From Candidatus Altimarinota bacterium (GTDB taxonomy: Bacteria; Patescibacteriota; Gracilibacteria; UBA4473): a DNA stretch of 64,000 nt. Below, in pieces: positions 1 to 64,000 of this stretch (the first letter of the stretch is position 1; every line of letters starts with the position of its first letter). Where the stretch lies: positions 992,001-1,056,000 of the forward strand of contig OZ246423.1 of assembly GCA_965231215.1 (NCBI GenBank), written 5' to 3'. A model generated the notes under the pieces. That model saw nothing but the letters and a program-made list of their open reading frames with translations, ran no database searches and was not told the DNA's origin. A program made the position numbers and the translations under genes.

Positions 1-247
1 GTAAATTATAGACCTACAAGCAGAAGAAAATTCTGAGGTGTTTTTGTGAGTATATTCCGAGTATAAAATCCGCCAAAATTTTGGAGCTATGCCAAAAGAC
101 GCTTAGCTAAGTTCAACGGCATTGCTTCACACAAGTTTAATTTGCATCTCAAAGATATGTATTTAGATTAAACTATCGTGACCAATATATTTTCCCTATC
201 AATGATTAAAATTCTTAGAAATTTTTAAAATCTGCTAGGCAAAAGCC
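1..247 (+). mobile_element. Internally deleted, degenerate IS1595-family (IS1016-like) transposase remnant, truncated by the window edge
   Basis: Manual translation gives an N-terminal-like KL*TYKQKKILRCFCEYIPSIKSAKIL joined to the C-terminal motif FWSYAKRRLAKFNGIASHKFNLHLK, with stops and frameshifts. Candidate right end tctgctaggcaaaagcc at 231-247. Confidence 0.7.
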
Positions 248-272
248 TTAAATAAAATAATATGATAGAACC

Positions 273-809
273 ATGACAAAAAATTTTCTCACACTCCTCA
301 TATTACTGATGTTAATGGGATGTCAGAATATAATTGAACAAAAAAATTATTCAAAAAATAATCTTAACATAATGGACAAACAAAAAGCTCAAGCTTTCAT
401 TGATCAGGCAACCGATAAATCAGCCGTACCAAAAGAGGTATGGTTGACTTCAGGACTGACAGAAGCCGAGTACCATATTCTTTGGGAAAAAGGGACAGAG
501 CGAGCTGGAACGAGTCCGTTAAATGAAGAAAAGCGTAAAGGAAAATTTGTGACCAAAGCGTGTGGTTTGGAAGTATTCTCATCAGATCACAAGTATGAAT
601 CTGGAACCGGGTGGCCAAGTTTTTGGGAAGCCAATAAAGAAAACATCGTCTTAGAAGAAGATCATTCGTGGGGTATGAAACGAATTGAGGTCAAATCCAA
701 ATGTGGAGAACATTTAGGTCACGTATTTCCAGATGGCCCTTCAGACAAAACGGGGTTGCGGTATTGTATGAATGGTGCCGCTTTGGAGTTTATTCCAGAA
801 AAAGAGTAG
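273..809 (+). CDS. msrB: Peptide-methionine (R)-S-oxide reductase MsrB with a predicted lipoprotein signal
   Basis: Motifs GTERAG, GTGWPSF, HLGHVFPDGP, RYCMNG; N-terminal hydrophobic stretch ending LMGC. Confidence 0.95.
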   Translation: MTKNFLTLLILLMLMGCQNIIEQKNYSKNNLNIMDKQKAQAFIDQATDKSAVPKEVWLTSGLTEAEYHILWEKGTERAGTSPLNEEKRKGKFVTKACGLEVFSSDHKYESGTGWPSFWEANKENIVLEEDHSWGMKRIEVKSKCGEHLGHVFPDGPSDKTGLRYCMNGAALEFIPEKE

Positions 810-893
810 TATTGACTACAAGCTGTGCTTGGTAAAATTTTAATTTTAAATAGCTTAAAATTAGCTCTTTTAGACTCTAGCTAGAAGGAGGCC

Positions 894-1220
894 GTGATGG
901 ATTTGATCATCTCAACTATATTTTGCTATATAGTTTTAAAAATCCTGGCCTCACTTTATGGTTGGGCCAGTAGAGTGTATGAGTTTATTCACCAAAAATC
1001 GCCTTTTTGGGCAAATTTGGTTGAAAACATACTCATAGCGGTAACGTCTTTTACTTATATTCATCAAATTATTTCAGGAATATATGGTTCTTGGACAGGA
1101 GAATTTATTTGGTTTGTGTGGGCGAGTTGGATTTCATTCGTCTATCCACAGTGGGCCATGACCGCTGTCTGCGTAGAAATATTAAGAAGACGCTACCTCT
1201 ACCAAAGGCGGAAATCATGA
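894..1220 (+). CDS. Small hypothetical membrane protein
   Basis: 108-aa ORF with about 3 hydrophobic segments; aaggagg just upstream; TTGACT-15-TAAAAT at 812-838. Confidence 0.6.
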   Translation: MMDLIISTIFCYIVLKILASLYGWASRVYEFIHQKSPFWANLVENILIAVTSFTYIHQIISGIYGSWTGEFIWFVWASWISFVYPQWAMTAVCVEILRRRYLYQRRKS

Positions 1221-1264
1221 AAATGATTCCGCCTTTTTATCTAAATATTCTATGATCTATTGGA

Positions 1265-2542
1265 ATGAAAAAAGTAGCTTTTTTAATGCTCATTTTGAGC
1301 CTCTTTTACGGGACATCAGTTCAATCTGCAGACTATCAAATACGCCAAGGAAGTACTTTGGAAATCCTATTTCCGGTGCATTTGGCGACTAAAATTTCAG
1401 GCACTTTAGAAGGACAGCCGCTTCTTTTTTCAGTGATCCGCAAAAATCCAGGCACCGATGAAGTCATTACTCGTGGTGAATTTATGCATCTGTTGTATCC
1501 TTTTCTTTTAGAAAAAAAGACTGATTTTGCCAGCAGTAATTTTCCAGATGTCCCAAGAAATCATCCTTATTATGACGCGATTAAAAAAGCCGCAGATTAC
1601 CAGATTGTGAATGGATATGTAGATGGCAGATTTGGAGCCGAAGATACTTTGACCCGGGCTCAAGCAGCTAAAATTATAATGAAGGCTTTCCCACTGTTTA
1701 GTACGACAGAAACAGCTAAAAATTTTCCAGATATGGACGATACTCATCCGCTAAAAGTGTTTGTAGATCAGGCAGTTGAGGCTGGAATTTTTAAAGGCTA
1801 TCCAGATGGAAATTTTCGTCCAAACCAAGCCCTCTCTATTGCTGAAGCACAGATTATTATTCGAAGAGGCCTCCTTTTAGAAGTGAAGTTTCCGGCCTTA
1901 GAAAAATTTTATTGGCGGTCTCTGGTAGGAATTTCTCGGCTTAAACCAGCCAGGAAAGTGGCATTAAACCTAAATCTAGCCGGAACGTCTAAGAGCACCG
2001 TTGTAGAAATTTTACCTCGAAAGTTTGAGGAAAAATCTTTTACTATTACTCCCCAAAAAGACAAATTGCTTGAAAAAGAGGTCTTTGATAATACGTGGGA
2101 TATTATAAATGCTGCACGAAAGAACTCCCATCCCAAACAACTCTGGGAAGGGACATTCATAGTCCCAACCACTGGGGTAAAGACGCTGGGCTATGGGGAT
2201 CAATTAACCATTAATGGTAAACCTTCAGGATCTCACTTTGGTCATGATTATGCCAATGAAACGGGCACGCCAGTATACGCAGCTAATCATGGAAAAGTAG
2301 TATTAGCTCAAAACACACCATCCTTTGGAAATACTATCATGATTGATCACGGACAAAAGGTTTTCACCATGTATCTACACAACTGGCGGATGCAGGCAAA
2401 AGTGGGGGATATGGTAAAAAAAGGGCAGCTCATTGCCCAAATGGGAACAACGGGAATCTCTACTGGACCCCACTTACATTACAGCCACTGGGTAGGAGAT
2501 ACTATTGTGGATGGAGAGGAATGGTTTGCGAAAGAGTATTAA
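1265..2542 (+). CDS. Secreted SLH-domain M23 family peptidase
   Basis: Signal peptide; SLH repeats (ITRGEF, FPDVP..GY.DGRF..LTRAQAA, GYPDGNFRPN); M23 motifs HFGHDY and STGPHLHY. Confidence 0.9.
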   Translation: MKKVAFLMLILSLFYGTSVQSADYQIRQGSTLEILFPVHLATKISGTLEGQPLLFSVIRKNPGTDEVITRGEFMHLLYPFLLEKKTDFASSNFPDVPRNHPYYDAIKKAADYQIVNGYVDGRFGAEDTLTRAQAAKIIMKAFPLFSTTETAKNFPDMDDTHPLKVFVDQAVEAGIFKGYPDGNFRPNQALSIAEAQIIIRRGLLLEVKFPALEKFYWRSLVGISRLKPARKVALNLNLAGTSKSTVVEILPRKFEEKSFTITPQKDKLLEKEVFDNTWDIINAARKNSHPKQLWEGTFIVPTTGVKTLGYGDQLTINGKPSGSHFGHDYANETGTPVYAANHGKVVLAQNTPSFGNTIMIDHGQKVFTMYLHNWRMQAKVGDMVKKGQLIAQMGTTGISTGPHLHYSHWVGDTIVDGEEWFAKEY

Positions 2543-2683
2543 GGGCATGTAAGTTCTCCTAATAAGCCTTTTTCAGTCAATTGATCTGTACTCATTTTTT
2601 CTGACATTCTAATTTTTATTGAATATTGAATAAAAATTGTCAACCTTGCTTTTCCCTCCAAAATTTCTAACATCTTCTGCGAT

Positions 2684-4378
2684 ATGTCTGATCTAAAAAA
2701 ACGTAGTCGGGTGGTCACAGAAGGCCCTTCAAGAGCCCCAAACAGAGCGATGCTCCGAGCCGTGGGAATGTCTGATGCAGATTTTGAAAAGCCCTTAATT
2801 GGAGTTGCTAGTGGCTGGAGCCAAACCACGCCTTGCAATGCGCATCTCAATACCTTAGCCGAACAAGTCTGTATTGGAATCTATGAAGCCGGTGGATTTC
2901 CTCAGACTTTTGGTTACCCAACGGCCTCTGATGGAATTGGTATGGGGCACGAAGGGATGCGGTACAGCCTTCCTTCTAGAGAGCTCATCGCCGACTGTAT
3001 TGATATGATGGTGGGAGGTTCTAGGTTTGATGGATTTATTGGGCTTGGAGGGTGTGACAAAAACATGCCAGGGAATCTTATGGCCATGGGAAGGTTGGAT
3101 ATACCTTCTATATTTTTATATGGAGGAACGATCTCTCCAGGAGTGTATAAGGGACAAGATATTGATATTGTCTCCATCTTTGAAGCTGTAGGAAAATATC
3201 AATGTGGACTTATTGATGAAGAAGAACTCACTCAAGTAGAGCAAAAATCAATCCCCACACATGGCTCTTGTGGAGGGATGTATACGGCCAATACTATGGC
3301 CTCTTGTATTGAGGCGATGGGCTTGAGTCTGCCAGGATCTTCCTCTATTCCAGGCACCAAATCAGCGAAACTTATTGATGCTCGAGAAGCAGGAAAAGCT
3401 ATTTACAACGCTCTAGTCCAAGACCTCACTGCTCGAAAAATTATGACCAAAGAGGCTTTTGAGAATGGGATTGTTACGGCGTTAGCATTGGGAGGCTCAA
3501 CGAATCTAGTGTTGCATCTGCTTGCAGCGGCGCATGAAACGGGTGTAGATTTAACTCTGGCTGATTTCAATCGAATCGGAGAAAAAGTCCCGCACATTGC
3601 AGATCTCAAACCAGGAGGAAAATATGTGATGGAAGACCTTTATAATGTTGGAGGCGTACCAGCACTCATGAAAGTTTTATTAAAAGAAGGGCTTTTGCAT
3701 GGTGAGGCGTTAACCATCACTGGTAAATCTCTGGCTGAAAATTTAGAAACTCAAACCGATCTTGCTGAAGGTCAAAAAGTAATCTTAGGCTTTGATAAAG
3801 CGCTTAAAGAAACGGCTCCTATTAAAGTACTACGAGGAAATCTAGCGCCAGGAGGATCCGTGCTTAAAACTACAGGGCTCAAAGTAACCAATATCACCGG
3901 ACCAGCTAGAGTTTTTGAATGTGAAGAAGACTGTTTTGAAGCCGTCAAAAATAAAGAAATCCAAGCTGGAGACGTAATCGTTATCCGAAACGAAGGCCCC
4001 AAAGGAGGTCCTGGAATGAGAGAAATGTTAGCCGTTACAGCCGCCCTTTGTGGACAAGGACTAGGGGAATCTGTGGGACTCTTAACTGACGGACGGTTTA
4101 GTGGAGGAACTCATGGACTGGTAGTAGGGCATGTAGCACCAGAAGCCGCCTTAGGTGGACCAATTGCAGCTGTAAAAAATGGAGACAGGGTGACTATTTC
4201 AGAAGCCAAGGCTGAACTCTCTGTAGACCTCAGTGATGAAGTAATAGCTGAACGTATTGCGGCCTACTCACCAAAAACAGATAACTACAACACTGGATTT
4301 ATCGGCAAGTATAGAACCTTAGTGGGTTCAGCTGAGACTGGGGCGGTTACCAGTGACTTTAATGAAAACCCTTCCTAG
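2684..4378 (+). CDS. ilvD: Dihydroxy-acid dehydratase
   Basis: [54 protein letters not shown]. Confidence 0.97.
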
Positions 4379-4380
4379 AC

Positions 4381-4412
4381 AAAAAAGGGCGCCTTACCGG
4401 AGTAAAACGCCC
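4381..4412 (-). terminator. Intrinsic terminator for the minus-strand thioredoxin gene
   Basis: On the minus strand GGGCGUUUUAC-UCCG-GUAAGGCGCCC is followed by U6. Confidence 0.75.
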
Positions 4413-4451
4413 ACATTTCTATTCTTTCCCTAAATTAAGAATAGCTATAGA

Positions 4452-5024
4452 TTATTCAGCAAAGAAAGCGGCAATTGATTCTAGACTTGGGTCTCCTTCC
4501 TTTTTGAAGACGGTTCCATCAGCATTGATAAAAACAGCAGTTGATTGCTTAGTTACCCCATATTTTTTAACCATTTCTGGGTTAGAATCGTAGTCAATTT
4601 TAAGGATTTGTACGTTATCAGCCATTGTTCCCAAAGTTTCTTGTACCTTTTTTTCCCATTTTGCGCAGGTTCCACACCATTCAGCATGGAAGAAAAGAAT
4701 GTGTTTTTTACCCTCTCCAGCTTCTGGGCTGTAGTCAGTGTATGAAGCGGAAAGTGATTCCATAGCATTGTCAGCTTCTTCTTTTATTTCCATTACTTTT
4801 TCTCCGGCCTCTTCCATCATTTCTTTGCCTTCTTCCATAACTTCACCAGTCTTTTCCATCATAGCATCACCGGTTTCTTCAGCCTTTTCCATTACGTCTT
4901 TTCCGACGTCTGTTACCGCTTCGGTAGCGGTGTTTACGGTTTCTTTCATTTTTTTTGCGCCTTCATGTTGACAAGCGGTCACAGTGAGGGCGAGGAGGAA
5001 TACAAATACGAGGTTTCGTTTCAT
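4452..5024 (-). CDS. Thioredoxin-domain lipoprotein with a Met/Glu/Lys-rich linker
   Basis: Lipobox TVTAC; repetitive MEK/MEE linker; FFHAEWCGTC thioredoxin motif. Confidence 0.88.
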   Translation of the reverse strand: MKRNLVFVFLLALTVTACQHEGAKKMKETVNTATEAVTDVGKDVMEKAEETGDAMMEKTGEVMEEGKEMMEEAGEKVMEIKEEADNAMESLSASYTDYSPEAGEGKKHILFFHAEWCGTCAKWEKKVQETLGTMADNVQILKIDYDSNPEMVKKYGVTKQSTAVFINADGTVFKKEGDPSLESIAAFFAE

Positions 5025-5102
5025 GTTTTTGTAAATTAAAAATTAGTACAGACTGATCTTAACAATCAATAAACTGAAGTAAAAACTTTATGGTTGCCTA
5101 AA

Positions 5103-5597
5103 CTACAAATCTTGTAAATTAAATGAAGCTTCTTCTGCTGGAGGAGTAGGTTCTTTATCAGCAAAAATTTCTTGAAGTATAGTACGAGTATTGTTTCTAT
5201 CAGCATCAGTCATTTCTTTTCCCAGAAAGAGATAAATAGGAGCATTTAGTGCTTTGTGAACGACTACGGTCAAGTCATCTTGAGCCGAATAGAGCCAGGC
5301 TTCATCACTCCCGCTTAAGTTCCATTCATCATCGGGTGGGATGTCTCCAGCTGGAGTAAGATCTGTAAAAATGGTCTGAACGGTCTCCATGCTATCGGGT
5401 TCGAGACTGTGTACGATATCATCGATTTGGCCTACTTTTTCCATAAGACTCGCCACTTCTTCGGTTGGATTTTCGAGTGGGTCGACGGGGGTTTCAAAGC
5501 CTTTTTCTAGAGGTCTTTTATAATCGGCTCCTTTCTTCTCACAGGCAGTTACAAAGAGAACGGAAAATACCATTAAGGCCGTTAAAAAGATTTTCAT
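5103..5597 (-). CDS. Hypothetical lipoprotein
   Basis: Lipobox FVTAC; acidic soluble remainder. Confidence 0.75.
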   Translation of the reverse strand: MKIFLTALMVFSVLFVTACEKKGADYKRPLEKGFETPVDPLENPTEEVASLMEKVGQIDDIVHSLEPDSMETVQTIFTDLTPAGDIPPDDEWNLSGSDEAWLYSAQDDLTVVVHKALNAPIYLFLGKEMTDADRNNTRTILQEIFADKEPTPPAEEASFNLQDL

Positions 5598-5642
5598 ATA
5601 AAAAAGTTTAAATCACAACATACTTTATAGATATTGGCAGCA

Positions 5643-6356
5643 TTAAACAAGGCCGGCTTCTAAAAAAGAAAAGTAGTCATCACGGCCGATAATGACATGG
5701 TCTTGAACTTTTATCTGATGCAAGTCCCAGGCGCCTTGTTTAATTTTTAAAGTCCATGATACATCAGCTTCACTGGGCTTGGCTGTCTCATTAGGATGAT
5801 TATGGACAATGATAATTTTTTTCACGCCTAACCAGATGGCGGACCGTAGAATGTCTGAAGGAAAAACCTGCACTTCATCTTGAGTTCCTAAGGCTGTTAA
5901 CTCTTGATAGGTACACACATTTTGTTGATCTACATGGAGGACGTAGCAGTGTTCTTGTTTCGCTTTTTTTAAGCCCTTGAAGCGGTTAAAAACTTTATGG
6001 GGTTCACTCACATCAAATGTATCAAAGCTTCCGTGGAGTCTTCGGCATATCTCGGAAACCGTCACCAGAGTTTCAGCGTGGCTTTTGTAGATTTCATAAT
6101 TTTCTTGTAGGTCTGGGCTTGATTTTTGGTGGAAAAGCCCCTTAAAACCAGCTTCGGCTACGAGCCGTTTAGAAAGTTGGGCCACATCTTCAAAATATCC
6201 CCCTTTATGGCGTTCTCCAGTCCTCAGAAGCAAGGCCACAAGCTCCCAAAGTTGCAGGGATTGTGGGCCAAATTTTGCCAATTTTTCACGAGGTTTGAAG
6301 CTGTCTGGGAGAGCTTTAAATTCACTCTCAAATTTTAAAGATTTAGTTTTCTTCAC
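5643..6356 (-). CDS. radC: RadC/JAB-domain protein (UPF0758)
   Basis: N-terminal PREKL..G...L...EL.ALLLRTG; JAB motif HNHP....PS.AD and DHVIIG. Confidence 0.9.
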   Translation of the reverse strand: MKKTKSLKFESEFKALPDSFKPREKLAKFGPQSLQLWELVALLLRTGERHKGGYFEDVAQLSKRLVAEAGFKGLFHQKSSPDLQENYEIYKSHAETLVTVSEICRRLHGSFDTFDVSEPHKVFNRFKGLKKAKQEHCYVLHVDQQNVCTYQELTALGTQDEVQVFPSDILRSAIWLGVKKIIIVHNHPNETAKPSEADVSWTLKIKQGAWDLHQIKVQDHVIIGRDDYFSFLEAGLV

Positions 6357-6756
6357 TCTTTTGGTATGCCTCTAAAGCCTTGAGTTGTCTAATCTCATTT
6401 TTAATAAAATCTTCATCAAAATTAAGTTTTCTCAGGCTTTCAGCAATTTGTTCCAGAGAATTTAAATTTGATTTGGTAGGCTGTTTTCCACTTTTAAGGA
6501 CGTAAGGCTGAGTCAATTCTGGGGGGAAGAAATAACTAATTGGAACCTGAAAAAATTCAGAAATTTTGGCCAGACGAGATATTTTTAGAGTGGCCTTGCC
6601 TTCCAAGAGTCTTTGAGCTCGTAAATAGCGTTGCTGGGGAGACTCTTTTTTGTTGTCGCTAATGATTTGGCCTAATTCAGTTTTAGGAATGCGTTTATCT
6701 TTTCTGAGCTTTTCAATGCGGTTAAGGACGTAACGGTCAATTTTAGTAAGGGGCAT
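6343..6756 (-). CDS. XRE-family helix-turn-helix regulator
   Basis: RIEKLRKDKRIPKTELG...LEG....ISRLAKISEFFQVPISYFF pattern; overlaps the radC start. Confidence 0.75.
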   Translation of the reverse strand: MPLTKIDRYVLNRIEKLRKDKRIPKTELGQIISDNKKESPQQRYLRAQRLLEGKATLKISRLAKISEFFQVPISYFFPPELTQPYVLKSGKQPTKSNLNSLEQIAESLRKLNFDEDFIKNEIRQLKALEAYQKSEEN

Positions 6757-6891
6757 AAAAAATGTGTTTATCTATCAAAAAAGCTTTATTAAAAAGCCAT
6801 AAAAAACAAACCTCAAAAAAGAAATATTTATATCTCAAAAAAGATTTATAAAATAGAGATTATGCTTTATAATTATAAGACTTAATTCTAT

Positions 6892-7053
6892 ATGAAAAAC
6901 CAAGAATTTGGTTCTGATATCAAGCAAATACTCACTCAAATGTGTGAACAGCTTGATATATTAGAACAAAAAACAAGTGCTGATCTAAGAGAAATACAAT
7001 ACTTAAAAAACCTGATAGAAATACTGCAACATCAACTAAAAAAAATTATTTAG
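6892..7053 (+). CDS. Small 53-aa coiled-coil-like protein divergent from the HTH gene (not in the ORF track)
   Basis: Manual translation MKNQEFGSDIKQILTQMCEQLDILEQKTSADLREIQYLKNLIEILQHQLKKII*; fills the gap and has TATAAT upstream. Confidence 0.55.
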   Translation: MKNQEFGSDIKQILTQMCEQLDILEQKTSADLREIQYLKNLIEILQHQLKKII

Positions 7054-7423
7054 CTTTTTTATGTTTTCCAACTATATGTTCGTGCTTGGCTTCAATCTCT
7101 TGGATTTCATGGATTTCTTTGAGCATGAAGTGAGTGAGTACAATTCGAATAATCACCACGGTGATAAGGCTGGCCAGGTCTTCCCAAAAGGCTTCACCAG
7201 TATCAAGTAGAATAGTGTCAATAATATCTTTTCCCACCAAAAAATCGAGCCCTAGTACTAGATGAGTTCCCAGTATTAGTCTTACTCGATGAAAGTTACT
7301 TTCATGTAGAAAAATGTATCCATAAAGTCCTCGCATGGCTCCAACAATGATCACAGCGATTCCGATCAATCCAATAAAGAGGGAAAAATCAGCCACTAGA
7401 CCGAGGATAAGTTCTTTTGTCAT
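7046..7423 (-). CDS. DUF1622-family membrane protein
   Basis: R..LG..LVLGLDFLVGKDII.T and VIIRIVL pattern; about 3 TM segments. Confidence 0.8.
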   Translation of the reverse strand: MTKELILGLVADFSLFIGLIGIAVIIVGAMRGLYGYIFLHESNFHRVRLILGTHLVLGLDFLVGKDIIDTILLDTGEAFWEDLASLITVVIIRIVLTHFMLKEIHEIQEIEAKHEHIVGKHKKAK

Positions 7424-7461
7424 CGGTCAATTCTATCACAAAGAACCCCTTTTGGCAACGT

Positions 7462-8205
7462 TTAGAAGACCACAGTTTCTACGACTTCACAGTTTTGATT
7501 TACCCAATTCATGTCAAATTCAGCCACTTCTCGCCTTTCTCCTTTATAGATAAAGTACTCTCGTGAAACGTCACTTTTATCTACTCCAATGGTGGGCATT
7601 TGATTAATAATTTTTTCTTCTGGGCAGAGTCTGAGTTTGGTGTAGACTTTGCCTTCACAGCTTCTTTGGCAGTCCCGTAGGCTGTTGAATGGCATTTCAG
7701 CGCCACATCCATAAAAGGCAATGTCTTCGCATTTCTCAGTTTCTTGGTTTTTAAACGCTCCCTGGAAGAAGGTGTTACAGTTTCCAATACTCAAGGCCTC
7801 TACTTCACAATTATTTACGACGTTTGGGTCTCGATCGCATAACCCTTCATGAAGCACTTCAGCTCCCCGCCTTCGGGCTTCACACTCATTAAGGTATCCA
7901 TTTTTATTTCGTCCTTTTTGGGCACAAACTGGTTTTTGTTCTTTTGAGCATTTCAAGGTTTTATCTACCACTGTTTCGACACAAATTCCTTCCGCTGAGG
8001 TTTGTGAGTTTTGCTTACATTCAAGCCCGACTCCACAGATAGCATCTTCAATGCCGCAGGCTTCGCCTAGAGTAGATACTTTTTCAGGTCTTTCTGTACT
8101 TACTCCTTGTTCTAGAGGCGTAACTGAAATTTGGGAGGCCTCGTCTTTTGGGGTTTCGCAGGCAAAAACAAACGGAGCGAGAAACAGTATTAAATATTTT
8201 TTCAT
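7462..8205 (-). CDS. Cys-rich lipoprotein with Kazal and Kunitz/BPTI protease-inhibitor modules
   Basis: Probable start MKKY with lipobox VFAC; Kazal CSKEQKPVC...YLNECEA....EVLHEGLC; six-Cys Kunitz pattern ending YGCG..PFNSLRDCQRSC. Confidence 0.8.
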   Translation of the reverse strand: MKKYLILFLAPFVFACETPKDEASQISVTPLEQGVSTERPEKVSTLGEACGIEDAICGVGLECKQNSQTSAEGICVETVVDKTLKCSKEQKPVCAQKGRNKNGYLNECEARRRGAEVLHEGLCDRDPNVVNNCEVEALSIGNCNTFFQGAFKNQETEKCEDIAFYGCGAEMPFNSLRDCQRSCEGKVYTKLRLCPEEKIINQMPTIGVDKSDVSREYFIYKGERREVAEFDMNWVNQNCEVVETVVF

Positions 8206-8395
8206 CGTTCCGTACTGTAGAGGTCTTAAAATTTTTGACAAGAGTTAGCAATCTTGAAAATTAAAAAATTATGCATCATGAGCTAACTTTTAGAATCTAA
8301 AAATGTAGCCGATTAGGAACTGTTGTTGAGGCTAAAAAGGTTTGATTTTAGGCCTTAAAAGAGGTATAATAGCTCAATTTTTAACGCTTAAAACT

Positions 8396-9403
8396 ATGTC
8401 ACCAAAAGATTGGGGTAGAGAAGATTCATGCACAGTAAACTTTTCACCTCCGTATCCAGAAGTATTTGATACTATTATTATTGGAGCGGGGCCGGCAGGG
8501 ATGACGGCTGCTATTTATGCCGCTCGAAGAAAAATGAAGATTCTCCTTATCTGTGGAAATATAGGCGGACAAATGAACTACTGTAATGATATCTCTAACT
8601 GGACAGGCGTGGCACAATCTACTGGACCGAATCTTCGAGATCAGTTTTTTTCTCATGTAAAGAAAGTAGATGATGACAATGCTCATTTTGATCTGTGGGT
8701 AAGAGAAGATGAAAGAGTCCAACATATCACTCAAAATGATGAAGGGGTCTTTGCCATTACTACAGAAAAAAAGAATACTTTTGTGACAAAAACAGTGGTA
8801 TGTACTTCAGGAAAGAAACCTCGAACTTTACAGATTCCAGGGGAGCAAACAGCCATGAAGGGGAATGGTCTTTCTTTTTCTGCAACTCAGGATGCGCCGC
8901 TCTACAAAGATAAAAAAATGGTAATTATCGGAGGAGGAAACTCCGCTATGGATGTGGCTATGCAGCTAGATAAGTTTACTGATGATATTACCCTCATGAC
9001 CAATCTGGATCATCTTATTGGGGAGGCTTGCCTAGCCGAAAAAGTAAAAAAGGCAGATCACATTGAAGTTAAATACAATATTGCGGTAAAAGAAATTCTC
9101 TTAGATGATAATGATAAGGTACGAGGGGTTGTGTATTCAGAAGATGGCAGTAAGGATCAAACGATTGAATGTGAAGGAATTTTTGAAGAGATTGGTCAGA
9201 CTCCAGCCACTAAGTTTTTAGAGGGGTTTGTAGATCTGAACGATCAAGGTGAAATTGTGGTAGATAAAGTGATGAATACTTCTCGAGAAGGATTTTTTGC
9301 AGCCGGAGACTGTAACGATGGATATCACAAACAAGTTATCGTTGCGGCTGGAGAAGGAGCCATCGCAGCGCTGCAAGCACATGAGTATTTGTTGAAAAAT
9401 TAG
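8396..9403 (+). CDS. Thioredoxin reductase/AhpF-like FAD oxidoreductase lacking the CxxC motif
   Basis: GAGPAG, GGQ, GGGNSA, GFFAAGD, KQVIVAAGEG; the CATC position reads SATQ. Start taken at ATG 8396. Confidence 0.88.
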   Translation: MSPKDWGREDSCTVNFSPPYPEVFDTIIIGAGPAGMTAAIYAARRKMKILLICGNIGGQMNYCNDISNWTGVAQSTGPNLRDQFFSHVKKVDDDNAHFDLWVREDERVQHITQNDEGVFAITTEKKNTFVTKTVVCTSGKKPRTLQIPGEQTAMKGNGLSFSATQDAPLYKDKKMVIIGGGNSAMDVAMQLDKFTDDITLMTNLDHLIGEACLAEKVKKADHIEVKYNIAVKEILLDDNDKVRGVVYSEDGSKDQTIECEGIFEEIGQTPATKFLEGFVDLNDQGEIVVDKVMNTSREGFFAAGDCNDGYHKQVIVAAGEGAIAALQAHEYLLKN

Positions 9404-9438
9404 GATAGTTTTTTTGAGGCAACTGAATATTTTTGTGG

Positions 9439-10851
9439 TTAATGTACCAAATCCCGATCCAGCTTATTTTTAAGTTTATCTTTAAGAACCTTGCCCCAAC
9501 CCAAACAGAAGTTTTGGTATTTTATGAGCAGTACATGTCCATTCCGATAGGTTTGATCAAGTGGGAGGTCATAGCCTTGGAGCCAGCGATCTTTTTGTTT
9601 TTGGTTTAGTTCTAAAATGTTTTGAGTTGCTAAGTGACCAAAATTCAGCACAAATTCAGTACTGAGGTTTTGATCCCTAGTAAGCATCAGGATTCCAAAC
9701 CGCCGGTACAGATTTCTCTGGCAGAAATGAGCCGCCTCTTTGGTGGTGATGTAAGTTTGACCCTCTTTGGTAGCTAAAACAAAAGGCTTAAAAGTGTGCC
9801 TTTCTATGCCGAAAGTTTTGCAAAAACGGGTGAGGATTTCGGCTTGATGGTTTTTCTTGAGTAGCGTTGGAGGATTTAGACGCTCTGGTTTGTTTGGAGG
9901 GATAAGTGTTAGGGGTTCTTTTTTCTGGATTTTGCAGAGAAAAAAGCTTTCGGAATCCCATTTTTTGGAGTGCTTGTGTGGCCAAATTCTATAAGTATTT
10001 TCTGAAACTTTTGAGCTAAATTTTTGTTCATAAAATGATTTAACTCCTTTCGTATGGGGAATAGCTTCCAGTTCCACTGGTAAAAAATCAATTTCATCAG
10101 GAAATTGGTTCACCAAAAATTCCACTACAGCTTCATTTTCTTCTGGGGCAGAAGTACAGGTTGAGTACACCATGATTCCGCCTGGACGGAGCATTTTGAA
10201 GGCAGAAACCATTAAACGTTTTTGGAGCTTAGCTGCTTCAAAGATTTTTTTTTCAGACCACATTTGGCTAAAAAATTTTGAATCTTTTCGTCCAAATCCT
10301 TCACTTGAGCACGGGGCATCGAGCAAAATTCTATCAAATTCTTGATCATAAAAATTATGTAAGATTGTTCCATCACTCTGCACCATGACGGTGTTGAGGC
10401 TCCCAAGGCGATCTAGGTTTGAGGCCAGTTTTTTGCTTCTAGAGCCACTGGGTTCATTAGCCACGATCAGACCTGTATTTGCCATCTTTTGGCTCATAAA
10501 AGTAGTTTTTGATCCTGGGGCGGCGCAGAGATCTAGAATCTTTTCTCCAGGTTGAGGATTGAGGGCTACCACCGGCAGCATAGAACTTAAACTCTGGACA
10601 TAGATTTGCCCACTGAAATGTTGAAGGGTGCGGCCGAGAGGCGTTTGATTTTGATCGTCTCGTTCAATAAAAAAAGCTTCTTCGATAGCGCTGGGGGTAA
10701 GACTCCATCCTGGAGGAATATCAAAGTCAGGGGCCGATATCCGAACTACCTTTGGAAGTGGCTCAGTGCCTCTTTGAAAAAAATTCGTCCACTCAGACTC
10801 AGGTAAAAGTTTATGAATTCGTTCAACAAATTTTTGAGGAAAGTTATGCAT
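9439..10851 (-). CDS. rsmF: RsmF/NOL1-NOP2-Sun family RNA m5C methyltransferase
   Basis: LDLCAAPGSKT, ILLDAPCS, VYSTCT..PEENE; RsmF-like C-terminal extension. Confidence 0.85.
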   Translation of the reverse strand: MHNFPQKFVERIHKLLPESEWTNFFQRGTEPLPKVVRISAPDFDIPPGWSLTPSAIEEAFFIERDDQNQTPLGRTLQHFSGQIYVQSLSSMLPVVALNPQPGEKILDLCAAPGSKTTFMSQKMANTGLIVANEPSGSRSKKLASNLDRLGSLNTVMVQSDGTILHNFYDQEFDRILLDAPCSSEGFGRKDSKFFSQMWSEKKIFEAAKLQKRLMVSAFKMLRPGGIMVYSTCTSAPEENEAVVEFLVNQFPDEIDFLPVELEAIPHTKGVKSFYEQKFSSKVSENTYRIWPHKHSKKWDSESFFLCKIQKKEPLTLIPPNKPERLNPPTLLKKNHQAEILTRFCKTFGIERHTFKPFVLATKEGQTYITTKEAAHFCQRNLYRRFGILMLTRDQNLSTEFVLNFGHLATQNILELNQKQKDRWLQGYDLPLDQTYRNGHVLLIKYQNFCLGWGKVLKDKLKNKLDRDLVH

Positions 10852-11083
10852 TGTGTAGGGTATCCTGACGAAGGAAGAATTTCCGCGTATCACTCGGCAG
10901 AAAGCCTTTTAGTTGAGGATTAAATTGGTTAATGAACTAATTTTTTTGAGGCTTTTCGAGTCTTTCTATCAATACCAGAAATTGCCTTAGAGCATAGTAA
11001 ATCTATAGAATTATACTTCTGCGTGAAACCTTTAACAGATTTATTTTTGTGTTGATAGGATCTTTGTAAGCTCAGGATAATAA

Positions 11084-12859
11084 CTACTTCAGATTTACAT
11101 ACATCTGCACATCAAAGGAATTTACCTTCCCTTTTTCTCCCCAAATATTGATAAAGAAGATTTTGGATTTTAGATTTTCTGATTCGTATTCGTAGGTGAG
11201 TTTTTCTGGATTCAGTTCTCTGTTTTCATCCACAATTCTTTCATTCACGAGTTTGTCGATGAAAGGTTTTACATCAATGCTTTCCCATAGATTGCCATTT
11301 TTGTGGATTTCAATCTTGAAGGTTTCCGGTTTGATCTCAAAGTTGAAGGTTTCTCCGTTTAAAGTGATGTCTTTATTGTTGTATCTCCCAGGCATGACAT
11401 GCCAGGTGTAGCCTTCGATATTTCGCGGAGCATTCCCCTGAATACTAAAGTTAAAATGTGTGCTTTCTGATCGCTGCTTTCGTTCCCAATCATTGATAAA
11501 ATCAAACCCTAATTCTTTAGTAATATCACGCGCTAGCCCATATCTATAGACTGTTTTTTCTTTCTCTAACTTTTTCATGATTTTTGGAAAGATTGGACGC
11601 ACGGTTTCATGGCCGTGCCGGCTGATGAGATAATCAACAATATCAGAAATTTCGTATCGAGTTTCTCGATCAAGCTTGATTTTGGTTGGTAGGATTTCAC
11701 CATTTTGCAGAATTTTAGCCTGATGAAGGATTTCTTTGAGTCTGGCCATTTGAGCTCTTTCGCCCATAGCATATCCACTAATAGGGCCTAGTTGGCTCAT
11801 AAAAATAATACCAGTCAGCACTACAAAGGCGGACTTGAAAGTTGCTTTTTTCGAGATCAAAAAATAGAACGAAATCCCGAGCAACCAACACCCTAAAATC
11901 ACGACAAAGTACCGGTTTTCAGTCCAACTATAAGCCTGAATTCTCCACCCTATAGCAATGAAGAGCATTACGATTTGTGGAATGAGCCCCCACCAAAATA
12001 AGCGTCTGTATTTTTCAATTTTTTCTTTCCAGTAGGGAGTCCACAAGAAGTAAGTGAATATGGCTACCGCAGAGAAACAGATAACCAGCCACCCCAACAC
12101 ATTTTTGGGCCATTCCCAGGTGATGAGTACCTTAAAGGTATACGCATACAAAATCACAAAATAGCCTACCGCCAGTGGTGTTAAAATATATTTGGTAAAT
12201 ACATTCATGAAGGCCGGAATAGGTTTGGGCAATTTTAGTTTTTGAGGTTGTTCAGGCAGATGGGCGAGAAAAAATAATGGAGCAAAAGCACCAATTATCG
12301 CTACCCAGGTCTGAAAATAAATTTTATGGTCGAATTCCACCCCAAACAAACTATCTATGGCAAAGAAAGCGGCCGCAATACCTCCAAAAAGCACACCACT
12401 AAAGAATCCCGTCACCACTATGTTCATGATAAGTTTTCGGTTCCATTCCCAGATGAGGGGGTTTTCAGCTCGGGATTTCCAATAAGGAACCCAGGTAAGC
12501 GCTACCACTGAGCCAAGACAGAGAAACACATGTCGCATCCAGAACTTGCTTCCGGCCGTATCAGGATCTTCTGGTAAAAAGTAGTAATAGGTTCCCATCA
12601 GGAGCACGCCCAAGATCATTACTCCACTGCGTTTGGTTTTATCTACAGTTTCACACGCCAGAGCCAACGCGGCAAAAAATACCGTAGAGAGGCTCGCGAT
12701 AAATAGTGTTCGCCATAGCCAATTATCATCGATGTTATGTTCAATAGCATAGATAGCTATGATAGTTCCGATAAACGCCGAAACGGTGGCGAGTGGAAAA
12801 CGCAAAAAAGTCATTTTGCTGCGTTCCCCAATTTGAGTGAGTGACGGAAGTTTGATCAT
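11084..12859 (-). CDS. DUF4153-like polytopic membrane protein
   Basis: RFPL start, about 11 TM segments, RIQAYSWTENRY motif, soluble C-terminus. Confidence 0.8.
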   Translation of the reverse strand: MIKLPSLTQIGERSKMTFLRFPLATVSAFIGTIIAIYAIEHNIDDNWLWRTLFIASLSTVFFAALALACETVDKTKRSGVMILGVLLMGTYYYFLPEDPDTAGSKFWMRHVFLCLGSVVALTWVPYWKSRAENPLIWEWNRKLIMNIVVTGFFSGVLFGGIAAAFFAIDSLFGVEFDHKIYFQTWVAIIGAFAPLFFLAHLPEQPQKLKLPKPIPAFMNVFTKYILTPLAVGYFVILYAYTFKVLITWEWPKNVLGWLVICFSAVAIFTYFLWTPYWKEKIEKYRRLFWWGLIPQIVMLFIAIGWRIQAYSWTENRYFVVILGCWLLGISFYFLISKKATFKSAFVVLTGIIFMSQLGPISGYAMGERAQMARLKEILHQAKILQNGEILPTKIKLDRETRYEISDIVDYLISRHGHETVRPIFPKIMKKLEKEKTVYRYGLARDITKELGFDFINDWERKQRSESTHFNFSIQGNAPRNIEGYTWHVMPGRYNNKDITLNGETFNFEIKPETFKIEIHKNGNLWESIDVKPFIDKLVNERIVDENRELNPEKLTYEYESENLKSKIFFINIWGEKGKVNSFDVQMYVNLK

Positions 12860-13015
12860 AGATTTATTTTTGGTGGATTTTATTATTAGTCAATTACCAA
12901 GATATTGACATATTTTTATTTGATTTTTTTAATATTTTTTGTATAGAGGAAAAGATAATAAAAGAAATAACTCATTTGTAATTTTCTAAAACATCCCTAA
13001 AAACACGTCAGAATT

Positions 13016-13369
13016 ATGACTGAATGTTTACTTGTAGCTCCAGAAGAATCCCCAGACTATCATATGGTAGGTATTGTTTGCAGTACTGAAGGAACCTGGA
13101 AAGCTTTAGCTGAATTAGACTACCCAAGAGCTCTATCATTAGTAAAAGATGATGGTGATCTAATTGACTTAGCTTCTATTGTTGTGGTCGCAAATAAAAA
13201 GGCTTCTGATAGTGATTTTAATGGTGTCATAAGCGAGCTCAAAAATATGAAGATAAAGGGTGAAAAGATAAGTTTAGATAGCTTAAAACAAAAAATGATA
13301 GAGGTTTATGGAGAATTCCAAAATATACAGGAGTTGTCCCATAAAATTGACTCCTCAAATGTTGCATAG
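13016..13369 (+). CDS. Hypothetical protein
   Basis: 117-aa ORF filling the gap between genes; no recognisable motif. Confidence 0.6.
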   Translation: MTECLLVAPEESPDYHMVGIVCSTEGTWKALAELDYPRALSLVKDDGDLIDLASIVVVANKKASDSDFNGVISELKNMKIKGEKISLDSLKQKMIEVYGEFQNIQELSHKIDSSNVA

Positions 13370-13427
13370 TTAGAATTTAGAAATTTTTTTCATAGAGCTA
13401 TGCAAGCTATCGGATTTGCAGCATAGG

Positions 13428-14228
13428 TTAATGCGGTTGTAAATTAAGATTCTGAAAATTCTGAGCCACGTGTATCCACTCTTCCACACTGAGTGTTTCA
13501 GCCCTACGGTTCGGATCAATATCCCCCAATAGCTTTTCCGCCGGCACGCCAAAGAACTTGCCTAGATGATTACCCAGTTTTTTTCGTTTTTCATTAAAGC
13601 CCGCATTCACCACGGTAAAGAAGTCTTTTTGCCTATCTTTGGAGACGAGTGGTTGTTCACGGATATCAAGCCGCATAATGGCAGAATCTACCTTTGGAGC
13701 CGGAGTAAAGTTTTCGCGATTAACGGTGAAACAGTACGCGGGTTCAGCAAAGACCTCAACCGAAATAGAAAGAATAGATTTCTTTCTAGGGGTACAGATT
13801 TTTTGGGCGACCTCTTTTTGCACCATTAGGATGGCAAATTCAGGCTTATTCTGTGTTTTTTCTAGAATTTTTCGGAGGATCGGATTCGTAATATTGTAAG
13901 GAATATTGGCTATTATTGAATAATTTTTTTGTTCAAAAATAGCGTCCAAATCCTCATCCAAAAAATCACCCTGTATCAGACGAAAATTATCTTTATGTCC
14001 TAGGTCTTGCTCTAACAACTTAGCCGCACGTTCATCAAATTCTATAGCCGTGAGATTAGCTTTGGCTTTGAGGAGGGAAGTGGTGAGAAACCCAAGTCCC
14101 GGACCAATTTCTAAAATGTTTGTACCACTAATATCACCCGCTTCTTCTAAAATTCCATCTCGTATTTGGGGGTTATTGAGGAAATTCTGGCCGAGGCTTT
14201 TTTTGGCAAAGGTTTTTTTCTTTTTCAT
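13428..14228 (-). CDS. rsmA: 16S rRNA adenine dimethyltransferase RsmA/KsgA
   Basis: KKSLGQNFL, LEIGPGLG, ANIPYNIT, MVQKEVA, PAPKVDS, RRAETLS. Confidence 0.97.
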   Translation of the reverse strand: MKKKKTFAKKSLGQNFLNNPQIRDGILEEAGDISGTNILEIGPGLGFLTTSLLKAKANLTAIEFDERAAKLLEQDLGHKDNFRLIQGDFLDEDLDAIFEQKNYSIIANIPYNITNPILRKILEKTQNKPEFAILMVQKEVAQKICTPRKKSILSISVEVFAEPAYCFTVNRENFTPAPKVDSAIMRLDIREQPLVSKDRQKDFFTVVNAGFNEKRKKLGNHLGKFFGVPAEKLLGDIDPNRRAETLSVEEWIHVAQNFQNLNLQPH

Positions 14229-14229
14229 G

Positions 14230-14865
14230 TTAGGATACTTCACCATCTAACACTTGCTGGATCAACCGTTCAAAGCTTTGTTCTGGAATAGCTCCAGGGA
14301 CTGGAATAGAGTCATTAATCAAAAAGAATGGAGTGCCTTTAACCCCTAAACTTTCTCCAAATTTTCTATCAGCTTCAACCACTCCTTTTTCTGAACCACT
14401 AGTGGCACAAGCATTAAATTCGTCCATATCGAGTTCGACACTTTCGGCGGCTTTTTGCAGGTTTTCGGGTTGGTAGTTTCCAAAATAATTGAGGAATAAA
14501 GTATCATGGTATTCATTAAATTTCCCTTGGGTTCGGGCACATTCTGCGGTTTCGGCCACTAAGAAAGTAGCTGGAGAAAGGGGAAAGTGTTTCTCGATTA
14601 TCTCAATTTTTTCCCCAAATTTTTCTTTGAGGTTTACCGTAATTTCATGCGCATTACGACAATGTCCACACCCATAATCAAAAAATTCAATAATTTTTAC
14701 CACTTCAGGTGGTTCAACACTTAAAGTTTCTGGTTGCTTTTGTAATTCTTTGGTTTTTTCAGCATTGTTTTGATTGGCTTCTTCGGCTTTTCCTGTGATT
14801 TCATCTGAAGGATTAAGACTACAAGCACTCAGTACTAAGGCGAAACCGATAATCCATTGTCTCAT
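14230..14865 (-). CDS. DsbA-family thiol-disulfide oxidoreductase lipoprotein
   Basis: Lipobox LSAC; EFFDYGCGHC; KHFPL; GVKGTPFF. Confidence 0.9.
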   Translation of the reverse strand: MRQWIIGFALVLSACSLNPSDEITGKAEEANQNNAEKTKELQKQPETLSVEPPEVVKIIEFFDYGCGHCRNAHEITVNLKEKFGEKIEIIEKHFPLSPATFLVAETAECARTQGKFNEYHDTLFLNYFGNYQPENLQKAAESVELDMDEFNACATSGSEKGVVEADRKFGESLGVKGTPFFLINDSIPVPGAIPEQSFERLIQQVLDGEVS

Positions 14866-15641
14866 TTTTTACGCTGAAAGAGAAGTACACTTCCTAAAAC
14901 CACCATTAGTAAACATAAAACCTGTCCCATTGTCAAAGGCCCTACATAAAAATTTGGTTCCCTCACATATTCAATCAAAAATCTCATACCTCCGTATCCA
15001 AATAGTAAAATGAGAAAAAGGGTTCCTCGTTTTGGTTTATATTTCCATAACACAAAGAGGATAATACTGGCTATAACTAGATTTTTACCAGCTTCATAGA
15101 GTTGGCTTGGATGGCGCAGTAACTCATCTATGTGTGGGAAGATCACTCCCCAGGTTTGATCGGTTGGTCGCCCAATAAGTTCTCCGTTGATAAAGTTTGC
15201 TAGACGCCCTAAAAATAAAGTTAAAGCCAGAGGGAGGGCAAAGCTATCGGCTAGAGTCATAAAAGATTGCTGATACCGTTTGCACCACCAGAGGCCGTAT
15301 ACAAGCACGGCCAAAATACCTCCATGGATAGACATACCCCCTTCCCAGATTTTTATCAATTGTAGCGGATCTTCAATCAAGGTTTGAGTATTATAGAATA
15401 AAAAATATCCAATTCTGCCGCCCAAAATCCCTATCAAAAAACCACCCAAAACCAGGTTCTCAAAATCTGATTTGGTGAGCTTGTTTTTTTTATCCTTGAA
15501 GCAGGTTTCAAAAACCCACCATCCTAAGTGATACATGAGAAAAAACCCAGCCAAATAGGCCAGCCCATACCAGCGTACTTCTAGCCCAGAAAAGCTAAAA
15601 GCTATAGGGTCTAAATTCCAAGTATAAATCATTGTCCGCAT
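14862..15641 (-). CDS. lgt: Prolipoprotein diacylglyceryl transferase
   Basis: RWYGL, GGRIGY, GGMSIHGG, GRLANFINGEL, RHPSQLYE. Confidence 0.97.
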   Translation of the reverse strand: MRTMIYTWNLDPIAFSFSGLEVRWYGLAYLAGFFLMYHLGWWVFETCFKDKKNKLTKSDFENLVLGGFLIGILGGRIGYFLFYNTQTLIEDPLQLIKIWEGGMSIHGGILAVLVYGLWWCKRYQQSFMTLADSFALPLALTLFLGRLANFINGELIGRPTDQTWGVIFPHIDELLRHPSQLYEAGKNLVIASIILFVLWKYKPKRGTLFLILLFGYGGMRFLIEYVREPNFYVGPLTMGQVLCLLMVVLGSVLLFQRKK

Positions 15642-15833
15642 TATGCTGTGTTGATTAAATTGGACTAGAAAATATTATTGACTTTTTGCAGTTTTGTGTA
15701 TGTATTAGATTTTTTTGGAAATAAAAATCCAGCACTAGTGCGAAAATTTGAAGAGTTTTAGAACCACGACTTACTTGGAGAGATCTACATCCAAAGGCTT
15801 CCTAGCAGTCATTTTTGAGGCCTGTTTATCAAC

Positions 15834-16457
15834 CTATTTAAAAACCTCAAACTTATAAACTTTGATGAGTGGTGTAATAATATTGAGTCCAGGCAGGGTT
15901 ACGATTTTGTTCCACCGCTCTACTTCGCGGTTGTAGACTTTTTGGAGCTGGACGAGTTTCCCGTCTATAAATTCTAGATCTCGAACAATTTTTTCAAATT
16001 TGGTGCCTTGTTGGATTTTTTTGTCTCTATCTAAATTGGTGAAATAGTGAAATAAGATTTCTGAAACCTTTTCTTCCATCTCCATTCGAGCTTCAGGATC
16101 TTTTTTGAGTGAAATCTGTCGGCATTCATCTCGGATAGATAATAATTCTTTTTGAGTTTGGTCATCCAGCAGTTTGTCTTTCTTTGACAAGCTAATCACC
16201 AAAGGGATCAGCATTTGACGTTTTGTTAGAAAAAAGAGGATAAAGATCCAGAGTTTTTCAATTTTTTTCTGACGACTGTGAATACGTTTTAGAACCACTA
16301 TTATAATAGCTAAAATCACCAAAATAATCAGAATGTTTACCCCGTATTGAATAAAAAAATTGCTCAATATTTCAATGTATCCTATATCTGGTTTTGGGAC
16401 TTCAAATTCAGGAAGGAAATTCCCATTTTCGGCGTCAGACCTACGTACTCCAGCCAT
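15834..16457 (-). CDS. LemA-like single-TM helical protein
   Basis: TM segment followed by KRQMLIPL and YNREVERWN....PG, resembling LemA. Confidence 0.6.
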   Translation of the reverse strand: MAGVRRSDAENGNFLPEFEVPKPDIGYIEILSNFFIQYGVNILIILVILAIIIVVLKRIHSRQKKIEKLWIFILFFLTKRQMLIPLVISLSKKDKLLDDQTQKELLSIRDECRQISLKKDPEARMEMEEKVSEILFHYFTNLDRDKKIQQGTKFEKIVRDLEFIDGKLVQLQKVYNREVERWNKIVTLPGLNIITPLIKVYKFEVFK

Positions 16458-16603
16458 TACCGTTCAAGGGTTTGAGAAAATACAATAGACGCATCAAATC
16501 CATGATGCCCAAACGTAGATTTGATCTCTTGTTCCAGACGGTCAATCGTCGGTGTCGGTACGTCCATTTTACTCGTATCGAAGCCAAAAAGTTGATTTCC
16601 CAT
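16457..16603 (-). CDS. Small 48-aa ORF coupled by TAATG overlap to the LemA-like gene (not in the ORF track)
   Basis: Manual translation MGNQLFGFDTSKMDVPTPTIDRLEQEIKSTFGHHGFDASIVFSQTLER*; its stop overlaps the next ATG. Confidence 0.5.
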   Translation of the reverse strand: MGNQLFGFDTSKMDVPTPTIDRLEQEIKSTFGHHGFDASIVFSQTLER

Positions 16604-16642
16604 TTCGTTTGTTCTGTAAAAATTTTATGATGTTTGCGCTAA

Positions 16643-17740
16643 ATGACAAATCAAAAACCTTTAATTGACGGTCAAAATCTATGGAGTAGGTTTGATGCCC
16701 CTCTGGCTTCGTACGCCCAAAAAAACGCTGATAGTCTAGGACGAGAACATCCCCATACGGCTGATCCAAACCGTTTACCGTTTCAACGGGATAGAGATAG
16801 GATCTTACATAGTAAAGCGTTTCGGCGTCTTCAGGGAAAGATGCAAGTGGTTACTCCCCGAACCGGAGACCATTATAGAAATCGCTCAAGTCATACCTTA
16901 GAGGTAACACAAGTGGCACGGGATATAGCACGAGAACTTCAGCTCAACGAAGATTTAGCCGAATCTATAGCCCTGGCGCATGATCTGGGGCATTCACCAT
17001 TTGGCCATTCTGGAGAAACGGCATTAGATCAAAAAATGAAAGCCTTTGGCCTGAGCTTTGAACATAACCTGCAATCCCTGCGTGTCGTAAAATTTTTTGA
17101 AAATCGGTATCCTGATTTCCCAGGGCTAAACCTTTCATTTGAGGTACTTGAGGGGATGCGAAAACACGATCGATCTTTTGGAGATGAGAACTACTTTCCT
17201 CACCTAGAATCTCAACTCGTAGACATCTCAGATGAAATTGCCTACTTGTCGGCCGATTTAGAGGATGGTCTTAGAGGTGAATTTTTGGATGTATCAAAAT
17301 TAAAAAACCTCCCTATCTGTGATGCTGTATTGGATCAAATCCCAGCACGTAGCCCGAACTCATTTTTTGTAGGGAAGGTGATACATATCCTTATTGAGGC
17401 GTTAGTAACCAACACTCGTTCTAATTTAAAGGTTCACAACATACAGACACAATCAGACGTGCAACACTGTCCTCATAACTTGATTGCCTTTGATAAAGAT
17501 ACGGACAAAAAATTCCAAATCATTAAAACCTATCTCTATGAAAACTACTATCGAGCTCCAGAAGTAAGAGCCGTCAGTAAGGCCGGTGAAGAAAGCCTCA
17601 AAAAGGCTTTTGATATCCTGCTCTTACATCCTGAAAAAATTCCTAAAGCGTTTATGCCAGAAGAAAATATACACCAAAGAATCTGTGATTATTTGGCAGG
17701 AATGACCGATAATTTTTTGTCAGAGTTTGTAAAAAATTAG
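16643..17740 (+). CDS. dgt: dNTP triphosphohydrolase (dGTPase, HD domain)
   Basis: FQRDRDRILHSKAFRRLQGK.QV, HDLGHSPFGHSGE, FEHN, DEIAY..ADLEDG, DYLAGMTD. Confidence 0.95.
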   Translation: MTNQKPLIDGQNLWSRFDAPLASYAQKNADSLGREHPHTADPNRLPFQRDRDRILHSKAFRRLQGKMQVVTPRTGDHYRNRSSHTLEVTQVARDIARELQLNEDLAESIALAHDLGHSPFGHSGETALDQKMKAFGLSFEHNLQSLRVVKFFENRYPDFPGLNLSFEVLEGMRKHDRSFGDENYFPHLESQLVDISDEIAYLSADLEDGLRGEFLDVSKLKNLPICDAVLDQIPARSPNSFFVGKVIHILIEALVTNTRSNLKVHNIQTQSDVQHCPHNLIAFDKDTDKKFQIIKTYLYENYYRAPEVRAVSKAGEESLKKAFDILLLHPEKIPKAFMPEENIHQRICDYLAGMTDNFLSEFVKN

Positions 17741-17958
17741 TGTTGAAGATCGAATTTTTTCCCCAAAAGCTTATCCCTTTTAGTATGGGGTAATATGGAG
17801 TTGAGGGCTCTGTCTCTCTGCTAGTTTCATAAATACTAGGCGGGAGTAGCCCTAGAAAGGGTTTGGTGATTGAGATTTATTATAAAAAGTTCTCTGATTT
17901 TAGGATTTGTGTTATTACGGATTCGGTCTACACTAGAGACCTACAAAATTTATAGAAA

Positions 17959-19623
17959 ATGAAGATTGGCTCGATAGGAATTATTGGCGGAACTGGAGGG
18001 TTGGGGGCCCGATTTGCCCGATTTTTTGAGGAAAATTTTCCAGGCGTAGAAGTTGTGGTTTCTGGAAGGGAAACTGAAATCACGAATAAAAATATTGTTC
18101 AAAAATGCGATCTCGTTATTTTCGCCGTACCGATTGATCAAACCCTAGAGGTGATGACCCAATTAGTCCCAGCATCTCGTGAAGATCAGATATGGATGGA
18201 TTTTACCAGTATCAAAACTCAACCGGTTAAATCTATGCTGGCTTCAAAAGCGCAGGTTTGTGGAGCTCACCCGCTTTTTGGCCCCATGCCTCATATCGAA
18301 GGACAGACTTTTATTTACTGTCCAGAACGGATTGAAGCCTCATCTCTGGAATCGGTTTTAGAATTTTTCCAGGCCTTTGATCTCGTTGAGTTGTCTCCCA
18401 AAGAGCATGATGATCTTATGGGAATTGTTCAGTGTGCCTCACATTTTTCAGATATGGTTATGGCCGAAGCGATTAAAAATTCTGGCTTTGATTTTTCAAA
18501 AGTGTGGCAGGTGTCGTCCCCTTCGTATCGCTTGAAGCTTGAAGTAATGGGGAGAATGTTTGCCCAAAACCCAAACCTTTATGCCGACATTGCCATACAG
18601 AATCTAAGTGGGTCAGGAGCGACGGAATCTTTTATCAAGGCCGCTCAAGATTTAGGAACAAAAGTAAAAGCAGGCAATAGAGATTTTATGATCAATAATT
18701 TTGTTCAATCAAGGAAATTTCTTACTCCTCAATTTTGTGCTCAAGCCTATGAAAATTCACAAAACTTTTTAGCCGCTTATAGCGTCGATTTAGAAGCAAA
18801 AAAAGTTTCTAGTTTAGAAAAAAAAGGAGATTTAGCGGTTTTTGGAGAACCACATTCTCATACCGATGAGGTGGCAGAGAGTCTTTTTGATGGAGAATCT
18901 AAAATCTACTTTAAAAATATTTTTAGACTTTTTGAAGCGCTTCAAAATGGGCAGGTGCAAAAGGGGATAGTGCCTTATGAGAATTCTTACGAAGGCTCAG
19001 TATTTGAAGTCATTGATGAACTTTTTGATCACCGAGATATTGCTATTACACAGATTACTTCAAGACCTATTTCGCAAAACTTGATGATGGTGGAAGGAGG
19101 AAAAAGAGAGTATATTGAAACGATTTTTTCTCATCCTCAGGCCTTAGCGCAGAGTAAGCAGTTTTTGAGAGCCCACTGCCCAAGAGCTGAACTCAATCAG
19201 ATGGCCTCTACCTCTACTGCCGCCAGAAAAGTATCTCAGGCGCAAAATAAAACTTGGGCCGCTATTGGCTCACAAACCTTGGCTCAAGATTTAGGGTTGA
19301 CCATAGTCGCTTCCGATATTTCCCCAGAGGATAATGAGACTCGCTTTGTAGTGATTGAGAAAAATCCTCCCATCACTAAAACCCAAAATACCGCTTTTGT
19401 TTTTTGGTTTAACAAAGACAGATCAGGGAATCTTGCTGAAGTGCTCCAGTATTTTTCTGTAGCGGGTATAAACCTCACAAAGCTGGATTCTCGTAGGGCG
19501 GAAGAAGCGTATGGAGGTTTTGTGTTTTTTGTAGATGCAGAAGTGAGTTGGGATCAGTTTAAAAATATAGAAGAAGATTTAGCTTCGATGGTAGCGGGTA
19601 TGCGGGTTTTAGGAGGTTATTAG
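17959..19623 (+). CDS. Prephenate dehydrogenase - prephenate dehydratase - ACT fusion (TyrA-PheA)
   Basis: IIGGTGGLG, DFTSIK, HPLFGP, EHD (TyrA); PYENSYEGSV, SHPQALAQS, DNETRF (PDT); GNLAEVL..F...GINLTKLDSR (ACT). Confidence 0.9.
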   Translation: MKIGSIGIIGGTGGLGARFARFFEENFPGVEVVVSGRETEITNKNIVQKCDLVIFAVPIDQTLEVMTQLVPASREDQIWMDFTSIKTQPVKSMLASKAQVCGAHPLFGPMPHIEGQTFIYCPERIEASSLESVLEFFQAFDLVELSPKEHDDLMGIVQCASHFSDMVMAEAIKNSGFDFSKVWQVSSPSYRLKLEVMGRMFAQNPNLYADIAIQNLSGSGATESFIKAAQDLGTKVKAGNRDFMINNFVQSRKFLTPQFCAQAYENSQNFLAAYSVDLEAKKVSSLEKKGDLAVFGEPHSHTDEVAESLFDGESKIYFKNIFRLFEALQNGQVQKGIVPYENSYEGSVFEVIDELFDHRDIAITQITSRPISQNLMMVEGGKREYIETIFSHPQALAQSKQFLRAHCPRAELNQMASTSTAARKVSQAQNKTWAAIGSQTLAQDLGLTIVASDISPEDNETRFVVIEKNPPITKTQNTAFVFWFNKDRSGNLAEVLQYFSVAGINLTKLDSRRAEEAYGGFVFFVDAEVSWDQFKNIEEDLASMVAGMRVLGGY

Positions 19624-19687
19624 GAGGTTTTATTACTAGTATCGGTTTGTTTTTTGTGGTATAATCACTAGATTGTATGCAAACTTT

Positions 19688-20158
19688 ATGTCTCCCGAAA
19701 AAGCCAACGATAACTTTGAGAAGGCCACTGCCCAGGGAACAGGTAATCTGGATCTCCAATCCGATAGCCTGGAAGGAGTAAATGCGGCGGGGGAAAAAAT
19801 ATCAGAAGTAGTAGGCGAAAACGCCAATGAGAATATCAGCGGCGGTGGGCAAAAATCTTCAACACAAAACACTCACATCCAAGGGGATCAGAGTCTCAAA
19901 GCCGGAACACCAGCTTCTGATTTAGTATTGCCAACACCCGCAAAACAAAAAGCAGTGCTTCAAAAGACCATAGAAAAAAGAACGAATCAATTGGTCAAAG
20001 AAGTTACTAAAATGCAACGATCAAATGACTATTCTCCAGCCAAGCTTGAAGAAAAAATCAGAGAAATCCGGTATCTGAGAAAGGTTTTGGCAGAACTTGC
20101 TAACGCCGCACTTGAACGGATTGAAGAGCTCTATCGGAAACTCGTATGGAAAAAATAA
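19688..20158 (+). CDS. Hypothetical protein with disordered N-terminus and coiled-coil C-terminus
   Basis: ORF from ATG 19688; extended -10 TGGTATAAT upstream. Confidence 0.75.
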   Translation: MSPEKANDNFEKATAQGTGNLDLQSDSLEGVNAAGEKISEVVGENANENISGGGQKSSTQNTHIQGDQSLKAGTPASDLVLPTPAKQKAVLQKTIEKRTNQLVKEVTKMQRSNDYSPAKLEEKIREIRYLRKVLAELANAALERIEELYRKLVWKK

Positions 20159-20426
20159 AAAAATTTTAAAACTTTAAGGAGCCTGTTATTGCCAGCAAAG
20201 TTGTTGTTTAACTTTTTCAGAGCGTGGTAATCTACTTTCGAAAATAGGCAATAGATACTTTCATGATTAACCATTAATTATTTTTGCCTCGTGATGACAG
20301 CAAAATACTTGTTTTTCTCGATTTAAATTTTATAGGTTTATAAGTTTAAGTATTTTTGGCTACATCAAAATATTGACCCTAAAACACAAAGATATTAGCT
20401 TGTGAGTTGAACTTTCAGATATTTCT

Positions 20427-21860
20427 ATGAAAAAATTTTTCACCCTGGCTCTCATTACGGTTTTTGGTTTAGGACTTGTATTCCCAGAGTTAGCGGTCGC
20501 CAGTCGCTCATTTTATTTTAGCGGCAGAGGTGATAGTGAAGCCTGGGAAAAATATAAAGCCTCTTTAGCCCAACCAGGCAGCCAAAGCCGAACAAACTAT
20601 AGACGAACTTACCGGTATACCGCTCCAAGAAATTCTAGCTACTCTACCACTAGAACCAGAACTAATACCCTCAGAGACAATAGCCGTCGAAGCAGTACAG
20701 GGATTCGTGCTACACGCCAAAGCGGACAGGTTACCAGTACCAGAAAACCTACAGCCTATAAAGTTCTAGAGGCCGATAACACTAACTTCCAAGTACGAGT
20801 CCCTATTGGATTTGCCAAAAGCTCAGACAATTTAAGCGCCAATAGCGGAAGTTTGATACTTAAAAGTGAGACCGAAAAGATTGAAATTATGGCCACGAGT
20901 GACCGGTGTGACTCTGAGGCTGGAGCGGGATTCCAAGACTGTTATACTAAATTTTGGCAGGCTGAACAAAAAGCCCTAAAAGCCAAATATCCAAAAGGAT
21001 TTGTCCTCAAAAACCAAGACCTTCTCTGGAACACCAGTGTTGGACGAAGCGCTCTCCGAAATATTAAAGACCAGCAAGGGCGATACATGCTTGTCCATAA
21101 CGGAAAAAAACGAATAGGGATGTTCCTTTTCTTTGAACCAAGTGAACAACATTATGTATGGAAAATTCATTTTGAAGGCCCTTCAAATGGAGCGTTGCTT
21201 CGAAACTTTTCTTCGACTCAAAAAATACTTTTAAGTTTGTTCCAAGCTCAAGAAGCCGATCAATCTACCCGGAAAAATTACACTCCAAGCAATCTTGGAA
21301 GAAGATTCAGAAATGTAAGTTTTAGAGCTGAACAGGCTCGAAACACTAACGACAGCACCAAACAGAGAACTATTATGGGAAGAAAGTTAAACTTTAGCCT
21401 CTCTGTGCCTAAAGATTACGTACTAAAGCAAGATACGCTCTCTCAGTCTAACGGTAAAATGAGAATTACCGATCGTCTTGAAAATAACACTATAGAGATC
21501 ATGCCTACCGAAACTATCTGTGAAAGTAACCTTGATAGAGATAAGGTGAACCGGTGTATTAAGGCTGGAGTAGAAACCCTCATCGCAGAATTTAAAAAGG
21601 CACACCCTCAAGCCAACCTTTTGGAAGATCGAAGTATATTACTAAAGCTGATAGCCGGCGCCAATACCAAAGAAAATTTGGGACATTTTGTGCATCTTAG
21701 AGAGACGGGAAAACGCTATGCGCTGATTATCTTTAGAGAGCCGAGCCAAGGACACCTCTGGCAAGTCATGATACATTCACCAGAAAGCCGTAGCGGAAAC
21801 GATATACTCAATGATAGTCGAGTGCTTAATACAGTCATGAGTTCATTTCTGTTTCAATAA
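20427..21860 (+). CDS. Secreted protein: Arg/Ser/Thr/Tyr-rich segment plus two PsbP/Mog1-like domains
   Basis: Signal peptide; two internal repeats from F...VP.. to S(L/F)(F/L), each with a Cys pair. The fold call is inference. Confidence 0.75.
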   Translation: MKKFFTLALITVFGLGLVFPELAVASRSFYFSGRGDSEAWEKYKASLAQPGSQSRTNYRRTYRYTAPRNSSYSTTRTRTNTLRDNSRRSSTGIRATRQSGQVTSTRKPTAYKVLEADNTNFQVRVPIGFAKSSDNLSANSGSLILKSETEKIEIMATSDRCDSEAGAGFQDCYTKFWQAEQKALKAKYPKGFVLKNQDLLWNTSVGRSALRNIKDQQGRYMLVHNGKKRIGMFLFFEPSEQHYVWKIHFEGPSNGALLRNFSSTQKILLSLFQAQEADQSTRKNYTPSNLGRRFRNVSFRAEQARNTNDSTKQRTIMGRKLNFSLSVPKDYVLKQDTLSQSNGKMRITDRLENNTIEIMPTETICESNLDRDKVNRCIKAGVETLIAEFKKAHPQANLLEDRSILLKLIAGANTKENLGHFVHLRETGKRYALIIFREPSQGHLWQVMIHSPESRSGNDILNDSRVLNTVMSSFLFQ

Positions 21861-21884
21861 AATTGATAAAAATTTAAAAATATT

Positions 21885-21916
21885 TTGGAAGTTACTTTTC
21901 ATCAAGTAACTTTCAA
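21885..21916. terminator. Hairpin between secreted-protein genes
   Basis: ttggaagttactt / aagtaactttcaa inverted repeat. Confidence 0.45.
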
Positions 21917-22095
21917 GTACCTCATTTTTTTGAAGCCTCTGGGATTTTAAATTTAGCGAAAAAACTACAAAAAATTTGACAGTTTATCGTTTTTAATTAA
22001 AAGATTATTTGAACCATTTAAAAAAAATAAAAACCAACCCCTTAAACGCTGAGTTTAACGGGCGTTTTTATTTCTTTGTTTTTCACCCCACAAAA

Positions 22096-23013
22096 ATGTT
22101 TAAGAAAACACTTCTCGGTCTCGGTCTGGTATTGGTGATTGGTGCAGCAGTAAGTATGACTTCTGCCTCACGGTATGTCTATCATCAATATCAAAGATAC
22201 TCTGGTTACCCCAATTACGGTACCCATAATCATTACACAGCCTATCGGCCAACGACTAACCGTGTTTATGGTATTAACTACGGGAACCGATACCGAAATC
22301 AGTACAAAGCTCAATGTGACTACCGAGATCAGTACGGCTGTCATTACTACAATAAAAATGTCTACAGCTACAACCCAAACTACGGGTACCGACAAAATCG
22401 GTATGCGCTGAATCAACATAATAGTGAAGATTACAAACTAAACCGACCACACCTATACCCACGAGTTGAAAATACTTTCCAGAGTGACCGATTAGTGGTT
22501 CGAAATGGAAACTATCGAGACCGTGTAATCAATTACCGAGGACGAGCAAAAGCTGAAGAATTTTATCCGGTAGAGGCGGTAACCTACGCAATAAACCATC
22601 AAGGATTTGCCCCTGATGGAGCTGGCGCTTACAGAGCTAGTGGGACTTCACTTGCTTTCCGAGTATTGCAAACGCCAGATAGGTACCGATGTAGTCAGAG
22701 TAATTTCTGGTCTTGTGCGGCTCAGGCTAATCGGGATTTCCGATCTGTTCAAAATCTAGGACAAATTTATGATCACCACACGGATTTCCGATGGAATCAA
22801 ACTCAAGATCTGGACTTTGCCTACTACCCAACTATCACGGAAAGTTTTAATTCTAATAACGCTGGACGAAATATGGTGTATTTCACATTTAATGCACTTA
22901 ATCCACTTGATGGAAGCCTTGTGCGAATTGAAGGAGTAGCTGATGCTCGTGAAAAAGCTCGAGCTTCTCAAATCATGCACAACGTATTTGAGAGCTTTAG
23001 ATTTAGACCTTAA
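22096..23013 (+). CDS. Secreted protein: Tyr/Arg/Asn-rich segment plus one PsbP-like domain
   Basis: Start MFKK at 22096; signal ending SASR; Cys pair CSQSNFWSC; ends VFESFRF. Confidence 0.8.
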   Translation: MFKKTLLGLGLVLVIGAAVSMTSASRYVYHQYQRYSGYPNYGTHNHYTAYRPTTNRVYGINYGNRYRNQYKAQCDYRDQYGCHYYNKNVYSYNPNYGYRQNRYALNQHNSEDYKLNRPHLYPRVENTFQSDRLVVRNGNYRDRVINYRGRAKAEEFYPVEAVTYAINHQGFAPDGAGAYRASGTSLAFRVLQTPDRYRCSQSNFWSCAAQANRDFRSVQNLGQIYDHHTDFRWNQTQDLDFAYYPTITESFNSNNAGRNMVYFTFNALNPLDGSLVRIEGVADAREKARASQIMHNVFESFRFRP

Positions 23014-23054
23014 TAGTCACATACACTAAAATTAAACCGTATATTTAAATAATC

Positions 23055-23999
23055 ATGAAAAAATTTCTTTGTTTGGCCCTCGGAGTTTCAGTATTAAGTG
23101 CCGCTATGATTCCCTTTAGTGCAGCTTCACGGAATGCTTATCACGCCTACATTACCTCACAAGAGAATTATAAAAAATACCGATACTACACTAATCGGCT
23201 GGGAGATCGAAAACGACGCTTCCAAAACCGAGTAGAACGGAAAAACCAACAAGAAGCTCGTCAGCTTCATTTACGAAGAGATTCCAGAGCCAATCAACAA
23301 AACCGAAATGTATATGTGGAAGCCACTCGAGGTATTGATCTAGATCGAACCCGAAGACCTCTTCGAACTTTTACTACCTCCCTTCGAGCTCCTTGGAGAC
23401 AACCTCTAAACCGGACAGGGATTGTTTCTGAAGTTTCAACCCTGCCTTCCCCTTTAGTAAAAGCTTTTGAAACCTACAGAAACGATGCTTTTTCACTAGA
23501 GATTCCTGTGGCAGCTCGACCTACGGCTGATAATAATCATCTGTTTACAGCCTTTGACGGAGAACTTTCAATCCGAATAGAAAAATTTGAGAATAACTGT
23601 TCTGGAACCTATGGATTCCAAGGATGTGCGACTCAAATCGCTAAAGGGCAAAACTATGCCGTTATCAAGGGAGATGGAAAACTCCTTTCACTAGACCGAG
23701 TGAAAAGAAATTACACTAAATCAGATACGGTTCTAGATGTACCAAACAGGCAAACGCCCGTATACACTGAGCAATTCTCAGCTCTCTTTCCAGACGGAGT
23801 GGAGTACACACTGAGTCGATACATTGTCAAAGATTATGACGGAGAAGGAGTCTATTTTATTGAAGTAAAAATCCCACGTGAAAAAGCGCGTAATTACGTT
23901 GGAGTGGCTAAGCGTCTCTTTGATTCATTCCGAATCTATCAAGACGCACTTCCAGTAGTAGAAGAGGCAGAAGAAGCCACAACAGAAGAGACCCAGTAA
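23055..23999 (+). CDS. Secreted protein: Arg-rich segment plus one PsbP-like domain
   Basis: Signal ending AASR; FSLEIP; CSGTYGFQGC; LFDSFRIY. Confidence 0.8.
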   Translation: MKKFLCLALGVSVLSAAMIPFSAASRNAYHAYITSQENYKKYRYYTNRLGDRKRRFQNRVERKNQQEARQLHLRRDSRANQQNRNVYVEATRGIDLDRTRRPLRTFTTSLRAPWRQPLNRTGIVSEVSTLPSPLVKAFETYRNDAFSLEIPVAARPTADNNHLFTAFDGELSIRIEKFENNCSGTYGFQGCATQIAKGQNYAVIKGDGKLLSLDRVKRNYTKSDTVLDVPNRQTPVYTEQFSALFPDGVEYTLSRYIVKDYDGEGVYFIEVKIPREKARNYVGVAKRLFDSFRIYQDALPVVEEAEEATTEETQ

Positions 24000-24025
24000 T
24001 AGTGACCCTCATTTAGAGATTAAAG

Positions 24026-24054
24026 AAAAAGCGCCTTCCAAAGGCGCTTTTTTT
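24026..24054 (+). terminator. Intrinsic terminator (bidirectional form)
   Basis: AAAAA-GCGCCTT-CCA-AAGGCGC-TTTTTTT. Confidence 0.9.
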
Positions 24055-24233
24055 AGTTTTTTAAGTTTAATACTCTGGCTAAATTAAAGAAGCTCAAAGC
24101 TTCATCCAGAGCCTGATAAGTTTTCTTTATGATCAACTTTTTGAAATTCTGAAATAGAGTTTTTTCAAAAGAGTCACAAAATTTGCGATAGGTCGTATAA
24201 AACAGTACAAATAAATAGTCTAATATTTTATCT

Positions 24234-26081
24234 ATGAAAAAATTATTTTCCCTCTTCACCTTTGGGCTTATTTTGAGTTCTTTTTTGGTATTCCCTCAGC
24301 CTTCTGAGGCCGTCAGCTATGGCAACTATTGGGATTATTATCGTGATTATTATGCTAATAAATATGGAGCGAGCCGAAGCTCATACACACCTCGGTATTC
24401 TAGTCGTAGAAGCACAAGCCGATATGTAAGACCTACATACAGAACCCGAACAACTAATTACAACCGAAGTTATACCCCCACAACTTCTAACCGGTATTCA
24501 AACCGTAGAACCAACAATTATTCAAACTACTTGTATGGACGAAGAAATCAGGCTTCAAGTCCTGTGATTCGTGCTACATCTAATCCTATTACCCTACGGC
24601 AAGATGTGAATGAAATTTCCAGCACCCCAATTGATTTATTCAATATCGGACTCCATTACCCACGAGTGAGTTCAACGCAGCTGTATCCAGCGGCTTTGGT
24701 ACGTGAAATGACCTTTAGAATTGTAGATAATAGCGGAGTAGTCAGCGAATTTGATGATTTTGAATTGGTGGTAGAGGATCAAGCCTTTCAGTTTAATCGC
24801 AATGGCTACATTACGCTCGATTTTCAAAATTTGAGATTAGCACAATCTGAGTCTCGAGAGCTTAATGTACAGATCAAAGTAGAAGACCCAGACGTATTCC
24901 CAAGACTGCCTGGCTCTTTTCGAGTAAAGCTCGAAAAAGTTTGGGCGACAGATGAAAACGCTACTCAGCAAATTCCAGTCCAAATATCTGGCCGGTCTAT
25001 CTCTGATTATGTTGTACTTAACCCACGTGTAGGCACTTCAGGTGGAGGCAGTGTCAGCGCTCAGCTTACGCCAAGAAAAGTCTATGGAAGAACCCTTTCT
25101 GCCGGAGAAAAAGAAGTCGTATTTAGTGCAGTTTTAGGCGCTAATAGAGATGACTTTTTAGTAGAAAAAATAACGGTCACCAATAGCTTTGGTTCCAACA
25201 TTGATTCACTCACTGACGAAATTCGTCTTATCAACCAAAACACTGGGCAAGTCCTTAGTTCTCGGAAATTTATCGGAGGTTCAGCGGTATTTGATTTAGG
25301 ACGAAATGATATTCTTATTCCTCGGAATAAAGAAGTCGCTCTAGCCTTTGAATTAGCCGTGAGAAACACCCTTCCACAAGGGGTAACCGATAACCGAATT
25401 GAGCTTAATATGAGTCCCAGTGATGTAGAAATTTTTGGAATTGGTTCTGGGAAGGTCGTCCCTGATAGCAGTAAATTCTTCAACACTGATAATGAAACCT
25501 TCACCATCGCTCAGGGAGGTGGCGGTATGGGGGGAATTACTTTCTCTGCAGGTCAACCAGCCTTTGTTTCTACTGGGGATTTAAATGAAATGGCTCGATT
25601 TACTATCTCAAATGCTGGTTCTGGCAGTATTTCAGTAGGAAGAATCTCCGTCCAGAGTTTTTTGAGTGGAGTGGAATTTCCGGGAGGCCTTAGTACCGAT
25701 GACGTAGAACTCAGAGAAATCTACCAAGGTCGCGAAGCTCCAAGTACCAGCTTTGTAACGACTGGTGCTAGTGGAAATATCCTAACTTTTGATGCCTCAA
25801 GTGAAATCTATATTGAAGGAAATTCTTCACGAGAATTTACTATCAAAATGGCGCTTGATAACCTTACTTCAGGCGATGATGAAGCTGACTCTGTAACCTT
25901 CAAAATTTTAGGAGATACCAGCTTTAATAAAGGGACTCTGAGTAGTGTCCGAAGTAGCGGCGCTAATTTTGTCTGGTCTGATCACTCAGGAAGACCCCAT
26001 AATACCGGTTCTTCAGATTGGCTTTCTGGCTTCCTTGTAAGGGGATTACCGACGGGAAATTATGTGAAATACAGGCGATAA
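24234..26081 (+). CDS. Secreted surface protein: Tyr/Arg/Ser-rich segment plus about three beta-rich (Ig-like) domains
   Basis: Signal peptide; YSSRRSTSRYVRPTYRTR-type region; repeated beta-strand patterns separated by Gly linkers. Confidence 0.8.
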   Translation: MKKLFSLFTFGLILSSFLVFPQPSEAVSYGNYWDYYRDYYANKYGASRSSYTPRYSSRRSTSRYVRPTYRTRTTNYNRSYTPTTSNRYSNRRTNNYSNYLYGRRNQASSPVIRATSNPITLRQDVNEISSTPIDLFNIGLHYPRVSSTQLYPAALVREMTFRIVDNSGVVSEFDDFELVVEDQAFQFNRNGYITLDFQNLRLAQSESRELNVQIKVEDPDVFPRLPGSFRVKLEKVWATDENATQQIPVQISGRSISDYVVLNPRVGTSGGGSVSAQLTPRKVYGRTLSAGEKEVVFSAVLGANRDDFLVEKITVTNSFGSNIDSLTDEIRLINQNTGQVLSSRKFIGGSAVFDLGRNDILIPRNKEVALAFELAVRNTLPQGVTDNRIELNMSPSDVEIFGIGSGKVVPDSSKFFNTDNETFTIAQGGGGMGGITFSAGQPAFVSTGDLNEMARFTISNAGSGSISVGRISVQSFLSGVEFPGGLSTDDVELREIYQGREAPSTSFVTTGASGNILTFDASSEIYIEGNSSREFTIKMALDNLTSGDDEADSVTFKILGDTSFNKGTLSSVRSSGANFVWSDHSGRPHNTGSSDWLSGFLVRGLPTGNYVKYRR

Positions 26082-26134
26082 TCTGCGAGAGAAAACCGAC
26101 AGTTTTCCCTCGGTGATCCTTCCCTAAAATTTGT

Positions 26135-26177
26135 ATTCTTGAAGCGGGGGAATCCATAAGACTCTCACTTCAAGAAT
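26135..26177. repeat. REP-like hairpin
   Basis: attcttgaag...cttcaagaat stem; contains GAAGCGGGGGAATCCA, which resembles GCGGGAATCCA-type REPs. Confidence 0.5.
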
Positions 26178-26267
26178 GCCCTCATTTTTAGAGGTTAAAT
26201 TTGATACTTGTAACTTGATTTTTTGGCTTAAATTCGGTATAATGAACGGATTTATTTAAAAATTTTT

Positions 26268-29200
26268 ATGGCTCAATTGGTACAAGGGATAATTTTGTCA
26301 CTGCTGCTTCTGGGATTCTGTCCAGTAGTTAAAGCTTTTGATTCAGTGACGGGAGGAGGGGATGGCCTGGTTTTAAGTACTACCGTAGACAATGCCAATA
26401 AAGCCCTTTTAGAGGATCTAGTTTTGAGTTTAAGCGCTTCGGCTAGTAATGAGCCGGTGGTGATTAGTTTTGATGATGGGGCGGGATTTGAACAAGACGG
26501 AACCGGAACGATCAGTTTAGGCGTTTCTACTGGTACTACTAACCTGAGCACACTTAATGACTTTGCCAGTAGTGATGCTTTGACGATAACCAATCAAGCC
26601 ACGCTAGAAGAAACCAAAGTATTTGTAGAAAGTGGAACGGAAAATATGTCTGTAGGAACCGCTGGGACTACCACTACATTAAATACCCTTAGTTTTTTTG
26701 ATTCTGGAGACATCATTACCGCAACCGATAGTTTAAGTGCTACAACCCAGATTTTTGTAGATGAAGCGACAGAAACCATTGATCTAGGAACCGCTGATGC
26801 CACTACGGTGTTAGATACTTTAGCAGATTTTGCCAATGGAGATACGCTTACGGTCACCGACAGCCTTGGAGCCGAAACTAATTTTTCGGTAACGGGAGCC
26901 AATACGGTAGCAGATTTGGTGACCTTTCTAGACGGAATTATCAACATGAGTGCGGCGTTTGATGCGTTTAATGACCGTATCATTATTGATACGACTCAAA
27001 CCTTTACCATTACCAGTAATGGGGCTTTAGCGACGGTCATTATGACCGTTGTAAATACGGTAGGGGATTTAACTACGGCTTTAAATAATGTAACTAATTT
27101 AGCAGCAGCTTTTGATAGCCTTGACGATGAAATTGACCTAACCGCAAGTGAAAATTTTACCATAGAAAGTACGGGAACCCTTCCCACCGTTGACATTAAC
27201 ATCATTGATACCGTTACAGACCTCACCAATACGCTCAATGGTATTACAAACCTCACCGCTACCTTTGATGATCCAAATGATCGGATTGATCTAACGTCTA
27301 CCGTAGACTTCCAGATAGCAAGTACAGGATCACTTGGAACCATCAACATGGATGCTGTCTCCTCAGGAAATTTAGAGTTTTCTTCTGATTCACCCAATTT
27401 AGTCATTACCAGTGGAACCTTGAGCATTGCTAATTTAGAGATTACATCTAGTCAGATTAGCTTTACCCTTAACGGGAGTGGGGATATGCGAGTGCAAGAT
27501 TTAGGTATCTTCGGCACCAATTTTACAGAAAAAGGAGAATTCTTTGAGACTCGAACCCTTAAAGTAGCGTTCCAAGGGGCGGATTTTTTTGGAGAAAACT
27601 TTGTAGTTGATACAACTAACTATGTTCAAAAATTAAACTTTGTTGGATCCAGTGGAGGAGAAGACAATGACGGAGATGGAAATGGTGATACCTTCATTAT
27701 TGGGGATACTATGAGTTTTGATTTTGCTCCGTTTGATTTTTCATCTCGTGGAAGTTTTACTCTGGATCTTACGAGCTTAGGGGGCACTGCGGGCGTGGAC
27801 GTAACGTCCAGCTTTACCGTGGTTTCTGACGATGATGATAGTCCTAATACCAATGTGCCAATAAGCCTTTCTTATGCAGGAACAGGAGTTACTAACACCT
27901 TTAACAGTAAAGATTTTGATATTGATAACCAGCCGCCTAGCTTTGATCTCGCAAACCATCTGTTTCTCAGCATTCCAGAAGGGAAAGTAGCTGCCGGGAT
28001 TGCCGATGAATTAACCGTGACAATGCCAACAGAATCAAGTGGAGACACCCTTTTTTTCACGGCCAATTTTTCTGATGTAGGAGGGAGTATCGTGAACTTT
28101 GTTGATGCCCCTTTTGCTGATCAATCTATTACGCTTCAAGAAGTAGCAATTGATACTAATTATGACCAATCTATTACTTTCCGTGATGATGCTGGGAATA
28201 CCTTTGGCCCGGTGAACACCAACCAAGTGAGTGTAGATCTCATTCGACCAGTTATCTCTACCACCAATATTCTCTCTGTGGTGAGTGGTAATAATCCGGC
28301 CATTGTAGGAGATACGGTTCAGGTAGCCCTGCCAGTAGATACAGCTGGAAGCGTAGGGGATACCATTTCATTTTCGCTTGATATGACTCAAGTGGGGGAT
28401 GATACCACCGCTAATTTAGAAAAAGTTACAACCGCTCAAAACATTATCGTAGTCTCAGGAGCCCTTAATAATACGGCTTTTGCTCCGGATCTAACGCTTT
28501 TTGATAAAGCTGAGAATACCCAAGTGGTGACCCTAGATCCTCTGCAAATAGATAATATGCCCCCCGTATTTGATACGAGCTGTGGAGCCACCTTTCAGGT
28601 AATAGATGAGGGTGAAGGGGATGATAATGGAATTGCGGACTTTAATAATGGTGTGAGAGATAGAGTGTTCTTCCTTTATCCAAACAAAAATATTGCAGGA
28701 TGTGATATTGATCGTTTTGATTTGAACCTCTACTCCCTTACCAAGGATCCTTTGTTCCGCTTTTATGAGCAAGAGGCGACAGGAACAGGCCGGATTTTTT
28801 ATGTGGCAGAAGGAAGTCTAGACAACCCTAGCCAAACCTTTGTCATGACGGTTTATGATGCGGCTGGGAATACAACAGATTTTTCTACAGGCCCTTTAAA
28901 TGTAGACAACAGCCTCAGTACCCAGGCCAACCTAGTAGACAGGTCTGTTGCCTTGACCAATATAAACTCAAATGGAGTCGTTCTGTTTGAGGGAAGAATT
29001 GATGTGAGAGCTACTATTTCTACTGGAGATGTGGTACAAGTATTGGCTCATATGGATGGAGCCGCCAGTCAGGTAGAACTTAGCAGAACTTCCGACGGAC
29101 AGTGGATTGGACCACTAGATATCTTTGCTGGAGATTTGGTAAAAACTAAACGGTTCATTACTTTTACCATCATTGATGATGCTGGAAATGTGGCGTTGGT

Positions 29201-29762
29201 AGAAGGTGAAAAACCTTTCCTTATTACCAATAATACGCGAGTTCGTGGTGGGGGAGGTGGCGGGAGTTTAAGCCTGTCAAAGCTTCAGAAAAAAAGTTCT
29301 TTCCGAAGCTTTACCCCGAATCAAACCGATGAATTTCATGATTCTGTGTGGGATGGAAAGTTCAAAAGTAAGGCCCTGCTTAGACTCGAAAGTTTAAAAC
29401 GAAGAATCGCCCTGCCAAGCTTTAACCGAAGCCGAATTAGCCCAAAATCTAAAGATGAAGTAGAAAAAGTAAGAGCCCTTTGGCGATCTCGTCAAAAAGC
29501 CATGGCCGAGGACGGAACACCTCAAAAAATGCAGAAAGGGATTGAAGAATTTCTGAAACGAAGAGAACCAGAAAGCATTGTAGATAAAGCGGTGGTTAAT
29601 GATGGAGAATTCAGGATCCGAACGACACTCAATAATCTAAAAGAACTCACACATCCAAAAACAGTCCTTCCAGGGCCAAATTATCGAAAAGTTCGCACAG
29701 GTCAACGTGGAAAATTCCTTTACGTAGAAAGGAAAAAAGGGAAAATTATTGAGTCACAATAA
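26268..29762 (+). CDS. Large secreted surface protein with nested flagellin-IN-like repeats, Ig-like repeats and a basic C-terminal tail
   Basis: Signal peptide; three A and three B half-repeats; DxAGN and DN.PP Ig-like motifs; GGGGG linker then Arg/Lys-rich tail. Confidence 0.85.
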   Translation: MAQLVQGIILSLLLLGFCPVVKAFDSVTGGGDGLVLSTTVDNANKALLEDLVLSLSASASNEPVVISFDDGAGFEQDGTGTISLGVSTGTTNLSTLNDFASSDALTITNQATLEETKVFVESGTENMSVGTAGTTTTLNTLSFFDSGDIITATDSLSATTQIFVDEATETIDLGTADATTVLDTLADFANGDTLTVTDSLGAETNFSVTGANTVADLVTFLDGIINMSAAFDAFNDRIIIDTTQTFTITSNGALATVIMTVVNTVGDLTTALNNVTNLAAAFDSLDDEIDLTASENFTIESTGTLPTVDINIIDTVTDLTNTLNGITNLTATFDDPNDRIDLTSTVDFQIASTGSLGTINMDAVSSGNLEFSSDSPNLVITSGTLSIANLEITSSQISFTLNGSGDMRVQDLGIFGTNFTEKGEFFETRTLKVAFQGADFFGENFVVDTTNYVQKLNFVGSSGGEDNDGDGNGDTFIIGDTMSFDFAPFDFSSRGSFTLDLTSLGGTAGVDVTSSFTVVSDDDDSPNTNVPISLSYAGTGVTNTFNSKDFDIDNQPPSFDLANHLFLSIPEGKVAAGIADELTVTMPTESSGDTLFFTANFSDVGGSIVNFVDAPFADQSITLQEVAIDTNYDQSITFRDDAGNTFGPVNTNQVSVDLIRPVISTTNILSVVSGNNPAIVGDTVQVALPVDTAGSVGDTISFSLDMTQVGDDTTANLEKVTTAQNIIVVSGALNNTAFAPDLTLFDKAENTQVVTLDPLQIDNMPPVFDTSCGATFQVIDEGEGDDNGIADFNNGVRDRVFFLYPNKNIAGCDIDRFDLNLYSLTKDPLFRFYEQEATGTGRIFYVAEGSLDNPSQTFVMTVYDAAGNTTDFSTGPLNVDNSLSTQANLVDRSVALTNINSNGVVLFEGRIDVRATISTGDVVQVLAHMDGAASQVELSRTSDGQWIGPLDIFAGDLVKTKRFITFTIIDDAGNVALVEGEKPFLITNNTRVRGGGGGGSLSLSKLQKKSSFRSFTPNQTDEFHDSVWDGKFKSKALLRLESLKRRIALPSFNRSRISPKSKDEVEKVRALWRSRQKAMAEDGTPQKMQKGIEEFLKRREPESIVDKAVVNDGEFRIRTTLNNLKELTHPKTVLPGPNYRKVRTGQRGKFLYVERKKGKIIESQ

Positions 29763-29787
29763 GGAAAAGTAATTTGTACTAAATTTC

Positions 29788-30900
29788 TCACTTCCGCTCT
29801 AATATCTCACAGAAACCTAAAATTTCTTGTTTCTGTACTTTTTGTCGAAGACTTTCAACTGTATCATCCTCCTCTACGAGCAATTTTCTTTGTAGCACGC
29901 TTTCACCAGCATCTACCTCAGCGGTGATTCGGTGGATAGTGGCTCCCGTATATTTTTCTTCATATTCTAGTACTTTTTGATGTACTTCATCAGCCATAAG
30001 CCCCGCAAATTTTGGAAGGAGTGATGGATGTACATTCAGCGTAATGTCACCAAACTGGTCACAATAAACTTTTGAAAAAATGCGCATCCAACCGGCCAGC
30101 AACACCCAGTCTGGTTTAAATTCGCGAATGAGGTTAATAATTTCCCTATCGTATTCTTCTCGAGCTTCTCCTTTTTGTTCTTCTATCACTTCAATGTGTT
30201 TAATACCTGATTCTTTGGCTTTTTTTACAGCTCCGGCCTCTTTTTTATTGCTGACAAAAAGCGAAATTTCTACATTTGGGATTCGGCCTTTAGCTTTAGC
30301 ATCAATGAGTCCTTGGAGAGTCGTTCCATTGGAAGAAGAAAAGACCGCAACAGATCTTTGTTTTGGTGGTTTTGGGATTAAGTTTTTGGGAATAGCGGCA
30401 ATTATTTTAGCGGCTTCTTCCTTTGGATCGCCTTTAATGTTGGGGTTTACTTCAATGTCGGCAGTAGCTCCATAAATCCCTTTTCGTTGTTCCCAAGCTT
30501 GATCAATTTCTTGATGTAATGGAAGGTCTGGGTTGAGTCGCGGACGAGTGGTATCTTTTAGGAGGTATTTTCTGACATCAGAAAAATCTGGATTGAGAAA
30601 GATAAATTTTCCCGTCTTTTTTAGGTTTTGAAGGTTTTTAGAATTTTCAATGGTTCCGCCGCCACTGGCGATGATTCCTGAAAAATTTCTACAAAAGTCA
30701 TGTGCGACTTTTTGTTCTATTTCTCGAAATTGTTGCCATCCATATTTGTCAGTGTATTCAGGGATGCTCATTCCGGTTACAAATTCAATTTCTTCGTCTA
30801 TATCAGCGAAAGGTAAATTTAATTGAGCCGATATTTCACGACCAAAAGTACTCTTCCCGCTTCCACGAAATCCGATCAGTACTAAGTTTTGATTTAACAT
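29788..30900 (-). CDS. Shikimate kinase - phosphoribosylglycinamide formyltransferase fusion (AroK-PurN)
   Basis: LIGFRGSGKST, FREIE, ASGGG, RPRL (AroK); SSNGTTLQ, LAGWMRI, NVHPSLLPKFAG, GATIH..TAEVDAG (PurN). Confidence 0.92.
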   Translation of the reverse strand: MLNQNLVLIGFRGSGKSTFGREISAQLNLPFADIDEEIEFVTGMSIPEYTDKYGWQQFREIEQKVAHDFCRNFSGIIASGGGTIENSKNLQNLKKTGKFIFLNPDFSDVRKYLLKDTTRPRLNPDLPLHQEIDQAWEQRKGIYGATADIEVNPNIKGDPKEEAAKIIAAIPKNLIPKPPKQRSVAVFSSSNGTTLQGLIDAKAKGRIPNVEISLFVSNKKEAGAVKKAKESGIKHIEVIEEQKGEAREEYDREIINLIREFKPDWVLLAGWMRIFSKVYCDQFGDITLNVHPSLLPKFAGLMADEVHQKVLEYEEKYTGATIHRITAEVDAGESVLQRKLLVEEDDTVESLRQKVQKQEILGFCEILERK

Positions 30901-31057
30901 GAGTGGGTGACTTTTAGCAGATTTATTCTGAAAAATCAAGTTTCAATGTGACCTAAATTACATCCATTAAGGGGTTAATGTGACAATTTTGCTTCTTTTT
31001 TGTCAGAATTTTAGTACACTGTCACGGACTTGAATGATTGATCGTTTATAATTTTTG

Positions 31058-32752
31058 ATGAAAAAATTGTGTATTGTGGCTTTGACTTTATTTATAACCC
31101 CACAAGCTTTGGCGGGTTTTATTGATGAATCTGATATTCCTGTATGGGCTGAAGAAGCCATAGAAGTGGTAAAAGAAGCGGAGATTATGAAAGGGTTTGG
31201 AGATGGAAGTTTTCGCCCTAAACAAAATTTGACCCGAGCTGAAGCCGTAACGCTTATCACAAGAGCCAAAAAAGATTTTGAAGATTTCTATAACGGAGAA
31301 CCACAATTTCCAGACGTACCAAAGGGGGTGTGGTTTGAAGAAGCCGTAGGACACGCCGCCAATCATGGCTGGATCAAAGGGCATGATGATGGATTTTTCC
31401 GACCAGGGGATAACCTGACTCGAGCTGAATTTTCAGCTATGGTAATGCGAGCGTTCCACCTAGAATCAGGAGAACCTGAAGACCTTCCCTTTGCCGATGT
31501 GTCTGATAGGTTGTGGTTTTTTGGTCCAGTGAGTGCGTTATATGAAAATGATTTACTCCGAAACGCTCGAAACAAATATTACCGTCCAGCCAATCTTGTC
31601 AGCCGAGCTGAAGCGGCTTGGACTTTTGGACAGATTGTTCAACGCCCAGGGCTTACAGGAGAAATGGGAGAAGTGAGTCATGTTGATGGAGTAAAAGTGG
31701 ATACTCGGAGAGTGGCGATTAAACCTCGAGATTTTAACGTTAATGACCAGAGCTATGATATAGAGAGACAAGCGCTCCATGCAGACGCAACTCCAGCAAG
31801 TGAATCAGAAGTAAACATGAATATTAGCTCTGACTGGAAAGACATGGGCGTTTTACGCATCCGAAACACTTTAGATCACAAAGCAGACCTAGAATCTATT
31901 CGTCTCCGAATTCGATTCGACCGAGACGATATGGGGCCAAGGGAGGGATTTTGGTTACGCCTTACAGGATCAGGAGTAGAAAAAGATCAGCGTCTCTATA
32001 GTAATGGTGGAGCCGCCTTTACCGGACTTAATAAGGCTATTGAATCAGGACATGAATTGGTATTCAAGGTATTTTTGAAGCCGGAACCAAACGAATCCTT
32101 TTATTCCACTACTGGAACGGGGAAACTCTCTCTTGTAGAGATTGGAGGGGAAGCTTTTAAATCTTTTGTAAAGAGTAATGAAGATCGATACGGAGAACTC
32201 ATTAAGGCTCCGGTGGAATATGATAATTGGGATTTTTCTAAATTTAAGTTTGAACCGGTTGTAGGGCCAGAACCAGAAGCCACTGCCGAAACTATGGCTC
32301 CAAAGCTTTATGCTGATAATGGGGTAACTTTTCAGTATCCGCCAGATTGGGAACTAGAAGAAAACTATTTAGGGGCTTTTGCCTTCCTAGTTTCACCACA
32401 AGACAATGCAGAAGACCATCTTACGGAGAATATTAATTTGGTAAGAGAACCGCTTGATATTCCTCTGAGCAGTGCTGGGATTAATGATTATATGAATGAA
32501 GTATTTGAAGAACTCAAAGTGCTCAAAAACAGCTTTAATGTTGTGAGTGATACCGAGTCACAAATTCATGGATTTAAAACGCGAGAAGTAGAATATACCG
32601 CGAATATCAAAGAGAAACCAATGCGGTTTAAGCAAGTGATTGTGTTTAAAAGTGACGAAATTTATATCCTCACCTTCACCGCAGGGAGTGAGACTTTCCA
32701 GGAACATCTTCCTCTATTTGAAGATGTATTAGAGAGTTTGGATTTTCTCTAG
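31058..32752 (+). CDS. SLH-domain surface protein with a C-terminal PsbP-like domain
   Basis: Signal peptide; three SLH repeats (GFGDGSFRP..LTRAEA, GHDDGFFRP..LTRAEF, YRPANLVSRAEA); TFQYPPDW...LESLDF. Confidence 0.9.
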   Translation: MKKLCIVALTLFITPQALAGFIDESDIPVWAEEAIEVVKEAEIMKGFGDGSFRPKQNLTRAEAVTLITRAKKDFEDFYNGEPQFPDVPKGVWFEEAVGHAANHGWIKGHDDGFFRPGDNLTRAEFSAMVMRAFHLESGEPEDLPFADVSDRLWFFGPVSALYENDLLRNARNKYYRPANLVSRAEAAWTFGQIVQRPGLTGEMGEVSHVDGVKVDTRRVAIKPRDFNVNDQSYDIERQALHADATPASESEVNMNISSDWKDMGVLRIRNTLDHKADLESIRLRIRFDRDDMGPREGFWLRLTGSGVEKDQRLYSNGGAAFTGLNKAIESGHELVFKVFLKPEPNESFYSTTGTGKLSLVEIGGEAFKSFVKSNEDRYGELIKAPVEYDNWDFSKFKFEPVVGPEPEATAETMAPKLYADNGVTFQYPPDWELEENYLGAFAFLVSPQDNAEDHLTENINLVREPLDIPLSSAGINDYMNEVFEELKVLKNSFNVVSDTESQIHGFKTREVEYTANIKEKPMRFKQVIVFKSDEIYILTFTAGSETFQEHLPLFEDVLESLDFL

Positions 32753-33297
32753 AGTTCTGGCATGGCTTTCAGCTCGCCTTTGCGCTTACAGGAATTTCCA
32801 TACACACTGTCACCTTGAGCTAAAGTTTCATAGTGTTGGATCATTTCTGGTTTAGCGTTGAATATTTTTAAGACTTTGATCCCCCAAATATTACAGGCAT
32901 GCTCACGAGCTTGGTTTTGGCAGAAAGGTTCGAATGGAAGATTTTTTTCAAACTGCAAGCCATGACAGGCTTCATGCACTAATACACTGTGAGCATACCC
33001 TGGGCCCTGAATAAAGGTGTTTTCTAGTAATCTGATTTTTTTGCTCCCTTTTGACCCTTTTTGAGCTGTTCCAGCAGTATTGCCACTCATGATGTACGAA
33101 ATTGAAATCTGATCAATATGGTCCTTCACCATCTTATACTCTGGAGGCATTTCACGTTTAAGATCGGTTAAAACCTGTCGATACCGGTATACAGACAAGG
33201 GATCACCTAATACAAAAATCCCGTGTGGGTGATAAAACGTATAAATCCCAAAACATAAAATTGCTATAACGCTCCACTTTTTCCACTTTTTTAGCAT
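32749..33297 (-). CDS. Putative zincin-like metalloprotease, membrane-anchored or secreted
   Basis: N-terminal hydrophobic segment; VLVHEACHG (HExxH) with a downstream E (AREHAC). Confidence 0.65.
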   Translation of the reverse strand: MLKKWKKWSVIAILCFGIYTFYHPHGIFVLGDPLSVYRYRQVLTDLKREMPPEYKMVKDHIDQISISYIMSGNTAGTAQKGSKGSKKIRLLENTFIQGPGYAHSVLVHEACHGLQFEKNLPFEPFCQNQAREHACNIWGIKVLKIFNAKPEMIQHYETLAQGDSVYGNSCKRKGELKAMPEL

Positions 33298-33332
33298 GCT
33301 TTTTTAACAGTCAGTAAGTACTATAGGCCTAT

Positions 33333-34232
33333 ATGGAACCCCAATCAAAAGTTCTGGTATACGGATCGCTCGCCTTTGATGTTTTGTTTGCGATTCAAGA
33401 TGATTTTAGAAAAAGCATCCCCCTTGAAGCAGGCAAAATTAGATCTTTCAATGCGACTTACATTGCCGATAGTAAAAATGAACATCCTGGAGGAACCGCT
33501 GGAAATATAGCCTTTTGGCTTGGGCAAGAAGGCGTTTCAGCCACAATATTTTCTAGTTTTGGAGCCGATTTTGTCACCAAGGGGTATGCCCAAAAGTTAG
33601 CCGCTTTTAACCACACTATTGTAGGGTATGAGGGAGCGCATACAGCTCATGCCTACCAGGTTTCAGACCCTCTACATCAGCAACTGATTATCTGGCAGCC
33701 TAATAGCTATAGTGAAATTGATAAGATCACGTTAGTAGAGTATCTAGAACCAGAAACGTTAAAAAACTTTGAATACGCTATATTTGCCCCAGGGACGAAT
33801 GTTTCAATTCCAAAACATCTCCTTGAATTTCGGGAGTATAATAAAGACGCTACCGTGATTTTAGACCCAGGGCAGTGGTCTCCTTTTTGGGATCCAGAAA
33901 AGTTTAAGCAGTGTTTAGGTTTGGCCGATATTTTGATTGGGAATGATATTGAATACAAACACTTCCAAAAGTTTTCGGCTTCTTTCAATCCAAATTTGAT
34001 TCAGATAGAAACTTTAGGAGAGAGAGGCGTAAAGGTAATTCGTGACGGAGTAAGCTCACAGGTGAAGGCTAATCCGTTAGATCAAGTAGTAGAAACCACT
34101 GGAGCTGGGGATGCTTTTAGGGCAGGGTTTTTGTCTATTTTGGCGAAAGGAGGAAACTTTGACACCGCTTTAACAAAAGGTTGTGAGCTGGGCGCTAAAT
34201 GTGTTACATTACCTTCCGCACAGATTGAATGA
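33333..34232 (+). CDS. PfkB-family carbohydrate kinase (adenosine/nucleoside kinase-like)
   Basis: GSLAFD, PGGTAGNIA, DPGQ, TLGERG, ETTGAGDAFRAGF. Confidence 0.88.
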   Translation: MEPQSKVLVYGSLAFDVLFAIQDDFRKSIPLEAGKIRSFNATYIADSKNEHPGGTAGNIAFWLGQEGVSATIFSSFGADFVTKGYAQKLAAFNHTIVGYEGAHTAHAYQVSDPLHQQLIIWQPNSYSEIDKITLVEYLEPETLKNFEYAIFAPGTNVSIPKHLLEFREYNKDATVILDPGQWSPFWDPEKFKQCLGLADILIGNDIEYKHFQKFSASFNPNLIQIETLGERGVKVIRDGVSSQVKANPLDQVVETTGAGDAFRAGFLSILAKGGNFDTALTKGCELGAKCVTLPSAQIE

Positions 34233-34786
34233 AAACCCTTTTTTTATGTTTGGTGACGATATTCCTTGCCGGTTGTATCGGTGGGAACAATAATTCTGCA
34301 GGTTTACCGCCAGAGTTACTGGTGGATCAAAATCCACCTTCAGAAATTCCTGTGGAGGAAAATACCAATATTCCCAACCTCCCAGATGAAATACTGCCAG
34401 AAGAAAATAGCGAACCTACAGAAAATGAGAATACCAATCCAGAGCCTAAACCTCGGCCAAAACCACAAGTAAATCCAAATCAAAACTCAGCAAATGAAAC
34501 AGTAGAAGCTCGTGATTGTGAAGCCCTGAGTAAAGAGCTGACAAAATCTTTTAAAGATATCAATTTTTGTGAAGAAGACACAGACTGTAGAGTCGTAGCT
34601 GGGAGTTGTCCGTTTGGATGTTATGTATTTCATAACTTTCGGTTAGATTTTGAAGAATATCAGCAAGAGCTTACCACCTATCAAGAGCACTGCGGAAAAT
34701 GTGCTTACCGGTGTACAGCTCCGCCTACCGATATAAAATGTATACATGGACAGTGTGTAGATAGTAGTTTTGATGAAGATAAATAA
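34229..34786 (+). CDS. Lipoprotein with a Pro/Asn/Glu linker and Cys-rich C-terminal domain
   Basis: Lipobox LAGC; ten Cys in the C-terminal part. Confidence 0.8.
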
Positions 34787-36066
34787 TGCATGATTTTAAG
34801 GTAGCCGATATTAATCAGGCCCATTTTGGACGGAAAGAAATAGAACTGGCCGAAACAGAAATGCCAGGACTTATGGCTCTTCGCCAAGAATATAAAGCCG
34901 ATCAACCCCTTAAAGGAGCTCGAATCGCTGGATGTATCCATATGACGATACAAACGGCTGTTTTAATAGAAACTTTAGTAGCACTAGGCGCCGAAGTTCG
35001 GTGGAGTAGTTGTAATATTTTTTCTACCCAAGATCACGCCGCGGCCGCTATGGCCAAAGCTCATATTCCAGTATTTGCTTGGAAAGGTGAAACCGAGGAA
35101 GAATACTGGTGGTGTATTGAACAAACGATCAAAGGGCCAGATGGTTGGCGCCCCAATATATTACTGGATGATGGAGGAGACCTAACCCAACTGATTCACC
35201 AAAAATATCCAGAACTTCTCAATGATATTGTGGGAGTTTCTGAGGAAACCACCACCGGGGTGCATCGACTCTATCAAATGCATGAACAAGGAAAGCTTAA
35301 AATACCAGCCATAAATGTGAACGATTCGGTTACTAAATCTAAATTTGATAACCTCTATGGGTGTCGTGAAAGCCTGGTAGACGCTATCAAACGAGCCACT
35401 GATGTAATGGTCTCTGGAAAAGTAGCCGTTGTTGCTGGATACGGAGATGTAGGTAAAGGATCGGCTCAAAGCCTCCGTCACAGTGGAGCCAGAGTTATTA
35501 TTACGGAAGTAGACCCAATTTGTGCGCTTCAGGCCAGTATGGAAGGGTATGAAGTCACTACAATGGACCGAGCTAGTAAATTAGGAGATATTTTTGTGAC
35601 AGCTACTGGATGTTGTGATGTAATTACGCGGGAGCACATGGAGCATATGAAACACAATGCTGTTGTCTGTAACATTGGGCATTTTGATTCAGAAATTGCA
35701 ATTGAGTCTATTCGAGATTTAGAGTGGGAAGAAATCAAACCACAAGTTCATCACGTAAGTTTTGGCAATAACAAAAAAATTATTGTTCTAGCCGAAGGGC
35801 GGCTTGTAAATCTAGGTTGTGCCATGGGACATCCAAGTTTTGTGATGTCCTGCTCTTTCGCCAATCAAACCCTAGCCCAAATTGATTTGTGGAAGAACCA
35901 ATATGAAGTAGGAGTTTATACGCTTCCAAAGCACTTAGATGAGCGTGTAGCTGCCCTTCACCTGCCAAAATTAGGGGTTAAACTAGATTCTCTCACCCAA
36001 GAACAAGCTGAATATTTGGGGATTGAACAAAACGGCCCGTTCAAGCCGGAACACTATCGGTATTAA
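34786..36066 (+). CDS. ahcY: Adenosylhomocysteinase
   Basis: [64 protein letters not shown]. Confidence 0.98.
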
Positions 36067-36176
36067 TTTTAGATTAGGAAAATATTGATTTTTTTAAAAA
36101 TATTATATTTTGATTTTTGATTTTTTGTGAATTTAGTTAAAGTTAATATAAAGTTTTATCCACAAAAAACTTTAGC

Positions 36177-37328
36177 ATGTCATCTTTTGATACACCTTCA
36201 GAGTTAGAAGCTATAAGCACTCCAGAAGAAGTAATAGACTTTTATGCACCAAATAAAGATACGCAAAAGGAGTGGCTTTCTTCGCTTGAAGAAAAAAAAG
36301 TCTATGGACATACTGATAAGTTCATAGCGGCTATTAAAACTCAACTATCAGAATTTTTCAAAAGCGAGGATGAAATTTTTATAATTAATATTTCTGGCGG
36401 CCCTTCAGCGGGTAAATCAAGCTTGGCTAAGAAGATTAAGAAGATTTTAAAGGATAATGATTATGCAAATTCAGACCTCCCTGTGTTGATTTTAGGTCAA
36501 GATCTCTTTCATGGAACAGAACGCGGAACGTCCCAACGTGATAGAATGTCTGAGTCTCCTTTCGGGTTTTCAAAATATCACAATAAAATACTCGAATTAA
36601 GACACTTCTTTCAACAAGTTTTAGATCCTAGTAACAAAGGGAAAAGTTTTGAGATAAAAAAATTATATGATAGAGAAAATGGAGGTGTTTTTAGTGCTTC
36701 AGAGTCTTGGCAAGTACCAGAAGGTAAGTTTGTGCTTATTTCAGAGGGAACTAATGCTATTAATCTCTTTAGGCACTTTGAAGGCGGACTTTGTGGAAGA
36801 GTCAATGGTACTTCAGGAAGTTTAAAAAATATTAATGAAAGATATAGAGTACAAAATGTTTTTGTAATGGATGATCCGGGGAGACAATTACAAGGGGTAA
36901 TTGCACGTGATTGTGATAGAGATAATCTTACAGAAAAAGATAGAATGAACTTTAGAGTACATGAATTCTTATCCATGTTGGGGCCTCAAATACGTAATGT
37001 TGCTTTAGCTGATATCATAATAATGGATAAAGAAAAACAGGTTAAAAAACGCCTTACTCGTAACGATGGAGCCTTAAAAAAGCATGGAAATTTTCTGGCT
37101 GAACTAGAAGATGTACTAGAAAAATTTGAAAAATCAGATATTGAACAGCTTATTGGAAGCGAAATAAGCTTGGAAGGCTTGAGTGGACCGCCACCTGAAC
37201 TAAAAGAAATGAGGAGGGAAGTAGTTTTAAAGGTAGCTCAGAGAGTGCTAGATCGAGCACAAGCAGTGGTAGGAAACTTACAGAAAGGAGCAGAGAATAA
37301 AAAAGGACGGGGGTTTTCCAAAAAATAA
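36177..37328 (+). CDS. P-loop kinase (uridine kinase/phosphoribulokinase-like), divergent
   Basis: INISGGPSAGKS Walker A; LGQDLFH; LISEG. Confidence 0.65.
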   Translation: MSSFDTPSELEAISTPEEVIDFYAPNKDTQKEWLSSLEEKKVYGHTDKFIAAIKTQLSEFFKSEDEIFIINISGGPSAGKSSLAKKIKKILKDNDYANSDLPVLILGQDLFHGTERGTSQRDRMSESPFGFSKYHNKILELRHFFQQVLDPSNKGKSFEIKKLYDRENGGVFSASESWQVPEGKFVLISEGTNAINLFRHFEGGLCGRVNGTSGSLKNINERYRVQNVFVMDDPGRQLQGVIARDCDRDNLTEKDRMNFRVHEFLSMLGPQIRNVALADIIIMDKEKQVKKRLTRNDGALKKHGNFLAELEDVLEKFEKSDIEQLIGSEISLEGLSGPPPELKEMRREVVLKVAQRVLDRAQAVVGNLQKGAENKKGRGFSKK

Positions 37329-37421
37329 ACCTTCACCTACCAATGAGGAGGATTCGATGAGTGCTAAAATATTTGACAGCAAGTCTTTTATTACTACTCT
37401 GCGGCAGTAATTTAGTACAAA

Positions 37422-37700
37422 ATGGCACATAAAAAAGCTGGTGGTAGTTCAAAAAATGGTAGAGATTCAGTCAGTAAACGTCGTGGAGTCAAACGATTTG
37501 GGGGACAACACGTAAATGCTGGTGAAGTTTTAGTTCGGCAAAAGGGAACCAAATTCCGACCTGGAGAAAACGTAGAAATGGGGAAGGATTTCACCATCTT
37601 TGCTACCGTTAACGGACAAGTAGAATTTACTGAAAAATCAGTTCAGCGTTTTGATGGGCGAAGATATGAACGAAGATTTATAAACGTAAAATCTGCCTAA
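37422..37700 (+). CDS. rpmA: 50S ribosomal protein L27
   Basis: [30 protein letters not shown]. Confidence 0.99.
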
Positions 37701-37730
37701 GGTTGGTAAAATCAAAATTTAAACTATACT

Positions 37731-37757
37731 AATCGGGGTTGTGCCCCGATTTTTTTT
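37731..37757 (+). terminator. Intrinsic terminator after rpmA
   Basis: AATCGGGG-TTGTG-CCCCGATT followed by a T tract that abuts the uppS ATG. Confidence 0.85.
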
Positions 37758-38408
37758 ATGTCTTTTTCCCGTAACGCTTTCGGACTGATCGCAGATGGAA
37801 ACCGCCGCTGGGCGAAGTCTCAAAATTTGCCGGTAGCCGAAGGACACCAAAAAGGATTTAGTGTCGTAAAGGACATTATTTTTTCGATACTGTATGATCA
37901 CCCAGATTGGGATACGTTAGCGGTTTATGCCTTTTCTACAGAAAATTGGAAAAGATCCCCCCTAGAGGTAAAAAATTTGATGAAACTCTATCATGAGATG
38001 ATCGATGCCTGGAAAGAGGATCTTGATGAAAAACAAACTCAATTTATACATGCTGGACGTAAAGATCGCCTTCCTCATAGTTTAATACAAAAAATTAATG
38101 ATCTAGAAGCACAGACCAAAGAGTATGCAAAGTTTCGTCTAGTGCTGTGTTTAGATTATGGTTCTCAAGATGAGATTACCCGAGCTGTTTTTAAGGGAGG
38201 AACTGACTTTGCAAACTACCTCCAAGTACCAAAACTAGACTTAATTTTACGCACAGGAGGAGAAAATCGCCTCAGTAATTTTTGTCTATGGCAAGCGGCT
38301 TATGCAGAGTTCAACTTCCATGGGAAAAAACTTCCAGCACTTACAGAATCAGATATGAGATCTATCTTGGATGATTTTGCTAGGAGGGATCGTCGTAAAG
38401 GATCATAA
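37758..38408 (+). CDS. uppS: Undecaprenyl diphosphate synthase
   Basis: DGNRRWA, YAFSTENWKRS, DLILRTGGENRLSNF.LWQAAYAE. Confidence 0.96.
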   Translation: MSFSRNAFGLIADGNRRWAKSQNLPVAEGHQKGFSVVKDIIFSILYDHPDWDTLAVYAFSTENWKRSPLEVKNLMKLYHEMIDAWKEDLDEKQTQFIHAGRKDRLPHSLIQKINDLEAQTKEYAKFRLVLCLDYGSQDEITRAVFKGGTDFANYLQVPKLDLILRTGGENRLSNFCLWQAAYAEFNFHGKKLPALTESDMRSILDDFARRDRRKGS

Positions 38409-39140
38409 AAGTTCAGCCTCTACCACTTGGCATTCTGGGATATCAAATTTTTCAAAGCTAAAAAAAGTTGAACCAGAACCAGAAAGATTTATTTTTGAAT
38501 AATTTTTTTGATCAAAAATTTCTTTGAATCCATTACCGCAATTTTCGAGTTTTGGATGCTCTAAAAAGGTTTTGGTATAAGAAGTGTTGAAATTTTTAAG
38601 CTGGCTGTAAGCGTTTTTTGTATTGCTTTTAAACGGGGGAAAGTACAAATAAATAGCCTGTCCTGAAAAATTAAAATTGAGTGGTTCAATGCTCTCCCCA
38701 AAGTGGGTTCCTAGCGCACATGGGGCCTCTTGCAAAAAGAAGGGAATATCTTTTCCAAGAGTGCCGATTTCAGTGATTAGATCTGTTGGAATGGGGCCAA
38801 GGTTGAAGTACTGAAAATAACCCTTTATAAACATCGCTGCATTAGAGCTACCACCACCAAGACCACTGCCTGTAGGAATGTTTTTGGCCACAGAGATATG
38901 TACAGGCCTTGCTTTGTGAATAATTTTTTTGATCAATAAAAAGCTTTTATAGATGAGGTTTTCTTCCATTTCACAGTCAAAATCACCTGAAATGCTAAAC
39001 GCATCAGATTCTGAAAATTCTAGGGTATCTCCCCAACTGAGTTTATGGTATATGGTCTGGATTTCATGAAAAGGAGCTTCCGTTTTTTTTTCAAAAATAT
39101 CCAGAGTTAGGTTTATCTTGGCGGGAGCAAAAATTCTCAT
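38403..39140 (-). CDS. ispE: 4-diphosphocytidyl-2-C-methyl-D-erythritol kinase
   Basis: APAKINLTL, KNIPTGSGLGGGSSNAA, GKDIPFF, LSGSGST. Confidence 0.93.
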   Translation of the reverse strand: MRIFAPAKINLTLDIFEKKTEAPFHEIQTIYHKLSWGDTLEFSESDAFSISGDFDCEMEENLIYKSFLLIKKIIHKARPVHISVAKNIPTGSGLGGGSSNAAMFIKGYFQYFNLGPIPTDLITEIGTLGKDIPFFLQEAPCALGTHFGESIEPLNFNFSGQAIYLYFPPFKSNTKNAYSQLKNFNTSYTKTFLEHPKLENCGNGFKEIFDQKNYSKINLSGSGSTFFSFEKFDIPECQVVEAELL

Positions 39141-40249
39141 TCCACAATTACTATTACAAAACCACGCATTCCCAACCCCTTTCCTACCTCGCTGAGGCTT
39201 TCCCCAGTTGTATAGGTGAGACCGATTTGGGAAGTTTTAATCTCTAGCAGTTTGGCTAAATGTGTTTGAATGGCATCGTGATGTGGTGCAATTTTAGGCT
39301 GAGCGCCTTCGAGTGAAATCAACACTTGTAAAATATGAACCATGCCTAAGTGTTCTAATGTAGCTTTCAGATAGCTTTCTGAATGTGTATCTCCAGCTCT
39401 GCAGACAGGATCGGCTATAGGATCAAAAGTTTTATCGCCAAAAGCCGAGAGTAGGGCATTACACAGTGCATGAAGGATAATATCTCCATCAGAGTTGCCA
39501 TCAGAACTGAGAAGACCTCCTGAAACCTCTATCCCTCCCAGCCTGAAAGGTTTTTTAGGATCAAAATCAGAGGCAAATTTATGGGCATCTTCACCAATGC
39601 CTATTTTAACCCCAGTAGCAAAATCAGAAGCATGGGTGATTTTGGTGTTACGAGGATCACATTCATAGACATAAACAGTTTCTCCAATTAAATCTAAAAG
39701 TTCGGCCTCATCTTTTGGAATGGGGTCTTTATCTTCCACTTTATGAAGGGCTTTGGTAAAGGTTGCTAAATCTGAAATCTGTGGAGTTTGAGTTTCAAAA
39801 ATTTCAGATCGTTTAAGATATTGGGTTACTTTGCCGTTTTCGACTTTTTTTATGGAGTTCGGAGTAAAGCCCCCAAAAATTACATTTTTTGTTATTTCGG
39901 CTTTTTTTATCCCCGCTTTTAGATCGTGTACCGAAAGGTGCGGATTAGCCGCGTTATGCACTATGACTCGAACATTTTCAGGATAAACGGTCTTACAATG
40001 TTCTAGTGCATTTTTAACAGAAAAAAAGCGTTCTTCTCCTCCTGGGATAAAGCCCTTCAATTTTTCCGCTTCAATAGAGATAGACTGATCGTCACTATGA
40101 ACGACCCAAATATCATCTATGGACTCACACTCAGAAAAAGTCTTTAAACATTTTTCTAACGCTGAAGCCCCTTGGTGTTCATGCAGAATTTTATCAAATC
40201 CGCAACGTAAAGATTTTCCGGCACCTAGGATAATAGCAATGTTTTTCAT
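39137..40249 (-). CDS. ispDF: Bifunctional IspD/IspF
   Basis: GAGKSLR..FDK, GGEERFFSV, QTPQ, NTKITH (IspD); IGIGEDAHKF, SDGDIILHAL, TTGESL (IspF). Confidence 0.92.
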   Translation of the reverse strand: MKNIAIILGAGKSLRCGFDKILHEHQGASALEKCLKTFSECESIDDIWVVHSDDQSISIEAEKLKGFIPGGEERFFSVKNALEHCKTVYPENVRVIVHNAANPHLSVHDLKAGIKKAEITKNVIFGGFTPNSIKKVENGKVTQYLKRSEIFETQTPQISDLATFTKALHKVEDKDPIPKDEAELLDLIGETVYVYECDPRNTKITHASDFATGVKIGIGEDAHKFASDFDPKKPFRLGGIEVSGGLLSSDGNSDGDIILHALCNALLSAFGDKTFDPIADPVCRAGDTHSESYLKATLEHLGMVHILQVLISLEGAQPKIAPHHDAIQTHLAKLLEIKTSQIGLTYTTGESLSEVGKGLGMRGFVIVIVE

Positions 40250-41346
40250 ATCAGACTTTGGGCTTGCTTTCTCGCATCTTTATCCGCTTCATAGATTTTT
40301 TCAATACTATCGGAGGTTTTAATGCCCTTTGTTGAGGCCATAGAGACCGTTTCTTCGATAATTTCAAAAATACGCTGAAAAGTAATTTTCCCCTCTATAA
40401 AAGCCTTTCGGGCTTCTTCATTAGCGGCATTAAAGACAAGGGGGAGTGGCCCCATATGTTCGGTACAGTGATCGAGGACTTGAAGGGTTCTAAAGACGTT
40501 TTTATCTGGTTTAGCAAAATTAAGCTGAAGACCATTAAAATCTAGTTTTGGAAGTTGAATGTGGTGTCTTTCCGGGAAATTCAGCGCATAACCAATAGGG
40601 AGTTCCATGCTTGGAGGAGACATTTGAGCCAGAAGGCTCGAGTCTGGGAATTCCACCAGAGAGTGAATAATAGATTCTCTATGGATTACAATTTCAATTT
40701 GATCTTTTCTCGCTCCAAACAAATACATCGCCTCAAAGAATTCAAGGCATTTATTGGCCAGTGTAGCTGAATCTACCGTGATTTTGGCCCCCATGTCCCA
40801 ATTAGGGTGCTCGAGAGCTTGCTCAAGGGTAACTTTAGATAAATCTTTCCATCCAAAGAAAGGACCACCAGAACAGGTCAAAAATATTTTTTCATAGGCC
40901 TTTAAATTTCCATCGTCGTTTACTAAGCACTGAAAAATAGCTGAATGTTCTGAATCTACTGGAATGATGGGGGTATTTTTTTCTTTGGCAAGAGGTATTA
41001 TCAAATCGCCTGCAGCCACCAAGCTTTCTTTATTGGCTAAAGCCAATGGGATGCCAAGTTTGAGTGTTGCTATGGTAAATTTAAGTCCTGCAAAACCGGT
41101 TATAGCATTGAGCACAATATCGGCTTCACACTGTTTTAAAAAGGCTTCTATTTGGTGATTAGTAAACGCTGATTTGGTATTGAGTAGATTTGGAATTTGG
41201 AATTTTTGAGCTATAGCTTCAAGTTCAGAAAATCGACTGTGGGCCGAAGCCCCCACAATTTGGAATGCCTCAGGATTCCGTTCCACTAGTGTAAGTGTGG
41301 ATTGTCCAATAGATCCAGTAGCCCCAAGTATTACTATTTTTTTCAT
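40246..41346 (-). CDS. dxr: 1-deoxy-D-xylulose-5-phosphate reductoisomerase
   Basis: LGATGSIG, LANKESLV, PVDSEHSAIFQ, HPNWDMGAKITVDSATL, NAANE. Confidence 0.97.
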   Translation of the reverse strand: MKKIVILGATGSIGQSTLTLVERNPEAFQIVGASAHSRFSELEAIAQKFQIPNLLNTKSAFTNHQIEAFLKQCEADIVLNAITGFAGLKFTIATLKLGIPLALANKESLVAAGDLIIPLAKEKNTPIIPVDSEHSAIFQCLVNDDGNLKAYEKIFLTCSGGPFFGWKDLSKVTLEQALEHPNWDMGAKITVDSATLANKCLEFFEAMYLFGARKDQIEIVIHRESIIHSLVEFPDSSLLAQMSPPSMELPIGYALNFPERHHIQLPKLDFNGLQLNFAKPDKNVFRTLQVLDHCTEHMGPLPLVFNAANEEARKAFIEGKITFQRIFEIIEETVSMASTKGIKTSDSIEKIYEADKDARKQAQSLI

Positions 41347-41425
41347 TCTTTCTTTTTATAAACAAAAAATTTAGTTTGTCATCCTGAGCAAATCAATGGG
41401 GGTAAATTCTAGAATCGATTAAACA

Positions 41426-42610
41426 TTAAAAACGCTGCTGGATATAAGCTTCCAAAATCTCAATGAATTGATCTTCAATATGGTCACCTTTAAGCCACTG
41501 AGATAGCTTGCCATCTATATAAACCGGCGCTTGAGCTTTTTCCATTTTTCCAGGAAGGGAGATCGCAATATCAGCATTTTTACTTTCTCCTGGGCCATTT
41601 ACGACACAGCCCATGACCGCAATATTGAGATTTTCTACCCCTGGATAAGTTTCTTTCCACTGGTTTAATTTTTGATCAATTAATTTGTTCACACGAAGAG
41701 CTAAATCTTGAAAAAACGTACTGGTGGTTCTTCCACAACCAGGGCAAGAAGTGACCTTTGGACGAAATTTTTGTAAGTCTAAACTCTGCAAAATATGTTG
41801 GCAGACTTCTACTTCTTCAGTCCGAGGAGTTTCTTTGTTTGGAGTGAGCGAAACTCGGATAGTATCTCCAATGTTTTTTTGTAGAAGCGTTCCGAGTGCG
41901 ATGCTACTAGAAACAATTCCCTGGATGCCACTTCCGGCTTCAGTTAAGCCCAGATGGAGGCAATAGTTGGATTCTTTGGTAACCAGTTCATAGGCTTTAA
42001 TGACCTGATTTACCTCAGAAATTTTTACCGACACGACAATCTGGTTTTTTGTGAGCCCATAAATTTCAGCGAGGTGGGCTGAGTTTAGAGCCGATTTGAC
42101 CATAGCTTTTACAAAAATTTCATCACTAGAGAGGGGATTAGGGGATCGAGCATTGAGTTCCATAAGGGCGTCTAAAACTTTTGGGTCTAAGCTCCCTCCA
42201 TTAACTCCAATTCTTACAGGTTTATTATTTTTGATCGCGATTTCCACCATTTCTTTAAAATTCGTGTCATCGGCATTCCCAGGATTGATCCGGTATTTAT
42301 CAAGCGCCTTGGCACAATCTGGAAAACGTTTAAGCAACTTATTCCCATTGAAGTGGAAATCTCCCACGATAGGGACATCGGATACCTTTCGAACTTCTGT
42401 TACTATGGCTGGCACAGCCTGAGCGGCCTCGTCACTATTAACCGTAATACGTACTATCTGAGCCCCAGCTTGGTTGAGTTCCAAAATCTGAGTGACCGTA
42501 GCCTTAATATCGCTCGTATCGGTATTAGTCATGGACTGAATAGCAACAGGATTGCCGCCTCCAATTTGGATGGAACCGATGGTGACTATTGGGGTTGCTC
42601 GTTGTTTCAT
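41426..42610 (-). CDS. ispG: (E)-4-hydroxy-3-methylbut-2-enyl-diphosphate synthase
   Basis: QSMTNT, DFHFNG, RINPGN, HLGLTEAG, GDTIRVSL, SCPGCGRT, MGCVVNGPGE. Confidence 0.98.
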   Translation of the reverse strand: MKQRATPIVTIGSIQIGGGNPVAIQSMTNTDTSDIKATVTQILELNQAGAQIVRITVNSDEAAQAVPAIVTEVRKVSDVPIVGDFHFNGNKLLKRFPDCAKALDKYRINPGNADDTNFKEMVEIAIKNNKPVRIGVNGGSLDPKVLDALMELNARSPNPLSSDEIFVKAMVKSALNSAHLAEIYGLTKNQIVVSVKISEVNQVIKAYELVTKESNYCLHLGLTEAGSGIQGIVSSSIALGTLLQKNIGDTIRVSLTPNKETPRTEEVEVCQHILQSLDLQKFRPKVTSCPGCGRTTSTFFQDLALRVNKLIDQKLNQWKETYPGVENLNIAVMGCVVNGPGESKNADIAISLPGKMEKAQAPVYIDGKLSQWLKGDHIEDQFIEILEAYIQQRF

Positions 42611-42689
42611 GTCCTAATGATTTGGTTCTACCGTTTTGATAAGGGTTGTCGAGTCCAGAGAGTATTGACTTTTTTAAATTAAATTTTTT

Positions 42690-43613
42690 TTATTTTAATT
42701 CTGGAGGCAGGGGAAAACGAAGCCCCGATTCATCTTTGGTGAGCACAACTTCAATAATTACTTCTGGATTTTTGGTTTTGGCTTTTTCAATTACTTGATT
42801 GACTAAACTATCAGGGACAGAAGCGCCCGAGGTAAGGCCGAGGTGTTTATGTTCAAAGATATGTTCAGGAATAGCCTCCACTGTATCATAGAGTTTAGCG
42901 TCCGTATCACACTTTTGGGACGTGACCACCATTTTATTAGAATTAGAAGAATTACTGGAGCCAATCACTACGATATAATCAGATTTTTTAGCTAAAACCT
43001 TCACCGCATCTTGTCGGTTTTGAGTAGCATAGCAGAGATCTCCAGGTTCTCTAAGGTGAGGAATTTTGGTCTTTAGTTTTTCAATAAGTATTTTAGTATC
43101 ATCTACCGATAAAGTAGTCTGGGTCAGGACTACACACTTTTTTTCTTTATATTTTGAACTCATTATTTGTTCAATATTTGATTCGTTCTCAATCAATATC
43201 ATAGGGGCCACATCGGTAACGCCAATGGCCTCTTGGTGTTTTTTTTGTCCGATATAAAAAATTTCGTATCCATCGTCATGAAATTTTTGAGCTTCCCAGT
43301 GAACCTTCGTGACCAAAGGGCACGTAGCGTCAATAAGGGTAATATTTTTTTGCTCGGCTTTTCGTCGGAAACTGGGAGCCGTTCCATGAGCCGACAAGAT
43401 ATATACAGCCCCTTCAGGAATGGCTTCTAGATTATCAGAAAAGGTTACGCCCTGAGAACGAAAAGATTCTACAACAGTTCGGTTATGTACGATTTCATGG
43501 TTCACCCAAAGAGGGGCATCAAAACGTGCCAAAGCTAAATTTACAATCTCGATGGCTCTTTCCACACCGGCGCAGAATCCTCGTGGAGAAGCCAGGTATA
43601 TTTTTTGGATCAT
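42690..43613 (-). CDS. ispH: 4-hydroxy-3-methylbut-2-enyl diphosphate reductase
   Basis: PRGFCAGVERA, IVHN, SAHG, DATCPLV, QTTLS, CYATQNRQ, SSNS. Confidence 0.98.
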   Translation of the reverse strand: MIQKIYLASPRGFCAGVERAIEIVNLALARFDAPLWVNHEIVHNRTVVESFRSQGVTFSDNLEAIPEGAVYILSAHGTAPSFRRKAEQKNITLIDATCPLVTKVHWEAQKFHDDGYEIFYIGQKKHQEAIGVTDVAPMILIENESNIEQIMSSKYKEKKCVVLTQTTLSVDDTKILIEKLKTKIPHLREPGDLCYATQNRQDAVKVLAKKSDYIVVIGSSNSSNSNKMVVTSQKCDTDAKLYDTVEAIPEHIFEHKHLGLTSGASVPDSLVNQVIEKAKTKNPEVIIEVVLTKDESGLRFPLPPELK

Positions 43614-44077
43614 TAGTTTGTATCACCTACAAAGCTAAACATAACCTTTCGTTCTCGTGGATGGTCTAATTCAACCATTAAAATTTGTTGCCAGGTGCCT
43701 AGCTGCATTTTGCCTTCCAGTACGGGGATAGTCTCAGAAGCACTTCCAAGAAGCATTTGTGCCACGTGTGAGTGCCCATTGAGACACTCTTCTTTAGAAA
43801 TAGGGCAGAGCGTAGCTGGATCTCGGATTTCCAGGTCATTGTGCTGGTAGCCCTCCTCACTAGGAGGCGCGATTTCTTCGCTTATGACTCGCTTAATGTC
43901 GTTGAAAAACCCAGCTTCATCTTCATTAATTTTTATGGCTACAGTGGTATGTTGTACGTACACATTGACGATTCCTTCCTTGGCCTTAATGTCTTTTAAA
44001 AATAGTTCCACGTGCGATGTAATATTTTCAATCGCAAAAAAATCCTTTGTCTGAAACGTTAATACCTTACTCTTCAT
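43613..44077 (-). CDS. yjbQ: YjbQ/UPF0047 family protein
   Basis: HTT.AI.INE, YQHND, NGHSH, LGTWQ....ELD..RER. Confidence 0.9.
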   Translation of the reverse strand: MKSKVLTFQTKDFFAIENITSHVELFLKDIKAKEGIVNVYVQHTTVAIKINEDEAGFFNDIKRVISEEIAPPSEEGYQHNDLEIRDPATLCPISKEECLNGHSHVAQMLLGSASETIPVLEGKMQLGTWQQILMVELDHPRERKVMFSFVGDTN

Positions 44078-44176
44078 ATGTTTTTACCGGCTGATACTAG
44101 GTAAAATCTGCGGAGCGTCAAATTTCAAAAACTTTGATTGAAAAAATTTAATAATAAGGCATTATGCCTTCTGAAA

Positions 44177-44767
44177 ATGTCAGAAGGAATGGGCGGTCTC
44201 GAGGATTTGATGATGGGCCAGGTGTCTGAAGAAGCAAAAGAGTCCGATGAACAAATACAGGCTCGTATTGCGGCGGCTCAGGCCAAACTTGCAAAAATTC
44301 GAAAAGATGAATCAAAGGCCAAAAATTTTGATGATATTTTGGCGAAACTAATTCCAAATTTAGCTGGAAATCACCTAGAGATGGTGATCTTTTTTATTAA
44401 CCATGAGGTACCAAGTTTGACGATTTTAGCGATTCTTTCTATCGGAAATGATGAAGCAGGAAAAGTGTGCTTTGTAGAATTTCAAGAGCAGATCAAACAC
44501 AAAGCGGACTTTTCAAGTGCTAAACTTCCAGCTAAAGCAGATGAAAAAGTGTCTTATTGGTGGACGTTTATTTATGCAGCTGATCATGTAACAACGGTAA
44601 CACGTTTAAAAGACCTCAGGGAGAATGTAGATTTTGTAAAAAAATGCTCACACTACCTTGGCGTGCTACTGCATGAATTTTTGATCAATAACAAAATTGA
44701 GAACTTTAACCAAAACGCGCTTAAAAAAATCCTCAAACAATACGAAACTCAGATTTTTGCAGAGTAG
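44177..44767 (+). CDS. Hypothetical helical protein
   Basis: ORF from ATG 44177; no recognised motif. Confidence 0.75.
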   Translation: MSEGMGGLEDLMMGQVSEEAKESDEQIQARIAAAQAKLAKIRKDESKAKNFDDILAKLIPNLAGNHLEMVIFFINHEVPSLTILAILSIGNDEAGKVCFVEFQEQIKHKADFSSAKLPAKADEKVSYWWTFIYAADHVTTVTRLKDLRENVDFVKKCSHYLGVLLHEFLINNKIENFNQNALKKILKQYETQIFAE

Positions 44768-44915
44768 GGCTTAAGGCTTTCCAAGATTGTTTATTATAAG
44801 TTTTTTCCATCTTTCTCGCCCTTTTATTATGAAATCTCTGTCCTTACGCTGCAGAGTGATTCCATAGTCTTCTTTTAAAATATTTTCATGTTTTTTATTT
44901 GAATGCCAAGGATTT

Positions 44916-46226
44916 TTACTTAATCACAAACTCTACAGAAAGAATTCTGTCTTCTTCGCACTCTTTGACTCTGAACACGAATTTTTTGCCTCTCTCGGTA
45001 AGGGATAAAGACTCTCCGACTTCTGGGAATTTCTCCATTTTTTCAAGCAAGAAAAGCCCAATGGTTTTGTTCTCGTCCTCTAGTTCCCACGGCCAGAATT
45101 CTGGTGTAGTTCCGTTCATTCTTTCCTTAATAAACTCTTCGAGTTGTTCTAGTTCTACTTCGCTACTAGCGGTAAAAGATTTTTTTCCAGATTGGCGAAT
45201 TTCAAGGCGCTCTTCGTCTTGCTCATCATGAATTTCCCCAAAGATTTCTTCCAGTACATCTTCTAAAGTGATCAGTCCTACTAAACCACCATGTTCATCA
45301 TAAACTATGGCCATATGAGTTTTTTCCTGACGAAACTCATTAAGGAGCGTATCAATCTTCATCGTTACCGGAATTTTGTAGGGTTTGTTGAGAGGCAGGT
45401 TCGCAACCTTGAGGTCTTTAAATCCTTTTTCACTCATTTTTCCAATAATGCCATGGACACTTAGAATTCCCGTAATTTGATCTAGTGTTTCATGATAGAC
45501 AGGGATTCGTGAAAACTTACACTCTCGAATTTCATCAAGGGCTTCTGTAATAGTAGCGTCGTCTTTGAAGGCTGTAATTTTTGACCGAGAGGTCATAACA
45601 TTTTCAACGGTATGCTCCCCAAATTCCAAGATTTTTTCGACCCATTCTTTTTCATCACGTTCAATTTTTCCTTCAGCTTCACTTAGCTCTAGAGCGGCTT
45701 TGAGCTCATCTTCGGTCAGGCCGTGTTGTTCCTCCTCTTCTCCAGAAACATTTTGTATAAATCTGGAAAGTGGAATAACAATCGGAGACAAAAGTATTTG
45801 TAACACAGCCAGAATTGGGGCAACAAAGAGTGAAAACCTTACCGCGTGTTTATGGGCTAAACTTTTAGGGGTGATTTCTCCAAAAAGTAATATCAGGAAT
45901 GTCATAATTCCCGTGACTACTCCCACGACCAAAGCTTCACTATTTCCAGCGCCAAAACTTTCAGCACTTTTGGTGGCCATGAGCGTAGCAATGGCAGAAG
46001 CCGCCACATTTACCACATTGTTACCAATCAAAATAGTTACTAGTAACTTCTGTGGATCGGCTTTAAGCGCTTCAAGCCGAGCGATAGCCTGCAGGGTTTT
46101 GGCTTTTTCTGTTTGTTTTTTGAGAGCTGCAATACGTTCTGCCCCAACGCTAAAGAGGGCAATTTCAGCTCCAGAAAAGAATCCAGATAGAATTAAAAGA
46201 AAAAACAGAAACAAAATTTCGTTCAT
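44916..46226 (-). CDS. CNNM/CorB/TlyC-family (DUF21 + CBS pair + CorC_HlyC) putative Mg2+ transporter
   Basis: SGFFSGAEIALFS, TILIGNNVVN, FGEITPKS, FSRIPVY, HMAIVYDEHGG..GLITLEDVLEEIFGEIHDE. Confidence 0.93.
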   Translation of the reverse strand: MNEILFLFFLLILSGFFSGAEIALFSVGAERIAALKKQTEKAKTLQAIARLEALKADPQKLLVTILIGNNVVNVAASAIATLMATKSAESFGAGNSEALVVGVVTGIMTFLILLFGEITPKSLAHKHAVRFSLFVAPILAVLQILLSPIVIPLSRFIQNVSGEEEEQHGLTEDELKAALELSEAEGKIERDEKEWVEKILEFGEHTVENVMTSRSKITAFKDDATITEALDEIRECKFSRIPVYHETLDQITGILSVHGIIGKMSEKGFKDLKVANLPLNKPYKIPVTMKIDTLLNEFRQEKTHMAIVYDEHGGLVGLITLEDVLEEIFGEIHDEQDEERLEIRQSGKKSFTASSEVELEQLEEFIKERMNGTTPEFWPWELEDENKTIGLFLLEKMEKFPEVGESLSLTERGKKFVFRVKECEEDRILSVEFVIK

Positions 46227-46324
46227 AATTGAAAAATATTGATATCAAAAAAGGGTAGCTCATTGGAGCTATTGAAGTGTGTTTTCGGGAACAGCATCTC
46301 CCCAGGGTCGGGTTCGTCGGTCAT
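46223..46324 (-). CDS. Putative MgtL-like leader peptide (33 aa) coupled to the CNNM gene
   Basis: Manual translation MTDEPDPGEMLFPKTHFNSSNELPFFDINIFQL*; its TGA overlaps the CNNM ATG (ATGA). Confidence 0.65.
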   Translation of the reverse strand: MTDEPDPGEMLFPKTHFNSSNELPFFDINIFQL

Positions 46325-46347
46325 TTTTTGCAAGTGTTGTAGAAGTT

Positions 46348-46375
46348 AGTTTAACCCAAAAAATGGCGTCGTCAA
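46348..46375 (-). promoter_or_regulatory. Sigma70-like promoter for the leader ORF and CNNM gene
   Basis: TTGACG-16 bp-TAAACT on the minus strand, about 23 nt upstream of the leader ATG. Confidence 0.6.
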
Positions 46376-46455
46376 AAAATAATTAGTTTAGCCAAAAATG
46401 AAAAAACTCTATATTTTTTTTTGCATCAAGGCGCTTTACGATACAATGAAAACAC

Positions 46456-47562
46456 ATGAAAGTTGTTATCCCACAAAACGATCTTTTGGAGAGTCTTAAA
46501 ACCGTTTCTAGAGCGGTTTCCAGCGCCAACACGCTTCCGGTGCTTGGCAATATTTTAATCAAAGCTCAAGGTAAAAAATTATATTTAGCTGCTACAAATT
46601 TAGAGATATCGATTTCTACCTCAGTAGAAGCCGATATAAAAAATGAAGGAGCCATTACGGTTCCCGCTAAGGTTTTGACTTCTTATACCTCTCTTTTAGG
46701 AAAAGAAGAAGATATTGAACTTAAAGTGGTTGATGGAACAGCTCTAGAGCTTAACTCGAAAAGCTCCAAAACCAAAATTAAAGGCATTGCAGCTGATGAA
46801 TTTCCAGAGATTGCCCGAGTAGATGGAGGGACTAAACTTGATATAGAAGCTGGTACCTTCCGAGAAACGGTACACGAAGTGGCTTTTGCCGCCCAAGAAA
46901 ATTCTTCTCGCCCCATTTTAGCTGGGGTATACCTTGCGGCAAAAGGAACAGAGCTAAAAGTTGCGGCTACAGATTCTTATAGACTATCAGAGAAAAAAGT
47001 AACCCTGCCTTCAGATGTAGGGGAAGTGATTTGTGTGATACCCGTGAGAGCTTTTTTAGAGGCCGACAGATTAGCTTCTCAACACGAAGAAAATATTACC
47101 GTTACGGTTTCTGAAAACCAAGTCATGTTTAGTGTGGGCGGAACAGAACTTGTTTCTAGGCTCATCGAAGGACAATTCCCTCCCTATGAACAGATATTGC
47201 CCTCAAGCCACAAAACTTCCGTGGAAGTAGACAAAGAAGCGCTTGGTCTGGCTGTGCGAAGGGTCTCAATCTTCGCCAAAGAAAACAACCAACATATGAA
47301 ATTAGAATTCCTTAACGATGGAACCATGAGTGTGTCGACAGACGCGACTCAAATAGGAGAAGAAAAAACAACAATTCCGGTAAAGATTGATGGAGACACC
47401 AACGTTATTGCCCTTAATGCCGACTACGTGCTAGATGTGCTTGGCGCCATGGGAAGTGATGAAAAAGTGGCTTTAGAGATTGAAGGGAAGATGAATCCAG
47501 CGGTTTTTAAGCGAATTGGAAAAGCTGACTTTGTGCATTTGATCATGCCATTGAAAGTATAG
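46456..47562 (+). CDS. dnaN: DNA polymerase III beta sliding clamp
   Basis: LPVLGNIL, ATNLEISI, SRPILAGV, ATDSYRLS, SRLIEGQFP.Y, LIMPL. Confidence 0.98.
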   Translation: MKVVIPQNDLLESLKTVSRAVSSANTLPVLGNILIKAQGKKLYLAATNLEISISTSVEADIKNEGAITVPAKVLTSYTSLLGKEEDIELKVVDGTALELNSKSSKTKIKGIAADEFPEIARVDGGTKLDIEAGTFRETVHEVAFAAQENSSRPILAGVYLAAKGTELKVAATDSYRLSEKKVTLPSDVGEVICVIPVRAFLEADRLASQHEENITVTVSENQVMFSVGGTELVSRLIEGQFPPYEQILPSSHKTSVEVDKEALGLAVRRVSIFAKENNQHMKLEFLNDGTMSVSTDATQIGEEKTTIPVKIDGDTNVIALNADYVLDVLGAMGSDEKVALEIEGKMNPAVFKRIGKADFVHLIMPLKV

Positions 47563-47678
47563 AAAAACTTGCATTTCCCCAAAGATCTTTATAATCAGGC
47601 CAACGAATGCATATTCTTCGTCCGTTTTTTGTATGTTAGCCCCCTTTAACTAAGCCTCAAGCGCTTGGTTTCTTCAAT

Positions 47679-50600
47679 ATGTCGGTCATTGAGAAAATTA
47701 AAAATTTACCTTTTAACCTTGATTTGAGCGAACCGCTCAAGTACTTAGAGGATCATAAAAATCTCACACTCGTAAATGTAGGGAACACCGCCGCAAAGTC
47801 TTTTTTGATTGCAGAGATGCTCCGTCACACACCATTCAAAAATATTTTCTGGGCCAGTACCGATGAGCGGATGGATGACCTGTATCCCTCTGCCTTTTTA
47901 TGGTTTGGACATTCCATCGTGAAGATTCCATCGGAGTTTAGCTATGCGAAGTTTTACCAACTTCTCAAAGCCCTTGAATCCAAAGAGCAAAACCTCTTTC
48001 TCTTTGAAGATTTTGCGGCCTATTTAGAACACAAATTTCCTACAAAAAAGGAGCTCGAAGATTCAAAAATTGTGTTAAAGAAAGGAGAATCTATAAAAAT
48101 TTATGAACTGTTTGAACGACTAGAAAAACAAGGGTATCGCCCAGCTGAAGATGACCTATTAAACCCTGGAGAATTTTTACGAAAAGGGGAGAGTTTCTTT
48201 TTGTATCCTATAAATGCTTTTGCGTGTCTACGGATCACACTCTTTGGTGATGAAATTGAAGATATTGAGGTGTATCCTCAAACCACAGATAAAGAAAAAA
48301 CCAAGTCAGAATCTCTAAAGTTGTGTGAAATTTTCCCGGCTGATTTTAAGGATAATTCCCAGCACGGAAGTTTTTTAGAGTGGTTGGGAGAAGATGAAGG
48401 GAATTTATTTATTGCGGATGATTTAGAAAAAGACATCTGCGGAGAAAGGAATTTTCATAAAGTGAAATTTACGACCTTTCCAGAAAATACAGAAAAGTTT
48501 TTTCACCTAAATTTCTTTTCCGTGCTGCCTTTTTACACTATTCCAGATTTTGTAGTAGAACTCAAAGAGCGACTTCGTCGAGAATTTAGTGTGGTCATCC
48601 TCACCAAAAAATTCACCGAAATTCACAACGTTTTTAAAGAATACGAAGTTATGCACACAGAGGACTTAAACCAAAGGGCGCCCTCTACCGTGCATATTGT
48701 AAAACTGGGGAAAGAAGACTTCATGCCACACTCTTTCCAAAACAATGAAAAGAAACTGCTGCTTTTGACCGATCGTGAAATCTTTCAGTTCAAACGAACC
48801 TCGCGTCAGAAAAAAGCCATTTCTGGAATGAACTTTGACCTGATTAACTCGCTCAAACCAAGTGACTTTGTGGTACATTTAGACCATGGGATTGCTCAGT
48901 TTGAAGGGATCGTTAGGCGCCAAGTGCAGGAAGGGATGCGGGAATACCTCAAACTTAAATATGCCGGTTCTGATAAGCTCTTTGTACCGGTTGAGTCAGC
49001 TGAAAAAGTTTCAAAATTTGTAGGAAATGATGATCCCAGGCTTACCAAACTGGGAGGAGCCGAGTGGCAAACGCTTCAGCGAAAGATCAAAGCTGAAACT
49101 GAAAAAGTCGCCAAAGAATTACTCAAAATTTACGCCGCCAGAGAACTCGCGAGAGGCAACAAGTTCACGCCTAATGACGATATGATGGATGATTTTTGTG
49201 CGGGGTTCCCGTATGAACTCACCCCAGGGCAACGTCAGGCTTGGGAAGACGTGCGAATGGATATGGAGCACAAAAAACCTATGGATCGTTTGGTCTGTGG
49301 AGATGTGGGATTCGGAAAAACTGAAATCGCTATGAGAGCCGCCTTTAAAGCCTTTCGGTCTGGATATCAATGCGCGTTGCTGGCGCCTATTACAATCCTG
49401 GCCGAACAGCACTATCAGAGTTTTATTAAACGCATTGTCGGTAAAAACTATGGCGTGCGGGTAGAGCTGATGTCACGGTTCCAGAGTGTAGCCGAACAGA
49501 AAAAAATTTTAAAAGATCTAGAATTTGGATTAGTGGATATTGTAATTGGAACCCACAGACTTCTCTCTGAAGATGTAAAATTTAAAAACCTAGGACTCTT
49601 GGTTATTGATGAAGAACAGCGGTTTGGAGTGAAACAAAAAGAACGCCTTAAAGGACTACGGTCTGATGTAGATATTTTAACTTTGACAGCGACGCCCATT
49701 CCACGAACCCTTCATATGGGACTCAATAAACTCAAAGATGTTTCTACCATCACCACCCCGCCACCAGGGCGATTACCAGTGGTAACGGAAGTTCGGAAAT
49801 ATAACCTCAATCTTATCGCTGAACGCATTATGTTTGAGAAAGAAAGAGGCGGACAAGTGTATTTTCTCCACAATGAGGTGCGAACCATTGAATCCCTCAA
49901 ACAGCAGCTAGAGTCACTCATGCCCAGTATTAATTTTATTGTCGCGCATGGACAGTTGACGCCTCAGGAACTAGAAAACCGAATTAGAAAATTCAAAGAT
50001 GGAAATGTTGATGTGCTCATTGCTTCAACCATCATTGAGAATGGAATTGATCTCCCAAATGCCAATACCTTACTAGTAAACAAAGCCGAAAAATTTGGAC
50101 TCTCACAGCTATATCAACTGCGTGGACGAGTAGGACGAGGGCGAACTCAAGCCTATGCCTATTTCCTCTACCAGGGACAAAAATTAGAGATTGATGCGCG
50201 TAAACGCTTACGAGCCATTGTAGAAGCGTCAGAACTGGGAGCGGGTTTCCAAATCGCCATGAAAGATTTAGAAATTCGTGGAGCCGGAGAGATTTTAGGA
50301 GCCAACCAATCTGGAGCCATGAAAGATACCGGAGTCTCTCACTTTGTGCGGATGCTCAATAAAACCGTCGAAGAAATGAAGTCTGGAGCCATTGCCTCAG
50401 AGGTAGAGGAAGAAGAAAATGTAACGGTAGAAATTCCGCTTTCGGCCTATATTCCACCGCACTTTATCCCGAATGCGGATGAAAAAATCCAGGTGTATCA
50501 AGAACTCGCTTCTAGTGAGAATGAAACGCACCTTGAAGATATCAAAAAAGACCTCAAAGAAGACTACGGAGTATTGCCCATAGAGGTAGAAAATTTGTGT

Positions 50601-50882
50601 AAAGTTATTGCCCTAAAACTAGCGCTTAAAGAAGCCAACATGTCAGCTGTACGTGTGCATAAACTCTCACACAAAGCCTTTGAAATTACTCTCCGGATGG
50701 GGAAAAAATTCCAACCAGACCAGCTCTTTAATCTCATCGGGAAATCTACTAAAAAGTGGGTCATTACGGCCAATGCGATTAAACTCAACCTCGATAAACT
50801 ACCGGTTACTTGGTACCAAGAGTTACTGGCCGATAGTAAATTACTGATACCGCCAAAGGGGGTGAAGAAAAAAAAGGATTAG
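47679..50882 (+). CDS. mfd: Transcription-repair coupling factor
   Basis: VVHLDHGIAQFEG (RID), MDRLVCGDVGFGKTE, DEEQRFGV, TATPIPRTL, QLRGRVGR, DLEIRGAG. Confidence 0.97.
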   Translation: MSVIEKIKNLPFNLDLSEPLKYLEDHKNLTLVNVGNTAAKSFLIAEMLRHTPFKNIFWASTDERMDDLYPSAFLWFGHSIVKIPSEFSYAKFYQLLKALESKEQNLFLFEDFAAYLEHKFPTKKELEDSKIVLKKGESIKIYELFERLEKQGYRPAEDDLLNPGEFLRKGESFFLYPINAFACLRITLFGDEIEDIEVYPQTTDKEKTKSESLKLCEIFPADFKDNSQHGSFLEWLGEDEGNLFIADDLEKDICGERNFHKVKFTTFPENTEKFFHLNFFSVLPFYTIPDFVVELKERLRREFSVVILTKKFTEIHNVFKEYEVMHTEDLNQRAPSTVHIVKLGKEDFMPHSFQNNEKKLLLLTDREIFQFKRTSRQKKAISGMNFDLINSLKPSDFVVHLDHGIAQFEGIVRRQVQEGMREYLKLKYAGSDKLFVPVESAEKVSKFVGNDDPRLTKLGGAEWQTLQRKIKAETEKVAKELLKIYAARELARGNKFTPNDDMMDDFCAGFPYELTPGQRQAWEDVRMDMEHKKPMDRLVCGDVGFGKTEIAMRAAFKAFRSGYQCALLAPITILAEQHYQSFIKRIVGKNYGVRVELMSRFQSVAEQKKILKDLEFGLVDIVIGTHRLLSEDVKFKNLGLLVIDEEQRFGVKQKERLKGLRSDVDILTLTATPIPRTLHMGLNKLKDVSTITTPPPGRLPVVTEVRKYNLNLIAERIMFEKERGGQVYFLHNEVRTIESLKQQLESLMPSINFIVAHGQLTPQELENRIRKFKDGNVDVLIASTIIENGIDLPNANTLLVNKAEKFGLSQLYQLRGRVGRGRTQAYAYFLYQGQKLEIDARKRLRAIVEASELGAGFQIAMKDLEIRGAGEILGANQSGAMKDTGVSHFVRMLNKTVEEMKSGAIASEVEEEENVTVEIPLSAYIPPHFIPNADEKIQVYQELASSENETHLEDIKKDLKEDYGVLPIEVENLCKVIALKLALKEANMSAVRVHKLSHKAFEITLRMGKKFQPDQLFNLIGKSTKKWVITANAIKLNLDKLPVTWYQELLADSKLLIPPKGVKKKKD

Positions 50883-50964
50883 CTTATATTCGTATGCCAT
50901 CCTCCGAATAGAGGATATTCTGAATTTTAGTGATGAGATTCTCTTCAAGCGAGAATGACGTTTT

Positions 50965-51951
50965 TTATTTCTTTTGTAAAAGACTGAAATCTCCTTCAGG
51001 ATTATTGAGTAGGCATCTGACTCTATCTCCAAATTTTCTAAATCGTGGTATCATCCAACTTTTAACGACAATATAGCCTCCTGAATGAGTGAGCTTAAAG
51101 AGTTCTTCTGGAGCACTGCCTTGTGGAGATTGATCAGATTCAGCAAACGTTAAATCATAAGTTTCGTAATCTATTTCCTCTGGCACATTTTCTCCAATAA
51201 ACCAATTTACAAGACGAGTAGTCTTATTTCCCCTAGTGGCAAACTCCCATTGATCGGTTTTATTGGCACTCTGAGTCCAAAATTGATCCCAAGGTGTTAT
51301 TTTTTCTGGGTTTTGTATTCCAAAACCTTTTAATTTTTCTAACACGCCTTTTTCATAAAACTTATTACCCTCGGGGTTGCTATTATTACCTTTATAGTCG
51401 CAATCAACATAATCCCAATTTCCTAAAGTTGGTGGATTTCTAAATTCCTCTTCGGTACCGTTACATATCATCCGAAAAGTTGGTGAACCTGTCGCTGAAA
51501 ATAAAAAAATACCTTTAAAGTCTTCTCCCAAGTGCTCACAGAGTTTTTGAAAAAAGCGGGATTCACATTTTCTAAAGCCACTGTATAGAGCTTCTTCAAT
51601 TACGTCAGTAAGTGACTTTCTAAAATGCATTCTCAATTTAGTTTGTTGGAGTGAAAATTCATCTCTGTAAGCTGTACGACCAAAAAAATTACGAACTACA
51701 TATTGATTTCCATTAAAGCCTTCAGGAATATTTTGGTAGTCATATCGTTTTTTGACTGCAAACCCTAAATTATCAAAAACTTTACCAACCACATCATCAG
51801 GCGAGATACCTGTCTTTTGCCAATCTTTGATTTGTCTTTTTATAGGCCCTAAAAGCTCTTGTCTTACTTTAGAGTAACGTTTTTCGGCACTAATTAAGTT
51901 GCTGTAATCTGTACCTAGAAAATCAAGGAAGGAATCAATTTTAAACGGCAT
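50965..51951 (-). CDS. Hypothetical protein
   Basis: 328-aa ORF with no recognised motif. Confidence 0.75.
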   Translation of the reverse strand: MPFKIDSFLDFLGTDYSNLISAEKRYSKVRQELLGPIKRQIKDWQKTGISPDDVVGKVFDNLGFAVKKRYDYQNIPEGFNGNQYVVRNFFGRTAYRDEFSLQQTKLRMHFRKSLTDVIEEALYSGFRKCESRFFQKLCEHLGEDFKGIFLFSATGSPTFRMICNGTEEEFRNPPTLGNWDYVDCDYKGNNSNPEGNKFYEKGVLEKLKGFGIQNPEKITPWDQFWTQSANKTDQWEFATRGNKTTRLVNWFIGENVPEEIDYETYDLTFAESDQSPQGSAPEELFKLTHSGGYIVVKSWMIPRFRKFGDRVRCLLNNPEGDFSLLQKK

Positions 51952-52012
51952 TTAAACCTTGTCTAAATTCTTTTCTTATGTTAAAATAATAAAAATAAAA
52001 TTAAAGTCAAAT

Positions 52013-54415
52013 ATGCTGTGGCTCCTCAAGAAATTGCAAGTAAGTGAATTTGAAGCTCCAAGGGTCTCGTTTCTCTGGAGCTTGAGATTTTTGTACCAAG
52101 TGGGATTTATCTTTGCGTGGACGGTGATTACAGCCATTTTCCTAGAAATGGTAGGGATTCAGAATGTGCTGTATTTATTTTTGATTGATGCCTGGATTAT
52201 GCTGCTGGGGAGTTATGCAGCGCACTTTTTGTTTCTCAGAATTCCGGCTAATAACTTTATTGTAATAAATATTTTAGGCTGTTTAGGCTGTTTGGCTTTA
52301 GCTGCATTTTTCCGTGAAAATATCGTCTTATTCTTTTTCTTTGCGATTGTGTGTAAAGATTTTTTCTTTGGGCAGCTCAATATTGGTTTGTACCGAAAAA
52401 ATGAATCTATGCTGTCCCCGACAGAAGCCGAAAGACTGATGCCTATTATTGATTCAGCCATTACTATTGCGACAGTATTAGCCGCGTTTTTATTCTTGGT
52501 ATTGCTAGAGTTCTTCCCAACTAAAATACTCCTTTTCTTCTGGGTTATGCCCTTGGTTTTGATGCTGGGATTGGTCACCTTTGGAGATAAAATTCTAAAA
52601 GAAGTACCAAAACTTATTCCAAGACAAAATGAAGGAGAGCATAAAAACAGTTTAGATGAAGCTATGCAGGCGGTTAAGAATGTACCATTTTTAAGATATC
52701 TTTCTGTCGTGGTATGTGCTCAAGCGGCTTTATTTACTATTGCAGAGTTTGAGTTCTTGGCTTACATCAAAGAAAAAGCCACTAAGTCAGAAATGCATTT
52801 TGATCCGCATATGTTGCAGGCCAACCTATTGCATGAGGCTCTTCCAGCACAAATGACAGGCGTTATAGATGGTATGTCTTCTAAGTACTTTATGCAGACG
52901 AGTATTGCGACAGAGCTTGGGGTTTTAGCCCTTATATTTGGACTTATAGCACTGATTGTTCAGGCGGTTTTAGCTCACAAAATTTTAGAACGCATCGGCG
53001 TGATTAAATCGATGATGGTCTTCCTCGGAGGGATGTTAGCGATGGTAGCTACCTTCGTGGCTGGAGGCATTAATATGAAATTTGTTCGAGGGTATCAACA
53101 CGGGTTTGAATCACTTTTTGATTGTGGATATCATATGACTTTTTACTCAGTATTTTCACATAGACGAGAATCTATCCGTCATTTCTTTGAAGGGTTTGTG
53201 CGCCCTGGGGGAATGATTATTGGGGTAGGCGCGATGGTGGCGGCTCAGTTTTTTATAGCTGAACCAGCGGGATTATTGATGTGCGCGATAACGGTCATTC
53301 TGATTGCATTGATGATACCTATGAAAAAGCACTATACCGCGCTTTCTCATTCTAACCTGAAGTCCAAACAAGATATTGCTGCCAAAATGCACTCTATTGA
53401 GATTCTCAGTCAAAAAGGGCATCACCAGGCAGTTGAAATCTTGGGTACAGAGCTTTTGGATAAAACACTTAATCCAGTTATTCGTGAAAAAATCATTGTG
53501 GCTTCCACCCGAATGAATCGTCCCGAGATTATTCATGCCTACCTCAAGATTTTGGGAGACAAGAAAGAAGCTGAAGAACTCAAGATTCAGGTTTTAGAGT
53601 CCTCACTTCAACTTTGTTGCATCTGTGAATACTGGCAAAAGCATGTTTTTGCTCAGTACCACTTTTTGGAAATTCTAAAACAACTTTTTGATCAAACCAA
53701 AAACAGCTATCTCAGAAAACTCATCACGATGAATATCTTTAAACACATGCCACAAGATAGAGTTGTAGAGTTCTTTTTGAAAGTTCTAGACGGAAAAGAT
53801 GAAGAACTTAAATCAGTGTGTTTTCGGTCAGCCGGAGAAATCTTTAAAGATCCAGAGTTGGTCTACTATATCCGTTCATATCTAGAGCAGGGGAGTAGTA
53901 AAATCCGAGGGTATGCCCTTATTGCTTTATGGAATTTTGAGGATCGAAACTATCTTCGCGAAGTCATTGATGGATTGCTCAAATCCAAAAATCCACAAGA
54001 CCGAATTTCGGCCGTATACGCTATTGGAGAAGTTCGAGATCGCCAGAGAGAGATTGAAGTATTGAATATGTTTGACGATATAGATGATGAAGTACATTTA
54101 CACGTACTCATTGCCCTGGCCAAGCTTGGGAATACGGCTTGTGTGCCAGCCCTTTTGGATATTCTTTTTGGAGAAGATTATCAGTTAGCGCGTAAAACCT
54201 TCTTTATGCTTAAACGAGCTCCAGAAATCGCGGCCTTCCTAAGGCGTGAAATACAGTTTGAAGTAGCGAGCAGAGTGATGCAGATTTTAGTGAAAAAACA
54301 GATTGAATCTGCAGAACATATTGCGTTGCTTCCAAAGGAGACTCGGACTTATCTTGGACGGCTTTATCGACTGGCTGAACAGTATGATGAAATCCTTGTT
54401 TTAGAAAGCAATTAA
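52013..54415 (+). CDS. MFS-fold Npt/TLC-like (COG3202-type) transporter fused to HEAT-like repeats
   Basis: About 11-12 TM segments with LSPTEAERLMPII; C-terminal helical repeats (RISAVYAIGEV, LIALAKLG). Confidence 0.7.
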   Translation: MLWLLKKLQVSEFEAPRVSFLWSLRFLYQVGFIFAWTVITAIFLEMVGIQNVLYLFLIDAWIMLLGSYAAHFLFLRIPANNFIVINILGCLGCLALAAFFRENIVLFFFFAIVCKDFFFGQLNIGLYRKNESMLSPTEAERLMPIIDSAITIATVLAAFLFLVLLEFFPTKILLFFWVMPLVLMLGLVTFGDKILKEVPKLIPRQNEGEHKNSLDEAMQAVKNVPFLRYLSVVVCAQAALFTIAEFEFLAYIKEKATKSEMHFDPHMLQANLLHEALPAQMTGVIDGMSSKYFMQTSIATELGVLALIFGLIALIVQAVLAHKILERIGVIKSMMVFLGGMLAMVATFVAGGINMKFVRGYQHGFESLFDCGYHMTFYSVFSHRRESIRHFFEGFVRPGGMIIGVGAMVAAQFFIAEPAGLLMCAITVILIALMIPMKKHYTALSHSNLKSKQDIAAKMHSIEILSQKGHHQAVEILGTELLDKTLNPVIREKIIVASTRMNRPEIIHAYLKILGDKKEAEELKIQVLESSLQLCCICEYWQKHVFAQYHFLEILKQLFDQTKNSYLRKLITMNIFKHMPQDRVVEFFLKVLDGKDEELKSVCFRSAGEIFKDPELVYYIRSYLEQGSSKIRGYALIALWNFEDRNYLREVIDGLLKSKNPQDRISAVYAIGEVRDRQREIEVLNMFDDIDDEVHLHVLIALAKLGNTACVPALLDILFGEDYQLARKTFFMLKRAPEIAAFLRREIQFEVASRVMQILVKKQIESAEHIALLPKETRTYLGRLYRLAEQYDEILVLESN

Positions 54416-54534
54416 GCAGGATTTGATTTATTTTTTTGATAAGATCAATCGCAAAGTCTTTTTGAAAAATTTTTCTCAAAAATTTTAGCAGACAAATAAA
54501 TTCAGTACTTTTTTAAAAAAAATCGTTTCTTCAT

Positions 54535-54562
54535 TTGACATTTGTAGTGGATTTACCAGAAT
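54535..54562 (+). promoter_or_regulatory. Putative promoter of the V/A-ATPase operon
   Basis: TTGACA-16 bp-CAGAAT. Confidence 0.5.
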
Positions 54563-54586
54563 TCGCGAGATTAAACAATATTGCCA

Positions 54587-54919
54587 ATGTCAAACGCCAA
54601 AAACGACGATTTTTTACAACAAATTCTTGAGGCAGAAACTCAAGCAAAACGCGACACAGCGAAAGCTCAAAAAGCGCAAGGAGCGGAACTAGCTAATTAT
54701 GAAAAAAAACTTGAAGCTAAAAACGCTGATGTTTTAGACACACAAAGAGAAAAAGCTCGAGAACAAATCAAAGATCGTCAGGCTTTGGCCAAGAAGAATT
54801 ACGAGAAAATGATCATTGAGGGAAAACGAGAAGCCGAAACACTAGAAAAAGAACTAGAGGGGAAAATCGAAAAGCAAATGCCTCTCGCTCAAAGTTACCT
54901 TGTAACAGAGCTGCTTTAA
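54587..54919 (+). CDS. V/A-type ATPase subunit G/H (peripheral stalk)
   Basis: Charged coiled coil LQQILEAETQA; first gene of the operon. Confidence 0.75.
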   Translation: MSNAKNDDFLQQILEAETQAKRDTAKAQKAQGAELANYEKKLEAKNADVLDTQREKAREQIKDRQALAKKNYEKMIIEGKREAETLEKELEGKIEKQMPLAQSYLVTELL

Positions 54920-54945
54920 CAAATTAAAAATTTTAGAAGCTTTTG

Positions 54946-54978
54946 AAATTAGCCCATTAGCAAACTAGCACATTATTA
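54946..54978 (+). repeat. 16-bp-period tandem repeat (aaattagcccatta / aaactagcacatta) before subunit I
   Basis: Read directly; matches 58509-58546. Confidence 0.8.
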
Positions 54979-54984
54979 ACCTTC

Positions 54985-56988
54985 ATGAAATCTGACCTCA
55001 AACGCATTCGAATCACCGGATTCCGAAAACACTATAAAATTCTTATGCAAGAACTCCACCGCAGTGGAATAGTTCAGATTGATGAAAGTCCAGAATTTGT
55101 ACAAAAATCAGTAACCAAAGACGTGGATGATCATTTTGGAGTGTTTGATTTGGCACGAACTCAGTTTGCGATTGATTTCCTGTCTCCATTTGCGCCAGCT
55201 AAAAAGAAGTTAGACAATATACTTTCTGGAGGGAAATTAGTCCTTAGAGAGAAAGAGGCAAAAGAAAGACTTAAAAACTTTGGAACTCAAGCACACAAAA
55301 TTATTGAAGAGTGTGAAACCCTCGAGGCGGATCTAGTAAAGAGCAAAAATGAATTGGTTCAAATTCCAATGCAATTAGAATTAGCCAAAAATCTACACCA
55401 TTTCAAATCTGGGGTAAGCGAAAGCTACGAAACAGACCAGACTCAAACCTGGATTGGGAAAGTGCCAGTCACGAGCCAAAAATCGTTTTTAGAAATTATC
55501 GCTGCAGAATCTAATCTCTTAGATGTGCAAGTTTTGGGAAAAGACAAAAAATTTGTATATGTACGCATTACGGCGCTTAAAGAACTAATGGAATTTATCA
55601 GCCAGAAACTTCAAGAATATCAATTTGAAGCGCTGAGTCTGACCGATATCTTTGATGGATTTGAAGGAAATTCAATCTCAGAAATCAAATACGAACTAGA
55701 AAAGAAAGAAAAAAGACTCGTTAGCGATATAGCTTCATTTGAAGCTCAAATTAGTAAATTGGCCGAACATCACGATGATCTTAAAATTTTGTTTGAATAC
55801 AATCAGTGGCGGAAAACCAAAAATGACCTACAACAAAAAATCTTCATCTCAGAGCAGACCTTTGCCTTTGAAGGATGGATCATCGCCAGTGGATTTGAAA
55901 AATGTAAAACCTGGGTAAAAAACGCTTTTGTTGGAGAAGTCATAATTGAAGCAATTGAGATTGAAGAAGGCCAAGAAATGCCAGTACTTTTGAGCAACAA
56001 ACTAACCCTAAACTCATTTGAGCCAGTAACAGAAATGTACGGACTACCTCAAGCCAAAGAGTTTGATCCAACGCCCTTCTTTGCGCCCTTCTTCCTGATC
56101 TTTTTTGGGTTGTGTCTTTCTGATGTGGGATACGGATCAATTTTAGCCGGGATCGCTGCTGTGTTCTTGGTATTTGGTCAGTTCTCAAGTGCTGCAAAAG
56201 TGACGTTGCGATTACTCCTTTACTGTGGAATGGCCGCCATTGTTGGGGGAATTTTACTGGGAGGATATTTTGGAATCACTCCAGAACAAATGCCATTCCT
56301 GGTAAATCCAGAAACCGGCAAGTTCTACGGACAAATGATTAACCCAACAGAAGGATCTGGACCTATTACATTCCTCATTATTTCGCTCGCCTTGGGGGCT
56401 ATTCAACTGCTGTTTGGGATGCTTATTGCTTTTGCTCAGCAGATCAAAAACAAAGACTACGATGGAGCGTTCTTTGACACGGCAGCTTGGATATTTGCGC
56501 TGTCTACCATCGGACTTTTTGGACTCTCAGAGATGATTGGATTTGATCAGACTACTGCCAAATACCTAGCGATTACTGGAGCTGTTGGGCTCGTATTGAC
56601 TCAAGGACGACAGCAAAAAAACTGGCTTCTAAAACCCGTATTCGGTCTACTTGGACTCTACAACATTACTAACTACCTTTCTGACCTTTTGAGTTACTCT
56701 CGTATTATGGCTCTGGGGTTGGCTACCGGCGTCGTAGGATTTGCGATGAATCTAACCGCGGGAATCTTTGGGGAAATGATGCCAAACCCAATTTTGGGGA
56801 TTGTGATAGCAACCTTTGTAGTTCTCTTTGGACATTTCCTTAATTTCTCACTTTCGCTACTTGGAGCCTTCATTCACTCAGGGCGTCTTCAATTTATTGA
56901 GTTCTTTGGGAAGTTCTACGAAGGAGGGGGAAGCAAGTTTAATCCTTTTGTACGACAATCTAAATACCTCTTCCTTAAAGGAGAATAG
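54985..56988 (+). CDS. ntpI: V/A-type ATPase subunit I (a)
   Basis: MYGLP..EFDPT, DVGYG, LSYSRIMALGLA (essential Arg), HSGRLQFIEFFGKFYEGGG. Confidence 0.96.
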   Translation: MKSDLKRIRITGFRKHYKILMQELHRSGIVQIDESPEFVQKSVTKDVDDHFGVFDLARTQFAIDFLSPFAPAKKKLDNILSGGKLVLREKEAKERLKNFGTQAHKIIEECETLEADLVKSKNELVQIPMQLELAKNLHHFKSGVSESYETDQTQTWIGKVPVTSQKSFLEIIAAESNLLDVQVLGKDKKFVYVRITALKELMEFISQKLQEYQFEALSLTDIFDGFEGNSISEIKYELEKKEKRLVSDIASFEAQISKLAEHHDDLKILFEYNQWRKTKNDLQQKIFISEQTFAFEGWIIASGFEKCKTWVKNAFVGEVIIEAIEIEEGQEMPVLLSNKLTLNSFEPVTEMYGLPQAKEFDPTPFFAPFFLIFFGLCLSDVGYGSILAGIAAVFLVFGQFSSAAKVTLRLLLYCGMAAIVGGILLGGYFGITPEQMPFLVNPETGKFYGQMINPTEGSGPITFLIISLALGAIQLLFGMLIAFAQQIKNKDYDGAFFDTAAWIFALSTIGLFGLSEMIGFDQTTAKYLAITGAVGLVLTQGRQQKNWLLKPVFGLLGLYNITNYLSDLLSYSRIMALGLATGVVGFAMNLTAGIFGEMMPNPILGIVIATFVVLFGHFLNFSLSLLGAFIHSGRLQFIEFFGKFYEGGGSKFNPFVRQSKYLFLKGE

Positions 56989-57029
56989 TATTATTGGAGC
57001 AATAAGATTCTCGGCTTAACTGAACAATA

Positions 57030-57090
57030 TCATTGCGAGGTCTCCAAATTTACGATTTAACACGAAGTAATCTCGTTTTATTTAAGATTC
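57030..57090. repeat. Degenerate REP-like remnant
   Basis: TCATTGCGAGG ... CGAAGTAATCTC ... AGATT resembles GTCATTGCGAG..CGAAGCAATCT palindromic repeats. Confidence 0.5.
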
Positions 57091-57252
57091 CTCTATATTT
57101 ATTTTTAGAAATATCGAAGCGGTGGTTTTAACTGTATGATTTTTTACTTAAATTTAATGGCTCAATAAGAGCCTGTAATTACAAAAACTTAGTCTACAAA
57201 AAAAATCCCTTTAAAGGCTTCATTTAATTATAATAAAAAAACACTTTTATAT

Positions 57253-57280
57253 TTGACATTCAGCCCCATTTTAAAAGAAT
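57253..57280 (+). promoter_or_regulatory. Putative internal promoter for subunit K
   Basis: TTGACA-16 bp-AAGAAT in the 336-bp I-K spacer. Confidence 0.45.
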
Positions 57281-57312
57281 AGCGCAGAAATTTTCTAACA
57301 CTAATTTTTTAA

Positions 57313-57786
<474 letters not shown>

Positions 57787-57827
57787 GCAATAATTGTTGC
57801 TTAATCCTTTAATTTTATTAAATACAC

Positions 57828-58382
57828 ATGTCTTTGCAGGATATTTTGAAAAAGATCGCTCTTAGCTCTCAAGCTGAAATTGAAAAAATTGAGGCCGAAA
57901 CGGCTCAACGTAAAGGGGAATTGGACAAGGCTTCAGAGGCTAAGGCTAAAGAACAAAAAGCTGAATTAGAAGCCAAAACTCAAGCCGCGCTTAAAGCCGT
58001 GGATGACAAAACCGCTTCTATGGCTAGGCGAGAAAACGCTCAGCTTTTGCTTAAAACCAAGCGGAAAATGCTTGATAAAGCTATGACTCAACTACTCCAA
58101 AGTTTAGAACAAGCTGATGACACACTTTATGAGGATATAACCAAAAAACTTATCGCTAAATTACCTTTTACAAAAGGCACTATGTATGTCCCAGAAGCAC
58201 GAGTAACACTCATGAAGTCTCTGGCTAAGGGGTTTGAAGTTCAAGCCCATAAATCACTCAAAGGTGGATTTATCGCGAGTGACGCTGGAGCTGAAGTAGA
58301 CAACTCTTTTGAAAATCTTGTATTCTCAGAATACGCTTCAGAGCTAGAAATGTTTCTTTCCGACCAACTAAAATTAGTGTAA
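57828..58382 (+). CDS. ntpE: V/A-type ATPase subunit E
   Basis: MSLQDILKKI coiled coil; GGFI...EVDNSFE. Confidence 0.9.
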   Translation: MSLQDILKKIALSSQAEIEKIEAETAQRKGELDKASEAKAKEQKAELEAKTQAALKAVDDKTASMARRENAQLLLKTKRKMLDKAMTQLLQSLEQADDTLYEDITKKLIAKLPFTKGTMYVPEARVTLMKSLAKGFEVQAHKSLKGGFIASDAGAEVDNSFENLVFSEYASELEMFLSDQLKLV

Positions 58383-58386
58383 AAAA

Positions 58387-58506
58387 TGCTGAAAAACGTC
58401 GAATTTCATCGTCAATCACAAAAATGTCCTCGGACGTGTATTAATTCTATACACTTACCTGCGGGATTTTTGTGTTTCCTTGAACTTCTCGTTTTTGAAC
58501 CTTTTT
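58387..58506. mobile_element. About 120-bp imperfect palindromic MITE/REP-like element
   Basis: Nested stems aaaaacg/cgttttt, gaatttca/tgaacttc, cacaaaaat/atttttgtg, gtgtat/atacac. Confidence 0.6.
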
Positions 58507-58508
58507 CT

Positions 58509-58546
58509 ATTAGCAAACTAGCACATTAAAAAACTAGCACATTATT
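58509..58546 (+). repeat. 16-bp-period tandem repeat (aaactagcacatta x2) before subunit C
   Basis: attagc-aaactagcacatta-aa-aaactagcacatta-tt-ATG. Confidence 0.85.
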
Positions 58547-59554
58547 ATGAGTGATCTTATTGGAATTTGTGGACAAGTACGAGGACTAGAACCTCGGCTT
58601 TTGGATAAAAATAGGCTCGACCGAATGGTAGGGGCAACAAATGCTGATGAAGCGTTTAAAGTTTTATCAGAACTACAATATGCTGAATACCTGGATCAAG
58701 AAACCACACTAGCTGATTTTGACCAAATCATTACACAAGGTCTTTTTGAAACCAAAGAAGTACTCAGTGCAGGCAGTAATGACCACCCAGGAATGCAGTT
58801 TTTGTGGCTTAAATTTGACATTAATAACTTAGCCCGAGCTCTTAAACAAAAACTCATTGAAGGTAAATCAAACCTTGAAAACTTTGCCGATGACAAAAGT
58901 TTCTCCTCTTTGGGAGACCTTACGGAAGCTGATATTCAGCGAATTGTATTTGAAAGAAAACCAAGTGGGCCACTTCCATTTCAGGTGTTAGAAGTCGTAA
59001 TGGAGGCAGAAAATACCTGGAACAAAACCAAAGAATTTAGAGATATTGAATTTGGTTTGGACCAGGCTTATTTTAATCACCTGAATTTACTGGTTACCGA
59101 ATCTGGAGATGATTTTTTAGCTGAATTCTTCGACTTTATGGTGAACCTAATTCAGGTTCGGAATGTCGCCCGCTGTGTACTGGTAATGAAAGAACCTATT
59201 CCAGAACACGGGCATTTGCCTTTCGGCCATTTCAATGCCGAAAAAGTAGCCAAGATCACCAACATCGATGATCTGGTAAAAATGGTGAAGCCAACGGAGT
59301 TTAACATCATTACGAAGCGTATTTTGGATCAAGATTCTCCAACTCAAAAAATGCTCAAAATTGAGCAAAACCTAGATGAACTTTATAACTACTTTTTGAG
59401 CAGTAGAGCCGTTGGTTCTATTGATGGCGTGGCTATACTACTCAATTATTTTGAGCAACGTTTGCAGAACGCTCGTCTGATTAAACTCGTTATGTATGGG
59501 AAAATGAATGGCCTTACTGCTGAGCAGATTTATGATTTAATTGAAAATAACTAA
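58547..59554 (+). CDS. ntpC: V/A-type ATPase subunit C (d)
   Basis: VRGLEPRLLD...LDRM; LDQAYF; IKLVMYGKMNGL..EQI. Confidence 0.9.
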   Translation: MSDLIGICGQVRGLEPRLLDKNRLDRMVGATNADEAFKVLSELQYAEYLDQETTLADFDQIITQGLFETKEVLSAGSNDHPGMQFLWLKFDINNLARALKQKLIEGKSNLENFADDKSFSSLGDLTEADIQRIVFERKPSGPLPFQVLEVVMEAENTWNKTKEFRDIEFGLDQAYFNHLNLLVTESGDDFLAEFFDFMVNLIQVRNVARCVLVMKEPIPEHGHLPFGHFNAEKVAKITNIDDLVKMVKPTEFNIITKRILDQDSPTQKMLKIEQNLDELYNYFLSSRAVGSIDGVAILLNYFEQRLQNARLIKLVMYGKMNGLTAEQIYDLIENN

Positions 59555-59910
59555 TGACAGATCAAACTTTCCGATTCGCGGTAGTAGGAAACCTTAGCTC
59601 TGTACTAATCTACAAAGCTATCGGAGCCGAAACATATGCTGTGAGCCAAGTAGACACAGCCAAAGCTAAGGCCGAAGAACTCTTCAGAGCCGATCGTGGA
59701 GACGAAGCCAAAACAGCTCAATACGCCGTGGTTTTTGTGGAAGAAGAGTACTACAAAGAATTTCCAGATGATCTGGTTGAGAAATTTACCAAAAAACCGC
59801 TTCCAGCGGTTATTCCAGTACCATCACCAAATTCAGGAGACGATAACTTTGCCGGGAACCGACTCCGAAAAATCGTAGAACGAGCGGTTGGTTCAGATAT
59901 TTTGGGTTAG
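59554..59910 (+). CDS. V/A-type ATPase subunit F
   Basis: AVVGN..SVLIYKAIG; YAVVFVEE; LPAVIPVP; LRKIVERAVGSDI. Confidence 0.92.
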   Translation: MTDQTFRFAVVGNLSSVLIYKAIGAETYAVSQVDTAKAKAEELFRADRGDEAKTAQYAVVFVEEEYYKEFPDDLVEKFTKKPLPAVIPVPSPNSGDDNFAGNRLRKIVERAVGSDILG

Positions 59911-59911
59911 G

Positions 59912-62854
59912 CTAGTTATTGCTATCAAAATTTTGATTGGCAGCGATTAATGCTGCTACTTTTTTTTGCACTGGCCCGTAGAGTGGATTATCTGTAGCGG
60001 CCTTGTTTTCTGGATTAGCCGTAAGAAATATCCCTAAATGATCTGGCTGGGTGTTTGGAATAGTGAATTTTTTATCCAATCCTCTTTCTGTTGAATCTTT
60101 ATACCAAACTGCCACATTACGTTGATCTTTAGTATCGTGTAATCGTGGAGGGGTAATCCGAATAACCTGAGTTTCAGTATGGTACCAGAAGGCTCCCTCT
60201 GCATCTTTTTTGACATATAGAGCCTCTTTCATTACTTCCGGATTAGTAAGGCTCTGAACGGTTAAAAACGGTTGGTAGTCTGCACGAGCAAACATAATAT
60301 TTTGTACCCCCACATAGGCACATTTATCCATATTTTCAAACTGTTGTACGACTTGATTTCCAATAAGAGATTGAGCGGTTTTTATAATATCGGCACTTCC
60401 GTTAGTGAAGAGTTCGTTTCGAGCTAAAACATCGAAACTTGGTTTTTTATCATCATCAAGCAGATTAGCTACTGCATTGGGGTTATTAAGGCCTAGCTCT
60501 TTCAAACGCCGATCAATGGTTCTTTCTGAGATTGCGGCTAAACGTTTAATATTTGAGCTAATATTTCCTGGTAAATTGGGGAAGGTAAAATTTTTGATTT
60601 TTTCTACTTTACCAATAGCTCCACCATCTTCTCCACTATTCAAGAACTGAGTTAATCTTTCTAAATCTTTTCTAATAGCTGTCCAAGGAGCCTCTAATCC
60701 ACCACCTCCAGTACCAATGGCTCCCTCTGAAGATCCATCAGCTGTCGTAGCAGGGGTGTTCCCACTTCCGCCCATACCACCAAATACAGCAGTATTACCG
60801 AATCCTGATTCTCCTTTTCGAGTAATTTCCTTTAATAATACATCTTTTTCTTGATATTCTTTTTCACGTGCTTCAACCCACTTAGGATCTTGATCAATAA
60901 AAGCCTCTAGATTTTTTCTGTCTTCTACTAATTTTGGATAAACTTCTTGTATATAATTTATCTTTGGGTAGAGATTGATGATATTGCTCAGCAAGCTGGC
61001 TTCATATTCAGGAACATCTTTTAGAAGTACATCAATATCAATATCTCCAAAGTTACCATCTTGGTTTGGCTTTGCTCCTAATAACTTAAAAAATAGTCGA
61101 AAGTTATCTAAGAGTGTAGGGAAAATTCTTAAAGCTTCTTGAGCTCCACCTTTTTCAGTAGAAATTAGTTTTTCGCCTAAATTAGGTAACTCATTTGCAA
61201 AATTACCTAGGCTTTGTGCTACTAATTTCCCTTGGTTTAGGGCTTCAGCTCGCCAAACAAGACTGCTTTTTTCTTCAATTCCTCCAGAGATAGCAGATTT
61301 TTCTAATTCAGTTCGTTTCAAAATCATAAATTGAGCGAGCTTTCCTTGTAGTTTTGGAGGAAGCCGTCTTAAGGCACTTAGGGTCCGGTCTTTTCCTAAG
61401 AAATCAATAATGTGCCAGAATAGTTCTAAAGGACTGAGATAGATATCTCCATTTTGAATTTGGGACTGTATATCTTGTAGTTTACCTGGAACGGCTGATC
61501 CAAGAGCCGTAAGAATTTCATCATTTAGAGCGCTTGGGTTTTGGGTATTAGCGGTGAAGTCTTTGTCTGGTTCGTACTGCTCTAAGAGGTAGATTTCTAC
61601 TTGCTGAAAACTGGTATCCTTAAATCCCTGCAGAGCTTTGGCACGAGTATCTAAACCTTTTAGATTCCTAAGAGTATTGTAGTGGTTTAACTGCCAGTGA
61701 TTTACGGTAATGGCTGAATCTAAGAAATTTTGGCTATCTATCTTACTAGTCAAAAATTCCATATTTGGAGCTCTCAAAGCTTCAAGTACATCTAATGGAT
61801 TAAAGCTTCCTCCAAAAATATCCTTTGGCTCAATACCATTAATAGTAAAATTTGAATCGGAAGGATTTTTACTGAATTCATCTGGTTTATTGATAATGAG
61901 TTGGATTACCCTTCGACCGGCATCAAGTTCTTTCGTATTAGCACTTCCTTCAGGTTGCCTAGGAATCAAAAATTGATCTATAGCTTGTTGAATTCCAAAG
62001 ACAGATTCCTCTTTTGACTGTTTTAGGCTGCGTATATTTGACCTGATTTCATCATATCCTTCTTTGTATCTAGACTTGGCCCAGGCAACTCTTTTCCGGT
62101 AAAGAAGGTTTTGAGCAAAACCTTTACGCAGAGCTCTTTTCCACCATACAGCTCCAGTTTCTTCATCTCTTTCACCAGTCAGAATATTATATCCAGATTT
62201 CGCGTAAAATTCAGCAGCACGAGCTTCATTAATTTGATTGATTGTCTCAAAGGCTTCATCATTTACCGATTCTAAAATCTGTAGGCTTGTAAGAGACATG
62301 TTATCTAGGTTTCCTCGACTACTCTTAATTCCCTTAAGAGACTCTTCAATTTGGTTGCTTTTGACCAAAGATTTAGCCATTTTAATACTGAGAAGAGGGG
62401 AGTCCCCCAATAAATCTGCAGGATCTCCAAGAGACTTAAAGCCTTCTTTTAGTTGTGTTGTGATCACGCTGGCCGGAGTAAATCCCGCAGGAGCCGCAAA
62501 GAATGGATTCAGAAGATAAAGGTTAGTATAGCCTTTAAATTCTGGTGGTACAAAAATTCTGGACAAAAAGCTCCCCCCAAGATTAGCATTAATGGCTCCT
62601 TCAGACCCTTGAGTTACGATTTCGCTAACTCGGTTATTAAAGTTTTTAACTGTATCTGGAGCATTGATTCCTGTACCGGCTTCTTGATTTGTTTGTAGTA
62701 CTGGTGTGTCGTTATCGTTAGCCGCTCTAAGATCTAAACTTCCCAGCAATCTATTTCCTCCATTGGCTTCACTATCTTCCTGAGGCATAGCGCTATAGTT
62801 CACCCTCCGCTGATTTGCGGTTGATGTAGCGTTAAATTTTTGGAGGAATTTCAT
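59912..62854 (-). CDS. Large (980 aa) helical hypothetical protein
   Basis: Long uninterrupted ORF; Gly-rich linker near residue 700; TTGACT-16-TATAAA upstream. Confidence 0.85.
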   Translation of the reverse strand: MKFLQKFNATSTANQRRVNYSAMPQEDSEANGGNRLLGSLDLRAANDNDTPVLQTNQEAGTGINAPDTVKNFNNRVSEIVTQGSEGAINANLGGSFLSRIFVPPEFKGYTNLYLLNPFFAAPAGFTPASVITTQLKEGFKSLGDPADLLGDSPLLSIKMAKSLVKSNQIEESLKGIKSSRGNLDNMSLTSLQILESVNDEAFETINQINEARAAEFYAKSGYNILTGERDEETGAVWWKRALRKGFAQNLLYRKRVAWAKSRYKEGYDEIRSNIRSLKQSKEESVFGIQQAIDQFLIPRQPEGSANTKELDAGRRVIQLIINKPDEFSKNPSDSNFTINGIEPKDIFGGSFNPLDVLEALRAPNMEFLTSKIDSQNFLDSAITVNHWQLNHYNTLRNLKGLDTRAKALQGFKDTSFQQVEIYLLEQYEPDKDFTANTQNPSALNDEILTALGSAVPGKLQDIQSQIQNGDIYLSPLELFWHIIDFLGKDRTLSALRRLPPKLQGKLAQFMILKRTELEKSAISGGIEEKSSLVWRAEALNQGKLVAQSLGNFANELPNLGEKLISTEKGGAQEALRIFPTLLDNFRLFFKLLGAKPNQDGNFGDIDIDVLLKDVPEYEASLLSNIINLYPKINYIQEVYPKLVEDRKNLEAFIDQDPKWVEAREKEYQEKDVLLKEITRKGESGFGNTAVFGGMGGSGNTPATTADGSSEGAIGTGGGGLEAPWTAIRKDLERLTQFLNSGEDGGAIGKVEKIKNFTFPNLPGNISSNIKRLAAISERTIDRRLKELGLNNPNAVANLLDDDKKPSFDVLARNELFTNGSADIIKTAQSLIGNQVVQQFENMDKCAYVGVQNIMFARADYQPFLTVQSLTNPEVMKEALYVKKDAEGAFWYHTETQVIRITPPRLHDTKDQRNVAVWYKDSTERGLDKKFTIPNTQPDHLGIFLTANPENKAATDNPLYGPVQKKVAALIAANQNFDSNN

Positions 62855-62891
62855 GCGATGTTTATAAAACTTTTTCTAGAAAAGTCAATTA

Positions 62892-63314
62892 CTAAACTAG
62901 TGAAGCTTTTATTCGCGCAATTTCATCAGCTTCTTGCTTGTTTTCTGCATTTTCTTCTACTTTTGATTCGGCTAGTTCTGCGGTATTTACTTGGTCTTTA
63001 AAGTCTTGAACGAGGCTATTAAACCAACTAGTAATATTTTCTACAATACGCCCAGTAATAGAACCTTGTGGTGATTTTTGTACAGTCATTGCAGCATCAA
63101 AGAGGTCAGTTTTTTCCTTCAGTACAGCGGCTATTTTAGCATCACGAGCCTCAAGCTTTGAAAGGGTTTCATCCAAAAATTGAGCGGCCTTTTCATCAAT
63201 GCCTCCGACTTCTTTAACATGAGCAAAAAAGTCTCGACGTACTTGTAGAGGGATGGTGTCTTGAGATGAGAACCATCGGAGAAATTGTTCGAGTTCGGCA
63301 GTATTTTGTGTCAT
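62892..63314 (-). CDS. Small helical hypothetical protein
   Basis: 140-aa ORF; its start overlaps the upstream stop (TAATG). Confidence 0.8.
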   Translation of the reverse strand: MTQNTAELEQFLRWFSSQDTIPLQVRRDFFAHVKEVGGIDEKAAQFLDETLSKLEARDAKIAAVLKEKTDLFDAAMTVQKSPQGSITGRIVENITSWFNSLVQDFKDQVNTAELAESKVEENAENKQEADEIARIKASLV

Positions 63315-64000
63315 TAGGCAGCGACTATAGAAATAGGAGATCCCACAAAGTTGTATTTATTTCCTGGGTCATAGTGCTCAGGAACTCCTTCTGTTAGAAT
63401 ATTATTGGTTGGAGCATCCATACCAATAACTTCTATTCTTTCATTACGCTGTTGGATGAAGATAAGCTCTCTTCCAGTAGGAGAACTTAAGATCACTCCA
63501 GTATCTGTTTTCTCAATGATAACAAGGTCATTAATTGATCTAAAATTAGTTCGATTGATCATATCATCAGAAGTAGGAGGGTTTCCGTGTTGAAATTCTT
63601 GAAATTCAATGTCGATACTACTTCCAATTACTTTTTGTTTAAGAATTTTAAGTTGTTTATCTCTATTGGCTTCCATAGCTTCTTCAATATGTTTGTTATC
63701 GACTATATTTGATTGATCTTTGAGATAATGTAAAAATTTAGCAGAGCCACCTCGTGCTGGAGGAGCTGCATGTTTTGCCACATTATCACTTACTTGTTTA
63801 GTGTCTAACTCTAGGTTTTTTAGATCTTTGGCTTTTACTCGGTCTACTTCTAGTTTCCCTTTAGTTAAAACTTCCGCAGTTCTTAATTGGCTCATAGCTT
63901 CTTCAAATTCTTTGATTCTTGCTTCTGCTCTTTCGATAGCTTTCCCATTAGTTAGATGAGATGTAAGGGCTCCTCCACCAGCTGCCGCAGCAGGTGTAGA
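63314..64000 (-). CDS. Hypothetical protein, 5' end beyond the window
   Basis: The 63314-63895 frame stays open to 64000 (STPAAAAGGGALTSHLTNGKAIERAEARIKEFEEA-MSQLR). Confidence 0.8.
   Translation of the reverse strand, partial: STPAAAAGGGALTSHLTNGKAIERAEARIKEFEEAMSQLRTAEVLTKGKLEVDRVKAKDLKNLELDTKQVSDNVAKHAAPPARGGSAKFLHYLKDQSNIVDNKHIEEAMEANRDKQLKILKQKVIGSSIDIEFQEFQHGNPPTSDDMINRTNFRSINDLVIIEKTDTGVILSSPTGRELIFIQQRNERIEVIGMDAPTNNILTEGVPEHYDPGNKYNFVGSPISIVAA

Follow-up and report, generated by a model that had tools for sequence, protein, structure and literature searches.

In E. coli and Salmonella, the gene for the P-type ATPase importer MgtA carries in its 5' leader a short ORF that encodes the peptide MgtL (MEPDPT). 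EPDP directly after Met causes translation of MgtL to abort inside the first 6 residues, an effect that is stronger when Mg2+ is lowered. The output of MgtL is the relief of Rho-dependent termination via alternative RNA stems. Another leader ORF, yoaL, overlaps the upstream region of the CorC-domain cation-stress gene yoaE/mgpA in E. coli and Salmonella; in E. coli, a stop codon in yoaL strongly lowers yoaE-lacZ, and a role of the YoaL leader in the induction of mgpA at high Mg2+ has been suggested. Trp-type leader-peptide attenuators are the classical case of transcription attenuation.

In the case of E. coli ybeX/corC (Chadani et al., 10.1101/2021.02.02.429294), it has been proposed that an early destabilizing sequence at the N-terminus limits this Mg2+-efflux-related protein of the CorC family unless Mg2+ stabilizes the ribosome. 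The criterion for searching destabilizing sequences rich in Asp, Glu, and Pro (DE/P) is that D, E, or P occupy four or more of the six positions following Met. An engineered NKDEPD after Met made YFP dependent on the ABC-F factor EttA (Nat Commun 2024, PMC11282234). Early abortion at DE/P clusters has been demonstrated for E. coli and eukaryotic ribosomes, and the lineage studied here lies outside those reports.

In the present study, we examined a leader ORF (uORF) in front of a CorB/CNNM-type transporter gene of a Candidatus Altimarinota bacterium. The window, that is, the whole stretch of DNA analysed, comprises 64,000 nucleotides. The initial annotation had placed a 33-codon ORF between a TTGACG-16-TAAACT promoter and the CNNM gene and had noted that its TGA overlaps the CNNM ATG; both features were found on the minus strand (Table 1). 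The description of the host as 'CPR-like' agrees with the titles of its relatives, Candidatus Gracilibacteria or Altimarinota. On their own, the promoter-like matches (2 observed vs. 1.5 +/- 1.3 expected) and the terminator-like matches (2 observed vs. 0.8 +/- 0.9 expected) are at chance level. The uORF itself is genuine and exceeds chance: a motif at the start is unique in the genome and is conserved in relatives.

Table 1. Positions of the leader, the CNNM gene, and neighbouring features in the window
Feature	Position	Strand	Remarks
Leader ORF (uORF)	46223..46324	-	33 sense codons + TGA, peptide MTDEPDPGEMLFPKTHFNSSNELPFFDINIFQL; ATG at 46324, TGA at 46225-46223
Acidic/proline cluster D-E-P-D-P, codons 3-7 of uORF	46304..46318	-	conserved in relatives
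ATGA stop/start overlap, uORF TGA with CNNM ATG (46226-46224)	46223..46226	-	
-35-like hexamer TTGACG, putative CNNM/leader promoter	46370..46375	-	sigma-70-like match
-10-like hexamer TAAACT	46348..46353	-	23 nt before uORF ATG; spacer to -35 of 16
Terminator-like hairpin UAGCUC-CAAU-GAGCUA, CCC, U6	46246..46271	-	within uORF codons 19-26; -6.6 kcal/mol, z = -2.83
CorB/CNNM-type transporter gene, 436 aa	44916..46226	-	DUF21/CNNM + CBS pair + CorC_HlyC (Pfam)
dnaN, divergent neighbour	46456..47562	+	context only, outside the proposed switch

The window leader resembles MgtL in that a short ORF occupies the 5' leader of a probable Mg2+ transporter gene and follows a promoter-like site, and in that the cluster follows Met almost directly (M-EPDP in MgtL, M-T-D-EPDP in the window, and EPDQPP or EPEPGP in relatives). 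As in MgtL, the ribosome itself would be the Mg2+ sensor. The likeness to MgtL drawn in the initial annotation is real at the level of the motif, EPDP after Met being the abort motif of MgtL; the peptides are too short to test homology. Unlike mgtL, the window leader precedes a gene for a protein with CNNM, CBS, and CorC_HlyC domains, and its output is probably positive and translational, through the stop/start overlap. Furthermore, no conserved RNA structure was found in the leaders of this genus, and the host is an ultrasmall bacterium of the Gracilibacteria type that does not use Shine-Dalgarno (SD) sites.

The logic proposed for the window leader is identical to that proposed for ybeX/corC. 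The difference is that the destabilizing MSDDNSHSSDT belongs to the YbeX/CorC protein itself, whereas the window has a separate, overlapping ORF with an EPDP/DEPD-type cluster. Control in the sense opposite to MgtL, as put forward in the initial annotation, is not a new idea: it was already proposed for the N-terminus of ybeX/corC and has been suggested for YoaL-mgpA. The window leader also shares with yoaL its position at the upstream region of a CorC-domain gene; MgpA is a TerC-CorC protein, not CNNM/DUF21, and the comparison concerns gene arrangement only. The core of the engineered NKDEPD, DEPD, is identical with the core in 4 of the 6 leader peptides described below, but the engineered sequence was designed, is not tied to a transporter and, according to its authors, is not natural in the E. 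coli proteome (PMC11282234). As in trp-type attenuators, the window species alone has a hairpin and U6 within the leader ORF, which a translating ribosome could prevent; unlike in those attenuators, this hairpin, at -6.6 kcal/mol, is weak and has not been kept in the other 5 species, and the leader lacks a run of codons for a single regulatory amino acid.

The sample of the genus consisted of 5 genomes and one more species from metagenome contigs (locus L031 equals L032, and L033 repeats L004). The 6 species amount to three deep lineages, and the conservation is limited to one genus. A uORF of 19-34 codons precedes the CNNM gene in all 6 species obtained (5/5 genomes and the metagenome species). 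In each of them, the peptide contains (D/N)-E-P-(D/E)-(P/Q)-(G/P), with the (D/N)EP(D/E) part at residues 3-8; this cluster begins at residue 3-5 and reads DEPDP in the window and DEPDQPP, NEPDQPP, or DEPEPGP in the relatives. In 5 species, the uORF stop codon shares bases with the CNNM ATG (as ATGA in 2 and as TAATG in 3), and in L003 it lies 9 nt upstream with no overlap. Relatives had been proposed as a check for conserved uORFs of the (D/E)PDP type with a stop/start overlap, and within the genus the outcome was positive, with (D/N)EP(D/E) in 6/6 and the overlap in 5/6 species. Three architectures occur (33, 34, and, in the short forms, 19-20 codons), each with a frame that is kept open up to the CNNM start, and L003 contains a 2-codon insertion, in frame, ahead of the cluster.

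Across about 230 nt upstream of the gene, ACGAACCNGA is the sole invariant multi-base block. It corresponds to the N/D-E-P-D/E codons, and its free base is the wobble position of Pro. Comparison across the three deep lineages gave 73.5-81% identity for the CNNM proteins and 50-55% for the non-coding DNA upstream of the uORF. When L001 and L003 were compared, 4 of the 5 differences over 7 codons fell at third positions (P ~0.045, by hand), and the first 10 codons of the short forms contain 3 synonymous changes and one D to N change (P = 0.11); this codon-position bias is only suggestive. Four columns of the peptide are invariant (M1, E4, P5, and P13) and the rest varies. In 4 of the 6 peptides, D, E, or P make up four or more of the first six residues behind Met (TDEPDP with 5/6, and IDEPDQ with 4/6, three times), and L031 (INEPDQ) and L003 (IISDEP) have just 3/6. 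A six-residue segment with five D, E, or P is present in residues 3-10 of all 6 peptides (within residues 4-10 in L031 and L003). The N-proximal acidic/proline cluster is most likely the selected feature of the leader. The divergent arrangement of dnaN and the CNNM gene was found in 7/7 loci of the genus and in 10/25 loci of other genera. Antisense coding of the conserved block was rejected, as antisense ORFs over the motif are not conserved.

In the genome of 1.326 Mb, ATG followed by 0-4 codons and DEP[DE] occurs once. A six-residue segment with at least five D, E, or P in residues 2-13 occurs in 1/1190 long ORFs and in 8/13,318 short ATG ORFs, and among these short ORFs only the CNNM leader abuts a real gene start. 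A second candidate (window 32004-32078, MVEPPLPDL...) was rejected because it sits in another frame within a 565-aa ORF. The 229-nt intergenic region is present only once in the genome, and the uORF is single copy; a mobile repeat as the origin of the region was rejected because of the lack of a second copy and of a long helix. Judging from the sequences, we consider it very probable that the uORF is translated and acts as a genuine regulatory leader.

In each of the 6 species, TTGAC(G/C) with a 16-nt spacer is the sole sigma-70-like match in the 240 nt upstream of the CNNM gene. The -10 of this putative promoter sits 13-30 nt upstream of the uORF ATG in 6/6 species. No promoter-like site was found between the uORF ATG and the CNNM ATG in the 6 species. 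In the 4 short forms, the predicted probability of being unpaired is 0.73-0.90 at the uORF start vs. 0.51-0.56 at the CNNM start. Thus, the CNNM start is not strongly sequestered (about 0.5), and independent initiation is possible. We found no conserved RNA structure in the leader (z from -1.17 to +1.35); the short forms have only a 5-7 bp hairpin (UCACC...GGUGA) round the CNNM AUG. The hairpin UAGCUC-CAAU-GAGCUA followed by CCC-U6, pointed out in the initial annotation, is present in the window, but it fails as evidence, being absent from the four short forms and non-significant in L003 (z = -0.45). Not being preserved in the remaining 5 species, this hairpin would be an optional, lineage-specific layer at most. 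In the search against Rfam 15, the best match scored 21.9 bits vs. a gathering score of 55, and the whole window gave 0 matches.

The CNNM protein matched the Pfam families CNNM (6.2e-48), CBS (4.5e-14), and CorC_HlyC (4.5e-06, exactly at the cut-off). Its best solved relative is 7m1t_A (3.3e-52, residues 4-334); CorC 4hg0 (5.1e-30) and human CNNM4 (3e-28) were also found. The CorC chains in PDB carry the name magnesium and cobalt efflux protein. As suggested by its family, the transporter probably exports Mg2+. Among the Mg2+ genes, the genome has CorA (uptake) and lacks MgtE; corA is TAATG-coupled to the preceding gene, and no leader ORF was found before it at the corA locus. The presence of CorA, the absence of MgtE, and the published ybeX/corC logic were counted as physiological coherence of the proposed mechanism.

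AGGAG was found upstream of 5/932 long ORFs vs. 16/932 random positions. As the sequence is rarer at ORF starts than at random positions, the genome does not use SD sites. The CNNM gene has no obvious SD, as noted initially, but given this genome-wide absence, the observation is void as evidence. Overlaps of -4 (19 cases) and -1 (9 cases) are the commonest close junctions of long ORFs in the genome; these usual junctions, together with the coupling of corA, were counted in favour of coupling between the uORF and the CNNM gene. The genome also encodes bL31, EF-P, and one ABC-F factor, all of which counteract early abortion at DE/P clusters.

Outside the genus, a uORF with the cluster abutting the CNNM start was found at 0/60 CNNM loci. 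The loose DE/P filter gave no uORF in 25 CNNM loci from other genera of the same family; 20 further loci of the family and class, and likewise 15 loci of the phylum, gave loose matches only, none of them at the CNNM start. A survey of the strict pattern covered 401 genomes of the class; among the loci inspected, it adjoins a CNNM gene in this genus alone. Of the strict-pattern loci outside the genus, 27 were inspected (four further matches were left out), and 0 adjoin a CNNM gene; L060 and L064 have short ORFs with the strict pattern and no transporter downstream. Other candidates were also rejected: 'MTDGYLEEF...' in L006 is the C-terminus of the upstream gene, 'IIDEPS' in L007 lacks a start codon and falls on the predicted promoter, and 'SDEP' in L098 is a chance 4-mer. 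None of the metagenome loci L034-L039, read by eye, shows this uORF. The 33-aa leader peptide gave 0 matches against protein representatives, which was expected because ORFs of this length seldom enter gene annotations.

An unrelated CNNM gene from another family of the phylum has a singleton uORF (MKFEESDDQPPQR...), accompanied by a terminator, in front of it. This uORF has the 6-mer DQPPQR in common with the leaders of the genus (0/500 shuffles), a hint that acidic/proline leaders before CNNM genes recur. In the case of the uORFs of L113 and L042/L122, close orthologous loci were looked for and none was found.

We propose that the acidic/proline cluster would be met early, while the exit tunnel is still empty, and that the elongating ribosome would pause there and fall off, more so at low Mg2+. 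Ribosomes past the cluster would complete the uORF, terminate on the CNNM AUG (ATGA/TAATG) or 9 nt before it, and re-initiate at the CNNM gene. As the survivors would re-initiate, CNNM synthesis would follow the fraction of ribosomes that survive the cluster; the output would be high with stable ribosomes (ample Mg2+) and low under Mg2+ shortage. In the window species, the weak hairpin and U6 within the uORF may add transcription attenuation in the same sense. We infer that the uORF is translated, that the cluster destabilizes the ribosomes of the host, that translation of CNNM depends on termination of the uORF, that Mg2+ is the signal, and that control runs in this direction. For the mechanism as a whole, a leader that senses Mg2+ through ribosome stability and feeds CNNM by termination-reinitiation, we put the chances at about even.

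The same leader and the same coupling could report something other than Mg2+, a reading that we regard as rather unlikely. The Pro-rich cluster (PDQPP, EPEPGP) would then respond to translation capacity (EF-P or proline supply, ATP via ABC-F, or polyamines). EF-P and one ABC-F gene are in the genome, EttA rescues DEPD and EPDP clusters in E. coli, and the QPPQ and PEPGP stretches of the leaders resemble EF-P-dependent stretches. The CNNM-family protein PaeA exports polyamines, and the CNNM protein studied here might do so too. However, what is invariant is E and P flanked by D/N and D/E, and the PP pair is missing from the window peptide; furthermore, the closest solved relatives of the transporter are of the CorB/CorC type, including the chains named for magnesium and cobalt efflux.

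Upstream ORFs often repress their downstream gene. Ribosomes on the uORF might thus occlude the CNNM start; once they abort at low Mg2+, this start would become accessible and CNNM output would rise, in the same sense as mgtA. Such an inhibitory leader would suit a CNNM start that is predicted to be about half open on its own, and the direction of transport by CNNM is presumed from its family. We nevertheless find it quite improbable: overlaps of the ATGA and TAATG type are what operon junctions of this genome normally look like, the one tested case found of a leader ORF before a CorC-domain transporter gene (yoaL-yoaE) is positive, and both the discussion of a published paper and the names given by the PDB depositors place CorC/CorB in Mg2+ efflux.

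In an organism without SD use and with heavy reliance on overlapping junctions, the uORF might alternatively be a constitutive 'loading' ORF that couples translation and senses nothing, with the N-terminus kept, for example, for a fixed low output. This reading, which we consider very unlikely, leaves unexplained why exactly a DE/P cluster is conserved when such clusters are otherwise near-absent at N-termini (1/1190 long ORFs) and variation is tolerated elsewhere in the peptide.

It is highly unlikely that ACGAACCNGA is a DNA operator or an RNA motif and the ORF incidental. The block is short, and within the family CNNM promoters repeatedly have a TTGACGAA-like -35 (L007, L018, and L029), that of L007 being TTGACGAACCC. 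However, the L031 variant TAAACGAACC no longer resembles a -35, no palindrome is present in the block, and an RNA motif is contradicted by the lack of conserved structure and of Rfam matches described above. An operator would also leave unexplained the conserved ATG, the in-frame insertion, and the frame open to the CNNM start in three architectures.

Although enterobacteria have small proteins that regulate Mg2+ transporters, a small protein with its own function, for example as a partner of the transporter, is the least credible reading, given only four invariant columns, lengths of 19-34 residues, and no hydrophobic segment in the leader peptides of the 6 species.

We therefore favour a leader that senses Mg2+ through ribosome stability, at the strength given above. 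A wider reading is that acidic/proline leader ORFs are a recurrent, independently evolved switch for CNNM/CorB exporters, with the ribosome as the Mg2+ sensor. Such a switch would need no RNA aptamer and no regulator protein, and would set early drop-off against termination-reinitiation at an overlapping start; we offer this reading tentatively, as a possibility.

How bacteria switch on Mg2+ export is poorly understood, and according to an mBio paper of 2025 on MgpA and CorC, it is still unclear how mgpA and corC are regulated. If our proposal is correct, a natural leader with an experimentally defined abort motif would be hard-wired to a CorB/CNNM gene, so that ribosome stability exerts a positive control with a wiring inverse to that of MgtL-mgtA. 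Sensing of ribosome stability would then extend far beyond enterobacteria, to a lineage of uncultured, ultrasmall bacteria in which translation starts without SD sites. The short forms would provide a minimal 60-nt module suited to reconstitution in a defined translation system. In this lineage, the ribosome itself may set the amount of exporter made.

The leader ORF (uORF), its stop/start overlap with the CNNM gene, the promoter-like site, and the hairpin described in the initial annotation are all present in the sequence. The CNNM gene product matches Pfam CNNM (6.2e-48), CBS (4.5e-14), and CorC_HlyC (4.5e-06, at the cut-off), and the closest solved structure is chain 7m1t_A (3.3e-52), which its depositors named 'Hemolysin, contains CBS domains'; chains of CorC and of human CNNM4 come next. 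We take 7m1t to be a protein of the CorB / MpfA type, from Methanoculleus. Taken alone, neither the promoter matches (2 versus 1.5 +/- 1.3) nor the terminator matches (2 versus 0.8 +/- 0.9) exceeded the number expected by chance.

Features of the leader-CNNM region in the window, and leader peptides of the related loci
Feature	Position	Strand	Remarks
Leader ORF (uORF) MTDEPDPGEMLFPKTHFNSSNELPFFDINIFQL, 33 codons	ATG at 46324, TGA 46225-46223	-	reading of sequence
ATGA stop/start overlap, leader TGA with CNNM ATG	46226-46223	-	
CNNM gene, 436 aa	44916-46226	-	Pfam CNNM + CBS + CorC_HlyC
Promoter-like site TTGACG-16-TAAACT	46375-46348	-	
Hairpin UAGCUC-CAAU-GAGCUA, then CCC-U6	46271-46246	-	-6.6 kcal/mol, z = -2.83
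Terminator-like hairpin using G-T pairs, then T-run, opposite the DEPDP codons, towards dnaN	46306-46322	+	probably a side effect of the repeated codons in GAC-GAA-CCC-GAC
ORF of 209 aa, convergent with the CNNM gene	44138-44767	+	no Pfam match
Leader peptide, L003: MIISDEPEPGPRRFSASNYEILDNRDISAVLLTM			stop 9 nt before CNNM ATG
Leader peptide, L002: MIDEPDQPPQTHLFSHPSK			TAATG overlap
Leader peptide, L004: MIDEPDQPPQTILFFHPSK			TAATG overlap
Leader peptide, L005: MIDEPDQPPQRNLLSHPFKQ			ATGA overlap
Leader peptide, L031: MINEPDQPPQSPLLFHHSK			TAATG overlap

The genome containing the window is a single contig of 1.326 Mb with 39.9% G+C, and the organism was rightly called CPR-like: a search with its CNNM protein leads to relatives named Candidatus Gracilibacteria or Candidatus Altimarinota. 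TGA is a stop codon in this genome and closes 85 of 760 long ORFs; within the class, another genome's CNNM gene contains TGA in frame 13 times. Shine-Dalgarno (SD) sites are not used, and SD motifs are depleted before genes. Over the whole genome, AGGAG precedes 5 of 932 long ORFs versus 16 of 932 random positions, and GGAG precedes 15 versus 48 (932 each). Start regions are A/T-rich and G-poor. As the whole genome does without SD sites, the missing SD at the CNNM gene, formerly an argument for translational coupling, is uninformative. The commonest close gene junctions are the -4 and -1 overlaps (19 and 9 cases, respectively). The only corA gene (G000:C1:767962-768882, in the window's genome but outside the window) overlaps the end of the gene before it as TAATG, with no separate leader in front, and MgtE was not found in the genome. 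A second CNNM-domain gene (L115; G000:C1:355188-355664), with an open frame of 360 aa and a Pfam CNNM match of 2.4e-34, has no uORF of the leader kind upstream.

We sought orthologues of the CNNM gene in 61 related genomes, of which 46 matched, and read the upstream DNA for 30. An ATG ORF with an acidic/proline (DE/P) cluster near its N-terminus precedes the CNNM gene in all five genomes of the genus and in none of the 25 loci from the family's other genera. A single metagenome scan contributed one further species (L031 = L032), as well as a repeat of L004 (L033). The expected conservation of the uORF, its motif, and the overlap in relatives was borne out within the genus. The CNNM proteins are 73.5-75.7% identical between the window and the rest of the genus, 78-81% between L003 and the clade with leaders of 19-20 codons (short forms), and 85-90% inside that clade; the loci of the genus represent three deep lineages, between which the non-coding DNA before the uORF is 50-55% identical.

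When the 230 nt before the CNNM gene are aligned across the genus, ACGAACCNGA is the sole invariant multi-base block. It consists of the codons (D/N)-E-P-(D/E), and its free base is the wobble position of Pro. Third positions hold four of the five differences between the window and L003 across 7 codons, codons 1-10 differ among the short forms by three synonymous substitutions and a single D-to-N replacement, and the L003 leader has an in-frame two-codon insertion ahead of the cluster. These changes fit selection on a peptide, in small numbers (P = 0.11 for the short forms); the case rests on the motif, the ATG, the open frame, and the stop position taken together in three architectures. Antisense ORFs over the conserved block are not conserved. 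On the CNNM strand, the 240 nt upstream contain exactly one sigma-70-like match in each of the six species, always with a 16-nt spacer and located 13-30 nt upstream of the uORF ATG; in none of the six does such a site lie between the uORF ATG and the CNNM ATG. Because the sole promoter-like site is upstream of the uORF ATG, the uORF should belong to the CNNM mRNA. By this comparative evidence the leader ORF is judged to be real, and its stop/start coupling geometry with the CNNM gene is conserved in the genus.

Within the genome, ATG followed by 0-4 codons and D-E-P-(D/E) occurs once, and the 229-nt intergenic region holding the leader is single copy. A mobile repeat inserted at the CNNM start was rejected on the latter ground. 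A filter for at least five D/E/P among six residues, within residues 2-13, retained 1 of 1190 ORFs of at least 100 aa and 8 of 13,318 ATG ORFs of 8-60 codons. Two of these eight run up to where a long open frame starts: the leader itself and an ORF at 32004-32078 of the window. The latter was rejected as a second leader, as it sits inside a 565-aa ORF.

The CNNM orthologue is nearly universal in the family (38 of 43 genomes). At 20 further family and class loci, no such uORF abuts the CNNM start; three loose matches there were discarded, being the upstream gene's end, an ORF about 260 nt upstream, and the CNNM protein itself, and the fourth is L042, described below. The strict pattern ATG-NNN-GAN-GAR-CCN-GAN-C matched in 31 of 401 class genomes and adjoined CNNM only in the genus (own genome, G001, G002, and G003); it misses genome G004 because of two extra codons. 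None of the 27 loci outside the genus (30 inspected; four matches left out) had CNNM within 3 kb of the match. Across the phylum, a CNNM-domain gene is uncommon, being carried by 15 of the 101 genomes sampled, and at none of the 15 loci added in this way does a uORF of this kind stand at the CNNM start. The family, class, and phylum searches indicate that the arrangement is confined to one genus, within the data reached.

The CNNM protein itself starts with M-(D/E)-(D/E/K)-x-P (e.g. MDEVPLL) in 15 of the 25 orthologues of other genera (L006-L030) and in none of the six from the uORF-bearing genus, and more distant CNNM proteins start with MSEDP (L049) or V-EEPASSGDP (L037). The M-(D/E)-(D/E/K)-x-P start could be the leader's equivalent within the protein itself, or nothing more than a topology signal. 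In L018 and L029, from another genus, an inverted repeat some 30-60 nt ahead of the CNNM ATG encloses the -35 region of the promoter; in L018 the repeat reads TTGACGAAGTTCGTCAA. It looks like an operator, which would mean that the CNNM gene is controlled in another way there. In L007, from a sister genus, the promoter predicted 20-50 nt before the CNNM ATG (TTGACGAACCC ... CCTCTAAACT) is similar to the short uORF at its 5' (ATCGACGAACC) and 3' (CCTTCTAAAT) ends, a possible evolutionary link between promoter and uORF.

Two 39-codon uORFs were found before more distant CNNM genes. L113, from another family of the phylum, has MKFEESDDQPPQRVLK... at 1284-1403, before a CNNM gene at 1459-2736 whose product is 30% identical to that of the window. 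The stop is 55 nt before the CNNM ATG, and the 3' end is a terminator-like hairpin (1378-1394) with a U-run. This uORF shares the 6-mer DQPPQR with the short leader of L005 (0 of 500 shuffles of 60 non-genus leaders gave a 6-mer match); loci orthologous to L113 were not found in 26 family and 401 phylum genomes. The other uORF, MKTLQSLDLDPEP... (L122:474-593, the same place as L042), precedes CNNM 647-1888 of another family of the class, contains DLDPEP at residues 8-13 (five of six D/E/P), and finishes in a U-rich run, 53 nt short of CNNM. It may be due to chance; the two relatives that it has, 43-45% identical and TGA-recoded, lack a uORF at that place.

According to Chadani et al. (10.1101/2021.02.02.429294), EPDP right after the initiator Met of MgtL, the enterobacterial mgtA leader peptide, destabilizes the translating 70S ribosome, most strongly with an empty exit tunnel; lowered Mg2+ exaggerates the effect, and translation abortion falls within MEPDPT. 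These authors also searched for N-termini whose six residues behind Met are enriched in D/E/P, and proposed that a destabilizing ybeX/corC N-terminus lets high Mg2+ raise a putative efflux protein. In the work of Ousalem et al. (PMC11282234), the EPDP of MgtL causes ribosome drop-off, which the ABC-F factor EttA prevents, and a designed NKDEPD after Met makes YFP strongly EttA-dependent. The window's leader holds both EPDP, as in MgtL, and DEPD, as in the designed peptide. At least four D/E/P among the six residues after Met are found in four of the six leader peptides, and a five-of-six window within residues 3-10 in all six; by its motif, the leader can be classed with the MgtL type. In E. 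coli, a stop codon within the leader ORF yoaL strongly lowers yoaE-lacZ, and a role for YoaL in raising mgpA under high Mg2+ has been suggested. The nearest published ideas are those on ybeX and YoaL; no DE/P leader ORF before a CNNM/CorB gene was found in the literature searched, supplementary files being outside that search.

Instead of Mg2+, the signal may be translation capacity in general (EF-P or proline, an ABC-F factor with ATP, or polyamines). EF-P, one ABC-F protein, and bL31 are encoded in the genome. The uORF may also repress CNNM instead of feeding it, or may couple translation without sensing. Alternatively, the conserved block may serve as a site in the nucleic acid; in the leader region, neither a conserved RNA fold (z between -1.17 and +1.35) nor an Rfam match was found. 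Finally, the leader peptide may act on its own.

Of the initial claim of an MgtL-like leader coupled to CNNM, the ORF, the motif type, and the conserved coupling geometry stand by comparison, and we infer the Mg2+ sensing and the direction of control. In the proposed mechanism, the uORF would be the first ORF on the CNNM mRNA; in the short forms, the predicted probability of being unpaired is 0.73-0.90 at the uORF start versus 0.51-0.56 at the CNNM start. Ribosomes lost at the DE/P cluster would deliver nothing to CNNM, and those getting past it would terminate over or just beside the CNNM AUG and re-initiate there, so that more exporter would be made with ample Mg2+. Attenuation at the hairpin inside the window's uORF could act in this direction as well; this terminator-like hairpin is weak, its type is absent from the short forms, and the L003 counterpart is not significant (z = -0.45).
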